Shown: positions 1 through 44,004 of the stretch, piece after piece
Numbering within the stretch: the first letter of the stretch is position 1
Layout: each line of letters starts with the position of its first letter
IMG/VR virus record: IMGVR_UViG_2579778670_000004
Source: a virus
Lineage: Duplodnaviria; Heunggongvirae; Uroviricota; Caudoviricetes
Reading direction: 5' to 3' (one strand)
Length of the DNA stretch: 44,004 nt
Position numbers and translations under genes: made by a program
The notes under the pieces: generated by a model
The model's database searches: none
The model's input: the letters and a program-made list of their open reading frames with translations, nothing else
What the model was told of the DNA's origin: nothing

Positions 1-10305: not shown

Positions 10306-10807
10306 GTTCTGCGCCGATATCTGGTGCTATTCCGACGTATATATTTTTCAGGGTCCCCTGTGAGGGATAATCGAAAATATCTGGACCAACGCCTACAACC
10401 TGCGTGAACGACACGCACTGAACTGAATGCGAACCGACTGACTGCCCGTTTTTAATCCAGTCGCACGGTTCCGCGTCGCTGAATTTTGCCGGTTTAGTTC
10501 CGGGACCGAACATTCGCCCATTGATCCAGCTCGTCATATAGAGCGCTGCATTCTGCGATTTCAGTCCGTACTGATCAGCTGCAAATTCACGCAGCAAATA
10601 CAAATTACACGACAGCTCGACTGACTGAATTGAGCCTGGAACCGATTCGTCACTCTGTGACCAGTTGCTGATTTCCAGGAACAGAGCTGGCGTTTCAAAT
10701 CCAGCCGGAATTTCCGGATAAATTCCGAATGTTTTGATGAACGGTATTTGTAAAACCGCGCCTTTAACGCGATCAAGATATTCGTCAAATGCATCCAGTC
10801 CGCTCAT
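10271..10807 (-). CDS. Phage virion morphogenesis/tail completion protein (unassigned)
   Basis: 178-aa ORF between head and baseplate genes; no motif recognised. Confidence 0.3.
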   Translation of the reverse strand: MSGLDAFDEYLDRVKGAVLQIPFIKTFGIYPEIPAGFETPALFLEISNWSQSDESVPGSIQSVELSCNLYLLREFAADQYGLKSQNAALYMTSWINGRMFGPGTKPAKFSDAEPCDWIKNGQSVGSHSVQCVSFTQVVGVGPDIFDYPSQGTLKNIYVGIAPDIGAEHEGDYYGPIGR

Positions 10808-11484
10808 AATCGTTTACCTGTTTTTGGGTCTACGTGGACATTACCTTTCACGCGACCGCGCAAATCTTTCTCAAAAAAGCCCATAAAAACAGGGCCAATG
10901 TTTTCAAAAATATAATCATCGATAGCATCCTCCAGCGCGTCGTGCACAGGTACGCGAGCCTCTTCGATTCCTCCGCGATCCAGTCGAATCCAGACACTTT
11001 TCGCACCGTAGCGTTTCGCTACGAATGAATCGGGCCAACTCATCATCGCCAGCCCTGCACTTTTGGGTGTAAAAGTTGCCCCTCTAGCGCCTTTTTTGGT
11101 TTTCAAAAACAGGCCGGTCTCAAGATCGCGAGGCTGTTTTTGCCTCCGTGGATTTTGTAATCGCCCCTTTAGCTCAGATACCCGGAAATCATTCAGACCG
11201 TACCAGAGCTTGGCGCTGCTCAGGTCTCCTGCCCCTTCTTTTGTAAAATTACGGCGCTTAATGAACGGCTTGATTCGTTTATCTACGGCCTTATGATTTT
11301 TAGCTGCCAGTGCAGTCAAAATCATTCCTGCTGAAATTCGGTGCATATGTTTTGCAGTTCGGTTCAGCGCCCTGTTGTATACCATTAACATTTGATGTTG
11401 CGTCGCGCTGATTTCGACTCTGAGCTGCTCCAGCGCCGAAACATCGATATCGAACATCTGCGCGTTACTACGTAAATCGGCCAC
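10804..11484 (-). CDS. Phage virion morphogenesis protein (unassigned)
   Basis: 226-aa ORF in the head-tail junction region; start overlaps the downstream gene stop (translational coupling). Confidence 0.3.
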   Translation of the reverse strand: MADLRSNAQMFDIDVSALEQLRVEISATQHQMLMVYNRALNRTAKHMHRISAGMILTALAAKNHKAVDKRIKPFIKRRNFTKEGAGDLSSAKLWYGLNDFRVSELKGRLQNPRRQKQPRDLETGLFLKTKKGARGATFTPKSAGLAMMSWPDSFVAKRYGAKSVWIRLDRGGIEEARVPVHDALEDAIDDYIFENIGPVFMGFFEKDLRGRVKGNVHVDPKTGKRL

Positions 11485-11515
11485 GGTTCCCCCTTAAGTG
11501 GGACCGAGGTCCCAC

Positions 11516-11896
11516 TTAGTATTTTGAATACTCGCTGTTTTCGCTGGACGTGTGAGGCTCTAAAAAAATATTCGTGAGCCCTGTGCCATCAGGTTGAGGC
11601 TCTTTAACCACGTAATCGGTCCAGCCAGACCAGGTAACAGAGCCGTCAGGTTCGATGCTGCGCTGCTTTGGAACCTGGACGACGTCACGCGCAACAACGC
11701 CAGCGACGTCGTCCGAGAGCGCCGTCAGGCTCGTTACTGTACCGGTAATAAAACCAGCGTGAGGAACGTCAACGCGCGCGTAAGGCTCGTTGAAAATAGC
11801 GATAATGGGGTCGGTTTTACCGCGTAATTTAACGGGCCGTCCCCACTCACGGATCATCTCCTCGTCGCCGGCCCGGAGGTCATCGTAGTAGCTCAT
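11516..11896 (-). CDS. Head-tail joining region protein (unassigned)
   Basis: 126-aa ORF; position only. Confidence 0.3.
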   Translation of the reverse strand: MSYYDDLRAGDEEMIREWGRPVKLRGKTDPIIAIFNEPYARVDVPHAGFITGTVTSLTALSDDVAGVVARDVVQVPKQRSIEPDGSVTWSGWTDYVVKEPQPDGTGLTNIFLEPHTSSENSEYSKY

Positions 11897-12312
11897 AGAG
11901 CGTAAACGTGATCAGCTGCGATAAGGTCTGCGACCTCCGGTGAATCAACAACAATTTCACGGCCTGCGGCAACAATCTCGCGAACGCGACGCCCGTTCAC
12001 GTAGTGATAAACGTCCAGCGTGTTACGCAACTTGACGCGGCGCGTAGCCGGTGCGAGCTCCTGCTCTTGTGACTGTGAAACGATAGCGCTCGCGATTGAT
12101 TGAGCGAGTTCATTATCGGTCCCGGACGCAGTATTCACTGTAATCTCGATGCCTCCCGCGTCACCGGATTGCTCGTTCAGAATATCGAGCTCTGACTCAG
12201 CGCCGGCAACGATTGATTCCAGTTCCGCAATAGTCCCGCTGCGCGGTAATTCGCGACCGAGCTGAGCGCTCAGATCGTCAATACGCGCCAGCAATTCTGT
12301 TTTTGTGCTCAT
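11893..12312 (-). CDS. Head-proximal structural/packaging accessory protein (unassigned)
   Basis: 139-aa ORF directly downstream of the major capsid gene. Confidence 0.3.
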   Translation of the reverse strand: MSTKTELLARIDDLSAQLGRELPRSGTIAELESIVAGAESELDILNEQSGDAGGIEITVNTASGTDNELAQSIASAIVSQSQEQELAPATRRVKLRNTLDVYHYVNGRRVREIVAAGREIVVDSPEVADLIAADHVYAL

Positions 12313-12346
12313 GTTGATTCCTTAACAAAAAAGAGCCTTTCGACTC

Positions 12347-13381
12347 TTACGCGATTTTTACGACAACGAACGCGTCGGCGTCCGTGAGGACCATTGCTGG
12401 CGCGGATTGCGTCATTGTTTGCGTCACTGCCGGATCACCGGTAGTGGTCCAGACTTTTGGATAGCGCGTCGCTTCGGAAATACCCTCTTTCAGCGCGTCT
12501 TCGTCCTGAATTGCGCCATAAGTGCGGAGCCCGCGGTTTTTTGTGTTGCCAAGGATCATCGTGTTATCCGGCATATAACGCGTTTCAGTGTCTGTTACCG
12601 GGTCGAGGTATTGCCCTTTGTAGACAAACAGCGCAGTGTCGCCGTAGTAGCCTTTAAAGCTGACAACGTCGCCCAGGTTTTTCAGCGCGACCTCGAGCTG
12701 GCTGTTTGAGCCACGGCGCGTATCCAGTGCCGTCCAGAATTTTTTAAAACGCTTCAACTGCTTCCAGGCTTTACCATCCATGATGATCACGTTAACCGCA
12801 CCGGAGGCGAGGTCCGCGTAGGATTCAATATCGTCGCTCGGGTCATACGTTTCCGCGTCCTGAGTCGACCAGGCTGTCGAACCGGACTGAGTGACGTTAT
12901 TCGTCGCGCTGCGGCTCATGTCGATCTCATAGGTCTCGATATTGCTGCCGGAAACAGTGTATTTACCGTACAGAACAGCCTGTACCGCCTGGAACTCTTC
13001 GAGCTGGCTGATGCTCAGTTCCTCATCAAGCAGGTTCTGCATGATGATTTTTGCACGACGTTCGACCGGCGTTTCCGGCTGGCCAATCTGCTCACCGGCT
13101 GCGCGCTTGATGCTCATATTCGGATTGATCGTGTGCTTGGGTTTCGTGTAACCCGGTTTGAAATGGTTCGTTGAATAGCCGCGAGTGCGGTCAACTTTGC
13201 CGGTGATCATCGGCGCGCAGTACACGGCCATGTTCACTTTTCCCGGGATTTTATCCAGAAAAACCTCTTCGCTCGTAAACGTGTAGGTCTCACGGAAAAA
13301 CAGCTTTAAAAACAACGGATTGAACTTAAATACCTGCTGTGTCGCGGTAATCAGTTCTGACGTAGTAAACGAATCGCTCAT
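12347..13381 (-). CDS. Major capsid protein (lambda gpE family)
   Basis: 344-aa ORF with extended similarity to lambda gpE as remembered (FKF.PLFL.LFFRE...LPDNTM.LGNT..RGLRTYG.IQD). Confidence 0.85.
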   Translation of the reverse strand: MSDSFTTSELITATQQVFKFNPLFLKLFFRETYTFTSEEVFLDKIPGKVNMAVYCAPMITGKVDRTRGYSTNHFKPGYTKPKHTINPNMSIKRAAGEQIGQPETPVERRAKIIMQNLLDEELSISQLEEFQAVQAVLYGKYTVSGSNIETYEIDMSRSATNNVTQSGSTAWSTQDAETYDPSDDIESYADLASGAVNVIIMDGKAWKQLKRFKKFWTALDTRRGSNSQLEVALKNLGDVVSFKGYYGDTALFVYKGQYLDPVTDTETRYMPDNTMILGNTKNRGLRTYGAIQDEDALKEGISEATRYPKVWTTTGDPAVTQTMTQSAPAMVLTDADAFVVVKIA

Positions 13382-13439
13382 TTATATATCCTGTTATAAA
13401 AAAACCGCCCGGAGGCGGCTTGTTTTGAGTTTTTTGCTA

Positions 13440-13769
13440 TCAGCCGACGCTGATCGGCGTACCCGCAAATGCTGATTTGCGTTTAGCTACGTCGGTAACC
13501 GTACCCCAGTTAATCGCCGTGTAACGGAACGAGCCTGATTTATAGTACGAGCAGTCTGCAGAACTGGAGCCAGTATTAACTGCGGTGGCAGTGAGGCCAA
13601 TAGCTTTACCGACTGAGCCGTCCCAAACCTTAAACGTCCCGACAGTAGCGTCGAGCATAATCGGTGTCAGCCGGGGTACGTTGATCCCGCCCTGAAAATG
13701 ACCGACGGTCGTGACAACAAGGTCAGGCCCAAGAATAAAATCGTCCGGGCTATACGTTTCTGTAGTCAT
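13440..13769 (-). CDS. Head decoration protein (lambda gpD-like)
   Basis: 109-aa ORF between protease and capsid genes; C-terminal KRKSAFAGTPISV resembles lambda D. Confidence 0.7.
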   Translation of the reverse strand: MTTETYSPDDFILGPDLVVTTVGHFQGGINVPRLTPIMLDATVGTFKVWDGSVGKAIGLTATAVNTGSSSADCSYYKSGSFRYTAINWGTVTDVAKRKSAFAGTPISVG

Positions 13770-15076
13770 TATTCATCCCCTAAAATTGAACGCCCTGCAG
13801 CAACCAGCATCGAGACGTTTGCGGTTGTTCCTGTTGCCGTAGTACTGCCAGCATCCTGAATAGTCGCTGGTGATTCAGTGCTCATTAGTGTATCGAGCGC
13901 CGTTTCTGTCCGCGCCTGCGCCGTTTTAGGTGCTGCAGCGAGGACTACCTGCGCCTGCCCGACCGTCATCCCGGGGACGCCAGCGAGCGCTTTTGCCTGC
14001 GCCTCGCGCCCAACAGCTTCGGGACAATTGATGATGGCCATCACACGCGCCAGTTCGCTTGATGCGGCGTCCGCGCGAATCTGCTCCGTGTTAAACTCAA
14101 CCTGCGCGACAGTAGTCGTGGTCGCGGTTTGTTCTGTGGTCGTGGTCTCCGCCGTGGTTTCTGTACCAGACATAAAGCGCTCCATTTTTGGTTTCAGTGC
14201 GTCGGCCATCACTGCGATAGCGTCCGCGTAATTAACGAGTTGATCAGCGAGACCAGATTTAATCGCGTCCGCGCCGATAAATACTGCAGCTTCCGTGGCC
14301 AGCACCCTGGATTTTTTCAGCCCGGTATAATCCGAGACTTTTTGCGCGAACTGCTCGCGCGTGCTGTTAATACTCAGCTGGAATTCGTCGCGAACGTCGC
14401 CTGGCAGCTGGGAATACGGGTTCCCGTCAACTTTGTGCGCGCCGGCGTAAATCAGCGTCACGTCGACGCCAGCAATCTCCAGCGCTTTTTCGACGCAGCG
14501 GTGAGCCATCAGGACACCGATTGAACCAACTGTGCCTGTCTGCGTTATCAGCCGGCGCGAACACGCTGACGCCAGCAAATAGGCAGCGCTGCAGGCCGTA
14601 TCGCTGGCCAGCGCCCACACAGGTTTTTGCTCTCGCGCCCGGGCGATTAAATCAGCAGTATCAAACGCGCCGGCGACTTCACCGCCAGGGGAGTCAATAT
14701 CAAGCAGGACCCCTCTTACATCGGGATCAGAAATCGCCTGCTGCAGGCGTTTTGCGATTCCGTTGTAACCGCTCATCCCGCTAACTGGGTTGATATAACC
14801 CAATTTATGAACCAGCGTCCCGGTAACCGGCAGAACGGCTATACCACGCTCCACGCGATACGATTTCTGGCGTGTTCGCTCGCTGCTGTCCCACCCCATC
14901 GCGAGCGCGTTCATTTCGTCGCTGTTCATTACCTCTCCAGACGCTGTATCAATCAGTCGCCCGGTACCGAACCGGTCGCTCAGCGCCGAAAAAAATACCC
15001 GCGCGTAGGTGGGCTCCAGCAAAAGCGGTTGATTGAACGCCCTGGCGGCGAGGTGCGGAAAATTGTTCCACGGCAT
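13769..15076 (-). CDS. Prohead protease/minor capsid protein C (S49 peptidase family, lambda gpC-like)
   Basis: 435-aa ORF following the portal gene; Ala/Thr-rich C-terminal region typical of a nested scaffold domain. Confidence 0.7.
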   Translation of the reverse strand: MPWNNFPHLAARAFNQPLLLEPTYARVFFSALSDRFGTGRLIDTASGEVMNSDEMNALAMGWDSSERTRQKSYRVERGIAVLPVTGTLVHKLGYINPVSGMSGYNGIAKRLQQAISDPDVRGVLLDIDSPGGEVAGAFDTADLIARAREQKPVWALASDTACSAAYLLASACSRRLITQTGTVGSIGVLMAHRCVEKALEIAGVDVTLIYAGAHKVDGNPYSQLPGDVRDEFQLSINSTREQFAQKVSDYTGLKKSRVLATEAAVFIGADAIKSGLADQLVNYADAIAVMADALKPKMERFMSGTETTAETTTTEQTATTTTVAQVEFNTEQIRADAASSELARVMAIINCPEAVGREAQAKALAGVPGMTVGQAQVVLAAAPKTAQARTETALDTLMSTESPATIQDAGSTTATGTTANVSMLVAAGRSILGDE

Positions 15077-16650
15077 CAGTTACCTCCCCAGCCGTTATCG
15101 TTGGTATTTGAGGGGTGAGATACAGACCATGACGGTTCGCTCAGCCCCATTTCACGCCGGCGCTGAATTTCGTATTCCTGCTGCTCCATAACCTCCTCGT
15201 AATCCTGTCCCTGCAGCGCCAGTTCGTTCTGATACGTGCTGAGGCCAGTTGTGATGCGCATGGCGCTCTCCTGAACCTCTTTCAGCCCATCAATCGCCAT
15301 GCGACCAGCGCCGATCCAGAGCGCGTTCGTCCAGGAGTTCCGCGCCTCATAAAACGACCGGACAGCTGAGCGTGGCAGGGTGATAATTCCGCGTGCCAGC
15401 GCCTCTTCAAACCAGCAGCAGAACATCAGCGACGCCTGTCGCGCGGCGATAAAACGTCGACGCCCCATGAAAAATCGCCAGCTGACGTTAGCACTGGCCC
15501 GGGCGCTGGAGTAACTGACCTGGCTGTAGTCCCGGCTAAGTTCTTCGTATGACGCGCCAACGCCAGCTGCAACGTAACGCAGGAGTGATTTTTCCAGTGA
15601 ACTAAAACCAGCATCAGCATTCTGAGCGGTCTGTAAACTGAGTTTGTCGCCGGGATGCAGGTGGGGAACTTTCACACCACCGAGCTTGATATTTGCGCCG
15701 TTGTAGTACGTCACGTAACTCTGAATAAACGAATTCAGCGGGTTCGAGTCGATATCAGTACCCGCGCCGGCGATATATTCAAACGCCTGCTGGCTGTCGA
15801 GCTCTGATTCGATTGTCGCGGCATACATCGCCTTCACAATGGCGCTCTGCAGTTGTGTTTGCTGCAGTGTGTCGAGCATTTTCAGGCGCTCCATGACGCT
15901 GTAAAAAATATTGTCCCCGCGGGTCTGTCCGTCCTCGAGCGGCTCGAATATGTGGATGAATGCGTGTCTGCCGCTGCTGAGCTGTGCTGGGATACGCCGG
16001 CATTTACCGACTCCGCCGAGAGGGTAAGTATCCTCGGCTATCCAGTACCCGACCGCGGCCCCGTTTTTATCGATATCAACACCGGCGCGGCGAAATTGAG
16101 TGTCAGCTGCGTAACCCGGATTTCGAATCCGTTTCGGTGAGACCATTTTGAATCGCGTCCGAAAAACGCTGCCGGCACTACTCTCCCAGACTGGTTGTAC
16201 GCAGGTTTCACCGTTGAAAGCGTGAGTAGCCACGCCCTCGCGGATCATCATTGTGAACGTCCGTTTCCGCTCGATATCAATCGTGCAGTGAGGGTCCTCG
16301 GCGTATTCAGTCCACGCTACCTCGACGTCACGCGCCAGCGCCCTGGCGTCCTCGCGAGATATGCCGAGGTAACGCCAGTTAGGGCGATAACTCAACTTAA
16401 ACAGATTGCCGACGATATGATCCTGGTGCAGCTGCACGGCGTTCGACGCGACGCCGTTATTGCGAACGAGATCGTCTGCTCGCGCGTTACCGCGATAAAA
16501 ATTCGGCAACAGTGCTGCGTCGGCGCTCTGCTGTGGTGCGTTCCAGTCAATCAGCTGGCCACCGAAACCGGGACCGCCGCCGTTATACCCCGCGTAACGG
16601 CGTAGTGGCGTTTTACCGTCAGGCCCGAGCAGCTGCTGCGGAGCAGTCAT
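15076..16650 (-). CDS. Portal protein (lambda gpB family)
   Basis: 524-aa ORF with long stretches resembling lambda B (LLGPDG...YAGY.GGG.GFGGQL; TFTMMIREGVA.HAFNGE). Confidence 0.85.
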   Translation of the reverse strand: MTAPQQLLGPDGKTPLRRYAGYNGGGPGFGGQLIDWNAPQQSADAALLPNFYRGNARADDLVRNNGVASNAVQLHQDHIVGNLFKLSYRPNWRYLGISREDARALARDVEVAWTEYAEDPHCTIDIERKRTFTMMIREGVATHAFNGETCVQPVWESSAGSVFRTRFKMVSPKRIRNPGYAADTQFRRAGVDIDKNGAAVGYWIAEDTYPLGGVGKCRRIPAQLSSGRHAFIHIFEPLEDGQTRGDNIFYSVMERLKMLDTLQQTQLQSAIVKAMYAATIESELDSQQAFEYIAGAGTDIDSNPLNSFIQSYVTYYNGANIKLGGVKVPHLHPGDKLSLQTAQNADAGFSSLEKSLLRYVAAGVGASYEELSRDYSQVSYSSARASANVSWRFFMGRRRFIAARQASLMFCCWFEEALARGIITLPRSAVRSFYEARNSWTNALWIGAGRMAIDGLKEVQESAMRITTGLSTYQNELALQGQDYEEVMEQQEYEIQRRREMGLSEPSWSVSHPSNTNDNGWGGN

Positions 16651-16880
16651 AATCGAACTCCCACGGGCCGACGGCGTCCCGTACTCAGACCGAGCTGTGA
16701 TTTCAGCTCGATAATGTACGTTCGGAGCTGCTCAATACTCGCCTGCGAGTATTGATAGCTCCGGTTATTTCCTGCTGAATCGCCGTGAGACAGCGACACG
16801 GTCGATTTACCCGTTAATAATTTGTGCAGAGCGATTTCCGCTTCCAGCAGTCGTTCTGTTAAAACCTCGCGCGACGTCAT
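16647..16880 (-). CDS. Head-tail joining protein gpW
   Basis: 77-aa ORF between terminase and portal; pattern like lambda W. Confidence 0.6.
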   Translation of the reverse strand: MTSREVLTERLLEAEIALHKLLTGKSTVSLSHGDSAGNNRSYQYSQASIEQLRTYIIELKSQLGLSTGRRRPVGVRL

Positions 16881-18841
16881 TAGCTCCCTCCGAGCATTCT
16901 GGCCATCTCCTCGAGAGACAGTTTGTTTTGTGATTTTTTCCGTTGCTCAGCGAGCGTCTCGAGATTGAGCTGGAAACGAATTTTACTGATACGCAGCGCT
17001 GCCAGTCCGTACACCCAGCAGTCGAGCGCCTCATTTCGCCGGCCCTGGTTGTCCCAACGATAAACGACGCGACCGTTAATGAGTTTCGGGATCAGAACCT
17101 CGGAGACGAGCTGTTTTGCCTCTGTCGTGCTGAATATTTCGTCGTCGTTGGGAAAATGAATCGCACCTGGTGTCGCCGATTTGGAGTCGGGTTCCAGCTG
17201 CAGGCGCATTGCGAGCAGGTCTTTCGCTGTATCTGTCCCAATCAACGACAAATACACTTTATTCGCGTTACGGGTACGAGGCATATTTACGACCGGCTGG
17301 CCGTATGAGCTCGCGCCCTTGATTGGAATGACCCACAGCGGACCGAGTTTCAGCGAGCGGTTATAAACGACCTGCGCATCTATACCACCGGTATCCCACG
17401 CCCAGCGACTGACGCCGATTGTGGTCCCGTCGCTGCGCCGGTATTGTTTGCGAATCACTCCGTCGACGCGCTGCAGCGTGTCCTCCTCGTCGTAGCGACC
17501 GAGGACGATTGTTTTATCAATCAGCCAGCACTCCTCCTCGGCTCCCCAGCCCCACACATAACACTCGTAGCGCCCGGACGTCTGAGAGTCGATGCCGCCG
17601 GTTATATAAACAACACCGTCAGGAACCTGGCTGGCGTATTTTTCCCGGCGATTAACCAGAATATCGTGCTCCAGCTGCTCGCTGGCCACGTCGCTCCAGA
17701 GTTCGCCGAGCGTCGTGTTATGAAACGTCTTTTCCTTGAGCGGGTCGCCTTTCGCTTTCAGCCACTCGCTGACAATCTCGCCCCATCCATCGAGGTTTAG
17801 TGAATACAGGGCGTTTATCACGATCGCAGCGTGTTTCGGCGCGCGAACGACGCCACCGTCATGATCAAAAAAATGAATGCCGTCTCGGGTCCAGGTGCAG
17901 TCCTCGGCTATCCAGCGCCCCCCGAACTCCATTTTTTCGAGATCGCGATAGTAAAAATGTTCCGGGCAGTGGCAGCACTGGTAATACGCGGACGACGATT
18001 TCGCCTCATTGGTCTGCAGGCTGTTATCCCATTTGAGGCCGTATTCGATACCGTCGAAACCAAATACCAGGACCTGCTCCTCGCCACAATGCGGACATGT
18101 CAGGTAAAAACGAAACGTCAGATCGGCAGCGTCTTCGAGCATTTCGATATGACTTTTGCCGGTAACGGTCGGCGTCGAACCAAAAATCGCCTTCGGGTAC
18201 GCTGCCCCTTTAATTCGAACGAGCGCCAGTTCGATGGGCGAGCCCTCGCCTTTGCCTTTTTTGGCAACTTCCAGCGGCCAGCCGTCAACTTCGTCACCCT
18301 CGACAACCTGTTTCGTTAGTCGCCGGAAATTTCCTGGTGCACTCGCGCCGCGAAAATCAAGAATCGCGCCGCTCATTTCTTTACGCTGGAGATTGTTACG
18401 CTCGTTGCTTTTATCCCAGTCGGGGAAAATTTTCTGAATCACTGGCATTTCGGCGATAGCGGGGTCAACCTCGTCGGCGACAAATCCATCCGATTCGTCA
18501 TCGATAGGCTGATAGACCACGGCACTACGTTTTTTGTGCTCAGCGAAATAGAGCAGCGCCGCGACGAGTATTTTTGTATAACCGAGACGAGCTGATTTGC
18601 GAACAGACACGATTTTTATCGCGTCGTTCGTCATCATATTGAGCATCACTACCTGGACCGGCTGAGTCGTCCAGTGCCCAGCGATGTGGCTGGAGCCCTC
18701 AGGGAGATAAAAATATTTATCAGCCCACTCAACACCCGTCATCGGTATCGTCACGCGCAAGGGATTCAACCCTGTCGAGATCGCGTTCGATATCGCTGAC
18801 ATCGTAATCGCTGAAGTCGATTCGTATGTCTGACAACTCAT
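16880..18841 (-). CDS. Terminase large subunit (lambda gpA family)
   Basis: 653-aa ORF; VEWADKYFYLP and CPHCGEEQ motifs as in lambda A. True start may be the internal Met near 18742, which removes most of the overlap with the small subunit. Confidence 0.9.
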   Translation of the reverse strand: MSCQTYESTSAITMSAISNAISTGLNPLRVTIPMTGVEWADKYFYLPEGSSHIAGHWTTQPVQVVMLNMMTNDAIKIVSVRKSARLGYTKILVAALLYFAEHKKRSAVVYQPIDDESDGFVADEVDPAIAEMPVIQKIFPDWDKSNERNNLQRKEMSGAILDFRGASAPGNFRRLTKQVVEGDEVDGWPLEVAKKGKGEGSPIELALVRIKGAAYPKAIFGSTPTVTGKSHIEMLEDAADLTFRFYLTCPHCGEEQVLVFGFDGIEYGLKWDNSLQTNEAKSSSAYYQCCHCPEHFYYRDLEKMEFGGRWIAEDCTWTRDGIHFFDHDGGVVRAPKHAAIVINALYSLNLDGWGEIVSEWLKAKGDPLKEKTFHNTTLGELWSDVASEQLEHDILVNRREKYASQVPDGVVYITGGIDSQTSGRYECYVWGWGAEEECWLIDKTIVLGRYDEEDTLQRVDGVIRKQYRRSDGTTIGVSRWAWDTGGIDAQVVYNRSLKLGPLWVIPIKGASSYGQPVVNMPRTRNANKVYLSLIGTDTAKDLLAMRLQLEPDSKSATPGAIHFPNDDEIFSTTEAKQLVSEVLIPKLINGRVVYRWDNQGRRNEALDCWVYGLAALRISKIRFQLNLETLAEQRKKSQNKLSLEEMARMLGGS

Positions 18842-19295
18842 TTAAGGCTATCGCCAGCTCCTCTCGTAATACACTGCTCGCCTCTTGCGGCATCTCCGGC
18901 CAGACCTTTTTCAGGCGTGGTGGCCACGACTCGACGCGGGTACGTAATTCAACGGCGACGCGAGATACAGCGACGCTAATTAATTCAATTGGCGCGTAGC
19001 GTTTAGCGAGAATGCGGCGTTTTACTCGTGCCATCAGGATTCGCTCCTGTCGTTCCTCATTTTTCAGCCACTGCTCGCGATTTTTTTCGGGAGAATTGTC
19101 CCCCGCTTCCGGTTCGTCATTACTAGTTGTGTCGCGTCTATTGCTCCGGAGATAACGAATATAAAAATGGCGCCATGCGTCTAGCTCCCAATCACCACGT
19201 CCTTGTGGGACTGGTGCTCCCGGAAGTTTTGCGAGATCGCGCAGACGACGATCAGATAGCAGTAAATGTGCTGCAACCTCAGCCTGACTTGCCAT
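18729..19295 (-). CDS. Terminase small subunit (Nu1-like), putative
   Basis: 188-aa ORF immediately upstream of and overlapping the large terminase; acidic C-terminus. Confidence 0.45.
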   Translation of the reverse strand: MASQAEVAAHLLLSDRRLRDLAKLPGAPVPQGRGDWELDAWRHFYIRYLRSNRRDTTSNDEPEAGDNSPEKNREQWLKNEERQERILMARVKRRILAKRYAPIELISVAVSRVAVELRTRVESWPPRLKKVWPEMPQEASSVLREELAIALNELSDIRIDFSDYDVSDIERDLDRVESLARDDTDDGC

Positions 19296-19648
19296 TAAAA
19301 ATCCTCACCGGAACCGGAAATACCCAAAATGAAAAAATACTAAAAACGAGCGAGTTTTTGCGCGTCTACCGACCCTCGGTGTTTTGGATTTCGGAAAGGA
19401 CCCGCGACCAGGGGGCTATCTCCCTTTCAGGACAGGAATTAGGGGCTCGCATCAGGTTCATCAAACTCAACTGTAGCCTCGCGGCGTACTTGTTTGCATA
19501 CATCAGCTTTGTGTATCTGATTATCAGCGTAAGCTTTCACTTTGGCAGCGAGCCATCCTTTTGTGCTGTATCGATAGACTACCGAACAAGTTTTCCATAT
19601 ATGTATATATCTTGAACTTATTGATATCATTACAGAAAAACAACAACC

Positions 19649-19909
19649 ATGAGAACGCAAAAAATGAACAGAGAAAAAATTGAAGCCTTAATGAGCGTAA
19701 TATTAAAAGAAGCTGACCCAAAAAAGTTTCCTGAGAAGTTATCAGAGGACGCCATCGTATCTTTTTATCGTGCGAACTCCTCTTATCTAAATTGTTCAAC
19801 TTTAAGAGAATGGCTAAGCGGCGAAGCAGAGCCTTCAGATGAGATACTTCAGAAGATTATGGTTCAGAACAACTGGCGCGCAACAAAATGGTCAAATCAG
19901 TTACCTTAA
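19649..19909 (+). CDS. Hypothetical protein (opposite-strand moron between lysis cassette and cos)
   Basis: 86-aa ORF on the opposite strand to all flanking phage genes, in an AT-rich segment; occupies the position held by bor in lambda but has no lipoprotein signal. Confidence 0.35.
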   Translation: MRTQKMNREKIEALMSVILKEADPKKFPEKLSEDAIVSFYRANSSYLNCSTLREWLSGEAEPSDEILQKIMVQNNWRATKWSNQLP

Positions 19910-19968
19910 TCTGTTGAATGTGTGCCGCCTTAAAACAAAAAGGCGGCCTCTCGTTAAAGTAAATTACC

Positions 19969-20163
19969 CTATTTTCCACCAAGGCATGAAGCCTCTGCCC
20001 CGGTTGAATCAATACAACCACCGTTCGCAGTAGTAATCTTCGTACCCGGCGCGATCATCACGTGTTTAATACTGCTGCCGTCAGCGCGAGTCGCTTCGGT
20101 GTATGTCGAATGTGTGCAGCCTGCCAGCGTGAAGAACGCGACAGCTAAGAGAAGTTTTTTCAC
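19969..20163 (-). CDS. Small lipoprotein (lysis-cassette associated; possible o-spanin-like)
   Basis: 64-aa ORF with signal peptide and lipobox LAGC, GTG start, directly downstream of the endolysin gene. Confidence 0.4.
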   Translation of the reverse strand: MKKLLLAVAFFTLAGCTHSTYTEATRADGSSIKHVMIAPGTKITTANGGCIDSTGAEASCLGGK

Positions 20164-20170
20164 GTTTTAC

Positions 20171-20650
20171 CTACGCTTCTGAGATAGATTTCTCAGCATT
20201 CACCAATGGAAGTGATTGTGGAACATCCGTTTGACCTGCTGGCCAGCGGTAGCCTGTTACGCGGGAACGAGGAAAAGCTTTGATATTTACTTCATCTGCC
20301 TGGTTGCCCCCCAAAATCATTAAATCCCCGGCGGCATTTTTCCCGACAACAAAGCCGACGTGACCACCGCCAGACCGAGACAGAATAGCAATGCATCCAT
20401 AGGCGGGTTCCTTCAGTTCATTACCCCAATCGAGATAAGAATTCGCAGACTCAAAACGCGTTGAGCGAATACCCGCACGTTCCAGCATTGCCCCGGTGAA
20501 AGCAGCGCACCACGGTGTTTCGTCATCCTTAATGCCGCCGCGTTTGATATCTTTCCAGTACTGCACAATTTCTGCAGCATGTTGCTTCCCTTTCATTTCC
20601 CGAATGCCGAGGTTTTTTCGAGCCTCGATTAGCCATTTAGGATCCGTCAT
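20171..20650 (-). CDS. Endolysin-like peptidoglycan hydrolase (Cys-His peptidase type, CHAP/NlpC-P60-like)
   Basis: 159-aa ORF after two membrane-protein genes; candidate catalytic Cys (WCAAF) and His (GGHVGF). Confidence 0.5.
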   Translation of the reverse strand: MTDPKWLIEARKNLGIREMKGKQHAAEIVQYWKDIKRGGIKDDETPWCAAFTGAMLERAGIRSTRFESANSYLDWGNELKEPAYGCIAILSRSGGGHVGFVVGKNAAGDLMILGGNQADEVNIKAFPRSRVTGYRWPAGQTDVPQSLPLVNAEKSISEA

Positions 20651-20922
20651 TACCTGTCTCCTGTTATTTTTGAAATATTCCCTCGTGCCCGCCAGACAGC
20701 AATACAGATGGTGAGGTTGAGAAAGAACTCTGCGGGATCAACCTGCGTATATTTCCCGTAAAAAATTCGTAGGGCTATCCACGCAGCAGACAGAATCGCG
20801 AGGTAAGCAGTTAGTGAGATGAAAAAACGATAGCGGCCTGTTTTTTGAAAAAACATCAACCGTAGTGCCAACATCAGACAAATAATTGCATTGGCATTGA
20901 TGAGGACAGAGTGCAGGGTCAT
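20650..20922 (-). CDS. Holin-like small membrane protein
   Basis: 90-aa ORF with about three hydrophobic helices, between holin and endolysin. Confidence 0.45.
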   Translation of the reverse strand: MTLHSVLINANAIICLMLALRLMFFQKTGRYRFFISLTAYLAILSAAWIALRIFYGKYTQVDPAEFFLNLTICIAVWRARGNISKITGDR

Positions 20923-21305
20923 TATTTCATCCCCTTATCTGATTTCCATAAACGAGCTTGTGACATGATCCGCAACAGTGATGTAACGCTGATTACTGAT
21001 GCAACCAGTGCACCAATGGCGGGAGAGACTTTTACTGTTACGGGAGGGTTCAGGTGACTCAGCACCGCGTTCAGAATACCGGTAATGATGGCTGACGCTG
21101 TCTCAGCGCAATACACACCGCCAACAAACGAAATGAGTGCGAAAATAACCTGCTTCCAGAATCGATGCTGCCCGGACGACAACACATAGAGAGCTGCGCC
21201 TGCCAGCGCACAGATCATCACTGCAGGTGTTGCCTCAGGAAATAACGCAGCAAACGTCACCCCCGCCGAGCCAGCAGCAACGCCAGCGGTTAGAGGTTCA
21301 GACAT
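20922..21305 (-). CDS. Holin (putative)
   Basis: Multi-TM small protein; start set at the internal ATG 21303..21305, which has an AGGA Shine-Dalgarno, rather than the longer track ORF to 21386. Confidence 0.45.
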   Translation of the reverse strand: MSEPLTAGVAAGSAGVTFAALFPEATPAVMICALAGAALYVLSSGQHRFWKQVIFALISFVGGVYCAETASAIITGILNAVLSHLNPPVTVKVSPAIGALVASVISVTSLLRIMSQARLWKSDKGMK

Positions 21306-21320
21306 GATTTTTCCTGATTC

Positions 21321-21350
21321 AGAAACGACAAAACCCCGCCGTGGCGAGGT
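21321..21350 (-). terminator. Intrinsic terminator between Q-like gene and holin (tR'-like)
   Basis: On the minus strand CCTCGC-CACG-GCGGGG hairpin (21334..21349) followed by a U-rich tract. Confidence 0.4.
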
Positions 21351-21417
21351 TCTTAGAAATTTGGCAACATACCAAATTAGCGTCAAATATGGCCTATTTT
21401 GTTCGTTTTTGCAAGCA

Positions 21418-22089
21418 TTATACGCAAACGTCGTCTAAATGGTTCTGATAATGATGCAAAGTTGCAAGAAGTGCCACTTCATCAAGTGCTCTCACCGCCT
21501 CTTTCATTCCTACCCAGTGCAGGGAGTATGTTTCGCACCAGGTGGAACGAGAAACCGACAGCATTCCTGCTAGGGTAGATCCGGCCATCTCCTTAAAATC
21601 CTCGCGTTTATTTGCTGCTGCGACCGCCTGCACGGACAACCACACCAACGAAAGCAGGCGCTTAACTACTTTTCTCTGAGTTGACGCGGGGATGTTTCCT
21701 TTATAGCGACTCCAGACAGCCTCACAAATAGCTGTTTGGTGTTTGAATGCCAGGTTACCACCGTAGCAATAACGCAACCACGCTTGCTGACTTGCATCCA
21801 GCGAGTTCACAGAACGCCGCCAGGATGAATCAGCAAATTCAAAATCACTCATCGGCGGCGCGGGGCGACGTCTGCTGAAACTTTCCAGAGCGTAAACTGG
21901 CGTAACCAGAGCATCAACGGTCCGGTCCTCCAGCTGCACACGGTGAATATGTTTGCGTGGGTATGCGTTTTTGTCTGCCGGTGGGTGCTCACACAATGCT
22001 TCCAGTTGCCCCTTAGAACCACCAGACAAATCCCGCAATGCAGCGCGCAGTTTTATGCGGGTATATTCCAATAAATACTCGTTACTCAT
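21418..22089 (-). CDS. Putative late-gene antiterminator (Q-like)
   Basis: 223-aa ORF immediately upstream of the terminator and lysis genes; assignment by position, not by a recognised motif. Confidence 0.35.
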   Translation of the reverse strand: MSNEYLLEYTRIKLRAALRDLSGGSKGQLEALCEHPPADKNAYPRKHIHRVQLEDRTVDALVTPVYALESFSRRRPAPPMSDFEFADSSWRRSVNSLDASQQAWLRYCYGGNLAFKHQTAICEAVWSRYKGNIPASTQRKVVKRLLSLVWLSVQAVAAANKREDFKEMAGSTLAGMLSVSRSTWCETYSLHWVGMKEAVRALDEVALLATLHHYQNHLDDVCV

Positions 22090-22382
22090 CAGATAAACTC
22101 CTCATCGCGCCAGATAGCCAGTGTTCTGAAAACTCCCTCAGCGTGCATCAACAACAATGAGTCGTGCTCGTAATCCGTTTTTGTACGTCCGTCGATGGCA
22201 TCGTGACACGCACTGCAGGCGATAGCGCCCTGCATATCGTGAGGTTTGATGGCTGTGCCGCACGTTCCGGCGAGACGATAATGAGCCAGTACGCTGGTTT
22301 CAGGATTGTGATTGCACACACCGGGGATACGCACAGTACAAGCGCGACTGCGTGCAGCTTTTCTCAGGTCGATTTTTTTCAT
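22089..22382 (-). CDS. YbcO-like DUF1364 protein (putative nuclease)
   Basis: 97-aa ORF; motifs RIPGVCN.NPETSVLAH and IACSACHD.ID closely match E. coli prophage YbcO as remembered. Confidence 0.65.
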   Translation of the reverse strand: MKKIDLRKAARSRACTVRIPGVCNHNPETSVLAHYRLAGTCGTAIKPHDMQGAIACSACHDAIDGRTKTDYEHDSLLLMHAEGVFRTLAIWRDEEFI

Positions 22383-22975
22383 GATGTGTAATCCAGCAGC
22401 TGCGCGGCGGCATTTTCAGCGGCCTCCTGAGAGGCAAATGTGCGGAACAAAATATAATTCCACAGCACATCTAAAACGGCTGAATACAGTTGACCGAACT
22501 CAAGATCGTCCATCGCTGCAAACGAGATTGAACGAGGTACGCGCATCAAACTGCCGTCTGGCATCTGATGAACGTCATAAAACCCAGCTTCCATAATCGC
22601 CCATGCGCGAAACGCCTCGAACGACTTCACCGCACTGATACTCCCCGCGCGCTTTTCCGACTCATCGAGAAGATACTGATCAGCCAGCTCTGCCATGACA
22701 TCACCGTGTCCACCGTAATACGCCAGTAACTTAACGTAGCCGTGAACCAGTTCGCGCTCCGCAGGAGAAATAGCCCCTCCGGACGGATGCCAGTAATCAA
22801 AGCCCAGGTTGAGAAGTGAGAAAAATTTACGATGAAACGCGGGATTACGCGCCTGTTTGAAATCTGCATACACAACAGCACCTGGTTTGACTCGTTCAGT
22901 CAACCAGCGTTGCGTGTCTGGTGTCGCGGGTATTAGCGAACCGCCGGATACCCTGATAAATGAATGCTGCGCCAT
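22379..22975 (-). CDS. Conserved lambdoid nin-region protein (possibly DUF1367 family)
   Basis: 198-aa ORF coupled by a 4-bp overlap to the YbcO-like gene. Confidence 0.35.
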   Translation of the reverse strand: MAQHSFIRVSGGSLIPATPDTQRWLTERVKPGAVVYADFKQARNPAFHRKFFSLLNLGFDYWHPSGGAISPAERELVHGYVKLLAYYGGHGDVMAELADQYLLDESEKRAGSISAVKSFEAFRAWAIMEAGFYDVHQMPDGSLMRVPRSISFAAMDDLEFGQLYSAVLDVLWNYILFRTFASQEAAENAAAQLLDYTS

Positions 22976-23052
22976 GGTTAACTCCAGGTGGCGCGGCAGT
23001 GTTCAGAAAATGATGCCGGGTGTTCAATCCAGCACCGATATTATACCGTGTT

Positions 23053-23232
23053 TTACGCGTCAGGGGGTGTAATAGTATATCCAGCTATTTCTGCCAACTC
23101 GAGAAACGCCATCAGGCTGGCAATCCGCTCATCATCGGTCAGAACACGCACACCAACGATGTGTCCGTCCTTACGCTTGATAACAGCCCGGCATGTTTCC
23201 GGTAGTTCGCCTATAGATTCTTGAATATTCAT
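23053..23232 (-). CDS. Small protein downstream of a LexA box (putative SOS-inducible factor)
   Basis: Track ORF 23053..23253 begins at TTG; the in-frame ATG at 23230..23232 is the more likely start (59 aa). A consensus LexA box lies about 25 bp upstream. Confidence 0.35.
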   Translation of the reverse strand: MNIQESIGELPETCRAVIKRKDGHIVGVRVLTDDERIASLMAFLELAEIAGYTITPPDA

Positions 23233-23254
23233 GTCTTCCCCCCAATGCCACAAC

Positions 23255-23270
23255 CTGTATATTTATACAG
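23255..23270. promoter_or_regulatory. LexA (SOS) box CTGTATATTTATACAG
   Basis: Perfect CTGT-N8-ACAG with AT-rich spacer, palindromic, in the promoter region of the 23053..23232 gene. Confidence 0.6.
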
Positions 23271-23383
23271 TATTTTATGGCATTTGTCATAACGCCAAAT
23301 ACAATGAGGGAATAATGAACAATTATATTCACGTCGTGAATTTTATTAAACGGTTTTATAGGGGATTAAACCGTTTATGGTCA

Positions 23384-24025
23384 TTATTTATCACTCCTGT
23401 AAATTGGAATTAACCATTTTCTAATCGTCGACGCTGCAGGTGGGTCAGAGTATTTCGCCACAAAAATACCGGATATGTATTGCACGCCACGCGATAATGG
23501 CGCTGTCGGGTTTTCAGTAAAAAAACGATCAGCCAGTTCAATGGCTTCGCTTTTTAATCTGTGCTGTGGTCGTCCTCCGCCCTTTGTTCCCAGGTATCGC
23601 GCCAGTTGTTTGAAACGGTAGGCGATGATTAACGGTCGCATCATCATATTGAAAAAATCGCGGGCATCGTTGTCAGCGCCTTGCGCTATCAACAGTGCAA
23701 AAAACAGATACGGGATTATGTACACTTCAGGAGATATACGAACCCGTTCACAAGTTGGTGGAGCCAACTCAATAAGTAAGTCAGCCAGCGGATTCCCCTT
23801 TTCTCCACGTTTGTAATAGCGATACAGCGGCCCGATATCAAGTTCACTCACGTCGATTTCAGGATGCCCGGCAACGACTGTACGTATCTCTTCTGCCAGA
23901 GCGTCAAATATTGCCCCGGTCCGTTCAAGATAGAGCCTCCGGGTCGAACCGCGATCATCCAACGCCCGTAACATATCTAACCGGCTAACGAAAGTTTCAG
24001 GCCAGTCCTCATAGAAGGTTTTCAT
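23384..24025 (-). CDS. Hypothetical cargo protein (unknown function)
   Basis: Start placed at the Met with GAGGT Shine-Dalgarno (MKTFYEDW...), 213 aa; no recognisable motif. Followed on its strand by a 9-bp inverted repeat AAACGGTTT/AAACCGTTT at about 23,342..23,370. Confidence 0.45.
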   Translation of the reverse strand: MKTFYEDWPETFVSRLDMLRALDDRGSTRRLYLERTGAIFDALAEEIRTVVAGHPEIDVSELDIGPLYRYYKRGEKGNPLADLLIELAPPTCERVRISPEVYIIPYLFFALLIAQGADNDARDFFNMMMRPLIIAYRFKQLARYLGTKGGGRPQHRLKSEAIELADRFFTENPTAPLSRGVQYISGIFVAKYSDPPAASTIRKWLIPIYRSDK

Positions 24026-24268
24026 AATTACCTCGAATAATAAAAACTGCACTATTTGCACAATTTATTATTCGTTTTCACGCCGCTGAGTTCTATAAAA
24101 AAGAAAAAACCTCCGAGGCAGGGTTTTGTTATGGCTCGTTAAATCATCATCCAACTTTTTAGACTGAACGGTGATACTTGCAAATATTTGAAAATATGGG
24201 CTGGAACCCTATCTTATGATGTGCCTGGTAATTTATATTGTTGGGTCTTTATATCATGAGGAATCACT

Positions 24269-24502
24269 ATGGGTACGTTAGGCAACCAGCCGTGCAGAAG
24301 TCGTTATGAGTTCGATGATTTTAATTTAGCCAATCGAGCTGCGGCTCTTACTAAGTTAGCAAAAGAAACTGGTGTATCGGTGGATACCTTAATCAAACTT
24401 GAAATTGCTATGCAACTGAATCGGCTCAACTCCATCCTTATCGAAAACGGTGACAAGATGGACGAGAATCTGGCAGGTATTGGCGAGATACTGCAGAAGT
24501 GA
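24269..24502 (+). CDS. Small protein, possible degenerate HTH regulator
   Basis: 77-aa ORF with GAGGA Shine-Dalgarno; segment LAKETGVSVDTLIKLE resembles an XRE-type helix-turn-helix; followed by hairpin CCCCTC-TTCT-GAGGGG. Confidence 0.4.
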   Translation: MGTLGNQPCRSRYEFDDFNLANRAAALTKLAKETGVSVDTLIKLEIAMQLNRLNSILIENGDKMDENLAGIGEILQK

Positions 24503-24809
24503 GAGTAGCCCCTCTTCTGAGGGGTTGCACATTTAAAATATTAAGGGCGGTCTTCTTCACGTACACAGTCACCTGGTCGAATCGTTCACGCATACTGAGT
24601 ACAAAAAATCTCAACGATAAGATCAGGTTAGACCTGTATTTTCCAGAAACATATAGACGCCTAAAAAAACACTAAACTCATGATTATCATGTATGTTTTT
24701 ACTGGAAACATTGAACCATCCACAATACAGCGTAAAAAGCAAGCAATTCACAAGATTTTAAAGTGATTTATCTGGAAGACTTTACTACTAACAGTTAATA
24801 TCGTACCAG

Positions 24810-24828
24810 AAGTGCAGAATTTGCACTT
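24810..24828. promoter_or_regulatory. 19-bp perfect palindrome AAGTGCAGAATTTGCACTT (candidate operator)
   Basis: Perfect inverted repeat about 75 bp upstream of the metallopeptidase start codon. Confidence 0.4.
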
Positions 24829-24900
24829 TTACAGGAATGTGGTACGGAACATGCTGTCTATATTTCAACCAATAATCGTAATGCAGTAACTGGAGGAGCT

Positions 24901-25389
24901 ATGGCTACCAACCCAAGAGAGCACGCCCGGCGAGTGCTGGACACGTTCTGGTGCGGGCGTGGTTTCCCTGTTGATCCAGCGAAAATTGCTCACGACATGG
25001 GATTAGATGTTTTTATTACCGATCTTCCTGGGAAAGTTTCTGGCGCACTGATTAAACAAAAAGATCAAGATCCAGCGATCTTTCTAAACAGTGATGACAA
25101 CAAAGTTCGTCAACGTTTTTCATGTGGGCATGAGTTGGGGCATTACATCGCCCGGCAAGCATCGCATAGCGATGAATATGAGTACGTTGATTTACGTGGC
25201 GAAACCGCAAGCGCCGGAACGCATCCTGATGAAATTTTTGCAAACAAGTTCGCAGCAGAACTTCTGATGCCGGTAGATGAGGTCAGAAAACTGCACGCTG
25301 ACGGTCAACCAAGTTATATAATGGCGCATTATTTTGGCGTATCTGACGATGCGATGACTTATCGTTTAAAGAACTTGAGGTTGGGGTAA
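24901..25389 (+). CDS. ImmA/IrrE-family zinc metallopeptidase (HExxH)
   Basis: 162-aa ORF with HELGHY motif and overall ImmA/IrrE (COG2856-type) pattern; GGAGGA Shine-Dalgarno. Confidence 0.7.
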   Translation: MATNPREHARRVLDTFWCGRGFPVDPAKIAHDMGLDVFITDLPGKVSGALIKQKDQDPAIFLNSDDNKVRQRFSCGHELGHYIARQASHSDEYEYVDLRGETASAGTHPDEIFANKFAAELLMPVDEVRKLHADGQPSYIMAHYFGVSDDAMTYRLKNLRLG

Positions 25390-25398
25390 CGCTTTAAA

Positions 25399-26004
25399 AT
25401 GCCATCGGATGACGATTTTAACAGCCGTTTCAAACAGGAAGTAGCACGCAGACTGAAGGATTCCCTCAACCTACACCGTCAGTTAGCAGAAGAGGTTGAG
25501 CCGGAGGACGATGAAACTCCGGTTCAGTCTCCTGACGAAGCTTCACCTCAGCCAAAGGTTTCGCACGCCCCCAAAAAAACGGCTGTCCGTATTCGCGGAA
25601 TAGCCAGAAAAAGAGCTGCCGAAGCTCGCAAAATGGCTGTAGCTGCGTCTAGCAAAAGAATTCCAACTGCTACACCCTCTCAACAAGTCACCCGTACTGA
25701 GAGTAAAATCTTGACCGAGTTCACATCTGTGAAACAGGTGAATTCACTTGATACCGAGCATGAGCGCAAACAACTCAACAACAAAGATTTTGAAGCAGAA
25801 ATCGCTCTAAAAAAACGATACGGGAAATGGTTCCTGATTATCCTTGCTTTCCAACTTCTGATAATGAATGGTGTATTTATTGCCGACGGCGCAGGTAAGC
25901 TGGAATTTGAGGATTTAACACTACAGTTGTACATGGGCGGTACTTTGACAGAGGTATTCGGCCTCGTGCTGGTCGTGACAAAATACCTTTTTAAACGCAA
26001 GTAA
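25399..26004 (+). CDS. Membrane protein with charged N-terminal region and two C-terminal transmembrane helices
   Basis: 201-aa ORF 9 bp after the peptidase stop; about 140 aa Lys/Arg/Glu-rich, then FLIILAFQLLIMNGVFIA and TLTEVFGLVLVVTKYLF helices. Confidence 0.55.
   Translation: MPSDDDFNSRFKQEVARRLKDSLNLHRQLAEEVEPEDDETPVQSPDEASPQPKVSHAPKKTAVRIRGIARKRAAEARKMAVAASSKRIPTATPSQQVTRTESKILTEFTSVKQVNSLDTEHERKQLNNKDFEAEIALKKRYGKWFLIILAFQLLIMNGVFIADGAGKLEFEDLTLQLYMGGTLTEVFGLVLVVTKYLFKRK
25933..26004 (+). repeat. Direct repeat copy 1 (3' end of membrane-protein gene)
   Basis: About 72 bp, roughly 90 percent identical to 29354..29425. Confidence 0.7.
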
Positions 26005-26248
26005 CTCTCTCGGTCCAACAGTCTTTCGAAGGCCCTGATCAAAGGGCCTTGATAAATTAGCAGTGCGTTGAAAACAGATAGTTATTCCCATCAGTTCCAA
26101 CGTAATACACATCAAAAAAATCACCATTCTTTTGCTCTAACGTCAACACCTACCCTTAAAAAAATAATTCTCCAAGAATGAGAAAGTTATTGTGTGTATT
26201 AGATAAGATATGAGCTGACACATCTATGGCGTGGAGCCAAATTTAATA

Positions 26249-26282
26249 TGACAGTCCGCTCTGTGCCATAAGCGGACTGTCA
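26249..26282. other. Perfect 11-bp inverted repeat (TGACAGTCCGC / GCGGACTGTCA) with 12-nt loop; possible terminator or protein-binding site
   Basis: Seen directly in sequence, in the intergenic space downstream of both convergent genes. Confidence 0.4.
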
Positions 26283-26466
26283 ATAAACAGATTCACTTGT
26301 AAATCTTGAAGCTATACATATTTACTTTCAATGATAAATAAAAGAACTATCCAAAAATCACTGAGAGCATATTTTAACTAACCCTCCGCTACTATTAACA
26401 TAAATTTCACCCAACCATAATTAAATTGATACATATAGCAACTTACCTTGATACGAATCATCTGGG

Positions 26467-27165
26467 TTATATTTTTCCATATTTTTTTCCGTCAAATCGA
26501 ATCATGCCAGGATCAAGAAAATTAATTAAATCGATTAACGCGTGCTGTATTCTGATTAGCCTTTCTTTATAAATTCCGATATCTCTTGTCATATTTATCA
26601 CTTCATTGTTTAAATCTAAAAAAAATGGCTCATTGATAAAGCAATTTTCCTTTGTGAAACTGCCGTAACCTATGCAATCAAATCCAGTATCTGTTGATAT
26701 CAGCATCTTTTCTGCAATAGCTCTCTGCTCTCCTATGAAAAACATAAAATACTGACCAAAGACGTCTGTTTGGATTAATGAGTTAATATTGTTCTGTAAT
26801 CTAATAAACTCCCTCATTTTTTTATTTTTTTCTAGGCTAAGGTATTGAATGTCTATGCGGGCAGCTTCTGTCCATGCAAAAAACTGGGAAAAAAGAAAAA
26901 CAGTATTGTTGATAACATAATCTTGTTGGCGCTTATTCCCATTATGATAAAACTCTTCAATGAACCCCAATTCTAATATATTATAAATACGGCTTTGTAA
27001 GTCTGAAGCTGAGCGAATTAACGGTTCAATATAGTACTGATGTTTTCTCCTTACATCCAGTGATTCATTGAGCTTGTTTATTCTATTCTGATTATAAGTA
27101 GATATAGCAATAGAGATTATAGCTATTGCACCACTAATAAAGCTTGAAATTAATGCCGTACCCAT
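26467..27165 (-). CDS. Hypothetical protein with N-terminal transmembrane anchor (unknown function, AT-rich cargo)
   Basis: 232-aa ORF; N-terminal hydrophobic helix (ALISSFISGAIAIISIAIS); low-GC codon usage unlike the phage backbone. Confidence 0.5.
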   Translation of the reverse strand: MGTALISSFISGAIAIISIAISTYNQNRINKLNESLDVRRKHQYYIEPLIRSASDLQSRIYNILELGFIEEFYHNGNKRQQDYVINNTVFLFSQFFAWTEAARIDIQYLSLEKNKKMREFIRLQNNINSLIQTDVFGQYFMFFIGEQRAIAEKMLISTDTGFDCIGYGSFTKENCFINEPFFLDLNNEVINMTRDIGIYKERLIRIQHALIDLINFLDPGMIRFDGKKYGKI

Positions 27166-28352
27166 CTAAAAGTCCTTTGATTCTTGCTTGGTTAACAAAA
27201 TGACATAATTTTATTTAATGCCATAACAACTTAACAATATATCATAATATGATTATTATGGTGTAGCTTGTCGCATCTACGCTCCATTACAAACAGATGT
27301 AAGATATAACCTATATGTTTTAGCCAGCAAATTCGAAAGCATTCAAAGTAGTCTCATCGAACTCTCGAAACCCTATGTCTTCGGGTATAAAATATTTAAA
27401 TCCATTTGCATAATATCGACTCATGTTTATTATATTCTCCCCATTCACCATTAAGATTTGACATTATTTTCAACAATCGGTTATTGCAAGATTGAAATAT
27501 ATTTTTACTTGACACAATATTCCATGTAGCCCAGCGATTCGACTTACCCCCAACTATACGGACAATCTAAATTAAATCGATGATTTTTTGATACATTCTC
27601 CTCTCTCCATTACTTTATGTTTTTGTTCCCCAAAAATACCTTGCTCTCTAAAAAATAATTGTTCTTTAAGTTCAAAATCGAGATCTACATGAGCGTTAGA
27701 TACAAAGCTAATATGTTGAAATGTCTTTCCCCCCCCATAACGGCATTGTTATCTAAACTATGTTACACAAATATAATATTACCCTTTCAACGTAATCCAA
27801 GAATAAGATTAATGCCATTATATATATCATAAATATGATATTTTGTATATTTTTATCATTTAGCCTTGATTGTACTAGGTGTACTCTCAACGAAGTAGGG
27901 AAAGTCTGTTCCTCGCTCACAGCTGCCCTTCAGTAAGCGAAAAAATGCCTACTCGGTGCCATATACAGCCATTGTTATTAACAGCAGGGAATAATTCAAA
28001 ACTGAAATTAAATATCTACCTTTTACAGTAGAAATAGTTCCTCCAGGACACTATCCATTGCCGGGCACAATCACTCGGGGTATAACGATATAAAATATGT
28101 TCATGATAGTGCAGGTTCGTATATTAAGTTCAGCAGCGAAAACATGCCTTACAGGTTTCCGGTTTTGGGAGCGTCGTTACAGGATCCTGCGCATACCGTT
28201 CCCATCTGTTGAATTAAAGGTTTCACAGCCTTTGCCGATATCACCTTTTACCTTACCTGTGATGCGTTCAGTGCTCAGCGTTGTTTACTGTAGCTCTCGG
28301 GACTGATTACAGACCGCGTCTTAAAAACCAATCCTTACTCTAAAGGGAATTC

Positions 28353-29276
28353 ATGAGATTAAAATACTCAGTACTCTTACTCGCCATTGCCCTTACAGGC
28401 TGTGATAACAAAAAAGATGAGATCGGTTGTTCTTCGGAAATAACCCAGTCAGCTCTCATGGATTTATTAAAAAAATCTGCTTATGAAGGACTCTCTGAAC
28501 AGGTCGATAAATACCCTGATGTCACTAATCAGACCAAACGAAGCACACTGGACAAGATCAAACTAGCCATCTCTGAGATCTCCACAACATCAAGTGACAC
28601 GGGCAGCACAATGAAAACTTGTGAAGGGACCGTGACGATGACTCTATCTGCGAACGAGTACGTCCAGCTTTCAGATGCTTACAGAAAGAATTTTAATCGT
28701 AATCTCGATAAGCAAATGGAAAGCCTGTTTTTGGAGAACAACGCAAACGCCTTTTCAAAACGTATCACCTACACCGTGCAGGCGACCGACGATCAGAAAA
28801 ACGTTTTTGTAAAAACCTCTACTGATAATCCGATATCAGTGGGCGCCGCTTTACTGACATCGCTTTCCATTATCACCCCGATCGTTGAGCAGCAGAAAAT
28901 CCAGCAGGCTAAGGATGCCCAACAGAGTCAAATTGAAGCGGAACAACAGGTGCAACTCAGGGCGCAAGAACAGGCTAAGTATGAGGCGGAGAAGCAAATA
29001 GAGAGACAGGCACAACTTCAGCCGCAAAAAGCTGACAACCTTGATCAGTCCCGAATGGCATTTGCGAATGCCGACTCTGATTTGAGTACCGTCTGGAGCA
29101 AGTTAACCCCGGCGAAGAAAAAAGATTTGCTGCCTTCTCAGCGTCAGTGGATCAAAACTAAGGATGCTATGTGCGGTAAAGTTTCAATGCAGGGAACAGA
29201 TGCTGAAGTCAAGAAAATGGTCGACTGCCAGACGCAAATGACCCTTTCAAGAATCGCTTTCCTCAGAAACCAATAA
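28353..29276 (+). CDS. Lipoprotein with C-terminal DUF1311 (LprI-like) domain
   Basis: 307-aa ORF; signal peptide plus lipobox LTGC; Gln/Glu-rich coiled-coil linker; C-terminal pattern QRQWIKTKDAMC...DCQTQMTLSRIAFL fits the DUF1311 signature as remembered. Confidence 0.55.
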   Translation: MRLKYSVLLLAIALTGCDNKKDEIGCSSEITQSALMDLLKKSAYEGLSEQVDKYPDVTNQTKRSTLDKIKLAISEISTTSSDTGSTMKTCEGTVTMTLSANEYVQLSDAYRKNFNRNLDKQMESLFLENNANAFSKRITYTVQATDDQKNVFVKTSTDNPISVGAALLTSLSIITPIVEQQKIQQAKDAQQSQIEAEQQVQLRAQEQAKYEAEKQIERQAQLQPQKADNLDQSRMAFANADSDLSTVWSKLTPAKKKDLLPSQRQWIKTKDAMCGKVSMQGTDAEVKKMVDCQTQMTLSRIAFLRNQ

Positions 29277-29353
29277 CTGAAGTCTCCTTCAAGCTGGCGC
29301 CAGGTGTTAACCTGGTGCCAGCTTAGTCATCAAGTGCATATGTAACTGTTTTA

Positions 29354-29425
29354 TATGGGCGGTACTTTGACAGAGGTATTCGGTCTCGTGCTGGTCGTGG
29401 TCAAATACCTTTTTAAGCGCAAATA
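29354..29425 (+). repeat. Direct repeat copy 2 (displaced duplicate of the membrane-protein gene 3' end)
   Basis: Core ATGGGCGGTACTTTGACAGAGGTATTCGG is identical to copy 1 and would encode the same C-terminal peptide (MGGTLTEVFGLVLVV..KYLFKRK). Confidence 0.7.
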
Positions 29426-29450
29426 GAGTATTTCCGCCCCAAACAACCTG

Positions 29451-30269
29451 TCAAAATGCTGAATTAGCAACGGATATAGCCGACTTTTTCCCCATTACCA
29501 TCAATTTATCCAGTGTCATACTTCGCAGATTGTCGCTGTGGATCACCAGATACCCTGCCCGCTCAGCGATCTCTTTGAAAGCGTCAAAGGTCATCAGATG
29601 TTCGCCTTTGGCAACATGGCGCATCCCGGTCACTTTTCCATTTTTGATAGTGGTGATAAAAGAAAAATCTGGAATGGTTGGGTGATTTTCATCGAGTAGC
29701 AGGCAGTGGATGTATTCAATCGCCTCTAACATTTGCGTCTGTGACAGTTGTTCTATGTGAGAGACGGCGAAGCGTTGATGAATCATGGTGTAGGCATCGG
29801 GATACATCATGCCTTTCTTGCCGACCAGTATATTAACGGCATCACGCAAGGGAGTACGGTCATCGGTAGTTGTACTCCGCCTCTCTGGACGCTGGCTAAA
29901 ATAACAATCTTCCAGCTTTTCGAAAACTTCCCAGGCCTGTTCTGTTTCCAGCATTTTGGCATGGCGAGCTGCGCCGCGTTCTGTCCAGAGAATGAGGGAT
30001 CGGGTATGTTTAGCAACTGACTGACTATCTGTCAGTCTGTTTTTGAAGTCGCGTAATTCATTACCTTCCAGCTTAAAAAAATGCTTTCCTACGACAAATC
30101 TGGCGATGTTGCGCTTGAAGTTTTGCTGGATACCATTTACTTCCGTGCCATACAAACTGGCAAGCAATTCAGTAGTGATGACGGGAAGTTGGTTATGATG
30201 TAGCGGAGAAAGGGATTCCGCAGATATTTGGACTGTCATCGCAGTGGCCTCACTTAGTGTTTTTTTCAT
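29451..30269 (-). CDS. Phage antirepressor (ORF6N-type N-terminal domain, KilAC-type C-terminal domain)
   Basis: N-terminal pattern LPVITTELLASLYG...NFKRNIARFVVGKHFFKLEG matches antirepressor domains as remembered. Start moved to the ATG at 30267..30269; the track ORF begins at a TTG at 30287. Confidence 0.6.
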   Translation of the reverse strand: MKKTLSEATAMTVQISAESLSPLHHNQLPVITTELLASLYGTEVNGIQQNFKRNIARFVVGKHFFKLEGNELRDFKNRLTDSQSVAKHTRSLILWTERGAARHAKMLETEQAWEVFEKLEDCYFSQRPERRSTTTDDRTPLRDAVNILVGKKGMMYPDAYTMIHQRFAVSHIEQLSQTQMLEAIEYIHCLLLDENHPTIPDFSFITTIKNGKVTGMRHVAKGEHLMTFDAFKEIAERAGYLVIHSDNLRSMTLDKLMVMGKKSAISVANSAF

Positions 30270-30511
30270 CACCACCAGCGACGCCAATCATCTGGTGGTG
30301 AGCTGTGCAGGGTTGGCGTAACCGGCTAAGTGAACCCGGCGCTTCCACAGAAGCCCCCACACAGCCCACCATAATGCGAATGTGGCCGTGCCTAACACAT
30401 AAAAAAACCGCTAACGCGGCTATGCGTCACTTAGATATCCGGGACGCCAATCCCGGCAACCGATTTTGCGGCTGCGCGGAAACTATAGCCCCGGACTTTT
30501 TCTAAGTCAAT

Positions 30512-30733
30512 TCAATCAACTTCAAACCTCCGGTGTTCACATTCCATACACTCAACGGGAACATCATCGCGATGCAAGTCCACATATCCGACCCGCTTAT
30601 ACAACTCAATAATGTCCGGTAACGTGACCAGATGTTTTTCCGGTTCCAACACCTCAGCCCGGGTTACTTTGTAATCTGAAATATAGAGCACTATCCGCCC
30701 GTTCCGTGGTAACTCCAGTTTATCGCCAAACAT
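30512..30733 (-). CDS. Hypothetical phage protein
   Basis: 73-aa ORF in the early-right operon. Confidence 0.35.
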   Translation of the reverse strand: MFGDKLELPRNGRIVLYISDYKVTRAEVLEPEKHLVTLPDIIELYKRVGYVDLHRDDVPVECMECEHRRFEVD

Positions 30734-30920
30734 GTCCTTTCCCTCCGGGAAACCAATGATATTGACGATATTACACCCACAACGATTCGTTTTACGTCAC
30801 TCCGCAATCACCATACATCCGTACCAATCCGTACATTCCCACCACAAAAACGATATTTGACAGGCACTGGTAATAGATTTTTAACGCGTGCTATTGCCTT
30901 GCGACGTATTTTCAATTCAC

Positions 30921-31145
30921 TCATACAGCCTCCCTGCTCTCAAACGGACGAATATTGGTTGGTTCTCCACACGGAATAGCCCAACCCAGCCAGGTAAATA
31001 TTTTCAGGTCACACATCGCGTCATACCGTTCGCCAGGATTCACATCCACCATGCTGCAGGCAATTTCATATTGTTCACCATTATCAGTCAGTGCGATCTG
31101 GTCATTAATAAACCGGGGCACAAATGCAAGAAAAAGTTCTTTCAT
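30921..31145 (-). CDS. Hypothetical phage protein
   Basis: 74-aa ORF, 4-bp overlap with the upstream gene. Confidence 0.35.
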   Translation of the reverse strand: MKELFLAFVPRFINDQIALTDNGEQYEIACSMVDVNPGERYDAMCDLKIFTWLGWAIPCGEPTNIRPFESREAV

Positions 31146-31453
31146 GAAATTCTCCGCTCAAAATAAACAAACTGATTCACCGCTCCGATCGGCATTTCGA
31201 GTTTTTCTGCGATATCCTGGCGATTAATACCCGACTGATGTAATTCCCTTGCCAGCTCGATATCTTCCTGGAGGTATTTCACTGACTGGTGATAATTACC
31301 CCGCAGATACATACAGATTTTCAGCTCGCGCGCTTTTGTGCGTACCGCTGCACCGGTTCTGCCAATAAGCTGCCCTATACGTTCAACTGTCATGCTGCCC
31401 GCACATTGTTTGATGATTACGACTTCCGCACGCACCCACCGTTTGTATTTCAT
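31142..31453 (-). CDS. Hypothetical phage protein with HTH-like segments
   Basis: 103-aa ORF; segments such as GINRQDIAEKLEMPIGAVNQ resemble helix-turn-helix; coupled to neighbours by 4-bp overlaps. Confidence 0.35.
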   Translation of the reverse strand: MKYKRWVRAEVVIIKQCAGSMTVERIGQLIGRTGAAVRTKARELKICMYLRGNYHQSVKYLQEDIELARELHQSGINRQDIAEKLEMPIGAVNQFVYFERRIS

Positions 31454-31686
31454 TGTTCCATCACCCCTCTCCAGTAGTTCAGACGCTCTCTGAAAAATTC
31501 CCGGTACGTATCTGGCGTCATTCCGATTTGCTCAATCACGCTTCCCCTCGGAATACGTTTCTCAAAGAGTTGGCGGATCAGCGCCGCCGCTCGCATGTCG
31601 TAGTGCTCTTTAAGCTGGTATTCCTGGGGCCATTTGGCGCGGTTGTGTGGTAAGCCGGGCGGCAGGTAATCTGATTGCCCGGCCAT
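31450..31686 (-). CDS. Hypothetical phage protein
   Basis: 78-aa ORF in the operon. Confidence 0.35.
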   Translation of the reverse strand: MAGQSDYLPPGLPHNRAKWPQEYQLKEHYDMRAAALIRQLFEKRIPRGSVIEQIGMTPDTYREFFRERLNYWRGVMEQ

Positions 31687-31687
31687 A

Positions 31688-32098
31688 TCACGCCCCTTTC
31701 TTTGCTATCGGAGTGATGGAACTCAGCAGCAGGCGGCAGCGACCAGGCGCGCCAATGCGCTGCCCGGTTATCTTGTCGTAAGTTTCATGCGGTGAGGCAC
31801 ACCAGGTTGTCGCTGTTTCGTGGAGTTTCACTTGCCGCTCACCATTTCTGCGAATCGCGATCCCGGTGTGCGTTTTGCCCTTACGTTTCACTGCTGGCGC
31901 TGCGGCTACGGATGCCTGACGGGCAGGCTTAGCAGGGGTTGAAAAATTGCCTGCTTTAGGTCTTGGCACAAAAACCGCGCGAGTGCGCGCACGTGGCCCG
32001 ACGTTCATATTCCACAAAATGACGTCGAGATAGTTTTTACCGTCGTCTATGTGTCCTTTGTCCGACGGGTACTCTAATTTGCCTGGAGTGGTGGTCAT
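31688..32098 (-). CDS. Hypothetical phage protein
   Basis: 136-aa ORF downstream of the helicase gene. Confidence 0.35.
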   Translation of the reverse strand: MTTTPGKLEYPSDKGHIDDGKNYLDVILWNMNVGPRARTRAVFVPRPKAGNFSTPAKPARQASVAAAPAVKRKGKTHTGIAIRRNGERQVKLHETATTWCASPHETYDKITGQRIGAPGRCRLLLSSITPIAKKGA

Positions 32099-32136
32099 TG
32101 GTCTTTCCTCGGTTATTTCACGCTGGTCAGGCGTGG

Positions 32137-33579
32137 TTAAAATTCATTTGTGCGAGAATTATCGCTACGGGAATAACGTTTATTTTTTTCTGAGCGGTCG
32201 TTGGTAAGGCGATAAACCTCCTCATCGCTGATATCAATAACTGAGCCATTTTTCATCAGGGCATAGGCTGTTCCCGATGGTCCTTCGCGGTTCAGACGTA
32301 GCAACATTTCCATGAGATTTGGGTCGGCATTTTCGTTATAAACAGCATCACGATAGAGGCCAATCCAGACATCGCAATCTTGTTCGATCTGCCCGGTATC
32401 TTTACTGTCGCTCGGGTTAGGCCGCTTATCGGCACGTTCTTCAAGCTTTCGGTTGAGTTGCGTCAGCAGGACCACAACACAATCCAGCTCTTTTGCCAGG
32501 TTCTTCAAACCGGTTGTGATATCGCCATACGCAATATCCCTACGCTCTGCCGATTCGGTCTTCATCAGCGTCAAATAGTCAATTGCCACCAGGCCAACCG
32601 AGCCACGCATCCGTTTAACTTTTCGACATTCAGCGACAATATGCGCAAGGGTTACACCTGCCGTGCTGTCAATCATCATGTTGGATTCGGCAATCTCCCC
32701 CGCCTTTGCTATTGCGAGACTCAATTCAGATTCATCGTTAGGGCCAAGATAAAAAATCTCCGAATTGACCTTTGCTTCCTGCGCAACCATGCGTTCAATG
32801 AGACTTCTGTCAGTCATTTCCAGGCTAAATACCAGCGTCGGCAAACGATGATTCAGAGCAAAATGCACCGCAATTTTATTAAACGCGGCTGTCTTGCCCA
32901 TTTTTGGCCGGGCACCAATAACGACCAATGAACCTCTTAACGCCTGCTTTGGTGCCATTAAGCGATCAAGGCTTTCGATTCCGAGCGTTAGTCCGGCTGC
33001 ATGTGCTGGATCATTGAAACGGCGCTCAAGGTCATCTATCCAGTCATCGACGACTTCACTTGCCGGACGCAAACCGCCCTTATGCCCGGTACGGGAATGT
33101 TCGGCCACCTGCCCAATCACTTGCTGAACGGCGGTGATCCTGTCAGTAGCAGTCATATCTGCAGGCTGGATCATAATCTCCAGACAAGAATTCAACTTTT
33201 CCACGGCATAACGAAGAATGGCTTTTTCACGTACAATTTTCGCGTAGTTGACCATTGAGGCCGGAATCGCCGCCTTACTCATTTCAGCCAGGTATGCGAA
33301 TCCCCCCACGCGCTCATACAGCCCCTTCGATTCCATCAGTTCGGTCAGTGTTATCAGGTCAGTTGGTTTATCAGCTTGAAATAATCCTTTGATCTCCCGG
33401 TAGATAACCTGATGCGCATTGATATAAAACGTTTCCGGTTTCAGTAACGCAAATACCGCATTGGTTCTGTCGTGGTCGGTATTCAGCATCAGACAGCCCA
33501 GAACAGCCTGTTCTGCGTCAACGCTGTACAGTGCAATCGCGTTATTTATCATTTGCGCGTTCTTCCTTGACCGAAACAT
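32137..33579 (-). CDS. Replicative DNA helicase (DnaB family)
   Basis: 480-aa ORF with DnaB-like N-terminal domain and Walker A (GARPKMGKT) in the C-terminal RecA-like domain. Confidence 0.85.
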   Translation of the reverse strand: MFRSRKNAQMINNAIALYSVDAEQAVLGCLMLNTDHDRTNAVFALLKPETFYINAHQVIYREIKGLFQADKPTDLITLTELMESKGLYERVGGFAYLAEMSKAAIPASMVNYAKIVREKAILRYAVEKLNSCLEIMIQPADMTATDRITAVQQVIGQVAEHSRTGHKGGLRPASEVVDDWIDDLERRFNDPAHAAGLTLGIESLDRLMAPKQALRGSLVVIGARPKMGKTAAFNKIAVHFALNHRLPTLVFSLEMTDRSLIERMVAQEAKVNSEIFYLGPNDESELSLAIAKAGEIAESNMMIDSTAGVTLAHIVAECRKVKRMRGSVGLVAIDYLTLMKTESAERRDIAYGDITTGLKNLAKELDCVVVLLTQLNRKLEERADKRPNPSDSKDTGQIEQDCDVWIGLYRDAVYNENADPNLMEMLLRLNREGPSGTAYALMKNGSVIDISDEEVYRLTNDRSEKNKRYSRSDNSRTNEF

Positions 33580-34297
33580 AGCAGCGTTCGGTAATCAGAT
33601 AATCAAGATTTTTACGCCGCCAGAATCCTCCCCTGCCATTTGGCCTGTCCTCCAGCATCCAGCGACAATTGCCACCGATAAATTCCAGATAGGCCCGCCA
33701 ACGGGACTCATTGAAATTGAATTTTTTCCAGAAAGTGCGAAGGTGTTTTTTTCTGCCGTCAGTGAGGATTTTCACTGGTGGCATCTCTGGCAAAATCTCG
33801 TGATAGGTATCGAGTATCACCTGATAATTTATTCTCTGGTCGGCAGGTTGTTGGGTGTCGGCGTCAGCCGATTCACCATCAGTAATAATCTCTGTAGTAT
33901 TCTCTGTAAGAATGTTTGTTGGTTTTCCACGTACAGGCCTGGTGGTTTTCCCCTCACCTGTATGTGGTTTTTCCGCATCCTTGTATGCGGACGTAAGTAG
34001 CTGGCACAACACATCATTATCGATTTTGTAGTACAGCCTGGCAGGCAAGCCCTGTTTACGTTCCAGCAAGACGCCGAGACCACGTAGTTTTTTGCGCGCG
34101 CCCTCCTGCTCGTATCGTGAAAGCCCTGTTTCCTCTTCCCACTCATCCTGGGTTTTATATACCCAGCCGTCGTCAGTTGTTCTGTTTGTCCAGTACGTCA
34201 ACTGCGACAGAAACAATGCGGCAGTCACGCCCATTTCAAGACGGATAAAACTTCTCTGGAAGGCTATGGGTCTATCAAGTAACGGGAGGATGTTCAT
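33542..34297 (-). CDS. Replication initiation/replisome organizer protein (O-like)
   Basis: 251-aa ORF immediately upstream of the helicase; N-terminal winged-helix-like region. Confidence 0.5.
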   Translation of the reverse strand: MNILPLLDRPIAFQRSFIRLEMGVTAALFLSQLTYWTNRTTDDGWVYKTQDEWEEETGLSRYEQEGARKKLRGLGVLLERKQGLPARLYYKIDNDVLCQLLTSAYKDAEKPHTGEGKTTRPVRGKPTNILTENTTEIITDGESADADTQQPADQRINYQVILDTYHEILPEMPPVKILTDGRKKHLRTFWKKFNFNESRWRAYLEFIGGNCRWMLEDRPNGRGGFWRRKNLDYLITERCYVSVKEERANDK

Positions 34298-34518
34298 ATG
34301 CCCAAAGCCTCTGAGAGAACGCGACAGCCAGCCTCATAGGCAGCGCCAGAGAGATTTTGCTCACGCAGTTTCGCTTTTTCTTCTTCGTACTTTTCCCATA
34401 CAGAACGTGCAGCTGCGACGCGGCCATCGAATATGGGGCGGATCTCTGCAACATGTGCCGGGCGTCCATTCAGGTGCCAGCCGTTACGCCAGGTAATGCG
34501 GTCAATATGTCTTAACAT
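34294..34518 (-). CDS. Hypothetical phage protein
   Basis: 74-aa ORF between the CII-position gene and the replication initiator. Confidence 0.35.
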   Translation of the reverse strand: MLRHIDRITWRNGWHLNGRPAHVAEIRPIFDGRVAAARSVWEKYEEEKAKLREQNLSGAAYEAGCRVLSEALGI

Positions 34519-34557
34519 CGGTCTTTCCTCGGTATAAGTTAAACGCTGGTCAGGCGC

Positions 34558-35034
34558 TCATGCATGGTGGTCTTGCGCAGTGCGTATCACTGCTCCTCGC
34601 GTCGCTACCAGCGCCGCTATTGCTTCGTCAATTTCCTGAATAGTTAACTCTGGCGCGAAGTGGAGATGTACAGCGTTAATCGCTTCCACCCCTTCTTTTG
34701 CCGCCAGCGTTGCCAGCAAAACGGGATCGCCCGGCGACTCCAGACGTGCCCGCCGTTCTGCGGGTAGCACGGCTTTCATCACACTGGCCAGCACCTGAGT
34801 TTTTCGGCGCGCCGCCGTTGTCTCGCCACGTAACCAGCGAAAGATTTTCTGCCGATTGTTGTTGATGGCTCTCCAGTCCACGTTGCCGTCCGCGTCCTCA
34901 AATTCATGTAGTCTCAACTCATCATTGCGTCCCTGACTGAACCAGGCCCGGCAGATTTCAATCGTGACGAGTTCCTGCCCTGCCCTTGCCGCCCAGGTCA
35001 AAATCTCTTTTTGTAATTCCTCTTGGTTTTCCAT
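34558..35034 (-). CDS. Early regulatory-region protein (YdaT/CII-position protein, function uncertain)
   Basis: 158-aa ORF directly downstream of the Cro-like gene, arranged as in Rac-type prophages. Confidence 0.35.
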   Translation of the reverse strand: MENQEELQKEILTWAARAGQELVTIEICRAWFSQGRNDELRLHEFEDADGNVDWRAINNNRQKIFRWLRGETTAARRKTQVLASVMKAVLPAERRARLESPGDPVLLATLAAKEGVEAINAVHLHFAPELTIQEIDEAIAALVATRGAVIRTAQDHHA

Positions 35035-35092
35035 AGCGTCTCCTGTCGCTAAAAATTGATTACGCTTAATCAGATTTGGGGCTCACCAACAG

Positions 35093-35323
35093 TTAAGCTG
35101 CTTCCGTTTTAGGCAAGCTGTCATCTGGGTTTGGGTAAAGATCCGGTCTAAGATCATGAGGGGTCACGCGCCATTCAAGAGCTTCAGATGTGCGCAAAAC
35201 CTCTTCACCGGGAACCCGTCCTTTGAACCAGAGGCTTACCGTTTGTGGTTTTTTCCCTAATCGCCGCCCTAACTCGGATTGACTCATTACGGAAAGAATT
35301 TTGTCTTGCAGTTGTTTATCCAT
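35093..35323 (-). CDS. Cro-like HTH regulator (YdaS-like)
   Basis: Start set at the ATG with AAGGAG Shine-Dalgarno (MDKQLQDKILSVMSQSELGRRLG...), 76 aa; divergent from the repressor gene. Confidence 0.5.
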   Translation of the reverse strand: MDKQLQDKILSVMSQSELGRRLGKKPQTVSLWFKGRVPGEEVLRTSEALEWRVTPHDLRPDLYPNPDDSLPKTEAA

Positions 35324-35348
35324 ATGGACTCCTTGTGTCCGCGTCATC

Positions 35349-35387
35349 ATTACAAACAATAACTGTAATTACAAATTATATTTGCAA
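35349..35387. promoter_or_regulatory. Operator region between divergent cro-like and repressor genes
   Basis: Inverted repeats ATTACA-N9-TGTAAT (35349..35369) and TTACAAAT-TAT-ATTTGCAA (35369..35387). Confidence 0.45.
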
Positions 35388-35406
35388 TGCTCCCTACAAT
35401 TAAACC

Positions 35407-35835
35407 TTGTATCCTTACGGTATGAACACAAAAACGAAAAACATGGCTTTTGCTAGCCGACTACAACGGATTCTAAAAGACTTAGGCTGGTCTCAATCTG
35501 AGTTAGCTCGCCATATTGGGGTTACGGCTCAATCAGTTCAGGCATGGTGTAATGGGGTAACTCCAAGAAAAGATAAATTAGACAAGCTAGCAAAAGTGAC
35601 CGGATACCCTGTTCATTTTTTCTTCATGAATGAAGGGGAATATTTGGATGAATCCACACTACACCCGGGTAATTACAATCAAGAACTAACCCCGCAAGAA
35701 CAGGCTCTACTGCAACTATTCAGAGGACTGCCTGAGAGCGAAAAAAATAAATTAATCAATGAGCTAAAAGAAAAAAGAGAGCACTTCGATCTACTGCTAA
35801 AAGAACTACTTGAAGCCAAAAACCAGACAAAATAG
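35407..35835 (+). CDS. CI-like prophage repressor (XRE-family HTH, no S24 peptidase domain)
   Basis: 142-aa ORF; N-terminal HTH (LGWSQSELARHIGVTAQSVQAW); C-terminal short coiled-coil segment only. Confidence 0.6.
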   Translation: MYPYGMNTKTKNMAFASRLQRILKDLGWSQSELARHIGVTAQSVQAWCNGVTPRKDKLDKLAKVTGYPVHFFFMNEGEYLDESTLHPGNYNQELTPQEQALLQLFRGLPESEKNKLINELKEKREHFDLLLKELLEAKNQTK

Positions 35836-35953
35836 TTCAGTTCAAATTTCCAGGCCAGCCGCTGCTGGCATGCAACTTTCCCCTAACACAAAAACACCTT
35901 TACACAGTGAATATTTTTTTGCCCCTCACTACAAATTATTTTTTAAAAACACA

Positions 35954-35982
35954 TTGACCATTACAAATACAAATTGTAAAGT
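35954..35982 (+). promoter_or_regulatory. Sigma70-like promoter with embedded operator palindrome (early-left promoter candidate)
   Basis: TTGACC, 17-bp spacer, TAAAGT; spacer contains TTACAAATACAAATTGTAA, related to the operator half-sites at 35369..35387. Confidence 0.4.
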
Positions 35983-36845
35983 CACTTTCATCAACAACGC
36001 TTACCCAGCGGCAGTTGTTCAGAAACACGTTCTGACAGCCGGAAAGACGGCACCAAATTTTGCGCGTCGGCGCCAACACGGTGACAGAGGGAAAGACTTC
36101 ACCGGCATATGGCACATGTGTCGAAGCGGTCTGGATGGAAGCGGAGCCTTAACGCGTTGTCTCCATAGCAGGTAGCCGGAATGTGCAAGCCACAGCCAGG
36201 TATGAGCGATTGATTCACCATCAAGGCGATACGGTGTGACCACCAGGGAAGAGTCCTGGCTACAACACGAGAGCGCACTTCATCGACTCAACTTTGAGCT
36301 TTGTCGTTAAATTTTGAAATGGCGGAGTGCGCTCCCGGTTGTGGTGAACAGGTGTTTAACGGGAACTCCCTGCCCGTTACCCGGTTCGATTCCGGGCGCC
36401 CATCATCAATTTGCTGTGTTTAGTCTTTGCCCAGTCCGCACGATGGGCCATTTTTTCACACAGCCAGGTTTTATCGCTGTGCCTGAGTCCCCAACAGGAG
36501 AGGCCAAACCCGCAGCGTGACACCAGGGAAAGACCGGAGGAAGTACCACGCCTGACCAGCGTTGACCATGAGCCTGACCAGCTCAAAACAGGAAAGACCA
36601 GCCCGGGCCTGACCAGCCCTGTACGGTCGTAATGGAAACATAACGACGCCGGAAACGTAACCGGCACCCTTTAGATAGCAAAAGACCCGCACAAGGCGGG
36701 CCAGTTACCCCGAACGGCGACCAAACCATTCGGATTTATCACAAGTGACCAAACTTGTGATGAGGAAAGACCAACGACACTGACGCTATGGAAGCTGATC
36801 AATATTCGCTGATCGGCTCTGAGTATACATTACCAAGGAGTCGCT

Positions 36846-37166
36846 ATGGAAGCGCGCACCATCCCAGTAACACTCTTTATTCATTATGCAACTTCAACTT
36901 TCAGCCACGAAAAGCTGCTTGTTGCGACTGTTGATATGTCAAAAAATTTTCCAGACAGGTACATCCTTCTGGAAAGCCGCGAAATTGAAATTACCGTTAA
37001 CCAGCCCGAGCCAATCGACATCATCGGTTTACAGGTCGAGCAACTGCGTGAACAAAAACAGAAAACAGTCGCCGACGCCCAACAGCGTATTGCTGCTATC
37101 GATGACAAAATCCAGCAGTTACTTTGCATCGAATACACGCCAGATACCGATGAGCTCCCCTACTAA
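36846..37166 (+). CDS. Hypothetical early-left protein
   Basis: 106-aa ORF with AAGGAG Shine-Dalgarno. Confidence 0.4.
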   Translation: MEARTIPVTLFIHYATSTFSHEKLLVATVDMSKNFPDRYILLESREIEITVNQPEPIDIIGLQVEQLREQKQKTVADAQQRIAAIDDKIQQLLCIEYTPDTDELPY

Positions 37167-37196
37167 AAACCACTGACCTGTAATGAGGAAAGACCA

Positions 37197-38151
37197 ATGA
37201 CCATTTTTAACGGCTTGTTAGAAGCGAAAAAAGGCGCGCTCAAAAACGGCGCGATCCCGGCGCTGGCCATCGCCATCGCCGCCCCTAACAAAAAAGTTGC
37301 CGAGAACATCATCATCGGCAAATTGTGGGAAGCCTACCCTGACCACGGCGACAACTATTTCAAACCTAAAATCTGGGAAGATGCCCCGGGCCAACCGCGC
37401 CCAGGCGTCGGTGAGTTTGATGAGACGTTTGCCACAGAACACAGTTTTGATGGCGAAAAATGGGTAGTTAACACTCCTGTTGATTCAGATTGCAGTTCAG
37501 CAGATATCTCACAGGTTAGCGACCTGATGAAACTGCCGGCTCGTGAACGATTCGCCGCCGTTCTGCTGTTCAGCCACGACGCCAACGAAGTCGACAGTGA
37601 ATTGCTTGTGCAGACGCGTGAATACCTGGAGATGCTCGATAACAGTGATACTGACAGTGAGGATGAGGTTGACGCGTTTAACCGCATCGTTCTTGATGCC
37701 ATGGTGGCGTGTAAGCCCATCGAGTACATGCATATTGCTGGATTGAATAATCTGGTACATGCAATTTTGGCAAGTTGCGATACCCAGGAACAAAACCCGA
37801 CCAGTTGGACTATCTCCAAATTTATAAAAAAATGGGTAGAGAATCCCGGTAAACGAGATGAAATGCTGCCGGAGGTAAAACCAGAAACAGCATCCGCACG
37901 TCCTTACAAACAGACTCACGCCACTCTGGATCGTGAAATTGCCTGCGCCCTGTTACCTGTTGCCCCGGAAAAAATCACCCCCAGCATCCTGAAAGCGGCA
38001 GACGAAATAATCAGTCAGGACAGGGAAGATTTTAAACGCTGGTCAATGGCCTTGCGCACAACGGATCAGATCCTTGCCTATGACCGCGCATCAGTATTCG
38101 GTGTTATTCAGAGCGCCCCCGCAAAAGACACGTACCACTTCCCACAATCCC
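37197..38151 (+). pseudogene. 5' part (codons 1-318) of a roughly 738-codon gene disrupted by IS911
   Basis: Reading frame runs into the IS left end at 38152; after removing the IS and one CCC target copy the frame continues into 39405..40666 without a stop. Confidence 0.6.
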
Positions 38152-38181
38152 TGAAGTGGTCAACAAAAACTGGCCACCGAG

Positions 38182-39329
<1,148 letters not shown>

Positions 39330-39404
39330 TATGGCACCTGTGTTGTTCTGAGGTGAGCATATCACCTCTGTTCAGGTGGCCAAATTCAGTAAACCACTTC
39401 ACCC

Positions 39405-40666
39405 TGCGCAGTCACATCGACAACTGGCTGCAAGCTAACGGGCAGCGTGATGCAAATGCTGTTGAAGAGAAGCCAAAGGAAGCAGCACCCAAGGATGATG
39501 TAAAAGTCACCAACCACGGCGGCGGACGATTCTCAATTGATGGGATGATGTCAGAAACACCCTCAAATCAGGGCGAAAAAAGCGAAGCTGCAAATGCTGG
39601 AGAACGTAGTTTGCAGCAGTTGCGTGAGCAGTTTGTCACGCCTCGCCATGTGTATGACGTACCTGAAAATAACGCCGTATCACAGAGGGAACCTGCAGCT
39701 ATTACCCTGGCAGAAGAGACTCCTCCACAAGAACAACTTAGCGAGCAGGTAAAGGATCTGGTGCAGAACGTTGACGCGCTGGTTGAGCGGATCCATGCCG
39801 AAGAGCACAAGCGGCAGAATGCAATCTCAGCTATCGAAACGGAGTTAAAGGACTCAGATGACACGGATAACCTGGCATTGTGGAAGAACGTATTCAAAAC
39901 CGATGAGCGCTTCACCAGTGCTTTCTCTCAGAATGGCGGCGGCACATCCATCAACGGCACTTATATAGCGATGAAAGCGACTCGCGAATTTGGGCCATTT
40001 GGTATTGGCTGGGGGGTAGAGGTGCTGGAGGAGCGCTTTGATAAAGGCGCACCAATAGTTCGCAAAAAACAGGTTGGTGAAAAAATAGAATGGGATCTGA
40101 TTCAAGACGGTGTTGGCGGGTACCTATGTGAAATGCACCACACCATGAAAGTGAGAGTCTGGTACATATTGAATGGGGTACGCGGTGAGTCCGAGGCTTA
40201 CGGATGCACACCTTATATCTACGACACTAAATACGGACCAACAAGCGACGGCGAAGCACCGAAGAAATCCTGGACGGATGCTGTTAAGAAAGCGCTATCC
40301 CCTCTCGGATTCAGCGCCGATATTTTCATGGGCCTGTACGACAATCCGGAATACCGCCAGAGGAATAAAGCTGAGTTTGATATCAAGAATGCCAGCGAGA
40401 ATGCGGAAGATGCTACCCGTCTGCGTAAGGAACTGGATGAGAAGCTTATCAACGTTGCCAATACGCTGGCCGCCGCGGTAACCGCCAACGAAGTAAACAA
40501 GGTATTTGGCCTCATCGCCCGCGAAGTGGATGTACACAGGAAAGCAGCGGAAACCAAAGGCGATAAAGAATATTCATCGTATCTGGGATCACGTCTGCGC
40601 CGTATCACCGACATTAAAACTGAACGCCTCGCCGCCCTTACCGCTGCACAGGAGCAAACAGCATGA
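39405..40666 (+). pseudogene. 3' part of the IS911-disrupted gene; contains a Rad52/Sak-like single-strand annealing domain
   Basis: Frame contiguous with 37197..38151 after IS excision. Motifs FGPFGIGWGVEV and KKSWTDAVKKALSPLGFSADIF resemble the conserved Rad52-family cores (FG..GW and K.A.TD..KRAL..FG) as remembered. Confidence 0.5.
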
Positions 40667-41232
40667 GCACTGCTATCGCTATTGCAAAAGAATATGCCAG
40701 TCTGATTGACCTGTTAGAAACCGCCGATGAACTGACGCCAGAGATGATCGCCGACACGCTTGAAGGCATGGAAGGAGAACTGGGAGACAAACTGGACGCC
40801 ATGATGGTCATCTGCCGTAATTTACAGGGCAATGCCAATACCTGCGCTGAAGAAATGTCTCGCCTGGCAACCCGTAAGACGTCCTTTGAAGGCAAGGAAA
40901 AAGCAATTCGAAAGCATATGCTCACCTGCCTGCAAGCTGCTGGCCTGGATAAACTGAAAACCGCAAAAAACACATTTACTGATGCACAGGGGGCTATCCG
41001 GGTAATTATCGATAGCAAAGATAAGATCCCGGATGAGTATGAGGGCGTGTCACTTGTTGATGTAGAAACGGTTATTACACCAAACAAGCGAGCCATTAAA
41101 GAAGTGATTGAATCTGCGGAGGCGGTTGCCGCCGAAATACTGGCGCGTGGAGAAACACCACCAGCCGAGTTATTAAACCCGGTACCAGGCGCACATCTGG
41201 AACGCGGCGAACGGTCACTGAGGATACGCTAA
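40663..41232 (+). CDS. Gam-like host-nuclease inhibitor / Gp157-like recombination accessory protein (putative)
   Basis: 189-aa ORF, start overlaps the upstream stop (ATGA); coiled-coil N-terminus and KLKTAKNTFTDAQGAIRV segment resembling Mu Gam as remembered. Confidence 0.4.
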   Translation: MSTAIAIAKEYASLIDLLETADELTPEMIADTLEGMEGELGDKLDAMMVICRNLQGNANTCAEEMSRLATRKTSFEGKEKAIRKHMLTCLQAAGLDKLKTAKNTFTDAQGAIRVIIDSKDKIPDEYEGVSLVDVETVITPNKRAIKEVIESAEAVAAEILARGETPPAELLNPVPGAHLERGERSLRIR

Positions 41233-41414
41233 TGCTTAAACTCACATTAAAGCGTGGTGACGCGGTTCACCTGGTACTTGCCGATGGTACCAATGGCATT
41301 ATTGAAGCACGGAGCCGCTGCGAACTTGGGCTACACCTGCCAGAAAACATTAAGGTCACTCGGGAGAAATCGGCATTCACCCCACAAGAACTGATTACGC
41401 CTAATCAGAAATAA
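41232..41414 (+). CDS. Hypothetical small protein
   Basis: 60-aa ORF with GAGGA Shine-Dalgarno, start overlapping the upstream stop. Confidence 0.3.
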   Translation: MLKLTLKRGDAVHLVLADGTNGIIEARSRCELGLHLPENIKVTREKSAFTPQELITPNQK

Positions 41415-41463
41415 AAACTCACCATCGCTAGCATTGCGATTCACCAGACACCGGAGGATCACA

Positions 41464-41688
41464 ATGCTGCGATGGCAACCGGGAGCAACTCTGCTCTCCG
41501 CATTTGATATCAAAATTGGTCGACTGTCGGCCAGCGTCAGGAAACAGACTTTGACCGAGTCTGATATTGCCCGTGCCTGCCAGAAGGCAGATGACGCAAT
41601 AAGCTACATAATGAGGAAAGACCATGAAAAGCGATCACGACATAATCACCAGAGAAGAAATGGTCGAGCTGACGGGAAGCCCACTTAA
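41464..41688 (+). CDS. Hypothetical small protein
   Basis: ATG with GGAGGA Shine-Dalgarno (shorter than the 41434 track ORF); overlaps the next gene by about 65 bp, so one of the two may be shorter than drawn. Confidence 0.3.
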   Translation: MLRWQPGATLLSAFDIKIGRLSASVRKQTLTESDIARACQKADDAISYIMRKDHEKRSRHNHQRRNGRADGKPT

Positions 41689-41887
41689 ATCAAAGCAATG
41701 TGAGGCTCTTCGCCGGGCTGGAATTTTCTTCATGGAAAGGGCTGACGGACACCCAAAAACAACCTGGGGCCATTTCATGAACCCAATAAAATTTCGCAAT
41801 TTACAGGAGGTGACGACGCGAAAAGATGATGAACCTGATTTTGGAGCAATATTTAATGGCCGGAAAGAGAAAGAACCCAGCAGATAA
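41624..41887 (+). CDS. DUF4224-family protein (integrase-associated, excisionase-like candidate)
   Basis: 87-aa ORF; EEMVELTGSPLKSKQCEALRRAGIFF fits the DUF4224 pattern (ELTG..SKQ...L.R.GI) as remembered; directly upstream of the integrase. Confidence 0.5.
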   Translation: MKSDHDIITREEMVELTGSPLKSKQCEALRRAGIFFMERADGHPKTTWGHFMNPIKFRNLQEVTTRKDDEPDFGAIFNGRKEKEPSR

Positions 41888-42872
41888 CTGGATGCCGCCT
41901 CGTGTTTACCAGGGCAAAGCGGCCTACGAATTCAGGAATAAAGATAACAAAGCGATACGCCTGTGCGCATTGGATGCACCACGATCAGCCGTATGGCTGG
42001 CATATGAAAAAGCGGTCGGTGACGAAAAAGAAAGAAATACTTTTCAGGCGCTCACGGAACAATTCATGACCTCCCCTGATTTTATGGATTTGGCAGTCGA
42101 AACCCGGAAAGACTACACAAAATATTCCGGAAAAGTTCTGCCTGTCTTCGGGAAGATCGACCCGGATAAAATCAAACCTGAACATATTCGGCGCTATATG
42201 GATCAACGCGGTTTATCAAGCCGAACTCAGGCAAACAGGGAAAAAAGCTTTATGTCCCGGGTATTCCGTTGGGGTTATGAACGAGGTTATGTTCAGAGGA
42301 ATCCTTGTCAGGGAGTTAAACAGTTTAAAGAGAAAGCTCGCGAACGTTATATTACGGATGAAGAATATCAGGCCGTTTATGAAGTGTCTCCTGATGTTGT
42401 TCGCGTAGCAATGGAGATTGCCTACTTATGCGTGGCCAGACAGAGTGATGTACTTTCATTGCAGAAAGACCAGCTGTTCGATTCCGGGATCTACATTCGT
42501 CAGGGAAAAACCGGCGTTAAGCAAATCAAAGCCTGGTCGCCTCGTCTGCAGAAAGCGATAGCTCTGGCTCGTTCTCTGCCATTAAAAACGGGAATCAGTA
42601 GCCTGTTTGTGATTCATCAAACTACCGGTGGCAAGTATACCCGTGATGGTTTTAACTCTCGTTGGCGTGATGTCAAAGCGGCAGCACAGGAAAAATATCC
42701 TCATCTGCAAATAGACTTCACATTTCATGATCTGAAAGCAAAAGGTATCTCTGATCTGGAAGGCAGCCTGGAAGAGAAGCAAGCAATTTCCGGGCATAAG
42801 AACCCGCGACAGACAGCAGCATATGACCGGAAAGTTAAAGTAGTGCCCGTAGTTGGTGGCCAGAGAAAATGA
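41856..42872 (+). CDS. int: Tyrosine integrase (lambda family)
   Basis: Catalytic-domain motifs (R..., HDLKAKGIS, AAYDRK with candidate catalytic Tyr); start set at MAGKRKN... (track ORF begins at 41826); adjacent to a tRNA gene. Confidence 0.85.
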   Translation: MAGKRKNPADNWMPPRVYQGKAAYEFRNKDNKAIRLCALDAPRSAVWLAYEKAVGDEKERNTFQALTEQFMTSPDFMDLAVETRKDYTKYSGKVLPVFGKIDPDKIKPEHIRRYMDQRGLSSRTQANREKSFMSRVFRWGYERGYVQRNPCQGVKQFKEKARERYITDEEYQAVYEVSPDVVRVAMEIAYLCVARQSDVLSLQKDQLFDSGIYIRQGKTGVKQIKAWSPRLQKAIALARSLPLKTGISSLFVIHQTTGGKYTRDGFNSRWRDVKAAAQEKYPHLQIDFTFHDLKAKGISDLEGSLEEKQAISGHKNPRQTAAYDRKVKVVPVVGGQRK

Positions 42873-42930
42873 ATGATGATGCGTCCAGAGAAAAATCATC
42901 TTCGGACGCATCTTCGGAAATGAGAAAGAA

Positions 42931-42960
42931 GATACAAAAAAACCACCCGAAGGTGGTTTC
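42931..42960 (-). terminator. Intrinsic terminator of the glyW-cysT-leuZ tRNA operon
   Basis: Minus strand: hairpin AACCACC-TTCG-GGTGGTT followed by a run of U; lies between leuZ and the integrase stop. Confidence 0.5.
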
Positions 42961-43002
42961 ACGACACTGCTTATTGCTTTGATTTTATTCTTATCTTTCC
43001 CA

Positions 43003-43089
43003 TGGTACCCGGAGCGGGACTTGAACCCGCACAGCGCGAACGCCGAGGGATTTTAAATCCCTTGTGTCTACCGATTCCACCATCCGGGC
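43003..43089 (-). tRNA. leuZ: tRNA-Leu (anticodon UAA)
   Basis: Reverse complement reads GCCCGGATGGTGGAATCGGTAGACACAAGGGATTTAAAATCCC...GGGTTCAAGTCCCGCTCCGGGTACCA, a canonical 87-nt tRNA-Leu with encoded CCA. Confidence 0.97.
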
Positions 43090-43101
43090 TCGGGAAAAAA
43101 G

Positions 43102-43175
43102 TGGAGGCGCGTTCCGGAGTCGAACCGGACTAGACGGATTTGCAATCCGCTACATAACCGCTTTGTTAACGCGCC
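43102..43175 (-). tRNA. cysT: tRNA-Cys (anticodon GCA)
   Basis: Reverse complement GGCGCGTTAACAAAGCGGTTATGTAGCGGATTGCAAATCCGTCTAGTCCGGTTCGACTCCGGAACGCGCCTCCA. Confidence 0.97.
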
Positions 43176-43228
43176 AAATTCTTCAGGCCTTTCAGCCAGA
43201 CATCCGCTGACGCCGATGCCTTTTAAAC

Positions 43229-43304
<76 letters not shown>

Positions 43305-43455
43305 ATTCATCAAGCAATCAGTTAATCACTTGATTTTATTATCGTCTGGCAATCAGTGCCGCCGTTCGATGCGTTGCATTCTACTTACCTGGCGCGATGA
43401 GTCAACGATATTTTTCACCACTTTTGATCGTTTGCTGAAAATTGCGCCGAAACGA

Positions 43456-44004
43456 TCACTGATCAAGCAAATCTGCACGCGCAGCGCTCAAATATTGCAA
43501 CATTGACCACAGAGTCAGTACCGCAGCCACAAAGAAAAGTGCAATACCGGCGTACTCAACCCAAATATTCGGACGCCACAGCAGCCATGCCAACGCCACC
43601 ATCTGGGCAGTGGTTTTCACTTTTCCAATCCAGGAGACAGCCACGCTACTGCGTTTACCCAACTCCGCCATCCATTCGCGTAGCGCAGAAATAATAATTT
43701 CACGGGCGATCATCGTTGCTGCCGGTAAGGTCACCCACCAGCTGTGGTAATGCTCGGTTACCAGCACCATGGCGATAGCCACGAGAACTTTATCTGCGAC
43801 AGGGTCAAGGAAAGCACCAAACCGGGTACTCTGATTCCAGCGGCGTGCCAGAAAACCATCGAACCAGTCAGTCACCGCCGCGACGCAGAAAATGAGCGCG
43901 GCGGCAAACGGCGACCAGGTGACAGGCAAATAAAAGACCAATACAAAGAATGGGATAAGGATGACACGGAACAGTGTAAGCAACGTAGGGATATTAAATT
44001 GCAT
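43456..44004 (-). CDS. pgsA: CDP-diacylglycerol--glycerol-3-phosphate 3-phosphatidyltransferase (phosphatidylglycerophosphate synthase)
   Basis: 182-aa ORF with the CDP-alcohol phosphotransferase motif ([10 protein letters not shown]...[10 protein letters not shown]); upstream of the glyW-cysT-leuZ cluster as in E. coli. Confidence 0.9.

Follow-up and report, generated by a model that had tools for sequence, protein, structure and literature searches.

A prophage-borne DUF1311 lipoprotein gene and its surroundings

The window (the whole 44,004-nt stretch of DNA that was analysed) contains an open reading frame with an ATG start on the plus strand at 28353..29276, encoding 307 amino acids, at the coordinates given in the original prediction. 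The gene is real: it encodes a DUF1311 lipoprotein on an Escherichia coli prophage, and public annotation already names it as such, the RefSeq product being 'lysozyme inhibitor LprI family protein'. The open reading frame, the Pfam match, the lipobox and the prophage context all agree with the original prediction of a prophage-borne DUF1311 lipoprotein with a Gln-rich segment. The features of the locus are the following:

28122..29325, plus strand: conserved, apparently mobile unit comprising upstream region, gene and 3' hairpin (blastn)
28215..28241, plus strand: predicted sigma-28 (FliA) class-3 promoter (consensus match, PWM, conservation)
28343..28348, plus strand: ribosome-binding site AAGGGA, 4 nt 5' of the ATG (conserved upstream alignment)
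28353..29276, plus strand: coding sequence, 307 aa plus stop, DUF1311 lipoprotein, RefSeq WP_001237642.1 (ORF call, Pfam, RefSeq)
28353..28403, plus strand: predicted lipoprotein signal peptide (residues 1-16) and lipidated Cys17, with Asp-Asn at +2/+3 (lipobox L-T-G-C)
28428..28826, plus strand: alpha+beta domain at the N-terminus (residues 26-158), outside any Pfam family; C26 and C90 are invariant
28830..29018, plus strand: predicted single long helix (residues 160-222; AlphaFold2 secondary structure)
28884-29027, plus strand: Gln-rich part of the helix region (residues 178-225; 35% Gln)
29025..29264, plus strand: DUF1311/LprI domain (residues 225-304), three-helix bundle with invariant C274 and C292 (Pfam, fold)
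29292..29323, no strand assigned: hairpin with a 14-bp stem between the convergent lipoprotein and ORF6N antirepressor genes (folding energy)
29345..29422, plus strand: 78-bp copy of the 3' end of a 201-aa ORF, with a partner copy at 25923-26000 (89.7% identity between copies)

The long reading frame starting at 28353 was favoured over a start at Met36 because TAAAGGGAA, in the region of the ribosome-binding site, is invariant in all 10 aligned upstream regions. The Met36 start, which is used by PHROG 5094, was rejected, the lipobox and the ribosome-binding site upstream of Met36 both being invariant.

The prophage location was likewise confirmed, the whole window matching, at 99.99% identity, a prophage integrated at tRNA-Leu in E. 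coli SK1144, which carries genes for terminase, portal, capsid, baseplate, holin, Q, replication and integrase. The cassette described here lies on the strand opposite to the early-right genes of this prophage. The hairpin 3' of the gene has a minimum free energy of -32.8 kcal/mol (z -6.0 versus shuffles), resembles a terminator without a U-tract and falls inside the unit conserved across genera; the terminator scan skips it because it has no T-run. The two copies of the 78-bp repeat bracket an AT-rich block together with the cassette, and both are also present in the Escherichia whittamii prophage L002. Searches of the 5' leader against Rfam returned no known RNA. The only Rfam matches in the vicinity, to C4/isrK, lie 5' of the adjacent antirepressor gene, and an adjoining ORF in the window gives a weak match to a DRT-associated membrane protein.

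Domain architecture and predicted localisation

Pfam family PF07007 (LprI/DUF1311) matches residues 225-304 with an E-value of 4.1e-7 and a score of 30.8 bits, above the gathering cut-off of 22 bits for this family, so that the DUF1311 assignment holds on an HMM search. With E-values allowed up to 10, the Pfam scan gave LprI and otherwise only two sub-threshold chance matches. An AlphaFold2 model of the protein (pLDDT 83) has three helices at residues 230-305, which match the solved DUF1311 protein PP0307 of Pseudomonas putida (PDB 3gi7) with a Foldseek probability of 1.00 and a TM score of 0.65 on the target. The same structure was recovered by sequence using the family profile (E 0.0055), with both cysteines aligned; this pair, C274 and C292, is invariant across 45 homologues. 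The likeness to PP0307 and its Pfam family extends over the C-terminal 80 residues, with their helical bundle and two conserved cysteines. Whereas 3gi7 is a single domain of about 100 residues, DUF1311 here forms the tip of a 307-aa lipoprotein.

The N-terminal domain of about 130 residues (26-158) is cystatin/NTF2-like, and neither a Pfam family nor a close PDB relative was found for it. A viral structure library was searched as well; none of its matches was meaningful or had an E-value under 5e-3. The N-terminal domain is joined to DUF1311 by a 63-residue helix (160-222), which is a single monomeric helix in the AlphaFold2 model. The Gln-rich segment of the original prediction, at residues 178-225, lies largely within this predicted helix. 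The original prediction took it for a coiled coil, which it may or may not be: even in its best heptad register, only 33% of the a/d positions are strongly hydrophobic. Linker length varies among orthologues; across the wider family, the favoured values are 49, 56, 63 and 70 residues, a spacing suggestive of heptad constraints.

As read from sequence, the N-terminus (M-R-L-K-Y-SVLLLAIA-L-T-G-C17) conforms to the lipoprotein rule, that is a basic N-terminus followed by a hydrophobic stretch and a [LVI][ASTVI][GAS]C lipobox with the Cys at positions 15-35. The Cys of the predicted lipobox, MRLKYSVLLLAIALTG-C17, is invariant in both homologue alignments (24 and 45 sequences), in agreement with the proposed lipoprotein nature of the product. 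The +2 and +3 residues are D18 and N19, with Asp at +2 in 16 of the 24 close orthologues and Asn or Gly in the rest. Asp at +2 is a Lol avoidance signal that leads to retention in the inner membrane of Enterobacteriaceae; because of this residue, the lipoprotein is probably held in the inner membrane, facing the periplasm.

A conserved predicted sigma-28 promoter

About 111 nt upstream of the gene, a predicted sigma-28 (FliA) promoter consists of a -35 element TAAAGGTT (28215-28222), an 11-nt spacer and a -10 element GCCGATAT (28234-28241), from which transcription would start near 28249. It has two mismatches to the consensus TAAAGTTT-N11-GCCGATAA and is the only match with two mismatches or fewer on both strands of the window, for which 0.05 would be expected by chance. 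With a PWM derived from 17 FliA promoters that have been mapped in E. coli, the site scores 20.2 bits, the best of about 88,000 window positions (next best 13.1) and within the range of the tar, tsr, motA, yhjH and flxA promoters. In the experimentally mapped E. coli set, TAAAGGTT is the -35 element of fliC and GCCGATAT the -10 element of motA (PMC4183435). A scan of the conserved upstream region (28122-28352) gave no candidate for a sigma-70-like site.

The motif columns are invariant in the alignment of 10 upstream regions, including that of Pantoea even though the flanks are unalignable there. In 16 of the 17 orthologous loci, the motif is the top PWM site of the whole locus and is situated 104-115 nt before the ATG. 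The Morganella orthologue lacks it, and in the cassette of Klebsiella, which is non-flagellate, it is largely intact; both observations count against flagellar control. The predicted promoter is conserved across at least eight genera, which is new beyond the existing annotation. No upstream sigma-28 motif was found for a paralogue (P0118) or for a distant homologue (P0298), and the putative flagellar link would therefore be specific to the orthologous group and not a property of the whole family.

Given the conservation of this promoter, the protein is probably made only in swimming cells. Our literature search found nothing on the protein, on expression of its gene or on FliA control of any DUF1311 gene, and a paper on motility TraDIS in ST131 has nothing on the gene. 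If the promoter is functional, a prophage gene of about one tenth of complete E. coli genomes would join the late flagellar regulon.

A comparison is offered by flxA of E. coli K-12, which has the promoter TAAAGATT-N11-GCCGATAG and depends on FliA, deletion of fliA lowering its expression from 280 to 2 (PMC4183435). Both genes combine a sigma-28 promoter, known for flxA and predicted here, with no known role in flagellar assembly. The flxA gene is presumably located in the Qin prophage and would as such be a prophage-borne precedent. The two proteins are unrelated, however, and no cassette common to chromosomes, prophages and phage-plasmids has been described for flxA. Should our predicted promoter be functional, the gene described here would, flxA apart, be the clearest prophage member of the late flagellar regulon and offer a simple handle on the role of DUF1311 domains.

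An apparently mobile 1.2-kb cassette

The unit at 28122-29325 shares 83-91% DNA identity (blastn) with loci of Citrobacter, Yersinia rohdei, Leclercia, Enterobacter and Pseudescherichia. Homology ends at 28122 and 29325, beyond which the neighbouring genes are unrelated between loci. On these sequence comparisons, the 1.2-kb unit of promoter, one gene and 3' hairpin appears to be a self-contained mobile cassette, a new observation. Neither this mobility nor the sigma-28 promoter had been noticed in the original prediction.

The cassette is found in three kinds of setting. Lambdoid prophages of E. coli, E. whittamii and Enterobacter carry it in a constant slot between the replication genes and DinI/DUF1367/RusA/Q. 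SSU5-like phage-plasmids of Klebsiella carry it as an indel, with one sequenced relative devoid of it. Non-phage chromosomal sites are found in Citrobacter, Pantoea, Yersinia and Morganella. The Citrobacter orthologue lies beside iron-transport genes, is listed in 1006 blocks of the collection and appears to be a widespread chromosomal gene of that genus. Across about 12 genomic contexts, the neighbours are phage, iron-transport, MFS, alpha-2-macroglobulin/PBP1C, rpoD or island genes, and no hydrolase or effector gene adjoins the cassette in any of them.

Searching 50,697 phage records by megablast and tblastn gave no match to the gene; these records include one related phage-plasmid, which lacks the cassette. 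About 8-11% of complete E. coli genomes carry the gene. A C-terminally truncated allele (residues 1-259) also circulates in E. coli, and the gene is therefore dispensable in some lineages. We infer that it is a host-type cargo gene repeatedly picked up by temperate elements, as opposed to a phage-specific gene. A unit shared by chromosomes, lambdoid prophages and SSU5-like phage-plasmids makes a tidy example of a host gene becoming a moron.

Characterised DUF1311 proteins and the lysozyme-inhibitor label

The original prediction had associated DUF1311 with lysozyme inhibition, a link that proves thin. The RefSeq name derives from LprI of Mycobacterium tuberculosis (Rv1541c), which is, like the window protein, a lipoprotein with PF07007. 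In LprI, however, PF07007 is N-terminal and followed by an MliC domain (PF09864), and a paper on the Salmonella protein ScwA describes MliC as experimentally sufficient for lysozyme resistance (PMC7933661). Here DUF1311 is C-terminal, and Pfam searches together with PDB sequence and fold searches found no MliC/PliC (PF09864), Ivy (PF08816) or related inhibitor domain. Because the name comes from a protein in which MliC is described as the resistance part, it should not be read as the function of the window protein, for which the label 'lysozyme inhibitor' is unproven.

Another counterpart is ScwA (SL1344_0490) of Salmonella Typhimurium, which is periplasmic, similar in size (275 aa) and equipped with a C-terminal LprI domain; its four-cysteine layout (C30/C100/C237/C259) resembles that of the window protein (C26/C90/C274/C292), and its cysteines form DsbA-dependent disulfides (PMC7933661). 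By the description in that paper, ScwA differs in being soluble, not lipidated and shorter in its middle region (PMC7933661). ScwA controls and raises the levels of MltD, lyses cells when overproduced and, with an LprI domain only, confers no lysozyme resistance (PMC7933661). No flagellar regulation of ScwA has been reported. Profile searches of a representative library of 1.84 billion proteins and of a word-indexed database, together with look-ups of cluster names, returned no Salmonella entry for ScwA. Candidates of 275-278 aa were rejected: the P0201 group has a different architecture with eight cysteines, and P0310 is a truncated protein.

Other LprI-domain proteins have been linked to lysozyme-like enzymes. 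SDE5, an effector of Liberibacter with LprI only, inhibits hen egg-white lysozyme in vitro (PMC12744762). LprI-domain genes are located downstream of lysozyme-like type VI effectors in Pantoea (PMC9796082) and adjoin WHIX effectors (PMC12135965). For the protein described here, the lysozyme-inhibitor reading is weak.

Proposed function and alternatives

We tentatively propose that the gene is a moron under flagellar control whose product, anchored in the inner membrane, binds an enzyme that cleaves peptidoglycan in the periplasm, a reading that we consider quite possible and short of probable. More specifically, transcription would be driven by the gene's own sigma-28 promoter, independently of the phage lytic programme, so that motile lysogens would co-express the protein with flagellin, stators and chemoreceptors. 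The product would be exported, lipidated at Cys17 and kept in the inner membrane facing the periplasm, with the disulfide-bonded cystatin/NTF2-like domain next to the membrane. The Gln-rich helix of about 63 residues may serve as an extension, about 9 nm if straight, that holds the disulfide-bonded DUF1311 three-helix bundle out towards the peptidoglycan layer. In the periplasm of such flagellated cells, the DUF1311 end, possibly together with the N-terminal domain, would bind and restrain a glycosidase that cleaves peptidoglycan. This binding is the weakest step of the proposed mechanism. A link of DUF1311 to peptidoglycan enzymes is suggested by the effects of ScwA, by the LprI-domain genes near type VI and WHIX effectors and by SDE5; the contexts examined, with no hydrolase or effector gene beside the cassette, and the truncated E. 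coli allele speak against the proposal.

The target may be endogenous, as has been suggested for Salmonella ScwA and MltD, or incoming, in the form of a phage tail lysozyme or a lysozyme-like type VI effector. A more specific version of the proposal is decidedly unlikely; in it, the protein, expressed under sigma-28 and tethered to the inner membrane, inhibits peptidoglycan glycosidases that come in from outside and is a previously unrecognised, flagellum-timed envelope defence. If true, such a defence would shield cells specifically while they are motile, when flagellum-dependent phages can reach them or competitors touch them, and would explain the repeated capture of the gene by temperate phages and phage-plasmids.

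A related alternative is that the protein is dedicated to superinfection exclusion or to anti-phage defence, for example as a neutraliser of tail lysozymes, with sigma-28 timing it to the flagellated state. The exclusion idea in the original prediction has its mechanistic model in T4 Spackle, a periplasmic helical protein made by a lytic phage, which blocks superinfection by inhibiting the tail lysozyme. Flagellum-dependent (flagellotropic) phages can infect flagellated cells, and the sigma-28 timing would match them. The predicted topology, periplasmic and tethered to the inner membrane, suits interference with injection. Also consistent with exclusion are the independent capture of the gene by three kinds of temperate element, the presence of AAA_15/RloB-type genes in the same accessory slot of Enterobacter prophages and the adjoining ORF with its weak match to a DRT-associated protein. 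The gene has, however, no PADLOC match and no functional PHROG, the PHROG that it does match being a family of unknown function, and the search of 50,697 phage genomes gave no match. In Citrobacter, Pantoea and Yersinia, moreover, the gene and its promoter belong to the ordinary chromosomal complement. No match in sequence or fold to a known exclusion protein was obtained, whether of the Cor, Llp or TraT/TrbK type or another, and PDB and viral structure searches gave none to Spackle itself. On balance, we regard exclusion as unlikely. Matches to the NCBIfam models TrbK and VirB7 cover only the signal peptide and fall below the cut-offs.

Alternatively, the gene could be an orphan of type VI immunity, spread by mobile elements, whose product counteracts in the periplasm the lysozyme-like effectors that competitors inject. 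The family is indeed periplasmic and mobile, and LprI proteins with signal peptides are found as orphan immunity genes in Pantoea hcp islands, where they are taken to be periplasmic neutralisers of lysozyme-like enzymes (PMC9796082); the LprI-domain proteins beside WHIX effectors point the same way (PMC12135965). Unlike the Pantoea candidates, which are located beside effector genes, the gene described here is never so placed in the contexts examined, and effector, VgrG, Hcp and PAAR genes are absent nearby in every one of them. With 307 aa and three modules, it is also far larger than a single DUF1311 domain of about 100 residues (the 3gi7 chain has 98-103 residues), and its extra domains come with a predicted flagellar promoter that would be unexpected for an immunity gene. 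That DUF1311 proteins confer immunity is, in the cited papers, itself deduced from context. This explanation is accordingly very unlikely.

It could also be that the protein inhibits nothing and is a flagellar or chemotaxis envelope component, such as a spacer or scaffold near the motor, with DUF1311 as a protein-protein adaptor. The conserved sigma-28 promoter would be expected for such a component, and a rigid helix whose lengths follow heptad steps (49/56/63/70) could work as a molecular ruler or form an oligomeric stalk. Yet E. coli is motile without the gene, which only a minority of its complete genomes possess (about 8-11%), distant family members and one paralogue have no such promoter, and there is no gene linkage to flagellar loci; we consider a structural flagellar role very improbable.

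A last alternative takes the RefSeq name at its word and makes the protein a classical inhibitor of the c-type lysozyme of animal hosts, which is highly improbable: Pfam and PGAP naming and the in vitro activity of the LprI-only SDE5 against hen lysozyme (PMC12744762) speak for it, but MliC/PliC/Ivy domains are absent, ScwA has no lysozyme phenotype and, by the account in the ScwA paper, MliC is sufficient in LprI (PMC7933661), a predicted inner-membrane tether and flagellar control misfit a front-line shield against lysozyme, and the SDE5 motif FAASGAE is not seen on reading the protein sequence. The caveat on naming also touches many other DUF1311 proteins in RefSeq.

Identification of a prophage-encoded lipoprotein with an LprI domain

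The gene originally predicted in the window was recovered with exactly the same limits:

28353..29276, + strand, lipoprotein coding sequence with ATG start, 307 aa

A Pfam scan places PF07007 (LprI, formerly DUF1311) at residues 225-304 (E 4.1e-7), with 30.8 bits where the curated cut-off is 22; NCBIfam returned nothing above threshold for the protein. The predicted DUF1311 domain is therefore present, and it is not new, as RefSeq already names WP_001237642.1 a "lysozyme inhibitor LprI family protein". PHROGs assigns the protein to phrog_5094, of unknown function, with a profile that starts only at Met36; this family was built from Met36-start versions without the signal peptide.

The lipoprotein assignment also holds: the N-terminus carries a canonical lipobox, MRLKYSVLLLAIALTG-C17, with Cys17 conserved without exception in both homologue alignments (24 close, 45 distant). 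Because, in addition, TAAAGGGAA immediately 5' of the ATG is invariant in 10/10 orthologous upstream regions, the long open reading frame with the signal peptide is the real one. Overall, what had been observed for this protein is confirmed, and its interpretation is only partly supported.

As predicted, the gene is prophage-borne. At 99.99% identity, the window corresponds to a prophage of E. coli SK1144 that is integrated next to a tRNA-Leu/Cys/Gly cluster adjoining pgsA-uvrC and encodes baseplate, head, terminase, lysis, Q, replication and integrase functions. A 1.5-kb query around the lipoprotein gene finds at least a partial match in 582 of 5,426 complete E. coli genomes (440 at a coverage of at least 80%), chromosomal every time. 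In several complete genomes, IS1 or ISEc52 is inserted within the queried region (window 28000-29500). In some E. coli, the allele is truncated at the C-terminus (residues 1-259, ending after Leu259) and has lost most of DUF1311 (recorded on 11 contigs), so the gene is dispensable in at least some lineages.

A conserved candidate flagellar promoter

A sigma-70 scan gave no candidate in the conserved stretch upstream of the gene. In ten aligned upstream regions, TAAAG-T and TGCCGATA, spaced 11-12 nt, are nearly the sole invariant columns, and both are kept even in Pantoea, where the rest of the upstream region is no longer alignable. These columns match the consensus of class-3 flagellar promoters recognized by sigma-28 (FliA), TAAAGTTT-N11-GCCGATAA. 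In the window, the predicted site is:

28215-28241, predicted sigma-28 site, TAAAGGTT-N11-GCCGATAT

This is the only site with two mismatches or fewer on either strand of the 44-kb window (0.05 expected). Scored with a FliA weight matrix derived from 17 E. coli promoters that have ChIP and expression support (Table 2, PMC4183435), it reaches 20.2 bits, the top of about 88,000 positions (runner-up 13.1) and within the leave-one-out range of tar, tsr, motA, yhjH and flxA. Across orthologous loci (9-41 kb), the site is the top-scoring position of the whole locus in 16 of 17, always 104-115 nt before the ATG and at 19.4-23.9 bits. In L018, an Enterobacter prophage locus, another position outscores the site with the same matrix.

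No such motif precedes the Morganella orthologue, an enterobacterial paralogue or a distant homologue, which indicates that the flagellar link belongs to the orthologous group and is not general to DUF1311. Taken together, FliA dependence of the lipoprotein gene is a strong prediction from sequence; literature searches found no paper reporting a sigma-28 promoter for it. The flxA gene is located in the Qin prophage and, given this location, would be a precedent for a FliA-controlled prophage gene. It is experimentally FliA-dependent and has no obvious flagellar function (Fitzgerald et al., PMC4183435).

A portable cassette shared by chromosomes, prophages and phage-plasmids

DNA homology between genomic contexts starts at window position 28122 and stops at 29325, delimiting a conserved unit:

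28122-29325, cassette comprising about 230 nt upstream, the gene and a hairpin
29292-29323, strong hairpin (-32.8 kcal/mol, z -6)

Close relatives of the lipoprotein form 111 clusters at 43-97% identity, in Enterobacterales only. Searched with a profile, 1.84 billion representative proteins yield 519 clusters at E <= 1e-3, many of them 290-330-aa lipoproteins with the same three-part layout. The gene is carried by the window's prophage type in E. coli and E. whittamii, and by other lambdoid prophages in the Enterobacter cloacae complex, where it always lies on the opposite strand between replication genes and DinI/DUF1367/RusA/Q. Klebsiella and Raoultella carry it on SSU5-like phage-plasmids of about 110 kb, as an insertion that one sequenced relative does not have. 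It is chromosomal in the Citrobacter freundii complex (adjoining a fec-like iron-uptake operon, about 1,000 blocks of the collection), in Pantoea, and in Yersinia rohdei and Morganella (near rpoD-dnaG). None of 50,697 sequenced phage records contains it. The cassette is thus a portable one-gene moron that comes from hosts or is at least shared with them.

The Morganella morganii orthologue without the sigma-28 motif (L014-L016, 1-9002) has Gly at +2 and lies directly downstream of an alpha-2-macroglobulin (YfhM-like) and PBP1C pair, a periplasmic protection/repair module. Furthermore, cassette-bearing Enterobacter lambdoid prophages also encode a bona fide Ivy lysozyme inhibitor as separate cargo near lysis or packaging genes:

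L017 5178-5591, Ivy (PF08816) gene
L029 and L030 1299-1712, Ivy (PF08816) gene

Five further proteins (P0201, P0215, P0239, P0243, P0249) form a separate family of secreted non-lipoproteins of 277-292 aa, with a beta-type N-terminal region rich in cysteine and DUF1311 at the C-terminus. Their motif, QR-x-WI-x-x-KD-x-x-CG-x-VT-x-x-G, is nearer to that of the window lipoprotein than the wider lipoprotein family's is, which suggests shuffling of this DUF1311 subtype.

Predicted structure of the lipoprotein

The AlphaFold2 model, based on 24 homologues (mean pLDDT 83), comprises:

N-terminus, disordered signal peptide
residues 28-155, alpha+beta domain
residues 160-222, single uninterrupted helix
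residues 230-305, three-helix bundle

The bundle matches 3gi7, a solved DUF1311 protein (Foldseek probability 1.00), which is also recovered by sequence with the family profile; both cysteines align. Besides the lipidated residue, four cysteines are invariant (C26, C90, C274 and C292), and their positions suggest one disulfide per domain. At +2, directly after the lipidated Cys, 16 of 24 close orthologues have Asp, which at this position is the classical inner-membrane retention signal in Enterobacteriaceae lipoproteins.

Of the predicted Gln-rich coiled coil, the glutamine richness stands (35% in residues 178-225). The long helix is polar, with strongly hydrophobic residues at no more than one third of core positions in every heptad register, so the coiled coil is only putative. 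In the wider-family alignment, the linker between positions equivalent to P176 and W248 clusters at lengths separated by heptad steps: 49 residues in 15 sequences, 56 in 7, and 63 and 70 in others. These steps of seven hint at a heptad (coiled-coil or register) constraint, which may be relaxed in the Gln-expanded enterobacterial subgroup.

Possible functions

The Pfam name LprI derives from M. tuberculosis LprI, which also carries an MliC domain shown to be sufficient for lysozyme resistance (per the ScwA paper, PMC7933661). Salmonella ScwA is a soluble protein of the periplasm, 275 aa long, whose LprI domain is C-terminal and whose four conserved cysteines are arranged much like those of the window lipoprotein. 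It leaves lysozyme sensitivity unaffected, increases the amount of the lytic transglycosylase MltD and lyses cells when overproduced (PMC7933661). The originally predicted association of DUF1311 with lysozyme inhibition is thin, and the literature on LprI-only proteins is split: a Liberibacter effector with only an LprI domain does inhibit hen lysozyme in vitro (PMC12744762). In Pantoea, genes for signal-peptide-bearing LprI-domain proteins follow those of lysozyme-like type VI effectors (PMC9796082), and others adjoin WHIX effectors (PMC12135965); an immunity role has been proposed from context in both cases. By analogy, the common thread, binding to enzymes that cut peptidoglycan glycan strands, may extend to the window lipoprotein.

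We tentatively propose a FliA-transcribed, inner-membrane DUF1311 lipoprotein that would restrain a peptidoglycan glycosidase. FliA-RNA polymerase quite probably transcribes the cassette while cells are flagellated, without input from the prophage's own programme, and retention of the product in the inner membrane is somewhat favoured. In the weakest step, which may well not hold, a helical stalk of about 9 nm would hold the DUF1311 bundle out into the peptidoglycan zone, where a glycosidase, endogenous or incoming, could be bound and restrained.

A dedicated superinfection-exclusion or anti-phage protein would explain the repeated capture of the cassette by temperate elements, and sigma-28 timing would suit flagellum-dependent phages; we consider this unlikely, as it is without homology support and the gene is an ordinary chromosomal one in Citrobacter and Pantoea. 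An orphan type VI immunity protein is more unlikely again, with no effector in any context seen, and a non-inhibitory flagellar accessory or ruler protein is distinctly improbable. A classical inhibitor of host lysozyme is the least probable reading, given the missing MliC/PliC/Ivy domain, the negative ScwA result (PMC7933661) and a topology and regulation that do not fit.

Annotation-level facts on the gene are already public; its architecture and predicted regulation are new within the known DUF1311 family. More specifically, the new elements are the conserved flagellar promoter, mobility of the cassette across chromosomes, prophages and phage-plasmids, an unclassified N-terminal domain (residues 26-158) and caution over the "lysozyme inhibitor" name. 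The lipoprotein would gain in interest were it shown to be under FliA control and to act against hydrolases or phages.

Neighbouring features

24901-26004, ImmA/IrrE (Peptidase_M78) gene, then 201-aa ORF
25923-26000 and 29345-29422, 78-bp direct repeat, 89.7% identity between copies
26000-28100, AT-rich island, 31-37% GC versus about 50% in the prophage
26467-27165, - strand, 232-aa ORF with N-terminal hydrophobic segment, inside the island
29451-30287, - strand, ORF6N-domain antirepressor-like gene, convergent with the lipoprotein gene
30291-30488, - strand, C4 antisense RNA, a1/b1 target sites and isrK (Rfam)
38153-39402, IS3-family element, 1.25 kb, 112-aa and 272-aa transposase ORFs on the - strand

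The first repeat copy is the 3'-terminal 78 bp of the 201-aa membrane-protein ORF (25399-26004) and the second lies just after the cassette; the two bracket about 3.4 kb that includes the AT-rich block and the cassette. The pair looks like a recombination scar of cargo exchange; in the E. whittamii prophage L002, both copies are present with different content in between. Within the island, the 232-aa ORF has no Pfam match and a weak PADLOC match to a DRT reverse-transcriptase-associated membrane protein (E 1.8e-5), and none of 402 E. coli genomes has a gene annotated in the 1.2 kb or so that follows. The ImmA/IrrE product matches the model of the CBASS-associated protease CapP (E 2.4e-25), with no CBASS genes nearby; the 201-aa protein encoded immediately after it has a C-terminal membrane segment and no family.

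C4, a1/b1 and isrK lie directly upstream of the ORF6N antirepressor-like gene. Together they are a P1/P7-type immunity-I module, in which an antisense RNA controls an antirepressor, here in a prophage with lambda-like heads and Q antitermination. Finally, the IS3-family element splits a prophage gene for a hypothetical protein; SK1144, whose prophage is otherwise identical, has this gene intact at 2,217 nt.

Follow-up and report, generated by a model that had tools for sequence, protein, structure and literature searches.

An inverted repeat upstream of a putative antirepressor gene of an E. coli prophage as the probable outer stem of a conserved RNA stem-loop in a C4/IsrK-type leader

In phage P1, C4 is a 77-nt RNA that is released by processing, with RNase P acting at its 5' end; translation of icd is blocked, and Rho termination then follows. 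Citron and Schuster reportedly described, in 1990, the control of icd-ant by the c4 antisense RNA of P1 and P7, and the complementary sequences were apparently already proposed in that work to lie in loops. The GenBank record of P1 (NC_005856) annotates a1, b1, c4, a2 and b2. In the coordinates of our P1 locus (L106), c4 occupies 344-420; a2 is annotated 3 nt after the 3' end of C4, and b2 beside the start of icd.

A second body of work (Hershko-Shalev et al. 2016) concerns Gifsy-1 of Salmonella, in which the isrK promoter drives the downstream antirepressor and the stable RNA STnc1160 depends on that same promoter; the antirepressor, AnrP, induces antQ and the prophage (PMC4825925). A translationally silent conformer of the leader (‘structure A’) is dominant on native gels, and its a1:a' helix is backed by compensatory mutants: the pairs G28/C162 and G31/C159 prove the a1:a' pairing (PMC4825925). 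Both IsrK and STnc1160, which is a C4 homologue, are highly expressed in Salmonella lysogens. The Gifsy-1 authors cite the CI RNA of P4 as a structural analogue, and they describe the region as orf45/STnc1160, not as a C4 with a2 and b2 targets (PMC4825925). IsrK and c4 are treated in the literature as separate systems, linked only by the overlapping models of Rfam and by the P4 analogy.

The immunity module around the repeat

We analysed DNA of a Caudoviricetes virus (IMG/VR record IMGVR_UViG_2579778670_000004); the whole stretch of 44,004 nucleotides is referred to here as the window. The inverted repeat that is our subject is enclosed by a complete module of the P1-immI / Gifsy-1-isrK type, every part of which is on the minus strand. 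The order on that strand is promoter, IsrK/a1b1, C4, repeat (a2 stem-loop), b2 with its Shine-Dalgarno (SD) sequence, and the ORF6N antirepressor gene (Table 1). In an Rfam scan, three families scored above their gathering thresholds just upstream of the repeat, on the minus strand and in the P1 order. The C4 closing stem was recovered independently, both by an inverted-repeat search and in the minimum free energy (MFE) fold; the C4 match terminates in ...CUCACCA and then CCAGA. Upstream of isrK in Gifsy-1, TTGACA-17-TATATT occupies the position equivalent to that of the putative promoter in the window.

The two candidate target sites fit the C4 of the window without a mismatch: a2 is a perfect 7/7 complement of a', and b2 is a perfect 8/8 complement of the loop sequence b' in the C4 that lies about 70 nt upstream. 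Both target sequences also recur upstream in IsrK, as a1 and b1. The b2/SD segment directly precedes the 262-aa ORF6N gene, with no icd-like small gene between them. An upstream ORF resembling orf45 reads through C4 and the repeat and stops 10 nt before the ATG at 30239. Here, then, is the arrangement of IsrK-type loci, i.e., an isrK match with its terminator, followed by an orf45-like ORF that ends near the antirepressor start; read-through and translation would be predicted from this layout. Judged on sequence, the defining features of the C4/immI family are present or predicted, save the P1-specific icd gene. If processing is like that of the annotated P1 RNA, the mature C4 would be the 77 nt at 30370-30294.

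Table 1. Features of the leader and antirepressor gene in the window, from promoter to gene
Feature	Position	Strand	Basis or remark
Sigma-70-like promoter, TTGACT-17-TATAGT	30482..30510	-	10/12 consensus matches; putative function; predicted transcript start near 30475
IsrK / c4-a1b1 element	30401..30488	-	Rfam isrK RF01394, 30475-30401, 80.4 bits (gathering score 50); Rfam c4-a1b1 RF03163, 30488-30436, 52.9 bits (gathering score 46.7); terminator scan
a1, UUGGCGU	30450-30444	-	In the 8-nt hairpin loop AUUGGCGU of the IsrK element
b1, CUAAGUGA	30434-30427	-	Within the IsrK / c4-a1b1 element
IsrK intrinsic terminator	Stem 30421-30406, U-run to about 30400	-	Terminator scan
C4 antisense RNA	30291..30376	-	Rfam C4 RF01695, 75.2 bits (gathering score 45), full model 1-87
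orf45-like upstream ORF, 40 codons	30250..30372	-	AUG 30372-30370 in the C4 5' strand; UGA 30252-30250
C4 b', UCACUUAG	30333-30326	-	Hairpin-2 loop
C4 a', ACGCCAA	30319-30313	-	Junction
C4 closing stem, 3' strand	30312-30296	-	Followed by the tail CCAGA, 30295-30291
Repeat, upstream arm, UCACCACCAG	30292..30301	-	Made up of 6 nt from the end of the C4 closing-stem 3' strand (30301-30296) and 4 nt from the start of the C4 tail
Repeat, loop, AUGAUUGGCGUCG	30279..30291	-	Holds target site a2, UUGGCGU, 30287-30281
Repeat, downstream arm, CUGGUGGUGA	30269..30278	-	Ends on the A of an in-frame ATG (30269-30267) that is not conserved
Target site b2, CUAAGUGA	30257-30250	-	22 nt beyond the loop that holds a2; overlaps the true SD, GAGG 30251-30248
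ORF6N-domain antirepressor-like gene, 262 aa	29451..30239	-	Pfam PF10543, 77.5 bits; start ATG 30239

A 1.4-kb region spanning this locus recurs at 99% identity or more in 452 E. coli records, and it is found in 490 of 5426 complete E. coli genomes (about 9%), always on the chromosome. No RNA gene is annotated at the region, which leaves the C4/IsrK immunity module unannotated. A megablast of the region against the phage collection gave no match; blastn against the same collection found the Gifsy-1 locus as the nearest studied relative.

The repeat and the start of the antirepressor gene

An earlier note on this DNA had described a perfect 9-bp inverted repeat whose arms, CACCACCAG (30270-30278) and CTGGTGGTG (30292-30300), are 13 nt apart. 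We find the same repeat, with one further base pair that brings it to a perfect 10 bp; on the minus strand it reads TCACCACCAG-N13-CTGGTGGTGA at 30269-30301, and the RNA runs 5'-UCACCACCAG AUGAUUGGCGUCG CUGGUGGUGA UG...-3' (arm, loop, arm). The RNA folding that had been proposed as a check also bears out a stable hairpin, as far as the repeat as an isolated RNA is concerned (-24.1 kcal/mol, z = -2.4). The presence of such a repeat is, on its own, not beyond chance. From mononucleotide shuffles of the window, together with an analytic estimate, for perfect inverted repeats with a spacer of 3-20 nt we expect, on average, 2.6 of 9 bp and 0.8 of 10 bp; 44% of the shuffled windows hold at least one 10-bp repeat, and the real window holds about six distinct ones. 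We judge the repeat to be non-random because it is conserved, with covariation, in relatives (see below). That it arose by chance and has no function, which the expected numbers would allow, is extremely improbable: a repeat is kept at the same position in all of the C4-type relatives examined, P1 included, and with compensatory changes.

The same note placed the repeat immediately 5' of the antirepressor ATG. It is correct that an in-frame ATG (30269-30267) abuts the repeat, but this is not the start of the gene, which is at 30239. RefSeq/PGAP starts the ORF6N protein there (WP_001531776.1, MTVQISAE...), and AnrP of Gifsy-1 (STM2616), which is 66% identical over 137 aa (E = 4e-63), aligns from residue 1 (MTTQISVE). 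Homologues, Gifsy-1 AnrP among them, begin at the equivalent M-T-x-Q, and an SD followed by an ATG is found at the point equivalent to 30239 in every relative. The product is predicted to be an antirepressor from the ORF6N domain and from its identity to AnrP. In the window, GAGG at 30251-30248 is the real SD, 8 nt before the ATG (GAGG-N8-ATG). The position of the repeat-abutting ATG instead reads ATA in Gifsy-1 and AGT, ATT etc. in other relatives; the codon is absent from most of them and, in one locus (L040), it is present but out of frame. As to the upstream TTG at 30287, which the note had considered as a start that would make the repeat coding, this triplet belongs to a2 (TTGGCGT, 30287-30281) and the gene does not begin there. 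The annotated antirepressor start should stay at 30239. Annotators may also be misled by the AUG within C4, which opens a frame that could be mistaken for coding; in 32 of 54 relatives it runs in frame into the downstream gene.

These results bear directly on a model in which the repeat is a cis hairpin that hides an SD-like GGUGGUG and the AUG at 30269, and so gates translation of the antirepressor. The hairpin is stable in isolation and an in-frame ATG adjoins it, as that model would have it. Nevertheless, because the true start is 30239, GGUGGUG is not the SD of the gene, and the stem holds no initiation signals: PGAP and all homologues start 30 nt downstream of the abutting ATG, and the functional SD and AUG follow the stem at a distance of 18-30 nt. 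Moreover, the GGUGG ends 2 nt before the AUG of the model, too close for an SD, and the hairpin is unpopulated in the full leader (see below). Sequestration of the SD by the stem is ruled out by this start-codon evidence, and we regard the gating model as a whole as highly unlikely. The more general proposal, that there is translational control at this site, survives in part: the C4 module, with b2 lying on the true SD, points to a region of post-transcriptional control, but not to one that works through an SD-sequestering stem.

Covariation of the target sites and the stem

Relatives were gathered in two sets. The first was reached via the antirepressor protein and comprises at least 25 distinct loci with an Rfam C4 or sRNA-Xcc1 match 35-60 nt before the start; the second, of 79 distinct types, was retrieved with a pattern from the C4 interior only, and this pattern fixes part of that interior. 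The a' segment exists in 18 different sequences, and yet 64 of the 68 distinct relatives have an a2 that complements their own a' at 7/7 positions. When C4 loops are compared with leaders, the median length of the longest complement is 9 nt if loop and leader are cognate and 4 nt if they are not (95th percentile of the latter, 6 nt); in the relatives the cognate complement ends inside the SD. Furthermore, in a comparison of about 65 distinct relatives, changes in a2 and b2 go with changes in the C4 of the same phage. This covariation, of a' with a2 and of b' with b2, shows that the loop of the repeat is the predicted antisense target. In terms of sequence, it is the heteroimmunity principle of P1 and P7 on a large scale, and in both target sites: with at least 18 variants of a' and 47 of b', which the targets track, we are dealing with a large, recombining set of the P1/P7 heteroimmunity type.

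The stem is equally persistent. All 17 of the distinct C4-type relatives that were found via the protein have a hairpin of 8-12 bp between the C4 tail and the sequence downstream, the observed energy of which is reached by no more than 7% of shuffles in any of them. The equivalent stem in P1 is CCUGCCACC/GGUAGCAGG, with a2 in its loop; Gifsy-1 has its counterpart in CACCACC-N19-GGUGGUG, the loop of which contains GAUUGGCGUC. Among the compensated variants are CAUCACC/GGUGAUG, CGCCACC/GGUGGCG and UACCACC/GGUGGUA, and there are also stems of entirely different sequence, e.g., CCGCUCUCCC/GGGGAGCGG. We tested covariation on a MAFFT alignment of 67 distinct sequences because a fixed register of 4 nt between a2 and the 3' arm is not general (it holds in only about 47 of 65 sequences). 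The ten pairs of the outer stem are 80.6% paired versus 74.3% in column shuffles, a control that ignores phylogeny (0/500 shuffles); the cells changed on both sides number 47 versus 20 expected, under the same type of control (0/500). Slid registers of the outer stem are paired only to 34-61%. The most divergent rows of the alignment are misaligned, and the effect of this is conservative.

Covariation extends, and more strongly, to the helix of 3 bp that flanks a2 within the outer stem: it is 89.4% paired versus 63.0% in shuffles that likewise ignore phylogeny (0/500), and its pairs each occur as GC, CG, AU and UA among the relatives. Covariation of this helix therefore places a2 at the apex, in a loop of about 8 nt. 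The window's version of the loop, AUUGGCGU, is identical to the one that displays a1 in IsrK. The inner helix is itself weak in the window (A·C, U·G and G-C in the common register).

We consider it probable, on this evidence, that a conserved RNA stem-loop, with the repeat as its outer stem, lies in an antirepressor leader of the P1-immI (C4 / IsrK) type that is under the control of C4. The earlier note had also raised the possibility of an operator, which would be a palindrome that binds a dimeric repressor and blocks transcription into the antirepressor gene. The repeat is indeed perfectly palindromic, covariation of half-sites would be expected of an operator too, and the strand asymmetry of G·U versus A·C (18 versus 14) is compatible with a DNA palindrome as well as with an RNA hairpin. 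Several observations nevertheless make an operator very unlikely. The spacing of the arms ranges from about 10 to 19 nt among relatives, unlike that of operators, and one arm is constrained because it is also part of the C4 closing stem. The site is about 200 nt inside the transcribed leader. The loop covaries with an RNA segment 30 nt upstream, and the inner helix covaries as well, both of which fit RNA. Finally, in P1 the operator of C1, Oc4, is annotated at the promoter and not at a2.

Relatives of the sRNA-Xcc1 type show the limits of the display of a2: their tail hairpin is short and individually not significant, and a2 is outside its loop. Because the loop of these hairpins lacks a2, its display cannot be the only role of the stem. 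A reasonable rival to the display of a2 is a processing signal, in which the hairpin between tail and downstream arm would mark or guide formation of the C4 3' end, an endonuclease cutting the loop before trimming. The retention of the tail hairpin in the Xcc1-type relatives speaks for such a signal; in addition, the annotated mature C4 of P1 ends exactly at the boundary of the 5' arm and the loop (L106 420), and the loop is A/U-rich on its 5' side. We still think this explanation unlikely, as a tRNA-like substrate of RNase P would need the closing stem, with which the hairpin competes, and as the strong covariation of the inner helix around a2 points to the display of a2.

Competing conformers of the leader and comparison with known systems

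The hairpin and the C4 closing stem overlap by 6 nt; consequently, the hairpin cannot coexist with the base of that stem. In the unprocessed leader of the window, the closing stem prevails at equilibrium (P about 0.99, versus about 0.001 for the hairpin): enforcing the hairpin costs about 5 kcal/mol, and the 17-bp C4 stem wins. When the a1:a' and b1:b' pairings are enforced in the 254-nt leader of the window, the closing stem is lost and the hairpin forms with 10/10 pairs. In the 255-nt leader of Gifsy-1, the unconstrained MFE structure is itself this cis-paired conformer, with 7/7 pairs of the hairpin, and it corresponds to ‘structure A’. The Gifsy-1 constructs spanned nt 1-180 and end before the 3' arm of the repeat (PMC4825925), and for this reason the hairpin was outside the view of those experiments. 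Processing of C4 in the manner of P1 would remove the 5' arm together with C4, and the hairpin could then not exist on the mRNA fragment.

Taken with the parts and their order, the covariation of targets and stem and the true start of the gene, these structures allow a mechanism to be proposed, for which homology with P1 and Gifsy-1 provides every functional element. A single promoter would give one transcript that carries IsrK/a1b1, C4, the a2 stem-loop, b2 with the SD, and the ORF6N antirepressor. C4, cut from the same transcript, would pair with a2 and b2, as the P1 and Gifsy-1 literature suggests; this pairing would block ribosome binding at the SD of the antirepressor, and the prophage would stay repressed. 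The stem would form only when the closing stem of C4 is open, i.e., in the alternative conformer in which a1b1 is paired in cis with a'b'. There it would park the C4 tail and hold a2 in the apical loop, ready for recognition; it would not act by hiding an SD.

More tentatively, the hairpin might be the third element of a conserved switch, by which the leader yields either a repressor RNA or an antirepressor mRNA; we raise this as a possibility that is itself rather doubtful. The 3' tail of C4 would toggle between the closing stem and the downstream arm. In the former state, the RNA would be a tRNA-like substrate and would be processed to the repressor RNA; in the latter it would remain unprocessed, with a1b1 paired in cis with a'b' and a2 at the apex. 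Were a':a2 pairing in cis to be added, an H-type pseudoknot would result, with its elements in the order a', tail, a2, arm. If the switch operates, IsrK would be an a1b1 decoy that titrates C4/STnc1160, which would explain the activation of anrP in trans, and the IsrK and c4 literatures would be unified. The a2 stem-loop is a testable bridge between the c4 model of P1, which is one of repression, and the IsrK model of Gifsy-1, which is one of activation.

A different use of the repeat is suggested by translation upstream of the antirepressor. Ribosomes that enter the orf45-like ORF (30372-30250) at its AUG would melt the repeat and the structure beyond it and re-initiate at the antirepressor AUG, 10 nt past the stop, with IsrK as the activator in trans. 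In Gifsy-1, orf45 is translated, and translation of anrP depends on orf45 and on IsrK in trans (PMC4825925, Table 1C and western blot); the window has an equivalent ORF of 40 codons that ends beside ATG 30239. The 3' arm and a2 of the window can also form a 17-bp helix with the SD-AUG region (-21.4 to -23.8 kcal/mol), and a translating ribosome would open it. This last helix is specific to the window and is not a feature of the family. We rejected it as a conserved element: across 57 loci, the energy of the cognate helix is -12.7 kcal/mol versus -12.6 kcal/mol for non-cognate combinations (p = 0.43), with p = 0.04 against shuffles. Nor is the ORF itself constant. Of 54 distinct loci, 36 have an ORF that continues through the 3' arm, and in the other 18 it stops before the arm; the P1 frame has only 14 codons, the peptide is not conserved, and processing of the RNase P type, as in P1, would cut inside the AUG of the ORF. 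As a general cause of the conservation of the repeat, the upstream ORF is ruled out by its being missing, or stopping early, in a third of the loci. We therefore hold it possible, rather than likely, that upstream translation is what explains the repeat; the two models are compatible, and coupling may also operate here alongside the control by C4 that we favour.

The system in the window is a member of the known C4/immI family. It shares with P1/P7 immI the layout of one transcript, predicted in the window (promoter, a1 b1, C4, a2, b2/SD, controlled gene), a C4 that fits the same Rfam model, and complementarity at two sites, with b2 on the ribosome-binding site. The segment GUUAGUGAGGCC of P1 is nearly identical to CUAAGUGAGGCC of the window. 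As in P1, a2 is 3 nt past the 3' end of C4 and in the loop of a hairpin between the tail and the downstream sequence (P1 412-420 / 433-441), and the length of the mature C4, 77 nt, is the same (for the window, as predicted). The window differs in that it is without icd, so that b2/SD comes directly before the antirepressor gene; Gifsy-1 is also without icd. Its putative antirepressor is an ORF6N protein, whereas P1 has Ant1/Ant2; its a1b1 element has its own terminator (the IsrK form); and the element is an integrated prophage of the lambdoid type in E. coli, while P1 is a plasmid prophage. The a' and b' specificities of the two also differ.

The closest studied relative is isrK-orf45-anrP of Gifsy-1, with 71.9% nucleotide identity over C4 and the 5' half of the gene. 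The isrK, C4 and c4-a1b1 matches fall in the same places, and the orf45-like upstream ORF, the equivalent repeat and the a1:a' pairing that was proven in that system (PMC4825925) are further points of likeness. On the other hand, b' is CGGUGAU in Gifsy-1 and UCACUUAG in the window; the orf45 stop overlaps the anrP AUG in Gifsy-1 (AUGA) and is 10 nt upstream in the window; and the predicted ground states are different, Gifsy-1 being cis-paired with the hairpin formed and the window being C4-folded. The CI RNA of P4, with seqA/seqC, is alike in that a processed immunity RNA is flanked by complementary targets on its own transcript, yet it works by premature termination of the transcription of replication genes, and it belongs to another sequence family and controls other genes. 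Systems of the sRNA-Xcc1 type (RF02221) are similar in position, 35-45 nt before homologous ORF6N antirepressor starts, and have two downstream sites that complement the junction and the loop of the RNA, the second of them on the SD, as well as a short tail hairpin. In contrast, they fit another Rfam model, their hairpin has 4-9 bp and a loop of 5-8 nt without the first target site, and there is no isrK/a1b1 match upstream. What our analysis adds to these known systems is modest: a conserved a2 stem-loop, mutually exclusive with the C4 stem, which is a feature of the family that is missing from the Rfam models.

Assortment of antisense specificities and tandem modules

Among the relatives compared with the window, the two specificities of the C4 antisense RNA assort independently: a given b' (the loop of its second hairpin) is found paired with various a' (its junction), and the reverse, as in loci L107 and L170, or L109 and L139. 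In every case a2 and b2, the respective targets, are matched. We count at least 18 a' variants and at least 47 b'-loop variants among these relatives. Because a' and b' assort independently while a2 and b2 always match, the sequences suggest a modular recombination that would produce many heteroimmunity classes.

We also observed several modules on single viral contigs. L139 (9289-11266, minus strand) carries three complete isrK-C4-gene modules in tandem, spaced by 656 nt; a'/b' specificity differs from module to module, and a2 and b2 match in each. The genes that follow encode nearly identical Rha-family proteins (PF09669, 30 bits) of about 120 aa, and a mechanical ORF call merges each module into a 220-aa frame. 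Two modules are present on other contigs (see also L123, L159 and L192).

Pairing, reading frame and annotation at the antirepressor start

In the window (30222-30291, minus strand), a2 and the 3' arm of the inverted repeat can pair with the SD-AUG region of the antirepressor gene in a 17-bp helix, the strands of which are GAUUG-G-CGUCGC-U-GGUGGU (a2 and 3' arm) and GCCACU-GCGAUG-A-CAGUC (SD-AUG region). Among 57 loci this helix has the strongest energy, at -21 to -24 kcal/mol; across the loci compared, this pairing is not conserved in relatives.

Another feature of the module is an AUG in the 5' strand of C4, which opens a reading frame; in the window the resulting ORF of 40 codons resembles Gifsy-1 orf45. 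The frame remains open, and in frame, past the start of the downstream gene in 32 of 54 distinct relatives, with the attendant risk that gene calls are extended too far. Bearing on possible selection for openness, the frame is open in 35/54 cases, compared with 39/108 for control frames.

In L001, an identical prophage copy, RefSeq/PGAP annotates no RNA gene in the stretch from the 73-aa ORF to the ORF6N gene (L001 3289-3562; window about 30512-30239). Across about 450 complete E. coli genomes, IsrK and C4 lack annotation.

Other features of the window

About six distinct perfect inverted repeats (arms of at least 10 bp, spacer of at most 20 nt) occur in the window, versus 0.8 expected from shuffles. 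The LprI-family gene may be a moron, an accessory gene of the prophage.

Features of the window and of sRNA-Xcc1-type loci
Feature	Coordinates	Strand	Remarks
orf45-like ORF, 40 codons	30250-30372	minus	frame from AUG in C4 5' strand
Other perfect inverted repeats	11495-11518, 11677-11714, 16732-16755, 23347-23377, 24035-24073, 26249-26282		12-bp arms at 26249-26282
Three clustered tRNA genes	43006-43304	minus	Rfam tRNA, 54-69 bits
LprI-family lipoprotein-like gene	28353-29276	plus	lysozyme inhibitor, PF07007; convergent with antirepressor gene
sRNA-Xcc1-type loci L017, L037, L038, L054, L069, L085, L086, L090	about 1370-1500 in each

Comparison with sRNA-Xcc1

In other bacteria, homologous ORF6N antirepressor genes are preceded by sRNA-Xcc1 (RF02221) rather than by C4. 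These loci share the two-site logic of the C4 module, with complements of both junction and loop, the second site lying on the SD; unlike the C4 module, their tail hairpin is short and its loop lacks the first target site.

Follow-up and report, generated by a model that had tools for sequence, protein, structure and literature searches.

A peptidase-less repressor, a conserved operator family and a candidate LexA-controlled antirepressor in a temperate E. coli prophage

The immunity region of the prophage studied here raises the question of how lysogeny could be broken when the repressor carries no peptidase domain. The window analysed, a stretch of 44,004 nucleotides (IMG/VR virus record IMGVR_UViG_2579778670_000004), represents a temperate E. 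coli prophage with lambda-like head genes and a P2-like contractile tail, situated next to a tRNA-Leu gene. The prophage is present in approximately 9% of the complete E. coli genomes in RefSeq (474/5426), and the top-scoring genome matches listed are mostly human isolates, one of them annotated as coming from urine. The immunity region is without a nucleotide match in the INPHARED phage database, and the near-identical phage-database records are only partial entries of 20-27 kb that end short of this region. Taken together, the features described below point with good probability to an immunity switch in which a non-cleavable repressor is inactivated via a LexA-controlled 59-aa antirepressor; more generally, a small DNA-damage-induced partner protein probably switches the repressor off. 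This switch design is known already from the Salmonella Gifsy phages and from Qin and CP-933P of E. coli, and the analysis yields a defined operator consensus, not a new principle.

The CI analogue is encoded on the plus strand (35422..35835) by an open reading frame with an HTH_3 domain and an ATG conserved in relatives. Its most likely start is this ATG at 35422, giving 137 aa, which is kept as the start in relatives and lies 7 nt downstream of a conserved TATCCT. The length of 142 aa given in the original prediction was rejected, as the corresponding start, TTG 35407, lies inside an operator (OR3, see below), has no Shine-Dalgarno sequence and is not the conserved one. The start assigned by PGAP, ATG 35443 (130 aa), is not kept in the Salmonella relative. 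The protein consists of an N-terminal HTH, a disordered linker and a C-terminal helix-turn-long helix. Pfam assigns the N-terminus to HTH_3 (1.7e-12), and comparison of the family profile with the PDB places this domain nearest to those of the P22 C2 and 434 repressors (1e-13). The AF2 model, obtained with a 136-aa query without the Met, is all-helical with a mean pLDDT of 77; in the numbering of that query, helices run up to residue 67 and then span residues 90-100 and 104-134, and residues 68-89 are unstructured, with pLDDT <50 at residues 75-85. The HTH and the helical C-terminal part are therefore as originally predicted, and the "coiled coil" is a reading of a single predicted 31-residue amphipathic helix.

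The absence of a peptidase, also part of the original prediction, was borne out. Pfam searches of the repressor at E<=0.1 yield HTH families alone and no Peptidase_S24, and neither an Ala-Gly nor a Cys-Gly dipeptide is present in its sequence. A cryptic S24 domain was rejected as a candidate, since Pfam at this threshold, PHROGs, NCBIfam, the PDB profile search and the AF2 model all return HTH and helices. Lacking both an S24 peptidase and an Ala-Gly bond, the protein is not expected to undergo autocleavage with RecA. Over its full length, including the C-terminal region, the repressor is homologous to Gifsy-2 GtgR (33% identity over 129 aa, E 5e-23) and to DicA of Qin (32% identity over 134 aa, E 1e-17), and it shares a C-terminal LLxLFxxLPExE motif with a family of proteins of roughly 125-145 aa. 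It aligns with positions 2-132 of the 135 positions of the NCBIfam DicA model (E 2.6e-20), but its score of 72.6 bits lies below the cutoff of 101, so it is not a DicA orthologue. In Foldseek searches against the PDB only the HTH domain of the repressor was matched well; SinR/SinI and the phi106 repressor with AimX were considered as whole-length structural counterparts and set aside as analogies only.

The original prediction had placed two related palindromes at two promoters, and direct reading of the sequence confirmed that TTACAAATTATATTTGCAA occupies 35369..35387 and TTACAAATACAAATTGTAA occupies 35961..35979, the latter within a TTGACC-17-TAAAGT promoter exactly where it had been described. 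The relationship between the palindromes is significant and conserved; their number, one per promoter, was too low, since the divergent genes are separated by three sites (35350, 35369 and 35394), and the left promoter has two (35929 and 35961). Allowing <=1 mismatch, 0.01 matches to the pattern TTACAAANNNNNTTTGTAA would be expected in 44 kb; there are two, namely the palindromes at 35369 and 35961. With <=3 mismatches there are 10 matches against 2.9 expected, four of the 10 inside the 630-bp immunity region, and the same four 20-mers constitute the top family of an unsupervised repeat search. A weight matrix trained solely on sites from two related prophages ranks 35369, 35961, 35350, 35394 and 35929 as the top five in the window (18.0-24.7 bits), whereas the best of 30 shuffles reaches 16.3 bits. 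The resulting 19-bp operator consensus is TTACAAA-N5-TTTGTAA, whose half-sites are of an ACAA...TTGT type that we take to be reminiscent of the 434 operators.

On the side of the divergent genes, OR1 (TTACAAACAATAACTGTAA, 35350..35368) directly adjoins OR2 (TTACAAATTATATTTGCAA), both being recovered by the mismatch scan, the repeat search and the weight matrix. OR3 (CTACAATTAAACCTTGTAT, 35394..35412) was identified by the weight matrix, in which its 18.0 bits place it within the top five of the window. At the left promoter, OL2 (CTACAAATTATTTTTTAAA, 35929..35947), with a good left half-site and a right one that is not, and OL1 (TTACAAATACAAATTGTAA) were again detected by all three approaches. 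All five operators are kept in Salmonella and Klebsiella relatives, whose repressors are 87% and 65-67% identical, respectively, to the one in the window; half-sites are fixed and centres variable. OR1 and OL2 are kept in the related loci L005 and L008, and OR3 in these and in L011; the OL1 orthologues of L005 and L008 retain the half-sites with a changed centre. Across relatives the invariant core comprises T2, C4, A5 and A6 in one half and T15, G16 and A18 in the other, substitutions falling mainly at position 1 and at central positions. Two more distant relatives (L026 and L027, 45-47% identity) also have repeats common to OR and OL, but the similarity of the half-sites (ACAA-type) precludes a clean test of covariation between operator and recognition helix. 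These patterns of recurrence and conservation support a conserved operator family to which the repressor is predicted to bind.

The early-left promoter, pL-like and on the plus strand (TTGACC-17-TAAAGT, 35954..35982), is the sole sigma-70-like promoter returned by a scan of 35000..37000. OL1 occupies its spacer and the start of its -10, and counterparts are found in L005 (TTGACC-17-TAGAGT) and L008 (TTGACG-17-TAGATT). No open reading frame lies between the repressor gene and pL, the place where relatives carry an unrelated 157-aa gene. For the rightward promoter, the centre of OR2 contains a perfect minus-strand TATAAT (35380..35375), the putative -10 of pR; the two pR candidates match the consensus at 8/12 and 9/12 positions, and both fell below the thresholds of the promoter scan. 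The putative -10 of pRM, TATCCT (35410..35415), is overlapped by OR3. The A of ATG 35422 comes 7 nt after the end of this hexamer, and a leaderless repressor transcript is therefore predicted, for which the cI and paaR2 mRNAs offer precedents (PMC8630535). With operators at both places, the arrangement agrees with the divergent pR/pRM-like region and separate early-left promoter proposed originally, and with the layout of lambda, Gifsy and CP-933P (PMC8630535).

In a lysogen, the repressor, with its 434/P22-C2-like HTH, flexible linker and helical C-terminal part for oligomerisation, would bind the 19-bp operators. Occupancy of OR1 and OR2 would shut the rightward promoter, which would serve the cro-like YdaS gene, the CII-like YdaT gene and the replication genes, and occupancy of OL1 and OL2 would shut the leftward one. 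The centre of OR2 lies ~44 bp upstream of ATG 35422, and occupancy of this site could activate a weak and probably leaderless pRM-type promoter, which would be turned off when OR3 is filled at high repressor levels.

Both genes transcribed divergently from the repressor gene have counterparts in known switches. The Cro analogue (76 aa, 35093..35323, minus strand), preceded by a strong AAGGAG ribosome-binding site, belongs to the YdaS family (Pfam YdaS_toxin, 35.7 bits against a 30-bit cutoff; phrog_35, transcriptional repressor, 2.7e-24). The CII analogue (158 aa, 34558..35034, minus strand) was assigned to the YdaT family by Pfam (YdaT_toxin, 57.4 bits, above the cutoff) and PHROGs (phrog_163, "CII-like transcriptional activator", 7e-42). 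Between the stop of the former and the start of the latter lies a YdaT-box-like inverted repeat, TTGATTACGCTTAATCAG (35056..35073), the window's sole match to TTGATT-N6-AATCAA at <=1 mismatch. Taken alone these statistics are weak, with 0.29 matches expected and at least one match in 25 of 100 shuffles. In CP-933P, the footprinted OM site of YdaT is situated where the ydaS coding sequence ends (PMC9986795), and TTGATTACGCTTAATCAG agrees with it in consensus and closely in position. The YdaS-family protein may act as Cro on the operators of the repressor, and the YdaT-family protein as CII at the TTGATT-N6-AATCAG box between the two genes.

A candidate for the inactivation of the repressor is encoded 12 kb away. 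The window contains a single CTGT-N8-ACAG sequence, a perfect LexA (SOS) box (CTGTATAAATATACAG, 23255..23270) that overlaps the -10 TATAAA of a minus-strand promoter (ATGACA-17-TATAAA). The box is found at the same position in nine of the related loci compared (L013, L014, L016-L021 and L023) and is disrupted by a 2-bp deletion in L015/L022; box, promoter and the 59-aa open reading frame that follows (23053..23232, minus strand, phrog_340) are kept in relatives. This open reading frame is flanked by the LexA box and by an irsA homologue 56% identical to STM1020 of Gifsy-2, and in Gifsy-2 it is gftA that occupies the equivalent position beside irsA (PMC3121763). Profile comparison related the 59-aa family to Rem (probability 85%, E 6e-6); with GftA, the hhalign probability was 13-17% and BLAST found no similarity. 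Two large database searches gave "hypothetical protein" as the only name for the family, and a profile search against the PDB returned nothing meaningful. From its position and its likeness to Rem, we consider the 59-aa protein a candidate SOS antirepressor of the Rem/GfoA type, a poorly annotated family (phrog_340 has no assigned function).

Precedents for this route come from two systems with homologous repressors. In Gifsy-1, -2 and -3, the repressors GfoR, GtgR and GfhR are not cleaved during induction and are inactivated by the LexA-controlled antirepressors GfoA, GftA and GfhA (Lemire, Figueroa-Bossi & Bossi 2011; PMC3121763). For DicA of Qin, also without a cleavage bond, relief comes from an antirepressor, Rem (Ragunathan et al. 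2023; PMC10448788). By analogy, DNA damage would lead to LexA cleavage and derepression of the SOS promoter at 23255-23270, and the Rem/GfoA-type 59-aa antirepressor then made would bind the repressor and remove it from the DNA. A non-cleavable repressor combined with an SOS antirepressor predicts that induction is LexA-dependent and potentially reversible, and it also predicts cross-talk with antirepressors of co-resident prophages, for which the Gifsy phages set a precedent.

Another protein of the same prophage could inactivate the repressor. An ORF6N-domain Ant-type antirepressor of 262 aa (29451..30239, minus strand; Pfam ORF6N 8.9e-22) is a second candidate inducer with a strong PHROG assignment (phrog_4792, anti-repressor, 2.7e-163). 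Immediately upstream of its gene, at 30291..30488 on the minus strand, are a C4 antisense RNA, a1/b1 target sites and an IsrK-like RNA, all above the Rfam gathering scores (C4 75.2 bits, isrK 80.4 bits, c4-a1b1 52.9 bits), so that a C4 RNA with a1/b1 repeats precedes an ORF6N ant gene as in the immI-type layout of P1/P7. The repressor could accordingly be inactivated mainly by Ant, with translation gated by the C4/IsrK RNAs in the manner of P1/P7 immI or of Gifsy-1 isrK-anrP, and not by the 59-aa protein. The 59-aa protein is homologous to residues 199-236 of Ant, and this C-terminal segment may therefore carry the same repressor-binding module. Several observations argue against a leading role for Ant, which we regard as unlikely. 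The ETEC1738 prophage encodes an identical repressor protein and has no annotated ORF6N gene, although IS3 has also inserted into that copy and its LexA box is damaged. L016 and L017 have the LexA box and the 59-aa open reading frame and lack ORF6N, the comparison in these two cases covering loci other than the repressor gene. Moreover, the homologous AnrP of Gifsy-1 has been tied to antQ expression and not to induction via the main repressor (PMC4825925). Both routes are in any case compatible. A speculative and rather unlikely reading is that the Rem-like module exists free under LexA control and fused to Ant under C4/IsrK RNA control, which would form a two-input antirepression circuit acting on one repressor.

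Proteolysis by an ImmA/IrrE (CapP-like) metallopeptidase (24901..25389, plus strand; Peptidase_M78 7.7e-18; PADLOC capP, 2.4e-25) is a further way in which the repressor could be lost. ImmA cleaves ImmR in ICEBs1 and CapP cleaves CapH, and the repressor, with an HTH, a disordered linker and a helical C-terminus, has the architecture typical of such substrates, together with a faint capH match (E 0.0024, PADLOC); cleavage would then fall in the linker. Genes of the ImmA type normally adjoin the gene of their substrate, but this one lies 10.5 kb from the repressor gene in a variable cargo hotspot and is missing from related prophages, including ETEC1738 with the identical repressor (WP_000853106.1). 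The full-length relatives GtgR and DicA are, in addition, controlled by antirepressors. These findings favour an antirepressor over an ImmA-type peptidase as the induction route; the peptidase gene is variable cargo, and its role as the inducer was judged unlikely, indeed most unlikely for cleavage of the repressor linker. It is also very improbable, in our view, that the locus is a bistable cryptic switch of the CP-933P/Qin type that is not SOS-inducible, in which stochastic flips would occur via the Cro-like protein and the LexA-controlled open reading frame would be otherwise employed. PaaR2 of CP-933P has been reported to be unresponsive to mitomycin C (PMC8630535), and dicBp becomes active spontaneously in some cells of a population (PMC10448788). 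One relative has a disrupted LexA box, and an IS interrupts an early-left gene in the window, so that this copy may not be fully functional. Nevertheless, the prophage seems otherwise complete, with genes for integrase, replication, Q, lysis, head and tail. It is >=99% identical in 415 genomes, and the LexA box, its promoter and the open reading frame are conserved in relatives.

Inactivation of the repressor by the LexA-controlled 59-aa protein is thus the reading we prefer, and close parallels are found in Gifsy. The prophage shares with Gifsy phages a short (~137 aa), peptidase-less repressor homologous over its full length and a divergent cro-like gene; with Gifsy-2 specifically, it shares a distant LexA box followed by a small open reading frame and an irsA homologue upstream of Q. 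A repeat search revealed that the regions upstream and downstream of the Gifsy-2 repressor gene have repeats in common as well. In contrast to Gifsy-2, the SOS unit here is without dinI, and the protein corresponding to its P22 C1-like protein is a YdaT-type CII analogue; the virion is that of a lambda-head/P2-tail myovirus, not of the Gifsy type. The operator sequence is unlike that of Gifsy, and immunity is therefore presumably different. Qin resembles the prophage in DicA (135 aa), which aligns end to end including the C-terminal LLxLFxxLPESE, in DicC, a divergent 76-aa Cro analogue, and in Rem, the small antirepressor resembled by the 59-aa family. Qin is defective, and an exact CTGT-N8-ACAG is absent from the 160 bp read upstream of its rem gene; the prophage studied here, by contrast, is near-complete and has an intact SOS box.

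The PaaR2/YdaS/YdaT switch of CP-933P (Sp12; Jurenas et al. 2021, PMC8630535; Prolic-Kalinsek et al. 2023, PMC9986795) and the RacR/YdaS/YdaT switch of Rac likewise combine a CI analogue lacking a peptidase with a Cro of the YdaS family and a CII of the YdaT family, and a box of the TTGATT-N6-AATCAA type is found where ydaS and ydaT meet. Further points in common with CP-933P are PR, PRM and a PL at a separate place, related operators at these promoters, and a leaderless repressor mRNA, demonstrated there and proposed here. It differs in the paaA2-parE2 toxin-antitoxin genes that follow its repressor gene, none being present here, and in its operator repeats, which are of the GTTTAGTAA type and not TTACAAA-N5-TTTGTAA. 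With lambda, 434 and P22, the region has in common a three-site OR, repeated OL sites, divergent pR/pRM and a separate pL, but the repressor is ~100 residues shorter, with neither the S24 C-terminal domain nor the cleavage bond. An HTH-linker-helical repressor and a Peptidase_M78 gene within the element recall ImmR/ImmA (ICEBs1, phi105) and CapH/CapP, from which the prophage departs in having its peptidase gene non-adjacent, in variable cargo, and absent elsewhere alongside the identical repressor.

What follows the pL promoter is not an N-type gene but a non-coding leader of ~860 nt with a degenerate tRNA-like element, directly after which lies a copy of the 3' seed-plus-terminator module of the host sRNA RprA (36411-36460, 84% identical to rprA); a literature search found no paper on an RprA-like element. 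Release of this module as an sRNA that mimics a core regulator of RpoS and biofilm, gated by the repressor and the SOS antirepressor, is a speculative and rather unlikely reading. If true, the switch would rewire post-transcriptional regulation of the host upon induction.

Both palindromes of the original prediction, together with its TTGACC-17-TAAAGT promoter, were read in the sequence at exactly the predicted positions (35369..35387 and 35954..35982). Searches with TTACAAA-N5-TTTGTAA returned two occurrences at up to one mismatch (0.01 expected), both of them these palindromes, and ten matches at up to three mismatches, 4/10 of which fall within the 630-bp switch region. A blind repeat search gave the same four operator copies as its top family, and a fifth operator, CTACAATTAAACCTTGTAT, was located at 35394-35412, providing OR with three sites. 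When scored with a weight matrix trained solely on sites from two related prophages, the five operators occupied the top five positions of the window (18.0-24.7 bits, versus a shuffle maximum of 16.3). The predicted palindromes are thus retained, but their number is corrected to three at OR and two at OL. OR1 (35350), OR2 (35369) and OR3 (35394) take up the 98 bp that separate the start codons of the repressor gene and the cro-like gene. Beyond the 3' end of the repressor gene come OL2 (35929) and OL1 (35961), the latter inside the spacer and -10 box of the early-left promoter pL.

The repressor gene is located on the plus strand. Diverging from it, a YdaS-family gene (76 aa; ribosome-binding site AAGGAG) precedes a YdaT-family gene (158 aa), a candidate replication initiator and a DnaB helicase. 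A YdaT-box-like element, TTGATTACGCTTAATCAG, separates the cro-like stop from the ydaT-like start; the footprinted YdaT operator of CP-933P matches it in sequence and, closely, in position. In the Salmonella and Klebsiella loci L005 (3427-3900) and L008 (3431-3904), the repressor gene is separated from OL by a 157-aa gene and a strong intrinsic terminator, where lambda has rexAB. The 157-aa gene is absent from the window, where 35836-35928 contains only a weak hairpin (35844-35879), and consequently the OR-OL distance is 592 bp, compared with roughly 1 kb in L005 and L008.

TTGACC-17-TAAAGT was the sole promoter-like site reported in a scan of 35000-37000, whose criteria neither of two pR candidates passed. 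Of these candidates, TTAATT-17-TATAAT, with its -10 in the centre of OR2, is favoured over TTGCAA-17-AGTTAT on account of a -10 that is strong in each of the three relatives (TATAAT, TATAAT and TATTAT). For pRM, a leaderless transcript of the repressor gene is plausible, since a conserved TATCCT (35410-35415) ends 7 bases before ATG 35422; leaderless transcripts have been reported for lambda cI and paaR2 (PMC8630535).

The repressor stands as the predicted peptidase-less short HTH protein, although its length of 142 aa does not: the conserved start ATG 35422 gives 137 aa. The TTG start of the 142-aa ORF sits inside OR3, whereas the Salmonella and Klebsiella relatives conserve ATG 35422. The PGAP/RefSeq start, ATG 35443 (130 aa), is also disfavoured. 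The Salmonella orthologue has Leu in place of this Met but retains ATG 35422, so the RefSeq annotation probably makes the protein seven residues too short. No S24 peptidase was found in the repressor, for which Pfam gives only Cro/C1-type HTH families, and its sequence contains no Ala-Gly or Cys-Gly bond. An AlphaFold model (39 family members as input; mean pLDDT 77; numbering of the Met-less 136-aa query) predicts a helical HTH domain up to residue 67, an unstructured stretch at 68-89 (pLDDT below 50 at residues 75-85), a short helix at 90-100 and a 31-residue helix at 104-134 with hydrophobic residues at roughly heptad spacing. From these predicted helices, "HTH plus short coiled coil" is a fair description. 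The N-terminal domain is closest to those of the P22 C2 and 434 repressors, and the whole protein aligns with GtgR of Gifsy-2 (33%) and DicA of Qin (32%). The NCBIfam DicA model covers it end to end with a score below the model cutoff. An exhaustive search retrieved many proteins of ~125-145 aa aligning end to end with the repressor, and a C-terminal LLxLFxxLPExE motif is common to the aligned set.

The immunity region is conserved in related prophages. Repressor identity is 87% in a Salmonella prophage and about 65-67% in Klebsiella prophages; in both, gene order is unchanged and all five operators occupy equal relative positions. Across the three prophages compared, the operator core T2, C4, A5, A6 / T15, G16, A18 is invariant, and substitutions concern mostly the central positions and position 1; fixed half-sites around a variable centre are the pattern expected of an operator for a dimeric HTH protein. 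At pL, the -35 and the T-A-x-x-x-T of the -10 are kept. Relatives at 45-47% identity again show a divergent YdaS-type gene and repeats common to the regions up- and downstream of the repressor gene, and one of them carries a lambda N-like gene after its pL.

Experimental precedents exist for CI analogues that lack a peptidase and have related operators at PR/PRM and PL, among them the Gifsy phages (PMC3121763), DicA/DicC/Rem of Qin (PMC10448788) and PaaR2/YdaS/YdaT of CP-933P, for which footprints, a leaderless mRNA of the repressor and related operators at PL are on record (PMC8630535, PMC9986795). The switch design is therefore already known. Particular to this locus are its operator sequence, and hence presumably its immunity; an SOS unit without the dinI present in Gifsy; a Rem-like small ORF where Gifsy-2 has GftA; and the myovirus chassis.

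Gifsy repressors are not cleaved, and induction requires LexA cleavage (Lemire et al., PMC3121763). The Gifsy antirepressor is a small protein whose gene lies behind a LexA box, between dinI and irsA and distant from the immunity region; it attaches to the repressor and strips it from DNA. According to the same authors, most E. coli genomes encode homologues, DicA and RacR among them (PMC3121763). The only CTGT-N8-ACAG in the window, the LexA box CTGTATAAATATACAG (23255-23270), overlaps the -10 of an ATGACA-17-TATAAA promoter, after which come a 59-aa ORF (23053..23232, minus strand), an STM1020 homologue, a DUF1364 gene and Q. The STM1020-like gene (56% identical to that of Gifsy-2) is taken to be the irsA homologue, since STM1020 comes after dinI and the small ORF. 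The LexA box and the 59-aa ORF are kept in related prophages. BLAST detects no similarity between the 59-aa protein and GftA, and a profile comparison of the two is weak (17% probability); the family profile of the 59-aa protein aligns with Rem (85% probability, E 6e-6), the experimentally demonstrated antirepressor of DicA (PMC10448788). A further alignment is with residues 199-236 of the ORF6N Ant-type antirepressor encoded by the prophage itself (29451..30239, minus strand, 262 aa), so that one small domain occurs both free and fused in the prophage. On its LexA box, irsA-side context and both alignments, the 59-aa protein is the best candidate inducer, a reading we hold with slightly better than even confidence. 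Operator binding, promoter starts, repressor stability and inactivator identity are all deduced here from sequence, conservation and homology to characterised systems.

Two other proteins could inactivate the repressor. ORF6N Ant, preceded by C4, a1/b1 and IsrK RNA elements, may act on the same repressor; however, the E. coli ETEC1738 prophage, with an identical repressor, has no annotated ORF6N gene, albeit in a damaged copy, and the related loci L016 and L017 lack ORF6N yet possess the LexA box and 59-aa ORF, in a comparison that excludes their repressor genes. The ImmA/IrrE peptidase (24901..25389, plus strand) is CapP-like, but it is unlikely to be the core inducer: it sits in a variable cargo hotspot and is missing from related prophages, including the one in ETEC1738 encoding the identical repressor protein WP_000853106.1.

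In ETEC1738 (L015/L022), the 59-aa gene is preceded, at ~36 nt, by a LexA box with a deletion of 2 bp (CTGTATATATACAG). Together with an IS3 insertion and the lack of an annotated ORF6N gene, this makes the prophage look like a copy in decay, albeit one that has retained the identical repressor. The region 29451-30488 (minus strand) constitutes a P1/P7 immI-like and Gifsy-1 isrK-like module, with a C4 antisense RNA, a1/b1 sites and an IsrK-like RNA upstream of the ORF6N gene. The cargo hotspot (23384-29300) is flanked by the SOS/irsA-Q block and the Ant gene. It contains the CapP-like peptidase, a 201-aa phrog_5346 protein, a 232-aa protein with a faint DRT-associated match and an LprI-family protein. 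In relatives, this place is occupied by genes of the GmrSD (DUF262), methyltransferase and SMEK-domain types. A second LexA-box-like site, CTGTAAAAAAATACAG, absent from the window, lies between an ImmA-type peptidase gene and a divergent 92-aa gene in loci L018-L021 (position 8584) and L023 (position 21305), which suggests that the peptidase module itself is SOS-wired in these prophages.

This E. coli prophage combines lambda-like head genes with a P2-like contractile tail and is integrated beside tRNA-Leu/Cys/Gly, adjoining pgsA-uvrC. Its 2.4-kb immunity stretch was matched in 474 of 5426 complete E. coli genomes (at least 99% identity in 415 of these) and had no nucleotide match in the phage collection searched, where the only near-identical records are partial entries (20-27 kb) of the structural half. 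A large early-left gene, intact in strain SA186 (738 aa), is interrupted by an insertion sequence of the IS3 family (38154-39406, 1253 bp), so that ORF 37197-38306 is a truncation.

Downstream of pL, ~860 nt carry no called gene. Within this leader, 50 nt (36411-36460, plus strand) are 84% identical to the 3' end of rprA, a chromosomal sRNA gene, comprising the conserved single-stranded seed stretch and terminator, and end in a terminator-like hairpin and T-run; the Rfam RprA match reaches 37.4 bits, below the gathering score of 70, and a full-text literature search found no paper on such an element. Directly upstream, a degenerate tRNA-like cloverleaf (36327-36404, plus strand), perfect in its T arm (CCCGGTTCGATTCCGGG) but not in its acceptor, was detected by ARAGORN at a relaxed threshold only (Rfam tRNA-Sec match, 19 bits). 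The RprA-like module is present in L008 and absent from L005, whereas the cloverleaf is kept in L005 (about 4340-4425) and absent from L008.

The 9-mer GGAAAGAC(C) occurs 22 times at up to one mismatch, versus 8.4 expected. The non-coding pL leader accounts for five of them (36041, 36090, 36527, 36591 and 36764, plus strand), which are kept in the Salmonella and Klebsiella relatives; others are at 32100(-), 34520(-), 37187(+) and 41615(+), the first three directly before annotated start codons of both early arms, in the context GAGGAAAGACCAATG. Candidate roles for the 9-mer are a ribosome-binding context, a remnant of gene starts since lost, and a site bound by protein or RNA.

Follow-up and report, generated by a model that had tools for sequence, protein, structure and literature searches.

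A putative modular RNA leader, with a small-RNA-like unit, a hairpin array and a shared ribosome-binding cassette, in the early-left region of a presumed Rac-like prophage of Escherichia coli

Reanalysis of a 44,004-nt stretch of phage DNA (the window) leads us to favour, with modest confidence, a model in which the seemingly empty leader of about 860 nt behind the early-left promoter is a patchwork of non-coding RNA modules, transcribed but untranslated, that combines a terminated small-RNA unit, a hairpin array and a shared ribosome-binding cassette. In the same model, and at the same confidence, the host element is a Rac-like (YdaS/YdaT-type) lambdoid prophage of E. coli, the leader belongs to its repressor-controlled early-left operon, and a hairpin-loop motif and a cassette of Shine-Dalgarno sequence plus spacer have the recurring 9-mer GGAAAGACC as their common core.

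The spacer of the early-left promoter holds the operator-like sequence ATTACAAATACAAATTGTAA at 35960-35979. The operator-like ATTACAAAnnnnAnnTGTAA occurs once in this spacer and twice between cro and the repressor, in repeats common to 35349-35388. The transcription start is predicted at about 35989, and sequence homology to relatives begins at 35989 too. The original prediction of a long untranslated leader behind an early-left promoter is borne out by the operator-like ATTACAAAnnnnAnnTGTAA in the spacer and by the NCBI PGAP annotation, which leaves 35836-36845 free of any CDS. The absence of a credible ORF was likewise confirmed, as neither length nor frame of leader ORFs is kept among the relatives compared. 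That the region encodes conserved small proteins is the least credible of the readings we considered: in relatives, GGAAAGACCAATG does open ORFs of 24-47 aa, but those start codons are absent in the window, lengths and frames differ among relatives, the core RNA described below varies in length among loci by non-multiples of three, and PGAP annotates nothing in the leader. Folding z-scores of the leader RNA are -1.87 and -2.89, and covariation in the core RNA and in the two hairpin kinds H1 and H2 agrees with the earlier suggestion of a structured leader RNA.

The idea of a single repeat array across the region did not hold up, since the first 470 nt (module A, about 35989-36456) appear to be a small-RNA unit with an intrinsic terminator. 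In the simplest relatives module A is about 175 nt long and consists of 5' hairpins including two copies of 'TGACA + G[GAAAGA]C', a block shared with the small RNA RprA, and an RprA-like intrinsic terminator. In the window, the promoter and module A are laid out as follows (hairpin loops in single square brackets).

35954-35982, plus strand: early-left (PL-type) promoter TTGACC-17-TAAAGT, from a promoter scan.
35992-36034, plus strand: two 5' stem-loops (CAACAACGC..GCAGTTGTT; CAGAA-ACACG-TTCTG), nearly invariant in relatives and present in the computed fold.
36038-36051, plus strand: H1a, GCCG[GAAAGA]CGGC after CTGACA, containing the 9-mer near-copy at 36041; relatives have compensatory stems (GCCCG/CGGGC, GTCCG/CGGGC, GTCTG/CAGGC).
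36087-36100, plus strand: H1b, GAGG[GAAAGA]CTTC after GGTGACA, containing the near-copy at 36090; relatives have TGCGG/CTGCA or GCGG/CCGC.
36102-36266, plus strand: core RNA, 165 nt, with helices P1, P2, P4, P5 and P6 (covariance model CM R1, 140 bits, E 9e-44).
36263-36341, plus strand: stem-closed module CAACACGAGAGCGCACT ... AGTGCGCTCCCGGTTG, then GTTGTGG, present in the minimum-free-energy fold.
36342-36405, plus strand: degenerate tRNA-like piece with T-arm-like CCCGGTTCGATTCCGGG at 36380-36396 (weak tRNA-Sec match, 19 bits).
36411-36456, plus strand: RprA-like module, consisting of TTGCTGTGTTTAGTCTT (16/17 identical to RprA), terminator GCCCAGTCCGCACGATGGGC and a U-tract, from pairwise alignment and terminator scan.

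The core RNA, the stem-closed module and the decayed tRNA-like piece together form an insert of about 300 nt between the 5' hairpins and the RprA block. Three relatives without the insert (L274, L254, L244) have GGGAAAGACCGCAAC joined directly to AATTGCTGTGTG. The design of the stem-closed module, with compensatory stems, is also found in SPN1S, D6, SopranoGao and L009. ARAGORN finds no tRNA at 36342-36405, and Rfam gives just the 19-bit match and the T-arm-like hairpin; the same piece has an intact acceptor-like helix in one relative (L232) and is largely missing in L002-type relatives.

Covariation in the core RNA is strong. Among 43 sequences, 94.8% of cells pair, as against 27-45% with slid partners, and there are 94 double-change cells versus 24.6 in shuffles (0/500), with compensatory changes in each of P1, P2, P4, P5 and P6. 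P4 and P5 cross to form a pseudoknot, and the loop of the terminal hairpin P6, GAAGAGT, is the 9-mer near-copy at 36246 (GGAAGAGTC). A further candidate pseudoknot, PK1 (GGCACA with UGUGCA), is unproven and was set aside: both of its sides are invariant, and it is broken in two sequences. Unpaired nucleotides of the core are extremely conserved, and it contains an invariant 19-mer, GGTAGCCGGAATGTGCAAG, found exactly in more than 120 IMG/VR contigs among the matches listed. CM R1 detects a single core copy in the window and 37 more in independent loci. The core is restricted to Enterobacterales, adjoins tRNA genes in about 40% of loci, lies close to promoters in several unrelated phages and is followed by an rrn-type boxA in some loci; it is present in 665 of 5426 E. 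coli genomes and annotated in none of them. The RNA family check proposed with the original prediction thus found strong covariation in the core and no Rfam family for it: cmscan against Rfam 15 gave no match at gathering and none covering the core at E<=10, where Zeta-pan (36036-36137, 17 bits) overlaps only its 5' end. Full-text literature searches on the core 19-mer, the e14 unit and 'RprA-like' found no description; the core may be among the 10,006 candidate viral RNA motifs catalogued in PMC10690425. The original prediction had overlooked this element, as well as the RprA-like end and the minus-strand copies of the 9-mer.

We rejected a riboswitch, as a mixed set of first ORFs follows the core (Ban helicase, DUF2829-like proteins, unknowns), so that no single pathway is involved. 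Like ROOL and GOLLD, the core is a conserved, pseudoknotted phage RNA that is often found beside tRNA genes; unlike them, it is much smaller and confined to Enterobacterales, and Rfam does not match it to either family. A bolder reading, which we put forward tentatively and consider a minority possibility, is that the core represents a new functional class of structured RNA of enterobacterial phages, carried as mobile cargo in a large, unrecognised family of phage small RNAs with the RprA seed, and that the GAAAGA and CUGACCA hairpins of the leader are miniature copies of its 3' domain with the same partner. Within that reading, single-stranded positions that hardly vary, together with one or more pseudoknots, point to a ribozyme or a scaffold for processing, or else to an RNA that binds a conserved host machine (such as RNA polymerase, RNase P/E or a tRNA-related enzyme).

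Module A ends like RprA (RF00034), an Hfq-dependent small RNA of Enterobacteriaceae with csgD, dgcM, ricI, rpoS and hdeD among its targets; its reference sequence was taken from PMC5606850. Both have the block UUGCUGUGU(G/U)UAGUCUUUGCCC right before a terminator of similar sequence, so that a conserved 3' block (16/17 identical) is followed by a homologous Rho-independent terminator, and the Rfam model aligns over the full length. Its scores for the window (37.4 bits), L002 (50.2) and L096 (48.8) are below the gathering cut-off of 70, and the phage unit further differs from RprA in being phage-borne behind an early promoter and in having an unrelated, modular 5' part with a 300-nt insert. In the window the seed has one substitution relative to RprA (GUUUAG for GUGUAG), and the terminator is weaker than those of relatives, with 5 bp plus a mismatch and CA ahead of the U-tract; terminator stems are compensatory among relatives. 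The 16-mer TGCTGTGTGTAGTCTT occurs exactly in more than 120 viral contigs, and a looser seed pattern is followed by a T5 run within 70 nt downstream in 82 of 112 distinct contexts. No convincing complement of the seed was found elsewhere in the window, and pairing of the seed with GGAAAGAC was discarded, as it comprises just 6-7 bp with mismatches.

StxS, from PR'-tR' of Stx phages, reportedly acts on rpoS, like RprA. The unit described here resembles StxS and operon-embedded DicF as a putative small RNA from the start of a phage operon, via an intrinsic terminator or processing, and differs from them in its early-left, repressor-controlled promoter, its sequence and its modular cargo. The RprA-like block is also found in SfV, SfII, SfIV, cdtI, mEp460, Stx2c phages and K-12 e14. 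Abundant RNA reads have been reported on the e14 copy of the unit, on a strand stated as the opposite of the predicted sRNA strand (PMC4398507).

An efficient terminator at the end of module A would mean that the early-left genes depend on an antitermination device, and we found none. The core itself could be a cis-acting, protein-independent antiterminator that, like HK022 put, carries polymerase past the terminator 165 nt downstream. Its position after PL and ahead of the terminator, in a phage with no recognisable N, its proximity to promoters in several unrelated phages, and the conservation of its unpaired nucleotides, which suggests contact with a conserved host machine, would all fit such a role. 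Like the core, putL and putR are structured RNAs between early promoter and terminator in a phage that lacks N. However, neither blastn-short nor CM R1 against the HK022 immunity region revealed homology between putL/putR and the core, which is 165 nt long versus about 70 nt and shows no similarity in sequence or structure. There is one copy in the window and none in the rightward operon, in contrast to one per operon in HK022. Relatives that lack the core retain the same terminator and downstream genes, and some loci carry an rrn-type boxA after it. The core is also present where antitermination would make no sense: the Uetakevirus unit ends at a terminator facing genes of opposite orientation, where read-through would be harmful. 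We consider this role of the core quite unlikely, and retain the small-RNA unit with its insert as the preferred description of module A.

Downstream of it, two kinds of small hairpin are arrayed in module B (36459-36845): H1, G[GAAAGA]C, present in places only as the bare GGAAAGACC, and H2, NNGC[CUGACCA]GCNN. Rfam gave no match for the array at gathering or at E<=10, and the promoter scan detected no second promoter within 36459-36845.

36527-36535, plus strand: GGAAAGACC copy after GTGACACCAG, able to form no more than a 4-bp hairpin in which an A is bulged; conserved in relatives.
36548-36562, plus strand: H2a, ACGC[CUGACCA]GCGU.
36569-36585, plus strand: H2b, UGAGC[CUGACCA]GCUCA.
36591-36599, plus strand: GGAAAGACC copy without a stem; in relatives GGAAAGACCAATG, starting an ORF of 24-38 aa that is absent here.
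36605-36619, plus strand: H2c, GGGC[CUGACCA]GCCC, followed by UACGGUC, which could possibly pair with the loop.
36648-36665, plus strand: hairpin GCCGG[AAACGUAA]CCGGC; relatives have GCCGG[GAAAGA]CCGGC here.
36684-36702, no strand assigned: GC-rich hairpin GACCCGCACAAGGCGGGCC, terminator-like on the minus strand; compensatory in L096 and L098.
36762-36772, plus strand: GAGGAAAGACC, then AACG; relatives have AATG instead, with an ORF of 34-47 aa.

Both hairpin kinds vary in the stem. Across relatives, H1 is represented by 47 hairpins with 23 stem types, 39 of them with TGAC upstream. For H2, 60 of 69 distinct contexts have at least two extra outer pairs (five types), compared with 2/69 when the 3' arm is slid; this covariation around a constant loop points to selection on the RNA hairpin. 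The predicted TGACCAG cluster was found at 36553, 36575 and 36610 and turned out to be the H2 loop. The corresponding CCTGACCAGC has five exact copies, three in the leader and two on the minus strand at 32122 and 34545. A GGAAAGAC-like motif lies 8-30 nt downstream of H2 in 45 of the 69 contexts.

As in the nut sites of lambda, P22 and phi21, the hairpins are small, have GNRA-like or UMAC-like loops and lie on the sense strand past the early promoters of both operons. They could be nut-type, boxB-like sites at which a phage antiterminator loads to read through the terminator at 36456 and later ones. The loops of lambda boxB are GAAAA and GAAGA, and the H1 loop GAAAGA resembles them. The hexaloop of phi21 boxB is CUAACC (PMC12550061), and the H2 loop, with CUGACCA or CUAACCA, matches it. 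Two hairpins lie between PL and the terminator, and a strong terminator separates PL from the first gene in all relatives. Other findings argue against this reading. A boxA (YGCTCTTWA, at most one mismatch) is missing from the plus strand of 35990-36845, and its window-wide count is that of chance; a six-frame scan of the early regions revealed no N-type arginine-rich small protein, a highly divergent N being possible, and PHROGs and Pfam indicated no antiterminator. The cassettes in the rightward operon sit at gene junctions right before start codons, not after cro, and the many copies per operon, mostly fused to ribosome-binding sites at junctions, are unlike nut sites. Of a nut site, only boxB-like hairpins with GNRA-like loops (H1 G[GAAAGA]C, H2 C[UGAC]C-A) are present on the early transcript; we read the predicted nut-like character as resemblance only, because neither boxA nor an N-like protein nor homology to HK022 put was found, and regard nut function as unlikely.

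Hairpins that begin their loops with GGA could also make the leader a sponge for a host RNA-binding protein such as CsrA, which binds GGA in hairpin loops, with the consensus ANGGA flanked by a stem. About 20 GGA were counted by eye in the 860 nt, but this density is just about 1.5 times random, and the loops do not fit the consensus with its flanking stem; we find a sponge very improbable. Three further resemblances were dismissed on inspection or as coincidental: an ops/JUMPstart-like GGTAGC, which has no Rfam match; a hammerhead-like reading of CUGA..GAAA, which fails because stem II is missing; and a sarcin-ricin-loop-like GACCGGAG. On a separate matter, the first gene (106 aa) has no Pfam match, and its AlphaFold model, with a pLDDT of 50, is unusable.

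Exact counting upheld the predicted enrichment of the 9-mer: GGAAAGACC has seven exact copies versus 0.30 expected in 44 kb, and none of 100 shuffles reaches seven. Plus-strand copies start at 36527, 36591, 36764, 37187 and 41615; the last four had been placed correctly, the first at 36526, and the minus-strand copies at 32100-32108 and 34520-34528 had been left out. All seven are on the transcribed strand of adjoining early genes. With one mismatch allowed there are 22 copies versus 8.4 expected, among them 36041 and 36090; the predicted near-copies at 36041, 36090 and 36246 correspond to H1a, H1b and the P6 loop. In one of its two contexts, the 9-mer forms the hairpin G[GAAAGA]C with covarying stems and TGAC usually upstream, in keeping with the TGAC(A/C) noted originally. 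In the other, GAGGAAAGACC(N0-1)ATG, it supplies a Shine-Dalgarno sequence and spacer before four early genes. The two contexts are structurally unrelated, and the view of a single motif is not supported; against this two-context reading, both may share one factor.

The larger motif GAGGAAAGACC has five copies in the 44-kb window, where 0.03 are expected. In four of the five, ATG follows after 0-1 nt and opens ORFs of 74-369 aa at 37197, 41624, 34518 (minus) and 32098 (minus).

37185-37199, plus strand: ribosome-binding cassette GAGGAAAGACCAATG of a large early-left gene (738 aa when intact).
41613-41626, plus strand: ribosome-binding cassette GAGGAAAGACCATG of an excisionase-like gene (87 aa).
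34516-34557, minus strand: intercistronic cassette 3' of a ydaT-like gene, with H2 GCGC[CUGACCA]GCGU, 13 nt and GAGGAAAGACCGATG (74-aa gene).
32096-32134, minus strand: intercistronic cassette 3' of a DnaB-like gene, with H2 CACGC[CUGACCA]GCGUG, 10 nt and GAGGAAAGACCAATG (136-aa gene).

The combination of H2 hairpin, GAGGAAAGACC and ATG is thus a recurrent gene-junction cassette in both early operons. GAGGAAAGACC N0-2 ATG occurs in 41 distinct contexts in relatives, and GAGGAAAGACC is limited to this phage lineage (8/131 loci). Such a distribution would also be expected if the repeats were recombination linkers or scars, with H2 plus GAGGAAAGACC as the common gene-junction sequence of the lineage and the leader copies as remnants of gene loss devoid of RNA function. 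The ATG and short ORFs that relatives have at 36591 and 36764, and the variation of the array in length and content between relatives, point the same way. Yet H2 stems covary around a constant loop, conservation with compensatory changes is seen in the H1 hairpins that precede the terminator, and all copies are strand-specific, which leaves a purely scar-like origin rather improbable.

The copies at 37187 and 41615 had been likened to start-associated sequences, and this comparison proved apt: ATG follows 0-1 nt downstream, and the same is true of the two minus-strand genes. Cluster K mycobacteriophages reportedly carry a motif, GGGATAGGAGCCC, upstream of start codons as start-associated sequences. 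Like these, GAGGAAAGACC is an 11-nt motif a few nucleotides (within 0-8 nt) before the start codons of only some genes, and a conserved inverted repeat often lies farther 5'. Unlike them, it serves early genes only, and its 9-mer doubles as a hairpin loop; both its sequence, which is not the Cluster K consensus, and the host differ, so that we speak of analogy, not homology.

The anatomy of the leader, the covariation, the nature of the insert and the distribution of the modules are matters of observation. Together they suggest a model for how the leader might work. After derepression, many PL transcripts would halt at the terminator at 36429-36456. The halted transcript would be a precursor, processed to an Hfq-type small RNA with the RprA block, and this RNA might act on host RNAs. 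Read-through transcripts would carry the hairpin array into the early-left genes, where H1 and H2 might serve at the RNA level in stability, processing or the binding of proteins, and GAGGAAAGACC would provide a strong ribosome-binding site common to early genes.

If our model is correct, a conserved pseudoknotted RNA that has no name in the databases is carried by roughly every eighth complete E. coli genome and by many phages of Salmonella, Klebsiella, Citrobacter and Enterobacter, and the core becomes a concrete target for studies of structure and function. The hairpin-plus-ribosome-binding cassette shared by the early genes of this lineage would allow the role of start-associated sequences to be studied in a simple setting. 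In many temperate phages, among them K-12 e14, the serotype-converting phages of Shigella and Stx2c phages, the small-RNA units would end in a block identical to one in RprA, a stress and biofilm regulator of the host, which suggests either that phages tap its regulon or that rprA has a relative among phages.

The window is an E. coli prophage whose integration site lies beside the Leu-Cys-Gly tRNA cluster. Its segment 35850-37250 recurs in 476 of the 5426 complete E. coli genomes, in most of them with an identity of at least 99%. The following elements precede the leader.

Immunity region and promoter
35093-35323, minus strand: YdaS-type cro-like gene
immunity region: ydaT-family gene
35443-35835, plus strand: divergent HTH repressor gene
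35954-35982, plus strand, 3' of the repressor gene: sigma-70-like promoter TTGACC-17-TAAAGT (promoter scan)

The spacer of this promoter contains ATTACAAATACAAATTGTAA, and the cro/repressor intergenic region has two more sequences like it, which makes this a repressor-controlled early-left promoter (PL). In related phages, homology of about 72-75% starts at 35989, the predicted transcription start; promoter and operator sequences differ among the phages that share it. The claim of an ORF-poor leader agrees with the PGAP annotation, which has no gene within 35836-36845. The 'Stenotrophomonas' phages BUCT708/709 (L002, OM816834/5) share the enterobacterial early region of the window (72% identity) down to its YdaS/YdaT-type immunity layout, and Stenotrophomonas looks doubtful as their host. 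At 30291-30488 (minus strand), C4 antisense RNA, its a1/b1 targets and isrK are Rfam matches above gathering score that adjoin a gene with an ORF6N domain; together they make up an antirepressor control module of the P1/P7 immI type within a lambdoid prophage.

The promoter-proximal part of the leader holds a 165-nt core RNA (36102-36266), first noticed because unannotated stretches in unrelated phages are 70-77% identical to it. In 43 non-redundant sequences, the proposed structure has 94.8% of cells paired, compared with 27-45% for slid partners, and 94 double-change cells against 24.6 in shuffles (0/500). Compensatory changes occur in helices P1 (A-U 21, G-C 21), P2, P4, P5 and P6, with P4 and P5 crossing each other as a pseudoknot; a second pseudoknot candidate, which would pair the P1 loop with AUGUGC, shows no sequence variation and is unproven. 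The structured leader RNA envisaged in the original prediction is thus present as covarying modules, and the core matches no Rfam family in either gathering-threshold or permissive scans, nor was its sequence found in the searchable literature. R1, a covariance model of the core, finds a single copy in the window (140 bits) and 37 copies in further loci.

Core RNA in other phages
Uetakevirus SPN1S, Tyrion and PAT1: between terminase and portal genes, opposite orientation, own promoter upstream
Klebsiella phage SopranoGao: unannotated DNA, 70-77% identity
P1-like phages D6 and SJ46: unannotated DNA, 70-77% identity

The invariant core 19-mer GGTAGCCGGAATGTGCAAG occurs in at least 120 IMG/VR contigs among the matches listed, and in 24 species-representative genomes, all Enterobacterales except two doubtful metagenome bins. 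The element is present, always unannotated, in 665 of 5426 E. coli genomes, with 196 occurrences on P1-like plasmids. About 40% of core loci adjoin a tRNA gene, tRNA-Arg(UCU) immediately after the core or tRNA-Met(CAU) immediately before it, and the protein genes downstream are heterogeneous. In some loci (L088, L032, L045) a hairpin and an rrn-type boxA (GCTCTTTAACAA) directly follow the core, a hint that such units may recruit NusB/NusE-type antitermination. That the core itself is an antiterminator like the put RNA of HK022 is unlikely: comparison with HK022 gave no put homology, R1 finds no copy in the HK022 immunity region, core-less relatives exist, and the Uetakevirus units end at terminators facing opposing genes.

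The promoter-proximal leader of these core-less relatives (L274, L254, L244 and others) is the same except that GGGAAAGACCGCAAC is fused straight to AATTGCTGTGTG, giving a unit of about 175 nt, where alignment A4 has about 300 extra nucleotides in the window and about 260 in L002.

Insert components besides the core
36263-36341, plus strand: stem-closed module with a long covarying stem, then GTTGTGG
remaining part of the insert: decayed tRNA-like piece with a T-arm-like hairpin

The stem-closed module lies downstream of the core in the window and upstream of it in some Uetakevirus and Klebsiella phages (L006, L008, L009), so modules are shuffled between units.

As a whole, the initial 470 nt of the leader form a small-RNA unit, which ends in a block resembling the host sRNA RprA. 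In a permissive Rfam scan, 36348-36458 matched RprA below threshold (37 bits), and the same model scores 50 and 49 bits on relatives. The 3' block and terminator of the window, AUUUGCUGUGUUUAGUCUUUGCCCAGUCCGCACGAUGGGCCAUUUUUU, align to the 3' end of E. coli RprA, AAUUGCUGUGUGUAGUCUUUGCCCAUCUCCCACGAUGGGCUUUUUUU (PMC5606850); the terminator is detected by scan, and its stem is compensatory in relatives. The 16-mer TGCTGTGTGTAGTCTT occurs in at least 120 viral contigs among the matches listed, and a looser seed pattern in 112 distinct contexts, 82 of them with a T5 run at most 70 nt downstream. Phages SfV, SfII, SfIV, phiNP, cdtI and mEp460, Stx2c phages, Rac-SA53 and the K-12 prophage e14, where it overlaps 'ymfH', also carry the seed, never annotated as RNA. 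The e14 copy (NC_000913.3, about 1201190-1201500, minus strand, seed 1201255; L312) is a core-less RprA-seed unit. A 35-nt RNA that K-12 RNA-seq placed on this seed and terminator ranks among the top two e14 small RNAs in abundance (PMC4398507); the strand given is opposite to that of the predicted sRNA. Just upstream of the seed, a long-range helix, GTTGTGG(TG) ... (CA)CCACAAC, encloses modules of 50-156 nt in 27 of the 112 contexts (L003, L008, L215, L232, L312 and others). Several of these contain T-arm-like GGTTCGATTCC hairpins, and in SPN1S GTTGTGG continues into a real tRNA-Arg, suggesting that tRNA-maturation enzymes may process them.

Together, our data establish a repressor-controlled promoter, a conserved untranslated transcript region with covarying structured modules, a terminator 470 nt downstream of the promoter (about 175 nt in core-less relatives) and a ribosome-binding cassette common to early genes. 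We propose that part of the PL transcripts would stop at the terminator and yield a precursor for an Hfq-type sRNA that carries the RprA block; StxS and processed RprA would be its analogues. RNase E has been reported to release a short form of RprA (PMC6202311). Read-through transcripts would serve early-left gene expression. Leakiness of the window terminator is plausible because it is weaker than those of relatives, whose 6-bp GC stems seem to require an antitermination device. The search for one gave no boxA, no N-like protein, no put homology and, in a scan of the leader, no internal promoter.

The repeat that drew attention to the leader, the 9-mer GGAAAGACC, is over-represented on exact counting: the window has 7 copies against 0.30 expected (22 against 8.4 with one mismatch). 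Every exact copy lies on the transcribed strand of the early genes next to it, and the late region has none. The positions first listed were right except that 36526 should read 36527, and two exact minus-strand copies, 32100 and 34520, had been omitted. Of 171 distinct GGAAAGAC contexts, drawn from fetched relatives as well as the window, 47 form a hairpin, G[GAAAGA]C, with at least 4 bp (H1; 23 stem sequences, 39 preceded by TGAC), and 41 have the form GAGGAAAGACC N0-2 ATG. GAGGAAAGACC itself occurs 5 times in the window against 0.03 expected.

Copies of the two classes in the window
36038-36051, plus strand: hairpin, compensatory stem changes in relatives
36087-36100, plus strand: hairpin, compensatory stem changes in relatives
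37185, plus strand: start codon of a 738-aa protein (insertion-sequence-interrupted in the window)
41613, plus strand: start codon of an excisionase-like protein
34530 and 32110, minus strand: start codons of two proteins without assigned function

The start-associated placement noted at 37187 and 41615 hence extends to four genes. Copies 36591 and 36764 are followed in relatives by ATG and short ORFs that are absent in the window. At about 38150-39400, a transposase ORF (38182-39000, minus strand) splits the large early-left gene, which encodes 369 aa in the window and 738 aa in strain SK1144. The 45-nt block CTGATCGGCTCTGAGTATACATnAnCAAGGAGTCGCTATGGAAGCGC (36808-36855) hardly varies among relatives whose identity elsewhere is about 72%; the 106-aa first gene has its ribosome-binding site and start codon within this block, which may be a translational operator.

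CCTGACCAGC has five exact copies, of which the leader contains three and the minus strand two. A second hairpin, NNGC[CUGACCA]GCNN (H2), has TGACCAG as its loop. In 60 of 69 distinct contexts its stem is extended by two or more outer base pairs, of five types; with the 3' arm slid by three bases this falls to 2 of 69. A GGAAAGAC-like motif follows within 8-30 nt in 45 of the 69. The ydaT-like and DnaB-like genes each have a minus-strand copy of H2 just past their stop codon, with GAGGAAAGACC-ATG 10-13 nt further on; H2, GAGGAAAGACC and ATG therefore form an intercistronic cassette of this phage lineage. Of the first 131 fetched loci, just 8 contain GAGGAAAGACC; they all belong to this lineage and have 3-7 copies each. 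In relatives the H2 loop is often CUAACCA, which contains the phi21 boxB hexaloop CUAACC (PMC12550061). This likeness favours the nut-like sites originally suggested, and boxB-like hairpins are indeed present; we nevertheless consider a nut-like role of H1 and H2 unlikely, because no boxA was found on the leader and no N-like protein in the early regions (six-frame scan, PHROGs, Pfam). On the minus strand of 36680-36790, a terminator-like hairpin with U-run (36702-36684) is preceded by two stem-loops with UUUGGUC loops. An antisense sRNA could be encoded there; in L096 the corresponding position matches isrB weakly (30 bits; gathering score 35), and no convincing promoter was found for 36680-36790.

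The leader hairpins also recall the core. P4 (loop UUCACCA) of R1 gives weak matches to H2, P6 (loop GAAGAGA, after GGUGUGAC) has the design of H1 (loop GAAAGA, after GGUGACA), and relatives have H2-UGACA-H1 directly abutting. H2/H1 pairs therefore look like small versions of the core 3' domain, and we infer common descent or a common partner.

Known analogues exist for each ingredient: phage sRNAs, boxB-like hairpins and start-associated sequences. Across Rfam 15, RefSeq/GenBank annotations and the searchable literature, the core RNA family appears undescribed, as do the hairpin-plus-ribosome-binding cassette and the RprA-seed sRNAs, a family widespread in phages whose 5' cargo is modular. 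It is a genuine possibility that the core represents a new class of functional RNA.

Follow-up and report, generated by a model that had tools for sequence, protein, structure and literature searches.

The attP identity of phage HP1 is long and spans a segment of a tRNA-Leu operon, and Williams is said to have distinguished, in 2002, an anticodon-loop sublocation class of integration into tRNA genes (tDNA). Two induced phages, mEp390 and the Pectobacterium phage ZF40, encode integrases related to the one described here; the block that follows int in mEp390 is annotated in GenBank as a putative attP, and a literature search for the attP of ZF40 returned no description of its att architecture. 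For integrating islands, the published account describes an element that restores the tRNA gene it has split and a displaced gene fragment that marks its far end (PMC4383910).

We analysed a stretch of 44,004 nucleotides (the window, referred to below at its full length) and consider it highly probable that positions 41624–43089 constitute the attR junction of a myovirus-type prophage, produced by site-specific recombination of the lambda type into the leuZ tRNA-Leu(UAA) gene through the attP layout set out below. The prophage measures ~43.9 kb (counting one 1.26-kb IS) and possesses P2-like contractile-tail genes. As the original prediction had it, a prophage end carrying int adjoins the glyW-cysT-leuZ operon and the other end lies beyond the left window edge; Escherichia coli strain 1444, whose sequence matches window positions 1–1011 exactly, places the end of the second repeat copy 806 bp before position 1. 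Because the other prophage end is outside, searching within the window for the junction region as a direct repeat gave only chance matches of 11–13 bp. The integrase junction is found in 434 of 5,426 complete E. coli genomes, and the integrase family is spread across the Enterobacterales. The module is an ordinary, textbook tRNA-gene integration of a kind already known, and comprises the following features.

41624–41887, plus strand: excisionase-like gene, 87 aa, DUF4224 (Pfam PF13986, E=1e-14; PHROG 1266 'excisionase', E=5e-35)
41856–42872, plus strand: tyrosine integrase gene (int), 338 aa (PF00589 and PF22022)
42879–42911, plus strand: inverted repeat or hairpin conserved in relatives, ATGCGTCC (42879–42886) with GGACGCAT (42904–42911)
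42897–42906, plus strand: probable arm-type Int site, int-proximal copy 1, CATCTTCGGA, with the conserved core ATCTTCGGA at 42898–42906
42909–42918, plus strand: probable arm-type Int site, int-proximal copy 2, CATCTTCGGA, 12 bp start to start from copy 1
42919–42933, no strand: variable linker from the arm sites to the identity block, poorly conserved in relatives; phage-specific DNA ends here, and homology to prophage-free E. coli follows
42929–42960, minus strand: Rho-independent terminator of the glyW-cysT-leuZ operon (stem 42939–42960, T-tail 42929–42938)
42934–43058, no strand: att identity block, 125 bp, a direct repeat with attL; exact copy next to yecA in SK1144, a lysogen without the IS, and in strain 1444
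43003–43089, minus strand: reconstituted leuZ, tRNA-Leu(UAA) (ARAGORN, Rfam)
43051–43057, no strand: anticodon loop, putative strand-exchange (overlap) region; TTTTAAA on the plus strand, anticodon at 43053–43055

Translation of int starts at ATG 41856 rather than at the in-frame upstream ATG 41826 (all homologues begin MAGKRKNP, and RefSeq annotates 1017 bp) and stops at the TGA at 42870–42872. By profile the protein is a tyrosine recombinase, with a PF00589 match above the curated cut-off, and alignment with lambda Int reveals conservation of R195 (Arg I), K218, H291, H314 and Y323; the canonical triad is not strictly present, as the Arg II position (lambda R311) is occupied by Lys294, which is invariant in 31 family members. 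An R-to-K replacement at this position has been reported in other integrases (PMC12884075). Among solved structures, lambda Int is the nearest in sequence and also the best match by fold, with the full-length structures 1Z1B, 1Z1G and 5J0N ranking top in Foldseek and aligning over ~70 more columns than the fragments covering residues 75–356. In the AF2 model (pLDDT 85), residues 17–55 are modelled as three strands (17–19, 23–27 and 33–38) and a helix (43–55; pLDDT about 84 for this region), which would correspond to the N-terminal arm-binding domain of lambda-type heterobivalent integrases. The lambda arm-binding domain was detected neither by Pfam in the N-terminal 76 aa at a permissive E-value nor by a 13-sequence profile against PDB sequences, and the assignment of this domain therefore rests on predicted fold and topology. 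The upstream gene overlaps the int start by 32 nt, and its DUF4224 product is 35–39% identical to the annotated excisionases ZF40 gp03 and mEp390 gp28, which are encoded at the same position. Being small, int-adjacent and similar to an Xis family, this protein appears to belong among the excisionases and may well be the excisionase of this phage.

The distances given in the original prediction were accurate: the int stop is 130 bp from the leuZ 3′ end (with leuZ at 43003–43089 on the minus strand) and, by our measurement, about 57–58 nt from the operon terminator, for which 58 bp had been stated. The direct repeat of the sequence 3′ of leuZ that the prediction proposed to look for was also found, at the other prophage end. 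Its placement of the integration beside leuZ did not hold, as the direct repeat enters leuZ by 56 nt, up to the anticodon loop, and the tRNA gene itself is therefore the target. The identity block comprises the operon terminator, a 42-nt trailer and the 3′ 56 nt of leuZ; homology to prophage-free E. coli begins at 42934, and the exact copy in strain 1444 extends no further on either side. At its right limit the block ends one base past the 7-nt anticodon loop, which in attB is flanked by the anticodon-stem inverted repeat AGGGA/TCCCT, such that the 3′ part of leuZ (43003–43058) lies within the block and the 5′ part (43059–43089) is host DNA. The identity blocks of all relatives, from several genera, end at GGGATTTTAAA(T), and the displaced leuZ fragment adjoins yecA in SK1144 and strain 1444. 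This block limit and displaced fragment agree with the anticodon-loop class of tDNA-integrating elements.

Because the int-side and yecA-side copies of the block are identical to each other, neither the crossover point nor the phage copy can be read directly in the window, and both readings are taken from relatives whose Int is 63–85% identical. Identical copies would equally hide a crossover downstream of leuZ, in the terminator hairpin or the trailer, which would leave the int-side tRNA gene and terminator as untouched host sequence, as the original prediction supposed; the terminator hairpin, being an inverted repeat, could in principle serve as a core. We regard such a crossover as very improbable, as every relative has a repeat that reaches 56 nt into leuZ and terminates at the anticodon loop, and this limit holds across genera whose trailers and terminators differ. 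In addition, E. coli MB20 carries an mEp390-like remnant in leuZ with an int-side copy that has phage-type differences in the terminator loop, trailer and T-stem, whereas its yecA-side copy is K-12-type throughout; all of these phage/host differences lie left of the window-equivalent position ~43030, which brackets strand exchange in MB20 to ~43030–43058. Three more lysogens, with Int 82–85% identical, also have int-side and far-side copies that differ in terminator or trailer, and the int-side and yecA-side terminators differ in L047/L094 as well as in MB20. In the closer relatives the exchange falls right of the trailer. The operon terminator described as intact in the original prediction is, in relatives with differing copies, the phage copy on the int side, as are the adjoining trailer and tRNA 3′ half, and the host originals sit at attL.

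Phage genomes point in the same direction. ZF40 and mEp390 carry a homologous block straight after int that ends at GGGATTTTAAAT, bounded with respect to the tRNA gene as in the window, and phage attPs each bear their own version of the terminator with compensatory stem changes (CCACC/GGTGG, CCGCC/GGCGG and GCCACC/GGTGGC). One metagenome contig represents the contiguous attP of a close relative with the same CATCTTCGGA-type arm motif, in the order int 3′ end, arm sites, terminator, trailer, leuZ 3′ half and left arm; IMG/VR yielded no attP-form contig of the CATCTTCGGA type. Five 'phage' records considered as free attPs (ON470596, ON470604, ON470624, ON470627 and phage 520873) were rejected, because they begin with the host gene yecA and hence are prophage predictions carrying attL. 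On the basis of these comparisons among relatives, we infer that the int-side terminator, trailer and leuZ 3′ half in the window are the phage copy and that strand exchange occurs in or beside the anticodon loop (43051–43057), where we likewise infer the exact cleavage positions.

Between int and the block, both tandem repeats that had been predicted are present, each reading CATCTTCGGA. Apart from this tandem 10-mer, the 44-kb window has no exact direct repeat of at least 10 bp with an offset of 10–20 bp; first-order Markov simulations give an expectation of 0.38 such repeats per window and, by proportion, a chance of about 5e-4 in the 61-bp int–att linker, so that the repeat is unremarkable for the window as a whole and improbable in this linker. 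Although the window-wide expectation speaks for a chance or slippage duplication without function, we find such an origin hardly credible, because the repeat is strictly conserved in relatives: ATCTTCGGAYGCATCTTCGGAAA is invariant across 16 unique relatives despite a diverging background and a variable adjacent linker, and the ATCTTCGGA repeats, preceded by (C), are invariant in relatives with 81–100% identical Int while their flanks drift. Moreover, Int clades at 64–67% identity possess other, clade-specific tandem motifs at the same place (ATATTAGGAA, AATGGCGAA, ATCTTCTGAA, ATATAGTGAAA and ATATTCTGAA).

Related motifs also occur on the other arm. ZF40 and mEp390 have matching motif copies there, and left arms conserve TCCGRACAT (inverted, about +43), RTCTTMKGA (direct; also as RTCTTCKGA, about +106) and two IHF-like motifs. 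The inverted copy, TCCGGACAT, is imperfect (7/9 positions of the motif), and the direct copy reads GTCTTCTGA in strain 1444 (8/9 of ATCTTCGGA) and GTCTTATGA in SK1144 (7/9). IMG/VR viral contigs yielded no perfect inverted copy, TCCGAAGAT, located 25–55 nt beyond the core, and the conserved site at its expected place is the imperfect TCCGRACAT. In the host-derived trailer of the int-proximal arm, inspection by eye for the IHF consensus gave only matches with 1–2 mismatches that are not conserved. Judged by these motifs, attP appears to have repeated arm-type sites on both arms, separate from the core. We thus suggest that the tandem repeats are probably arm-type sites of a lambda-like integrase, to which Int would bind, because they are conserved, have clade-specific equivalents and other-arm copies, and accompany an Int with a lambda-like N-domain. 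The earlier suggestion of integrase arm sites, which had covered both the tandem repeats and a GCGTCC/GGACGC inverted pair, thereby stands for the repeats, which are good candidates, and falls for the pair.

A functional role other than Int arm binding is conceivable for the repeats, either as sites for the DUF4224 excisionase or an accessory protein, or as the 3′ half of a hairpin in the int mRNA (ATGCGTCC...GGACGCAT) by which the stability of this transcript is controlled; taken together, we judge these options unlikely, though deserving of weight. Tandem direct repeats beside the core are also typical of Xis sites (lambda X1/X2 are tandem Xis sites near the core), and the other-arm copies are imperfect, but Xis sites are normally confined to one arm, whereas copies of the motif lie on both arms, in both orientations and at matching positions in three Int clades, which is the pattern of arm-type sites. 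The lambda-like N-domain of the integrase also needs a target. For the hairpin version, which falls under the same joint estimate, it is favourable that the repeats overlap a predicted hairpin, stable and conserved, in which some changes are compensatory; against it, ZF40 and mEp390 have tandem repeats yet lack the hairpin.

The GCGTCC/GGACGC pair itself is present as described (42881–42886 and 42904–42909), and its complementarity extends further, to ATGCGTCC and GGACGCAT. Its use as an inverted arm site was rejected: the left half matches 6/10 motif positions and is not conserved so in relatives, and a counterpart on the other arm is missing. The pair is instead part of a hairpin, conserved separately, whose right half reaches over the last bases of arm site 1 and the first of arm site 2. 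All 16 unique relatives keep ATGCGTYC unchanged, and a strong RNA hairpin is predicted (z = -5.4 for the fold of 42866–42965, which includes the terminator hairpin); some relatives differ in the hairpin by wobble or compensatory changes (the L061 clade, for instance, has GCUUUC/GAAAGC), and the consensus energy is weak. In ZF40 and mEp390 the conserved hairpin is absent. It is a rather doubtful proposition that the inverted repeat ATGCGTYC...GGAYGCAT, with arm site 1 in its 3′ half, is a regulatory element in its own right. If so, it could, for example, act as a hairpin at the 3′ end of the int mRNA or as a DNA structure linking arm-site occupancy by Int to the fate of the int transcript, and would represent lambda sib-type retroregulation in a cis-linked form, one that remains with int in both phage and prophage.

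Assuming that the tandem repeats are arm-type sites and that exchange takes place at the anticodon loop, integration can be envisioned as follows. After int, the phage attP would have a short arm with two tandem ATCTTCGGA sites at a 12-bp period, followed by the 125-bp copy of host sequence (that is, operon terminator, trailer and leuZ 3′ half to the anticodon loop), and strands would be exchanged at the far end of this copy, in or next to the anticodon loop (43051–43057). The host leuZ 5′ half would thereby be connected to a 3′ half, trailer and terminator brought by the phage, and leuZ and operon termination would therefore remain intact, while the original 3′ half and terminator of the host would be moved about 44 kb away to attL, beside yecA. 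Int is probably heterobivalent like lambda Int, with C-terminal domains that act on the core at the anticodon stem-loop and an N-terminal three-strand-plus-helix domain that binds the tandem repeats together with the TCCGRACAT and RTCTTCKGA copies on the other arm, where the IHF-like sites would supply bends.

The consequence is mainly a correction of annotation: prophage boundaries at leuZ belong at the anticodon loop, and the int-adjacent tRNA 3′ half and terminator are part of the 125-bp att block and presumably the copy of the phage. Because the junction is present in so many E. coli genomes and the Int family extends across the order, the att limits and candidate arm sites are useful for delimiting prophages and for the design of excision or curing assays and leuZ-targeted integration vectors. 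The locus is also a clear illustration from nature of how a phage copies a host terminator, the stems differing between phages by compensatory changes, and of how operon termination is thereby preserved after insertion. The leuZ junction raises no new biological question.

In comparison with known systems, lambda provides the best match to the integrase by sequence and fold, full-length structures included, and in both systems xis and then int adjoin attP; further likenesses are the tandem int-proximal repeats, the additional copies on the opposite arm, and motifs resembling WATCAANNNNTTR that lie between core and arm sites. Overall Int identity to lambda is nonetheless only about 26%, the Arg II residue (R311 in lambda) is Lys in the window Int family and the arm-site sequences are unrelated. 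Where lambda uses the gal-bio intergenic attB and an identity block of 15 bp, the target here is a tRNA gene and the block measures 125 bp; the int-proximal arm sites are about 135–160 bp from the putative crossover, with host-derived sequence in between.

Much closer in sequence is mEp390, which (along with Escherichia phage Fostie) has an Int 63–64% identical to that of the window, the value for mEp390 being 63%. It shares the DUF4224-type excisionase and an attP straight after int that consists of terminator, trailer and leuZ 3′ half with the same anticodon-loop end, but its arm repeat is AATGGCGAA, in four copies, and its block matches E. coli at only about 87% identity, as a result of which mEp390 lysogens get a visibly hybrid leuZ. 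It is a lambdoid siphovirus, unlike the window prophage with its P2-like contractile tail. The Int of ZF40 is 64% identical, and its int-proximal arm aligns to window positions 42891–43064 at 75% DNA identity; two tandem 10-mers with a 12-bp period occupy the same place, and its other arm has copies in inverted and in direct orientation. ZF40 differs in its motif (ATATTAGGAA), in the lack of the conserved ATGCGTYC hairpin and in a block that mimics another terminator and trailer, presumably those of its Pectobacterium host. With respect to tDNA integration in general, the Islander work (PMC4383910) describes the same split target, restoration of the gene by the element and displaced fragment at the far end, and the present junction differs from it in no point of principle; the block here reaches 69 nt past the tRNA, and the operon terminator is therefore restored along with the gene.

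The right end of the window corresponds to the Escherichia coli pgsA/glyW-cysT-leuZ locus, in which ARAGORN and Rfam agree on three tRNA genes downstream of the integrase gene:

41624-41887: DUF4224 gene (87 amino acids), overlapping the int start
41856-42872, plus strand: tyrosine integrase gene, int (338 amino acids)
42879-42886 and 42904-42911: extended complement ATGCGTCC and GGACGCAT, containing GCGTCC/GGACGC
42897-42906 and 42909-42918: tandem 10-mer CATCTTCGGA
42939-42960, minus strand: operon terminator (9-bp stem; T-tail 42929-42938)
43003-43089, minus strand: tRNA-Leu(UAA), leuZ
43102-43175, minus strand: tRNA-Cys
43229-43304, minus strand: tRNA-Gly

As originally noted, the int stop codon (42870-42872) and the leuZ 3' end are 130 nt apart, and both 10-mer copies, GCGTCC (42881-42886) and GGACGC (42904-42909) are present. 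The tandem 10-mer is the sole repeat of its kind across the 44-kb window (chance expectation, 0.38 per window); by window statistics alone this is weak evidence, and its significance derives from comparison with relatives.

Of 5,426 complete E. coli genomes searched by BLAST with 42700-43320, 434 contained the whole int-leuZ junction and the remainder aligned only from about 42934 rightward, where DNA shared with prophage-free leuZ loci begins. In the K-12 yecA-leuZ intergenic region ACAAAAAAACCACCC is preceded by GCAGGC and in the window by GAAGAT, and this divergence indicates that phage-specific DNA stops at 42933. E. coli SK1144 has the same prophage but lacks the insertion sequence (IS); at its yecA end, host flank is followed by an exact copy of 42934-43058 and then by phage DNA (TGGTCGCTTTG...). 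In strain 1444, one of the genomes that share the window's IS insertion, the sequence matches window positions 1-1011 exactly, and a second copy of this 125-bp block runs from 931 bp to 806 bp ahead of window position 1, with zero extra identical bases beyond either edge. The direct repeat anticipated beyond the left window edge is therefore found there, which favours a prophage. The repeat takes in the terminator, a 42-nt trailer and 56 nt from the 3' end of leuZ, ending one base beyond the 7-nt anticodon loop (43051-43057; anticodon 43053-43055); the insertion target is thus the tRNA gene leuZ itself and not, as first proposed, the DNA next to it. Among STEC genomes, leuZ has already been catalogued as a site that prophages occupy (PMC8767318).

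The terminator beside int had been described as an intact tRNA-operon terminator; relatives suggest that it is the phage's copy. In the induced phages ZF40 (Pectobacterium; Int 64% identical to that of the window) and mEp390 (Enterobacteria; 63%), a homologous block directly follows the homologous int and ends in ...GGGATTTTAAAT, and that of mEp390 carries the GenBank label putative attP. On the metagenome contig OLQX01001335.1, a close relative with the CATCTTCGGA-type arm motif has its attP in one uninterrupted piece, in the order int 3' end, ATCTTCGGA-CGC-ATCTTCGGA, terminator, trailer, leuZ 3' half and left arm. In E. coli MB20, where an mEp390-like remnant sits in leuZ, the int-side copy is phage-type in its terminator loop (GTAG), lacks 2 bp of the trailer and has a compensated T-stem pair (GGAGTGGG...CCCACAC), whereas the yecA-side copy is K-12-type throughout, which places the crossover to the right of the T-stem (window-equivalent ~43030-43058). 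In three lysogens whose Int is 82-85% identical to that of the window, the int-side and far-side copies differ in terminator or trailer and never in the tRNA portion. As the window's own two copies are identical, it is by analogy with these relatives that the terminator and leuZ 3' half adjoining int are probably phage DNA. The general rule of integration into tRNA genes, as outlined for the Islander database (PMC4383910), fits a phage-supplied tRNA 3' half.

Several 'phage' database records in which the block might have served as attP evidence were set aside, as they begin with host yecA. ON470596, ON470604, ON470624, ON470627 and NC_049344 are deposited as complete phage genomes; at least ON470596 and NC_049344, the two inspected, open with yecA and with the leuZ block in its attL version, and in the other three the block has the same record coordinates as in ON470596 (793-917). 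Such entries are predicted prophages with host flank attached, whose att sequences could wrongly be read as attP.

Relatives of Int, together with the DNA on either side, were drawn from IMG/VR, and far-end arms were gathered by pattern search. Across 16 unique int-proximal arms (Int 81-100% identical), the invariant noncoding stretches are ATCTTCGGAYGCATCTTCGGAAA and ATGCGTYC, and the 4-5 nt past the stop codon and the 15-17-nt linker to the terminator vary freely. Conserved islands in 15 unique left arms are:

adjoining the core: TTGGT
~+20-32: IHF-like A-TCA-N4-TTA
~+43-51: TCCGRACAT, reverse complement of the arm motif with one or two mismatches
~+88: a second ..TTAC motif
~+106-114: RTCTTMKGA, direct copy of the arm motif

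The window prophage's own copies are TCCGGACAT (TCCGRACAT site) and GTCTTCTGA (RTCTTMKGA site). At the same places, more distant Int clades carry other repeats, again with a ~12-bp period:

ZF40-like: int-proximal ATATTAGGAA, two copies; other arm TTCCTAATAT and ATTTTAGGAA
mEp390-like: int-proximal AATGGCGAA, two to four copies; other arm TTCGCCATT and AATGGCGAA
contigs L061, L063, L064: int-proximal ATCTTCTGAA, three copies
contigs L069, L070: int-proximal ATATAGTGAAA, three copies
contigs L071, L078, L079: int-proximal ATATTCTGAA and close variants, three copies

Taken together, conservation amid drift, occurrence on both arms and variation from clade to clade are what marks the arm-type sites of a heterobivalent integrase, and they support the tandem repeats as candidate arm sites, as had been proposed. 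The direct left-arm copy, ~100 bp from the core, varies among otherwise near-identical prophages (compare SK1144 with L115 and L097), being CATCGTCTTATGA in SK1144, CATCGTCTTCTGA in strain 1444 and contig L105, and CATCATCTTCTGA in L097; this may reflect drift in resident prophages or the site's tolerance to change.

The GCGTCC/GGACGC pair, also proposed as an arm site, is not counted as one, because the other arm has no counterpart and the pair's left half agrees with the arm motif at only 6 of 10 positions. As RNA, the pair is predicted to form a strong hairpin (z = -5.4 for the fold of 42866-42965, terminator hairpin included). Its left half is invariant within the clade with 81-100% identical Int, changes there being compatible with wobble pairing, and in the L061 clade both halves have changed in a compensated way (GCUUUC/GAAAGC). 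The consensus energy is weak, however, the covariation is essentially that of a single clade, and the hairpin is absent from the ZF40 and mEp390 arms.

The mechanical int reading frame begins at an upstream in-frame ATG (41826; 348 amino acids); all homologues and RefSeq start at MAGKRKNP (41856). Lambda Int provides the closest solved structures by sequence, and for an AF2 model based on 31 homologues (pLDDT 85) the best Foldseek matches are full-length lambda Int in DNA complexes (1Z1B, 1Z1G and 5J0N). Residues 17-55 are modelled as an N-terminal three-strand-plus-helix domain; as Pfam and sequence-profile searches did not recognise it, it is on the model that we propose a lambda-like N-domain. 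The second catalytic arginine of the R-H-R triad (lambda R311, HELR) is lysine in the window Int (K294, HDLK, 42735-42737) and in all 31 aligned family members, including those from ZF40 and mEp390, both functional temperate phages; R-to-K at this position has been mentioned for other integrases (PMC12884075). The DUF4224 protein matches PHROG 1266 'excisionase' (E=5e-35) and can be aligned to the proteins annotated as excisionases in ZF40 and mEp390.

We envision that Int and IHF would assemble on attP, with the N-domains binding the two tandem int-side sites as well as the other arm's inverted and direct sites. The anticodon stem-loop (AGGGA-TTTTAAA-TCCCT in attB) would be bound by the core-binding and catalytic domains. 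Exchange across the loop would join the host leuZ 5' half to the phage 3' half, trailer and terminator, producing attR (that is, the window's int-leuZ junction), and the host's original 3' half and terminator would stay beside yecA as attL; for excision, the DUF4224 protein would be needed as well. Both the points of cleavage and the protein-DNA contacts in this scheme are ones that we infer.

In some contigs (L008, IMG/VR 2636416136_000007; L006, the phage 520873 record), a foreign arm replaces leuZ after the int arm and block of the window's phage type (...TTTTAAA followed by AACTATCAACC), which implies that a second element shares leuZ, in tandem or as a hybrid. The P2-like prophage Xuanwuvirus 520873 uses the same leuZ site; its integrase lies towards yecA, and its block stops one base sooner. 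Within the window prophage, an IS3-family element (~38149-39409; annotated ISEc52, IS911-like OrfA/OrfB) splits a 2217-bp gene that is intact in SK1144, an insertion common to only 6 of the 5,426 genomes (S14, R8, 1448, 1444, E19 and Ec-U4). Rfam gathering-level matches form an RNA cluster (30291-30488):

30291-30376, minus strand: C4 antisense RNA
30401-30475, minus strand: isrK
30436-30488, minus strand: c4 a1/b1 targets

It lies immediately upstream of an ORF (29451-30287; ORF6N-domain protein in the SK1144 annotation) whose product, we would guess, is antirepressor-like, and we read this arrangement as a P1/P7-type immI-like (c4-ant) module inside the leuZ prophage.

The window integrase was not found in any deposited phage, and is nevertheless frequent in E. 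coli (the 434 genomes with the junction); its family extends to Klebsiella, Enterobacter, Serratia, Yersinia, Xenorhabdus, Pectobacterium and others. No earlier description of the ZF40 att architecture was found in the literature, and what is new here is only the att delimitation and the candidate arm-site motif for the window's Int clade. The module itself is a lambda-type Int/Xis/attP system of the tRNA-anticodon-loop class, and the deposited phages that come nearest to it, with ~63-64% Int amino-acid identity, are ZF40, Fostie and mEp390.
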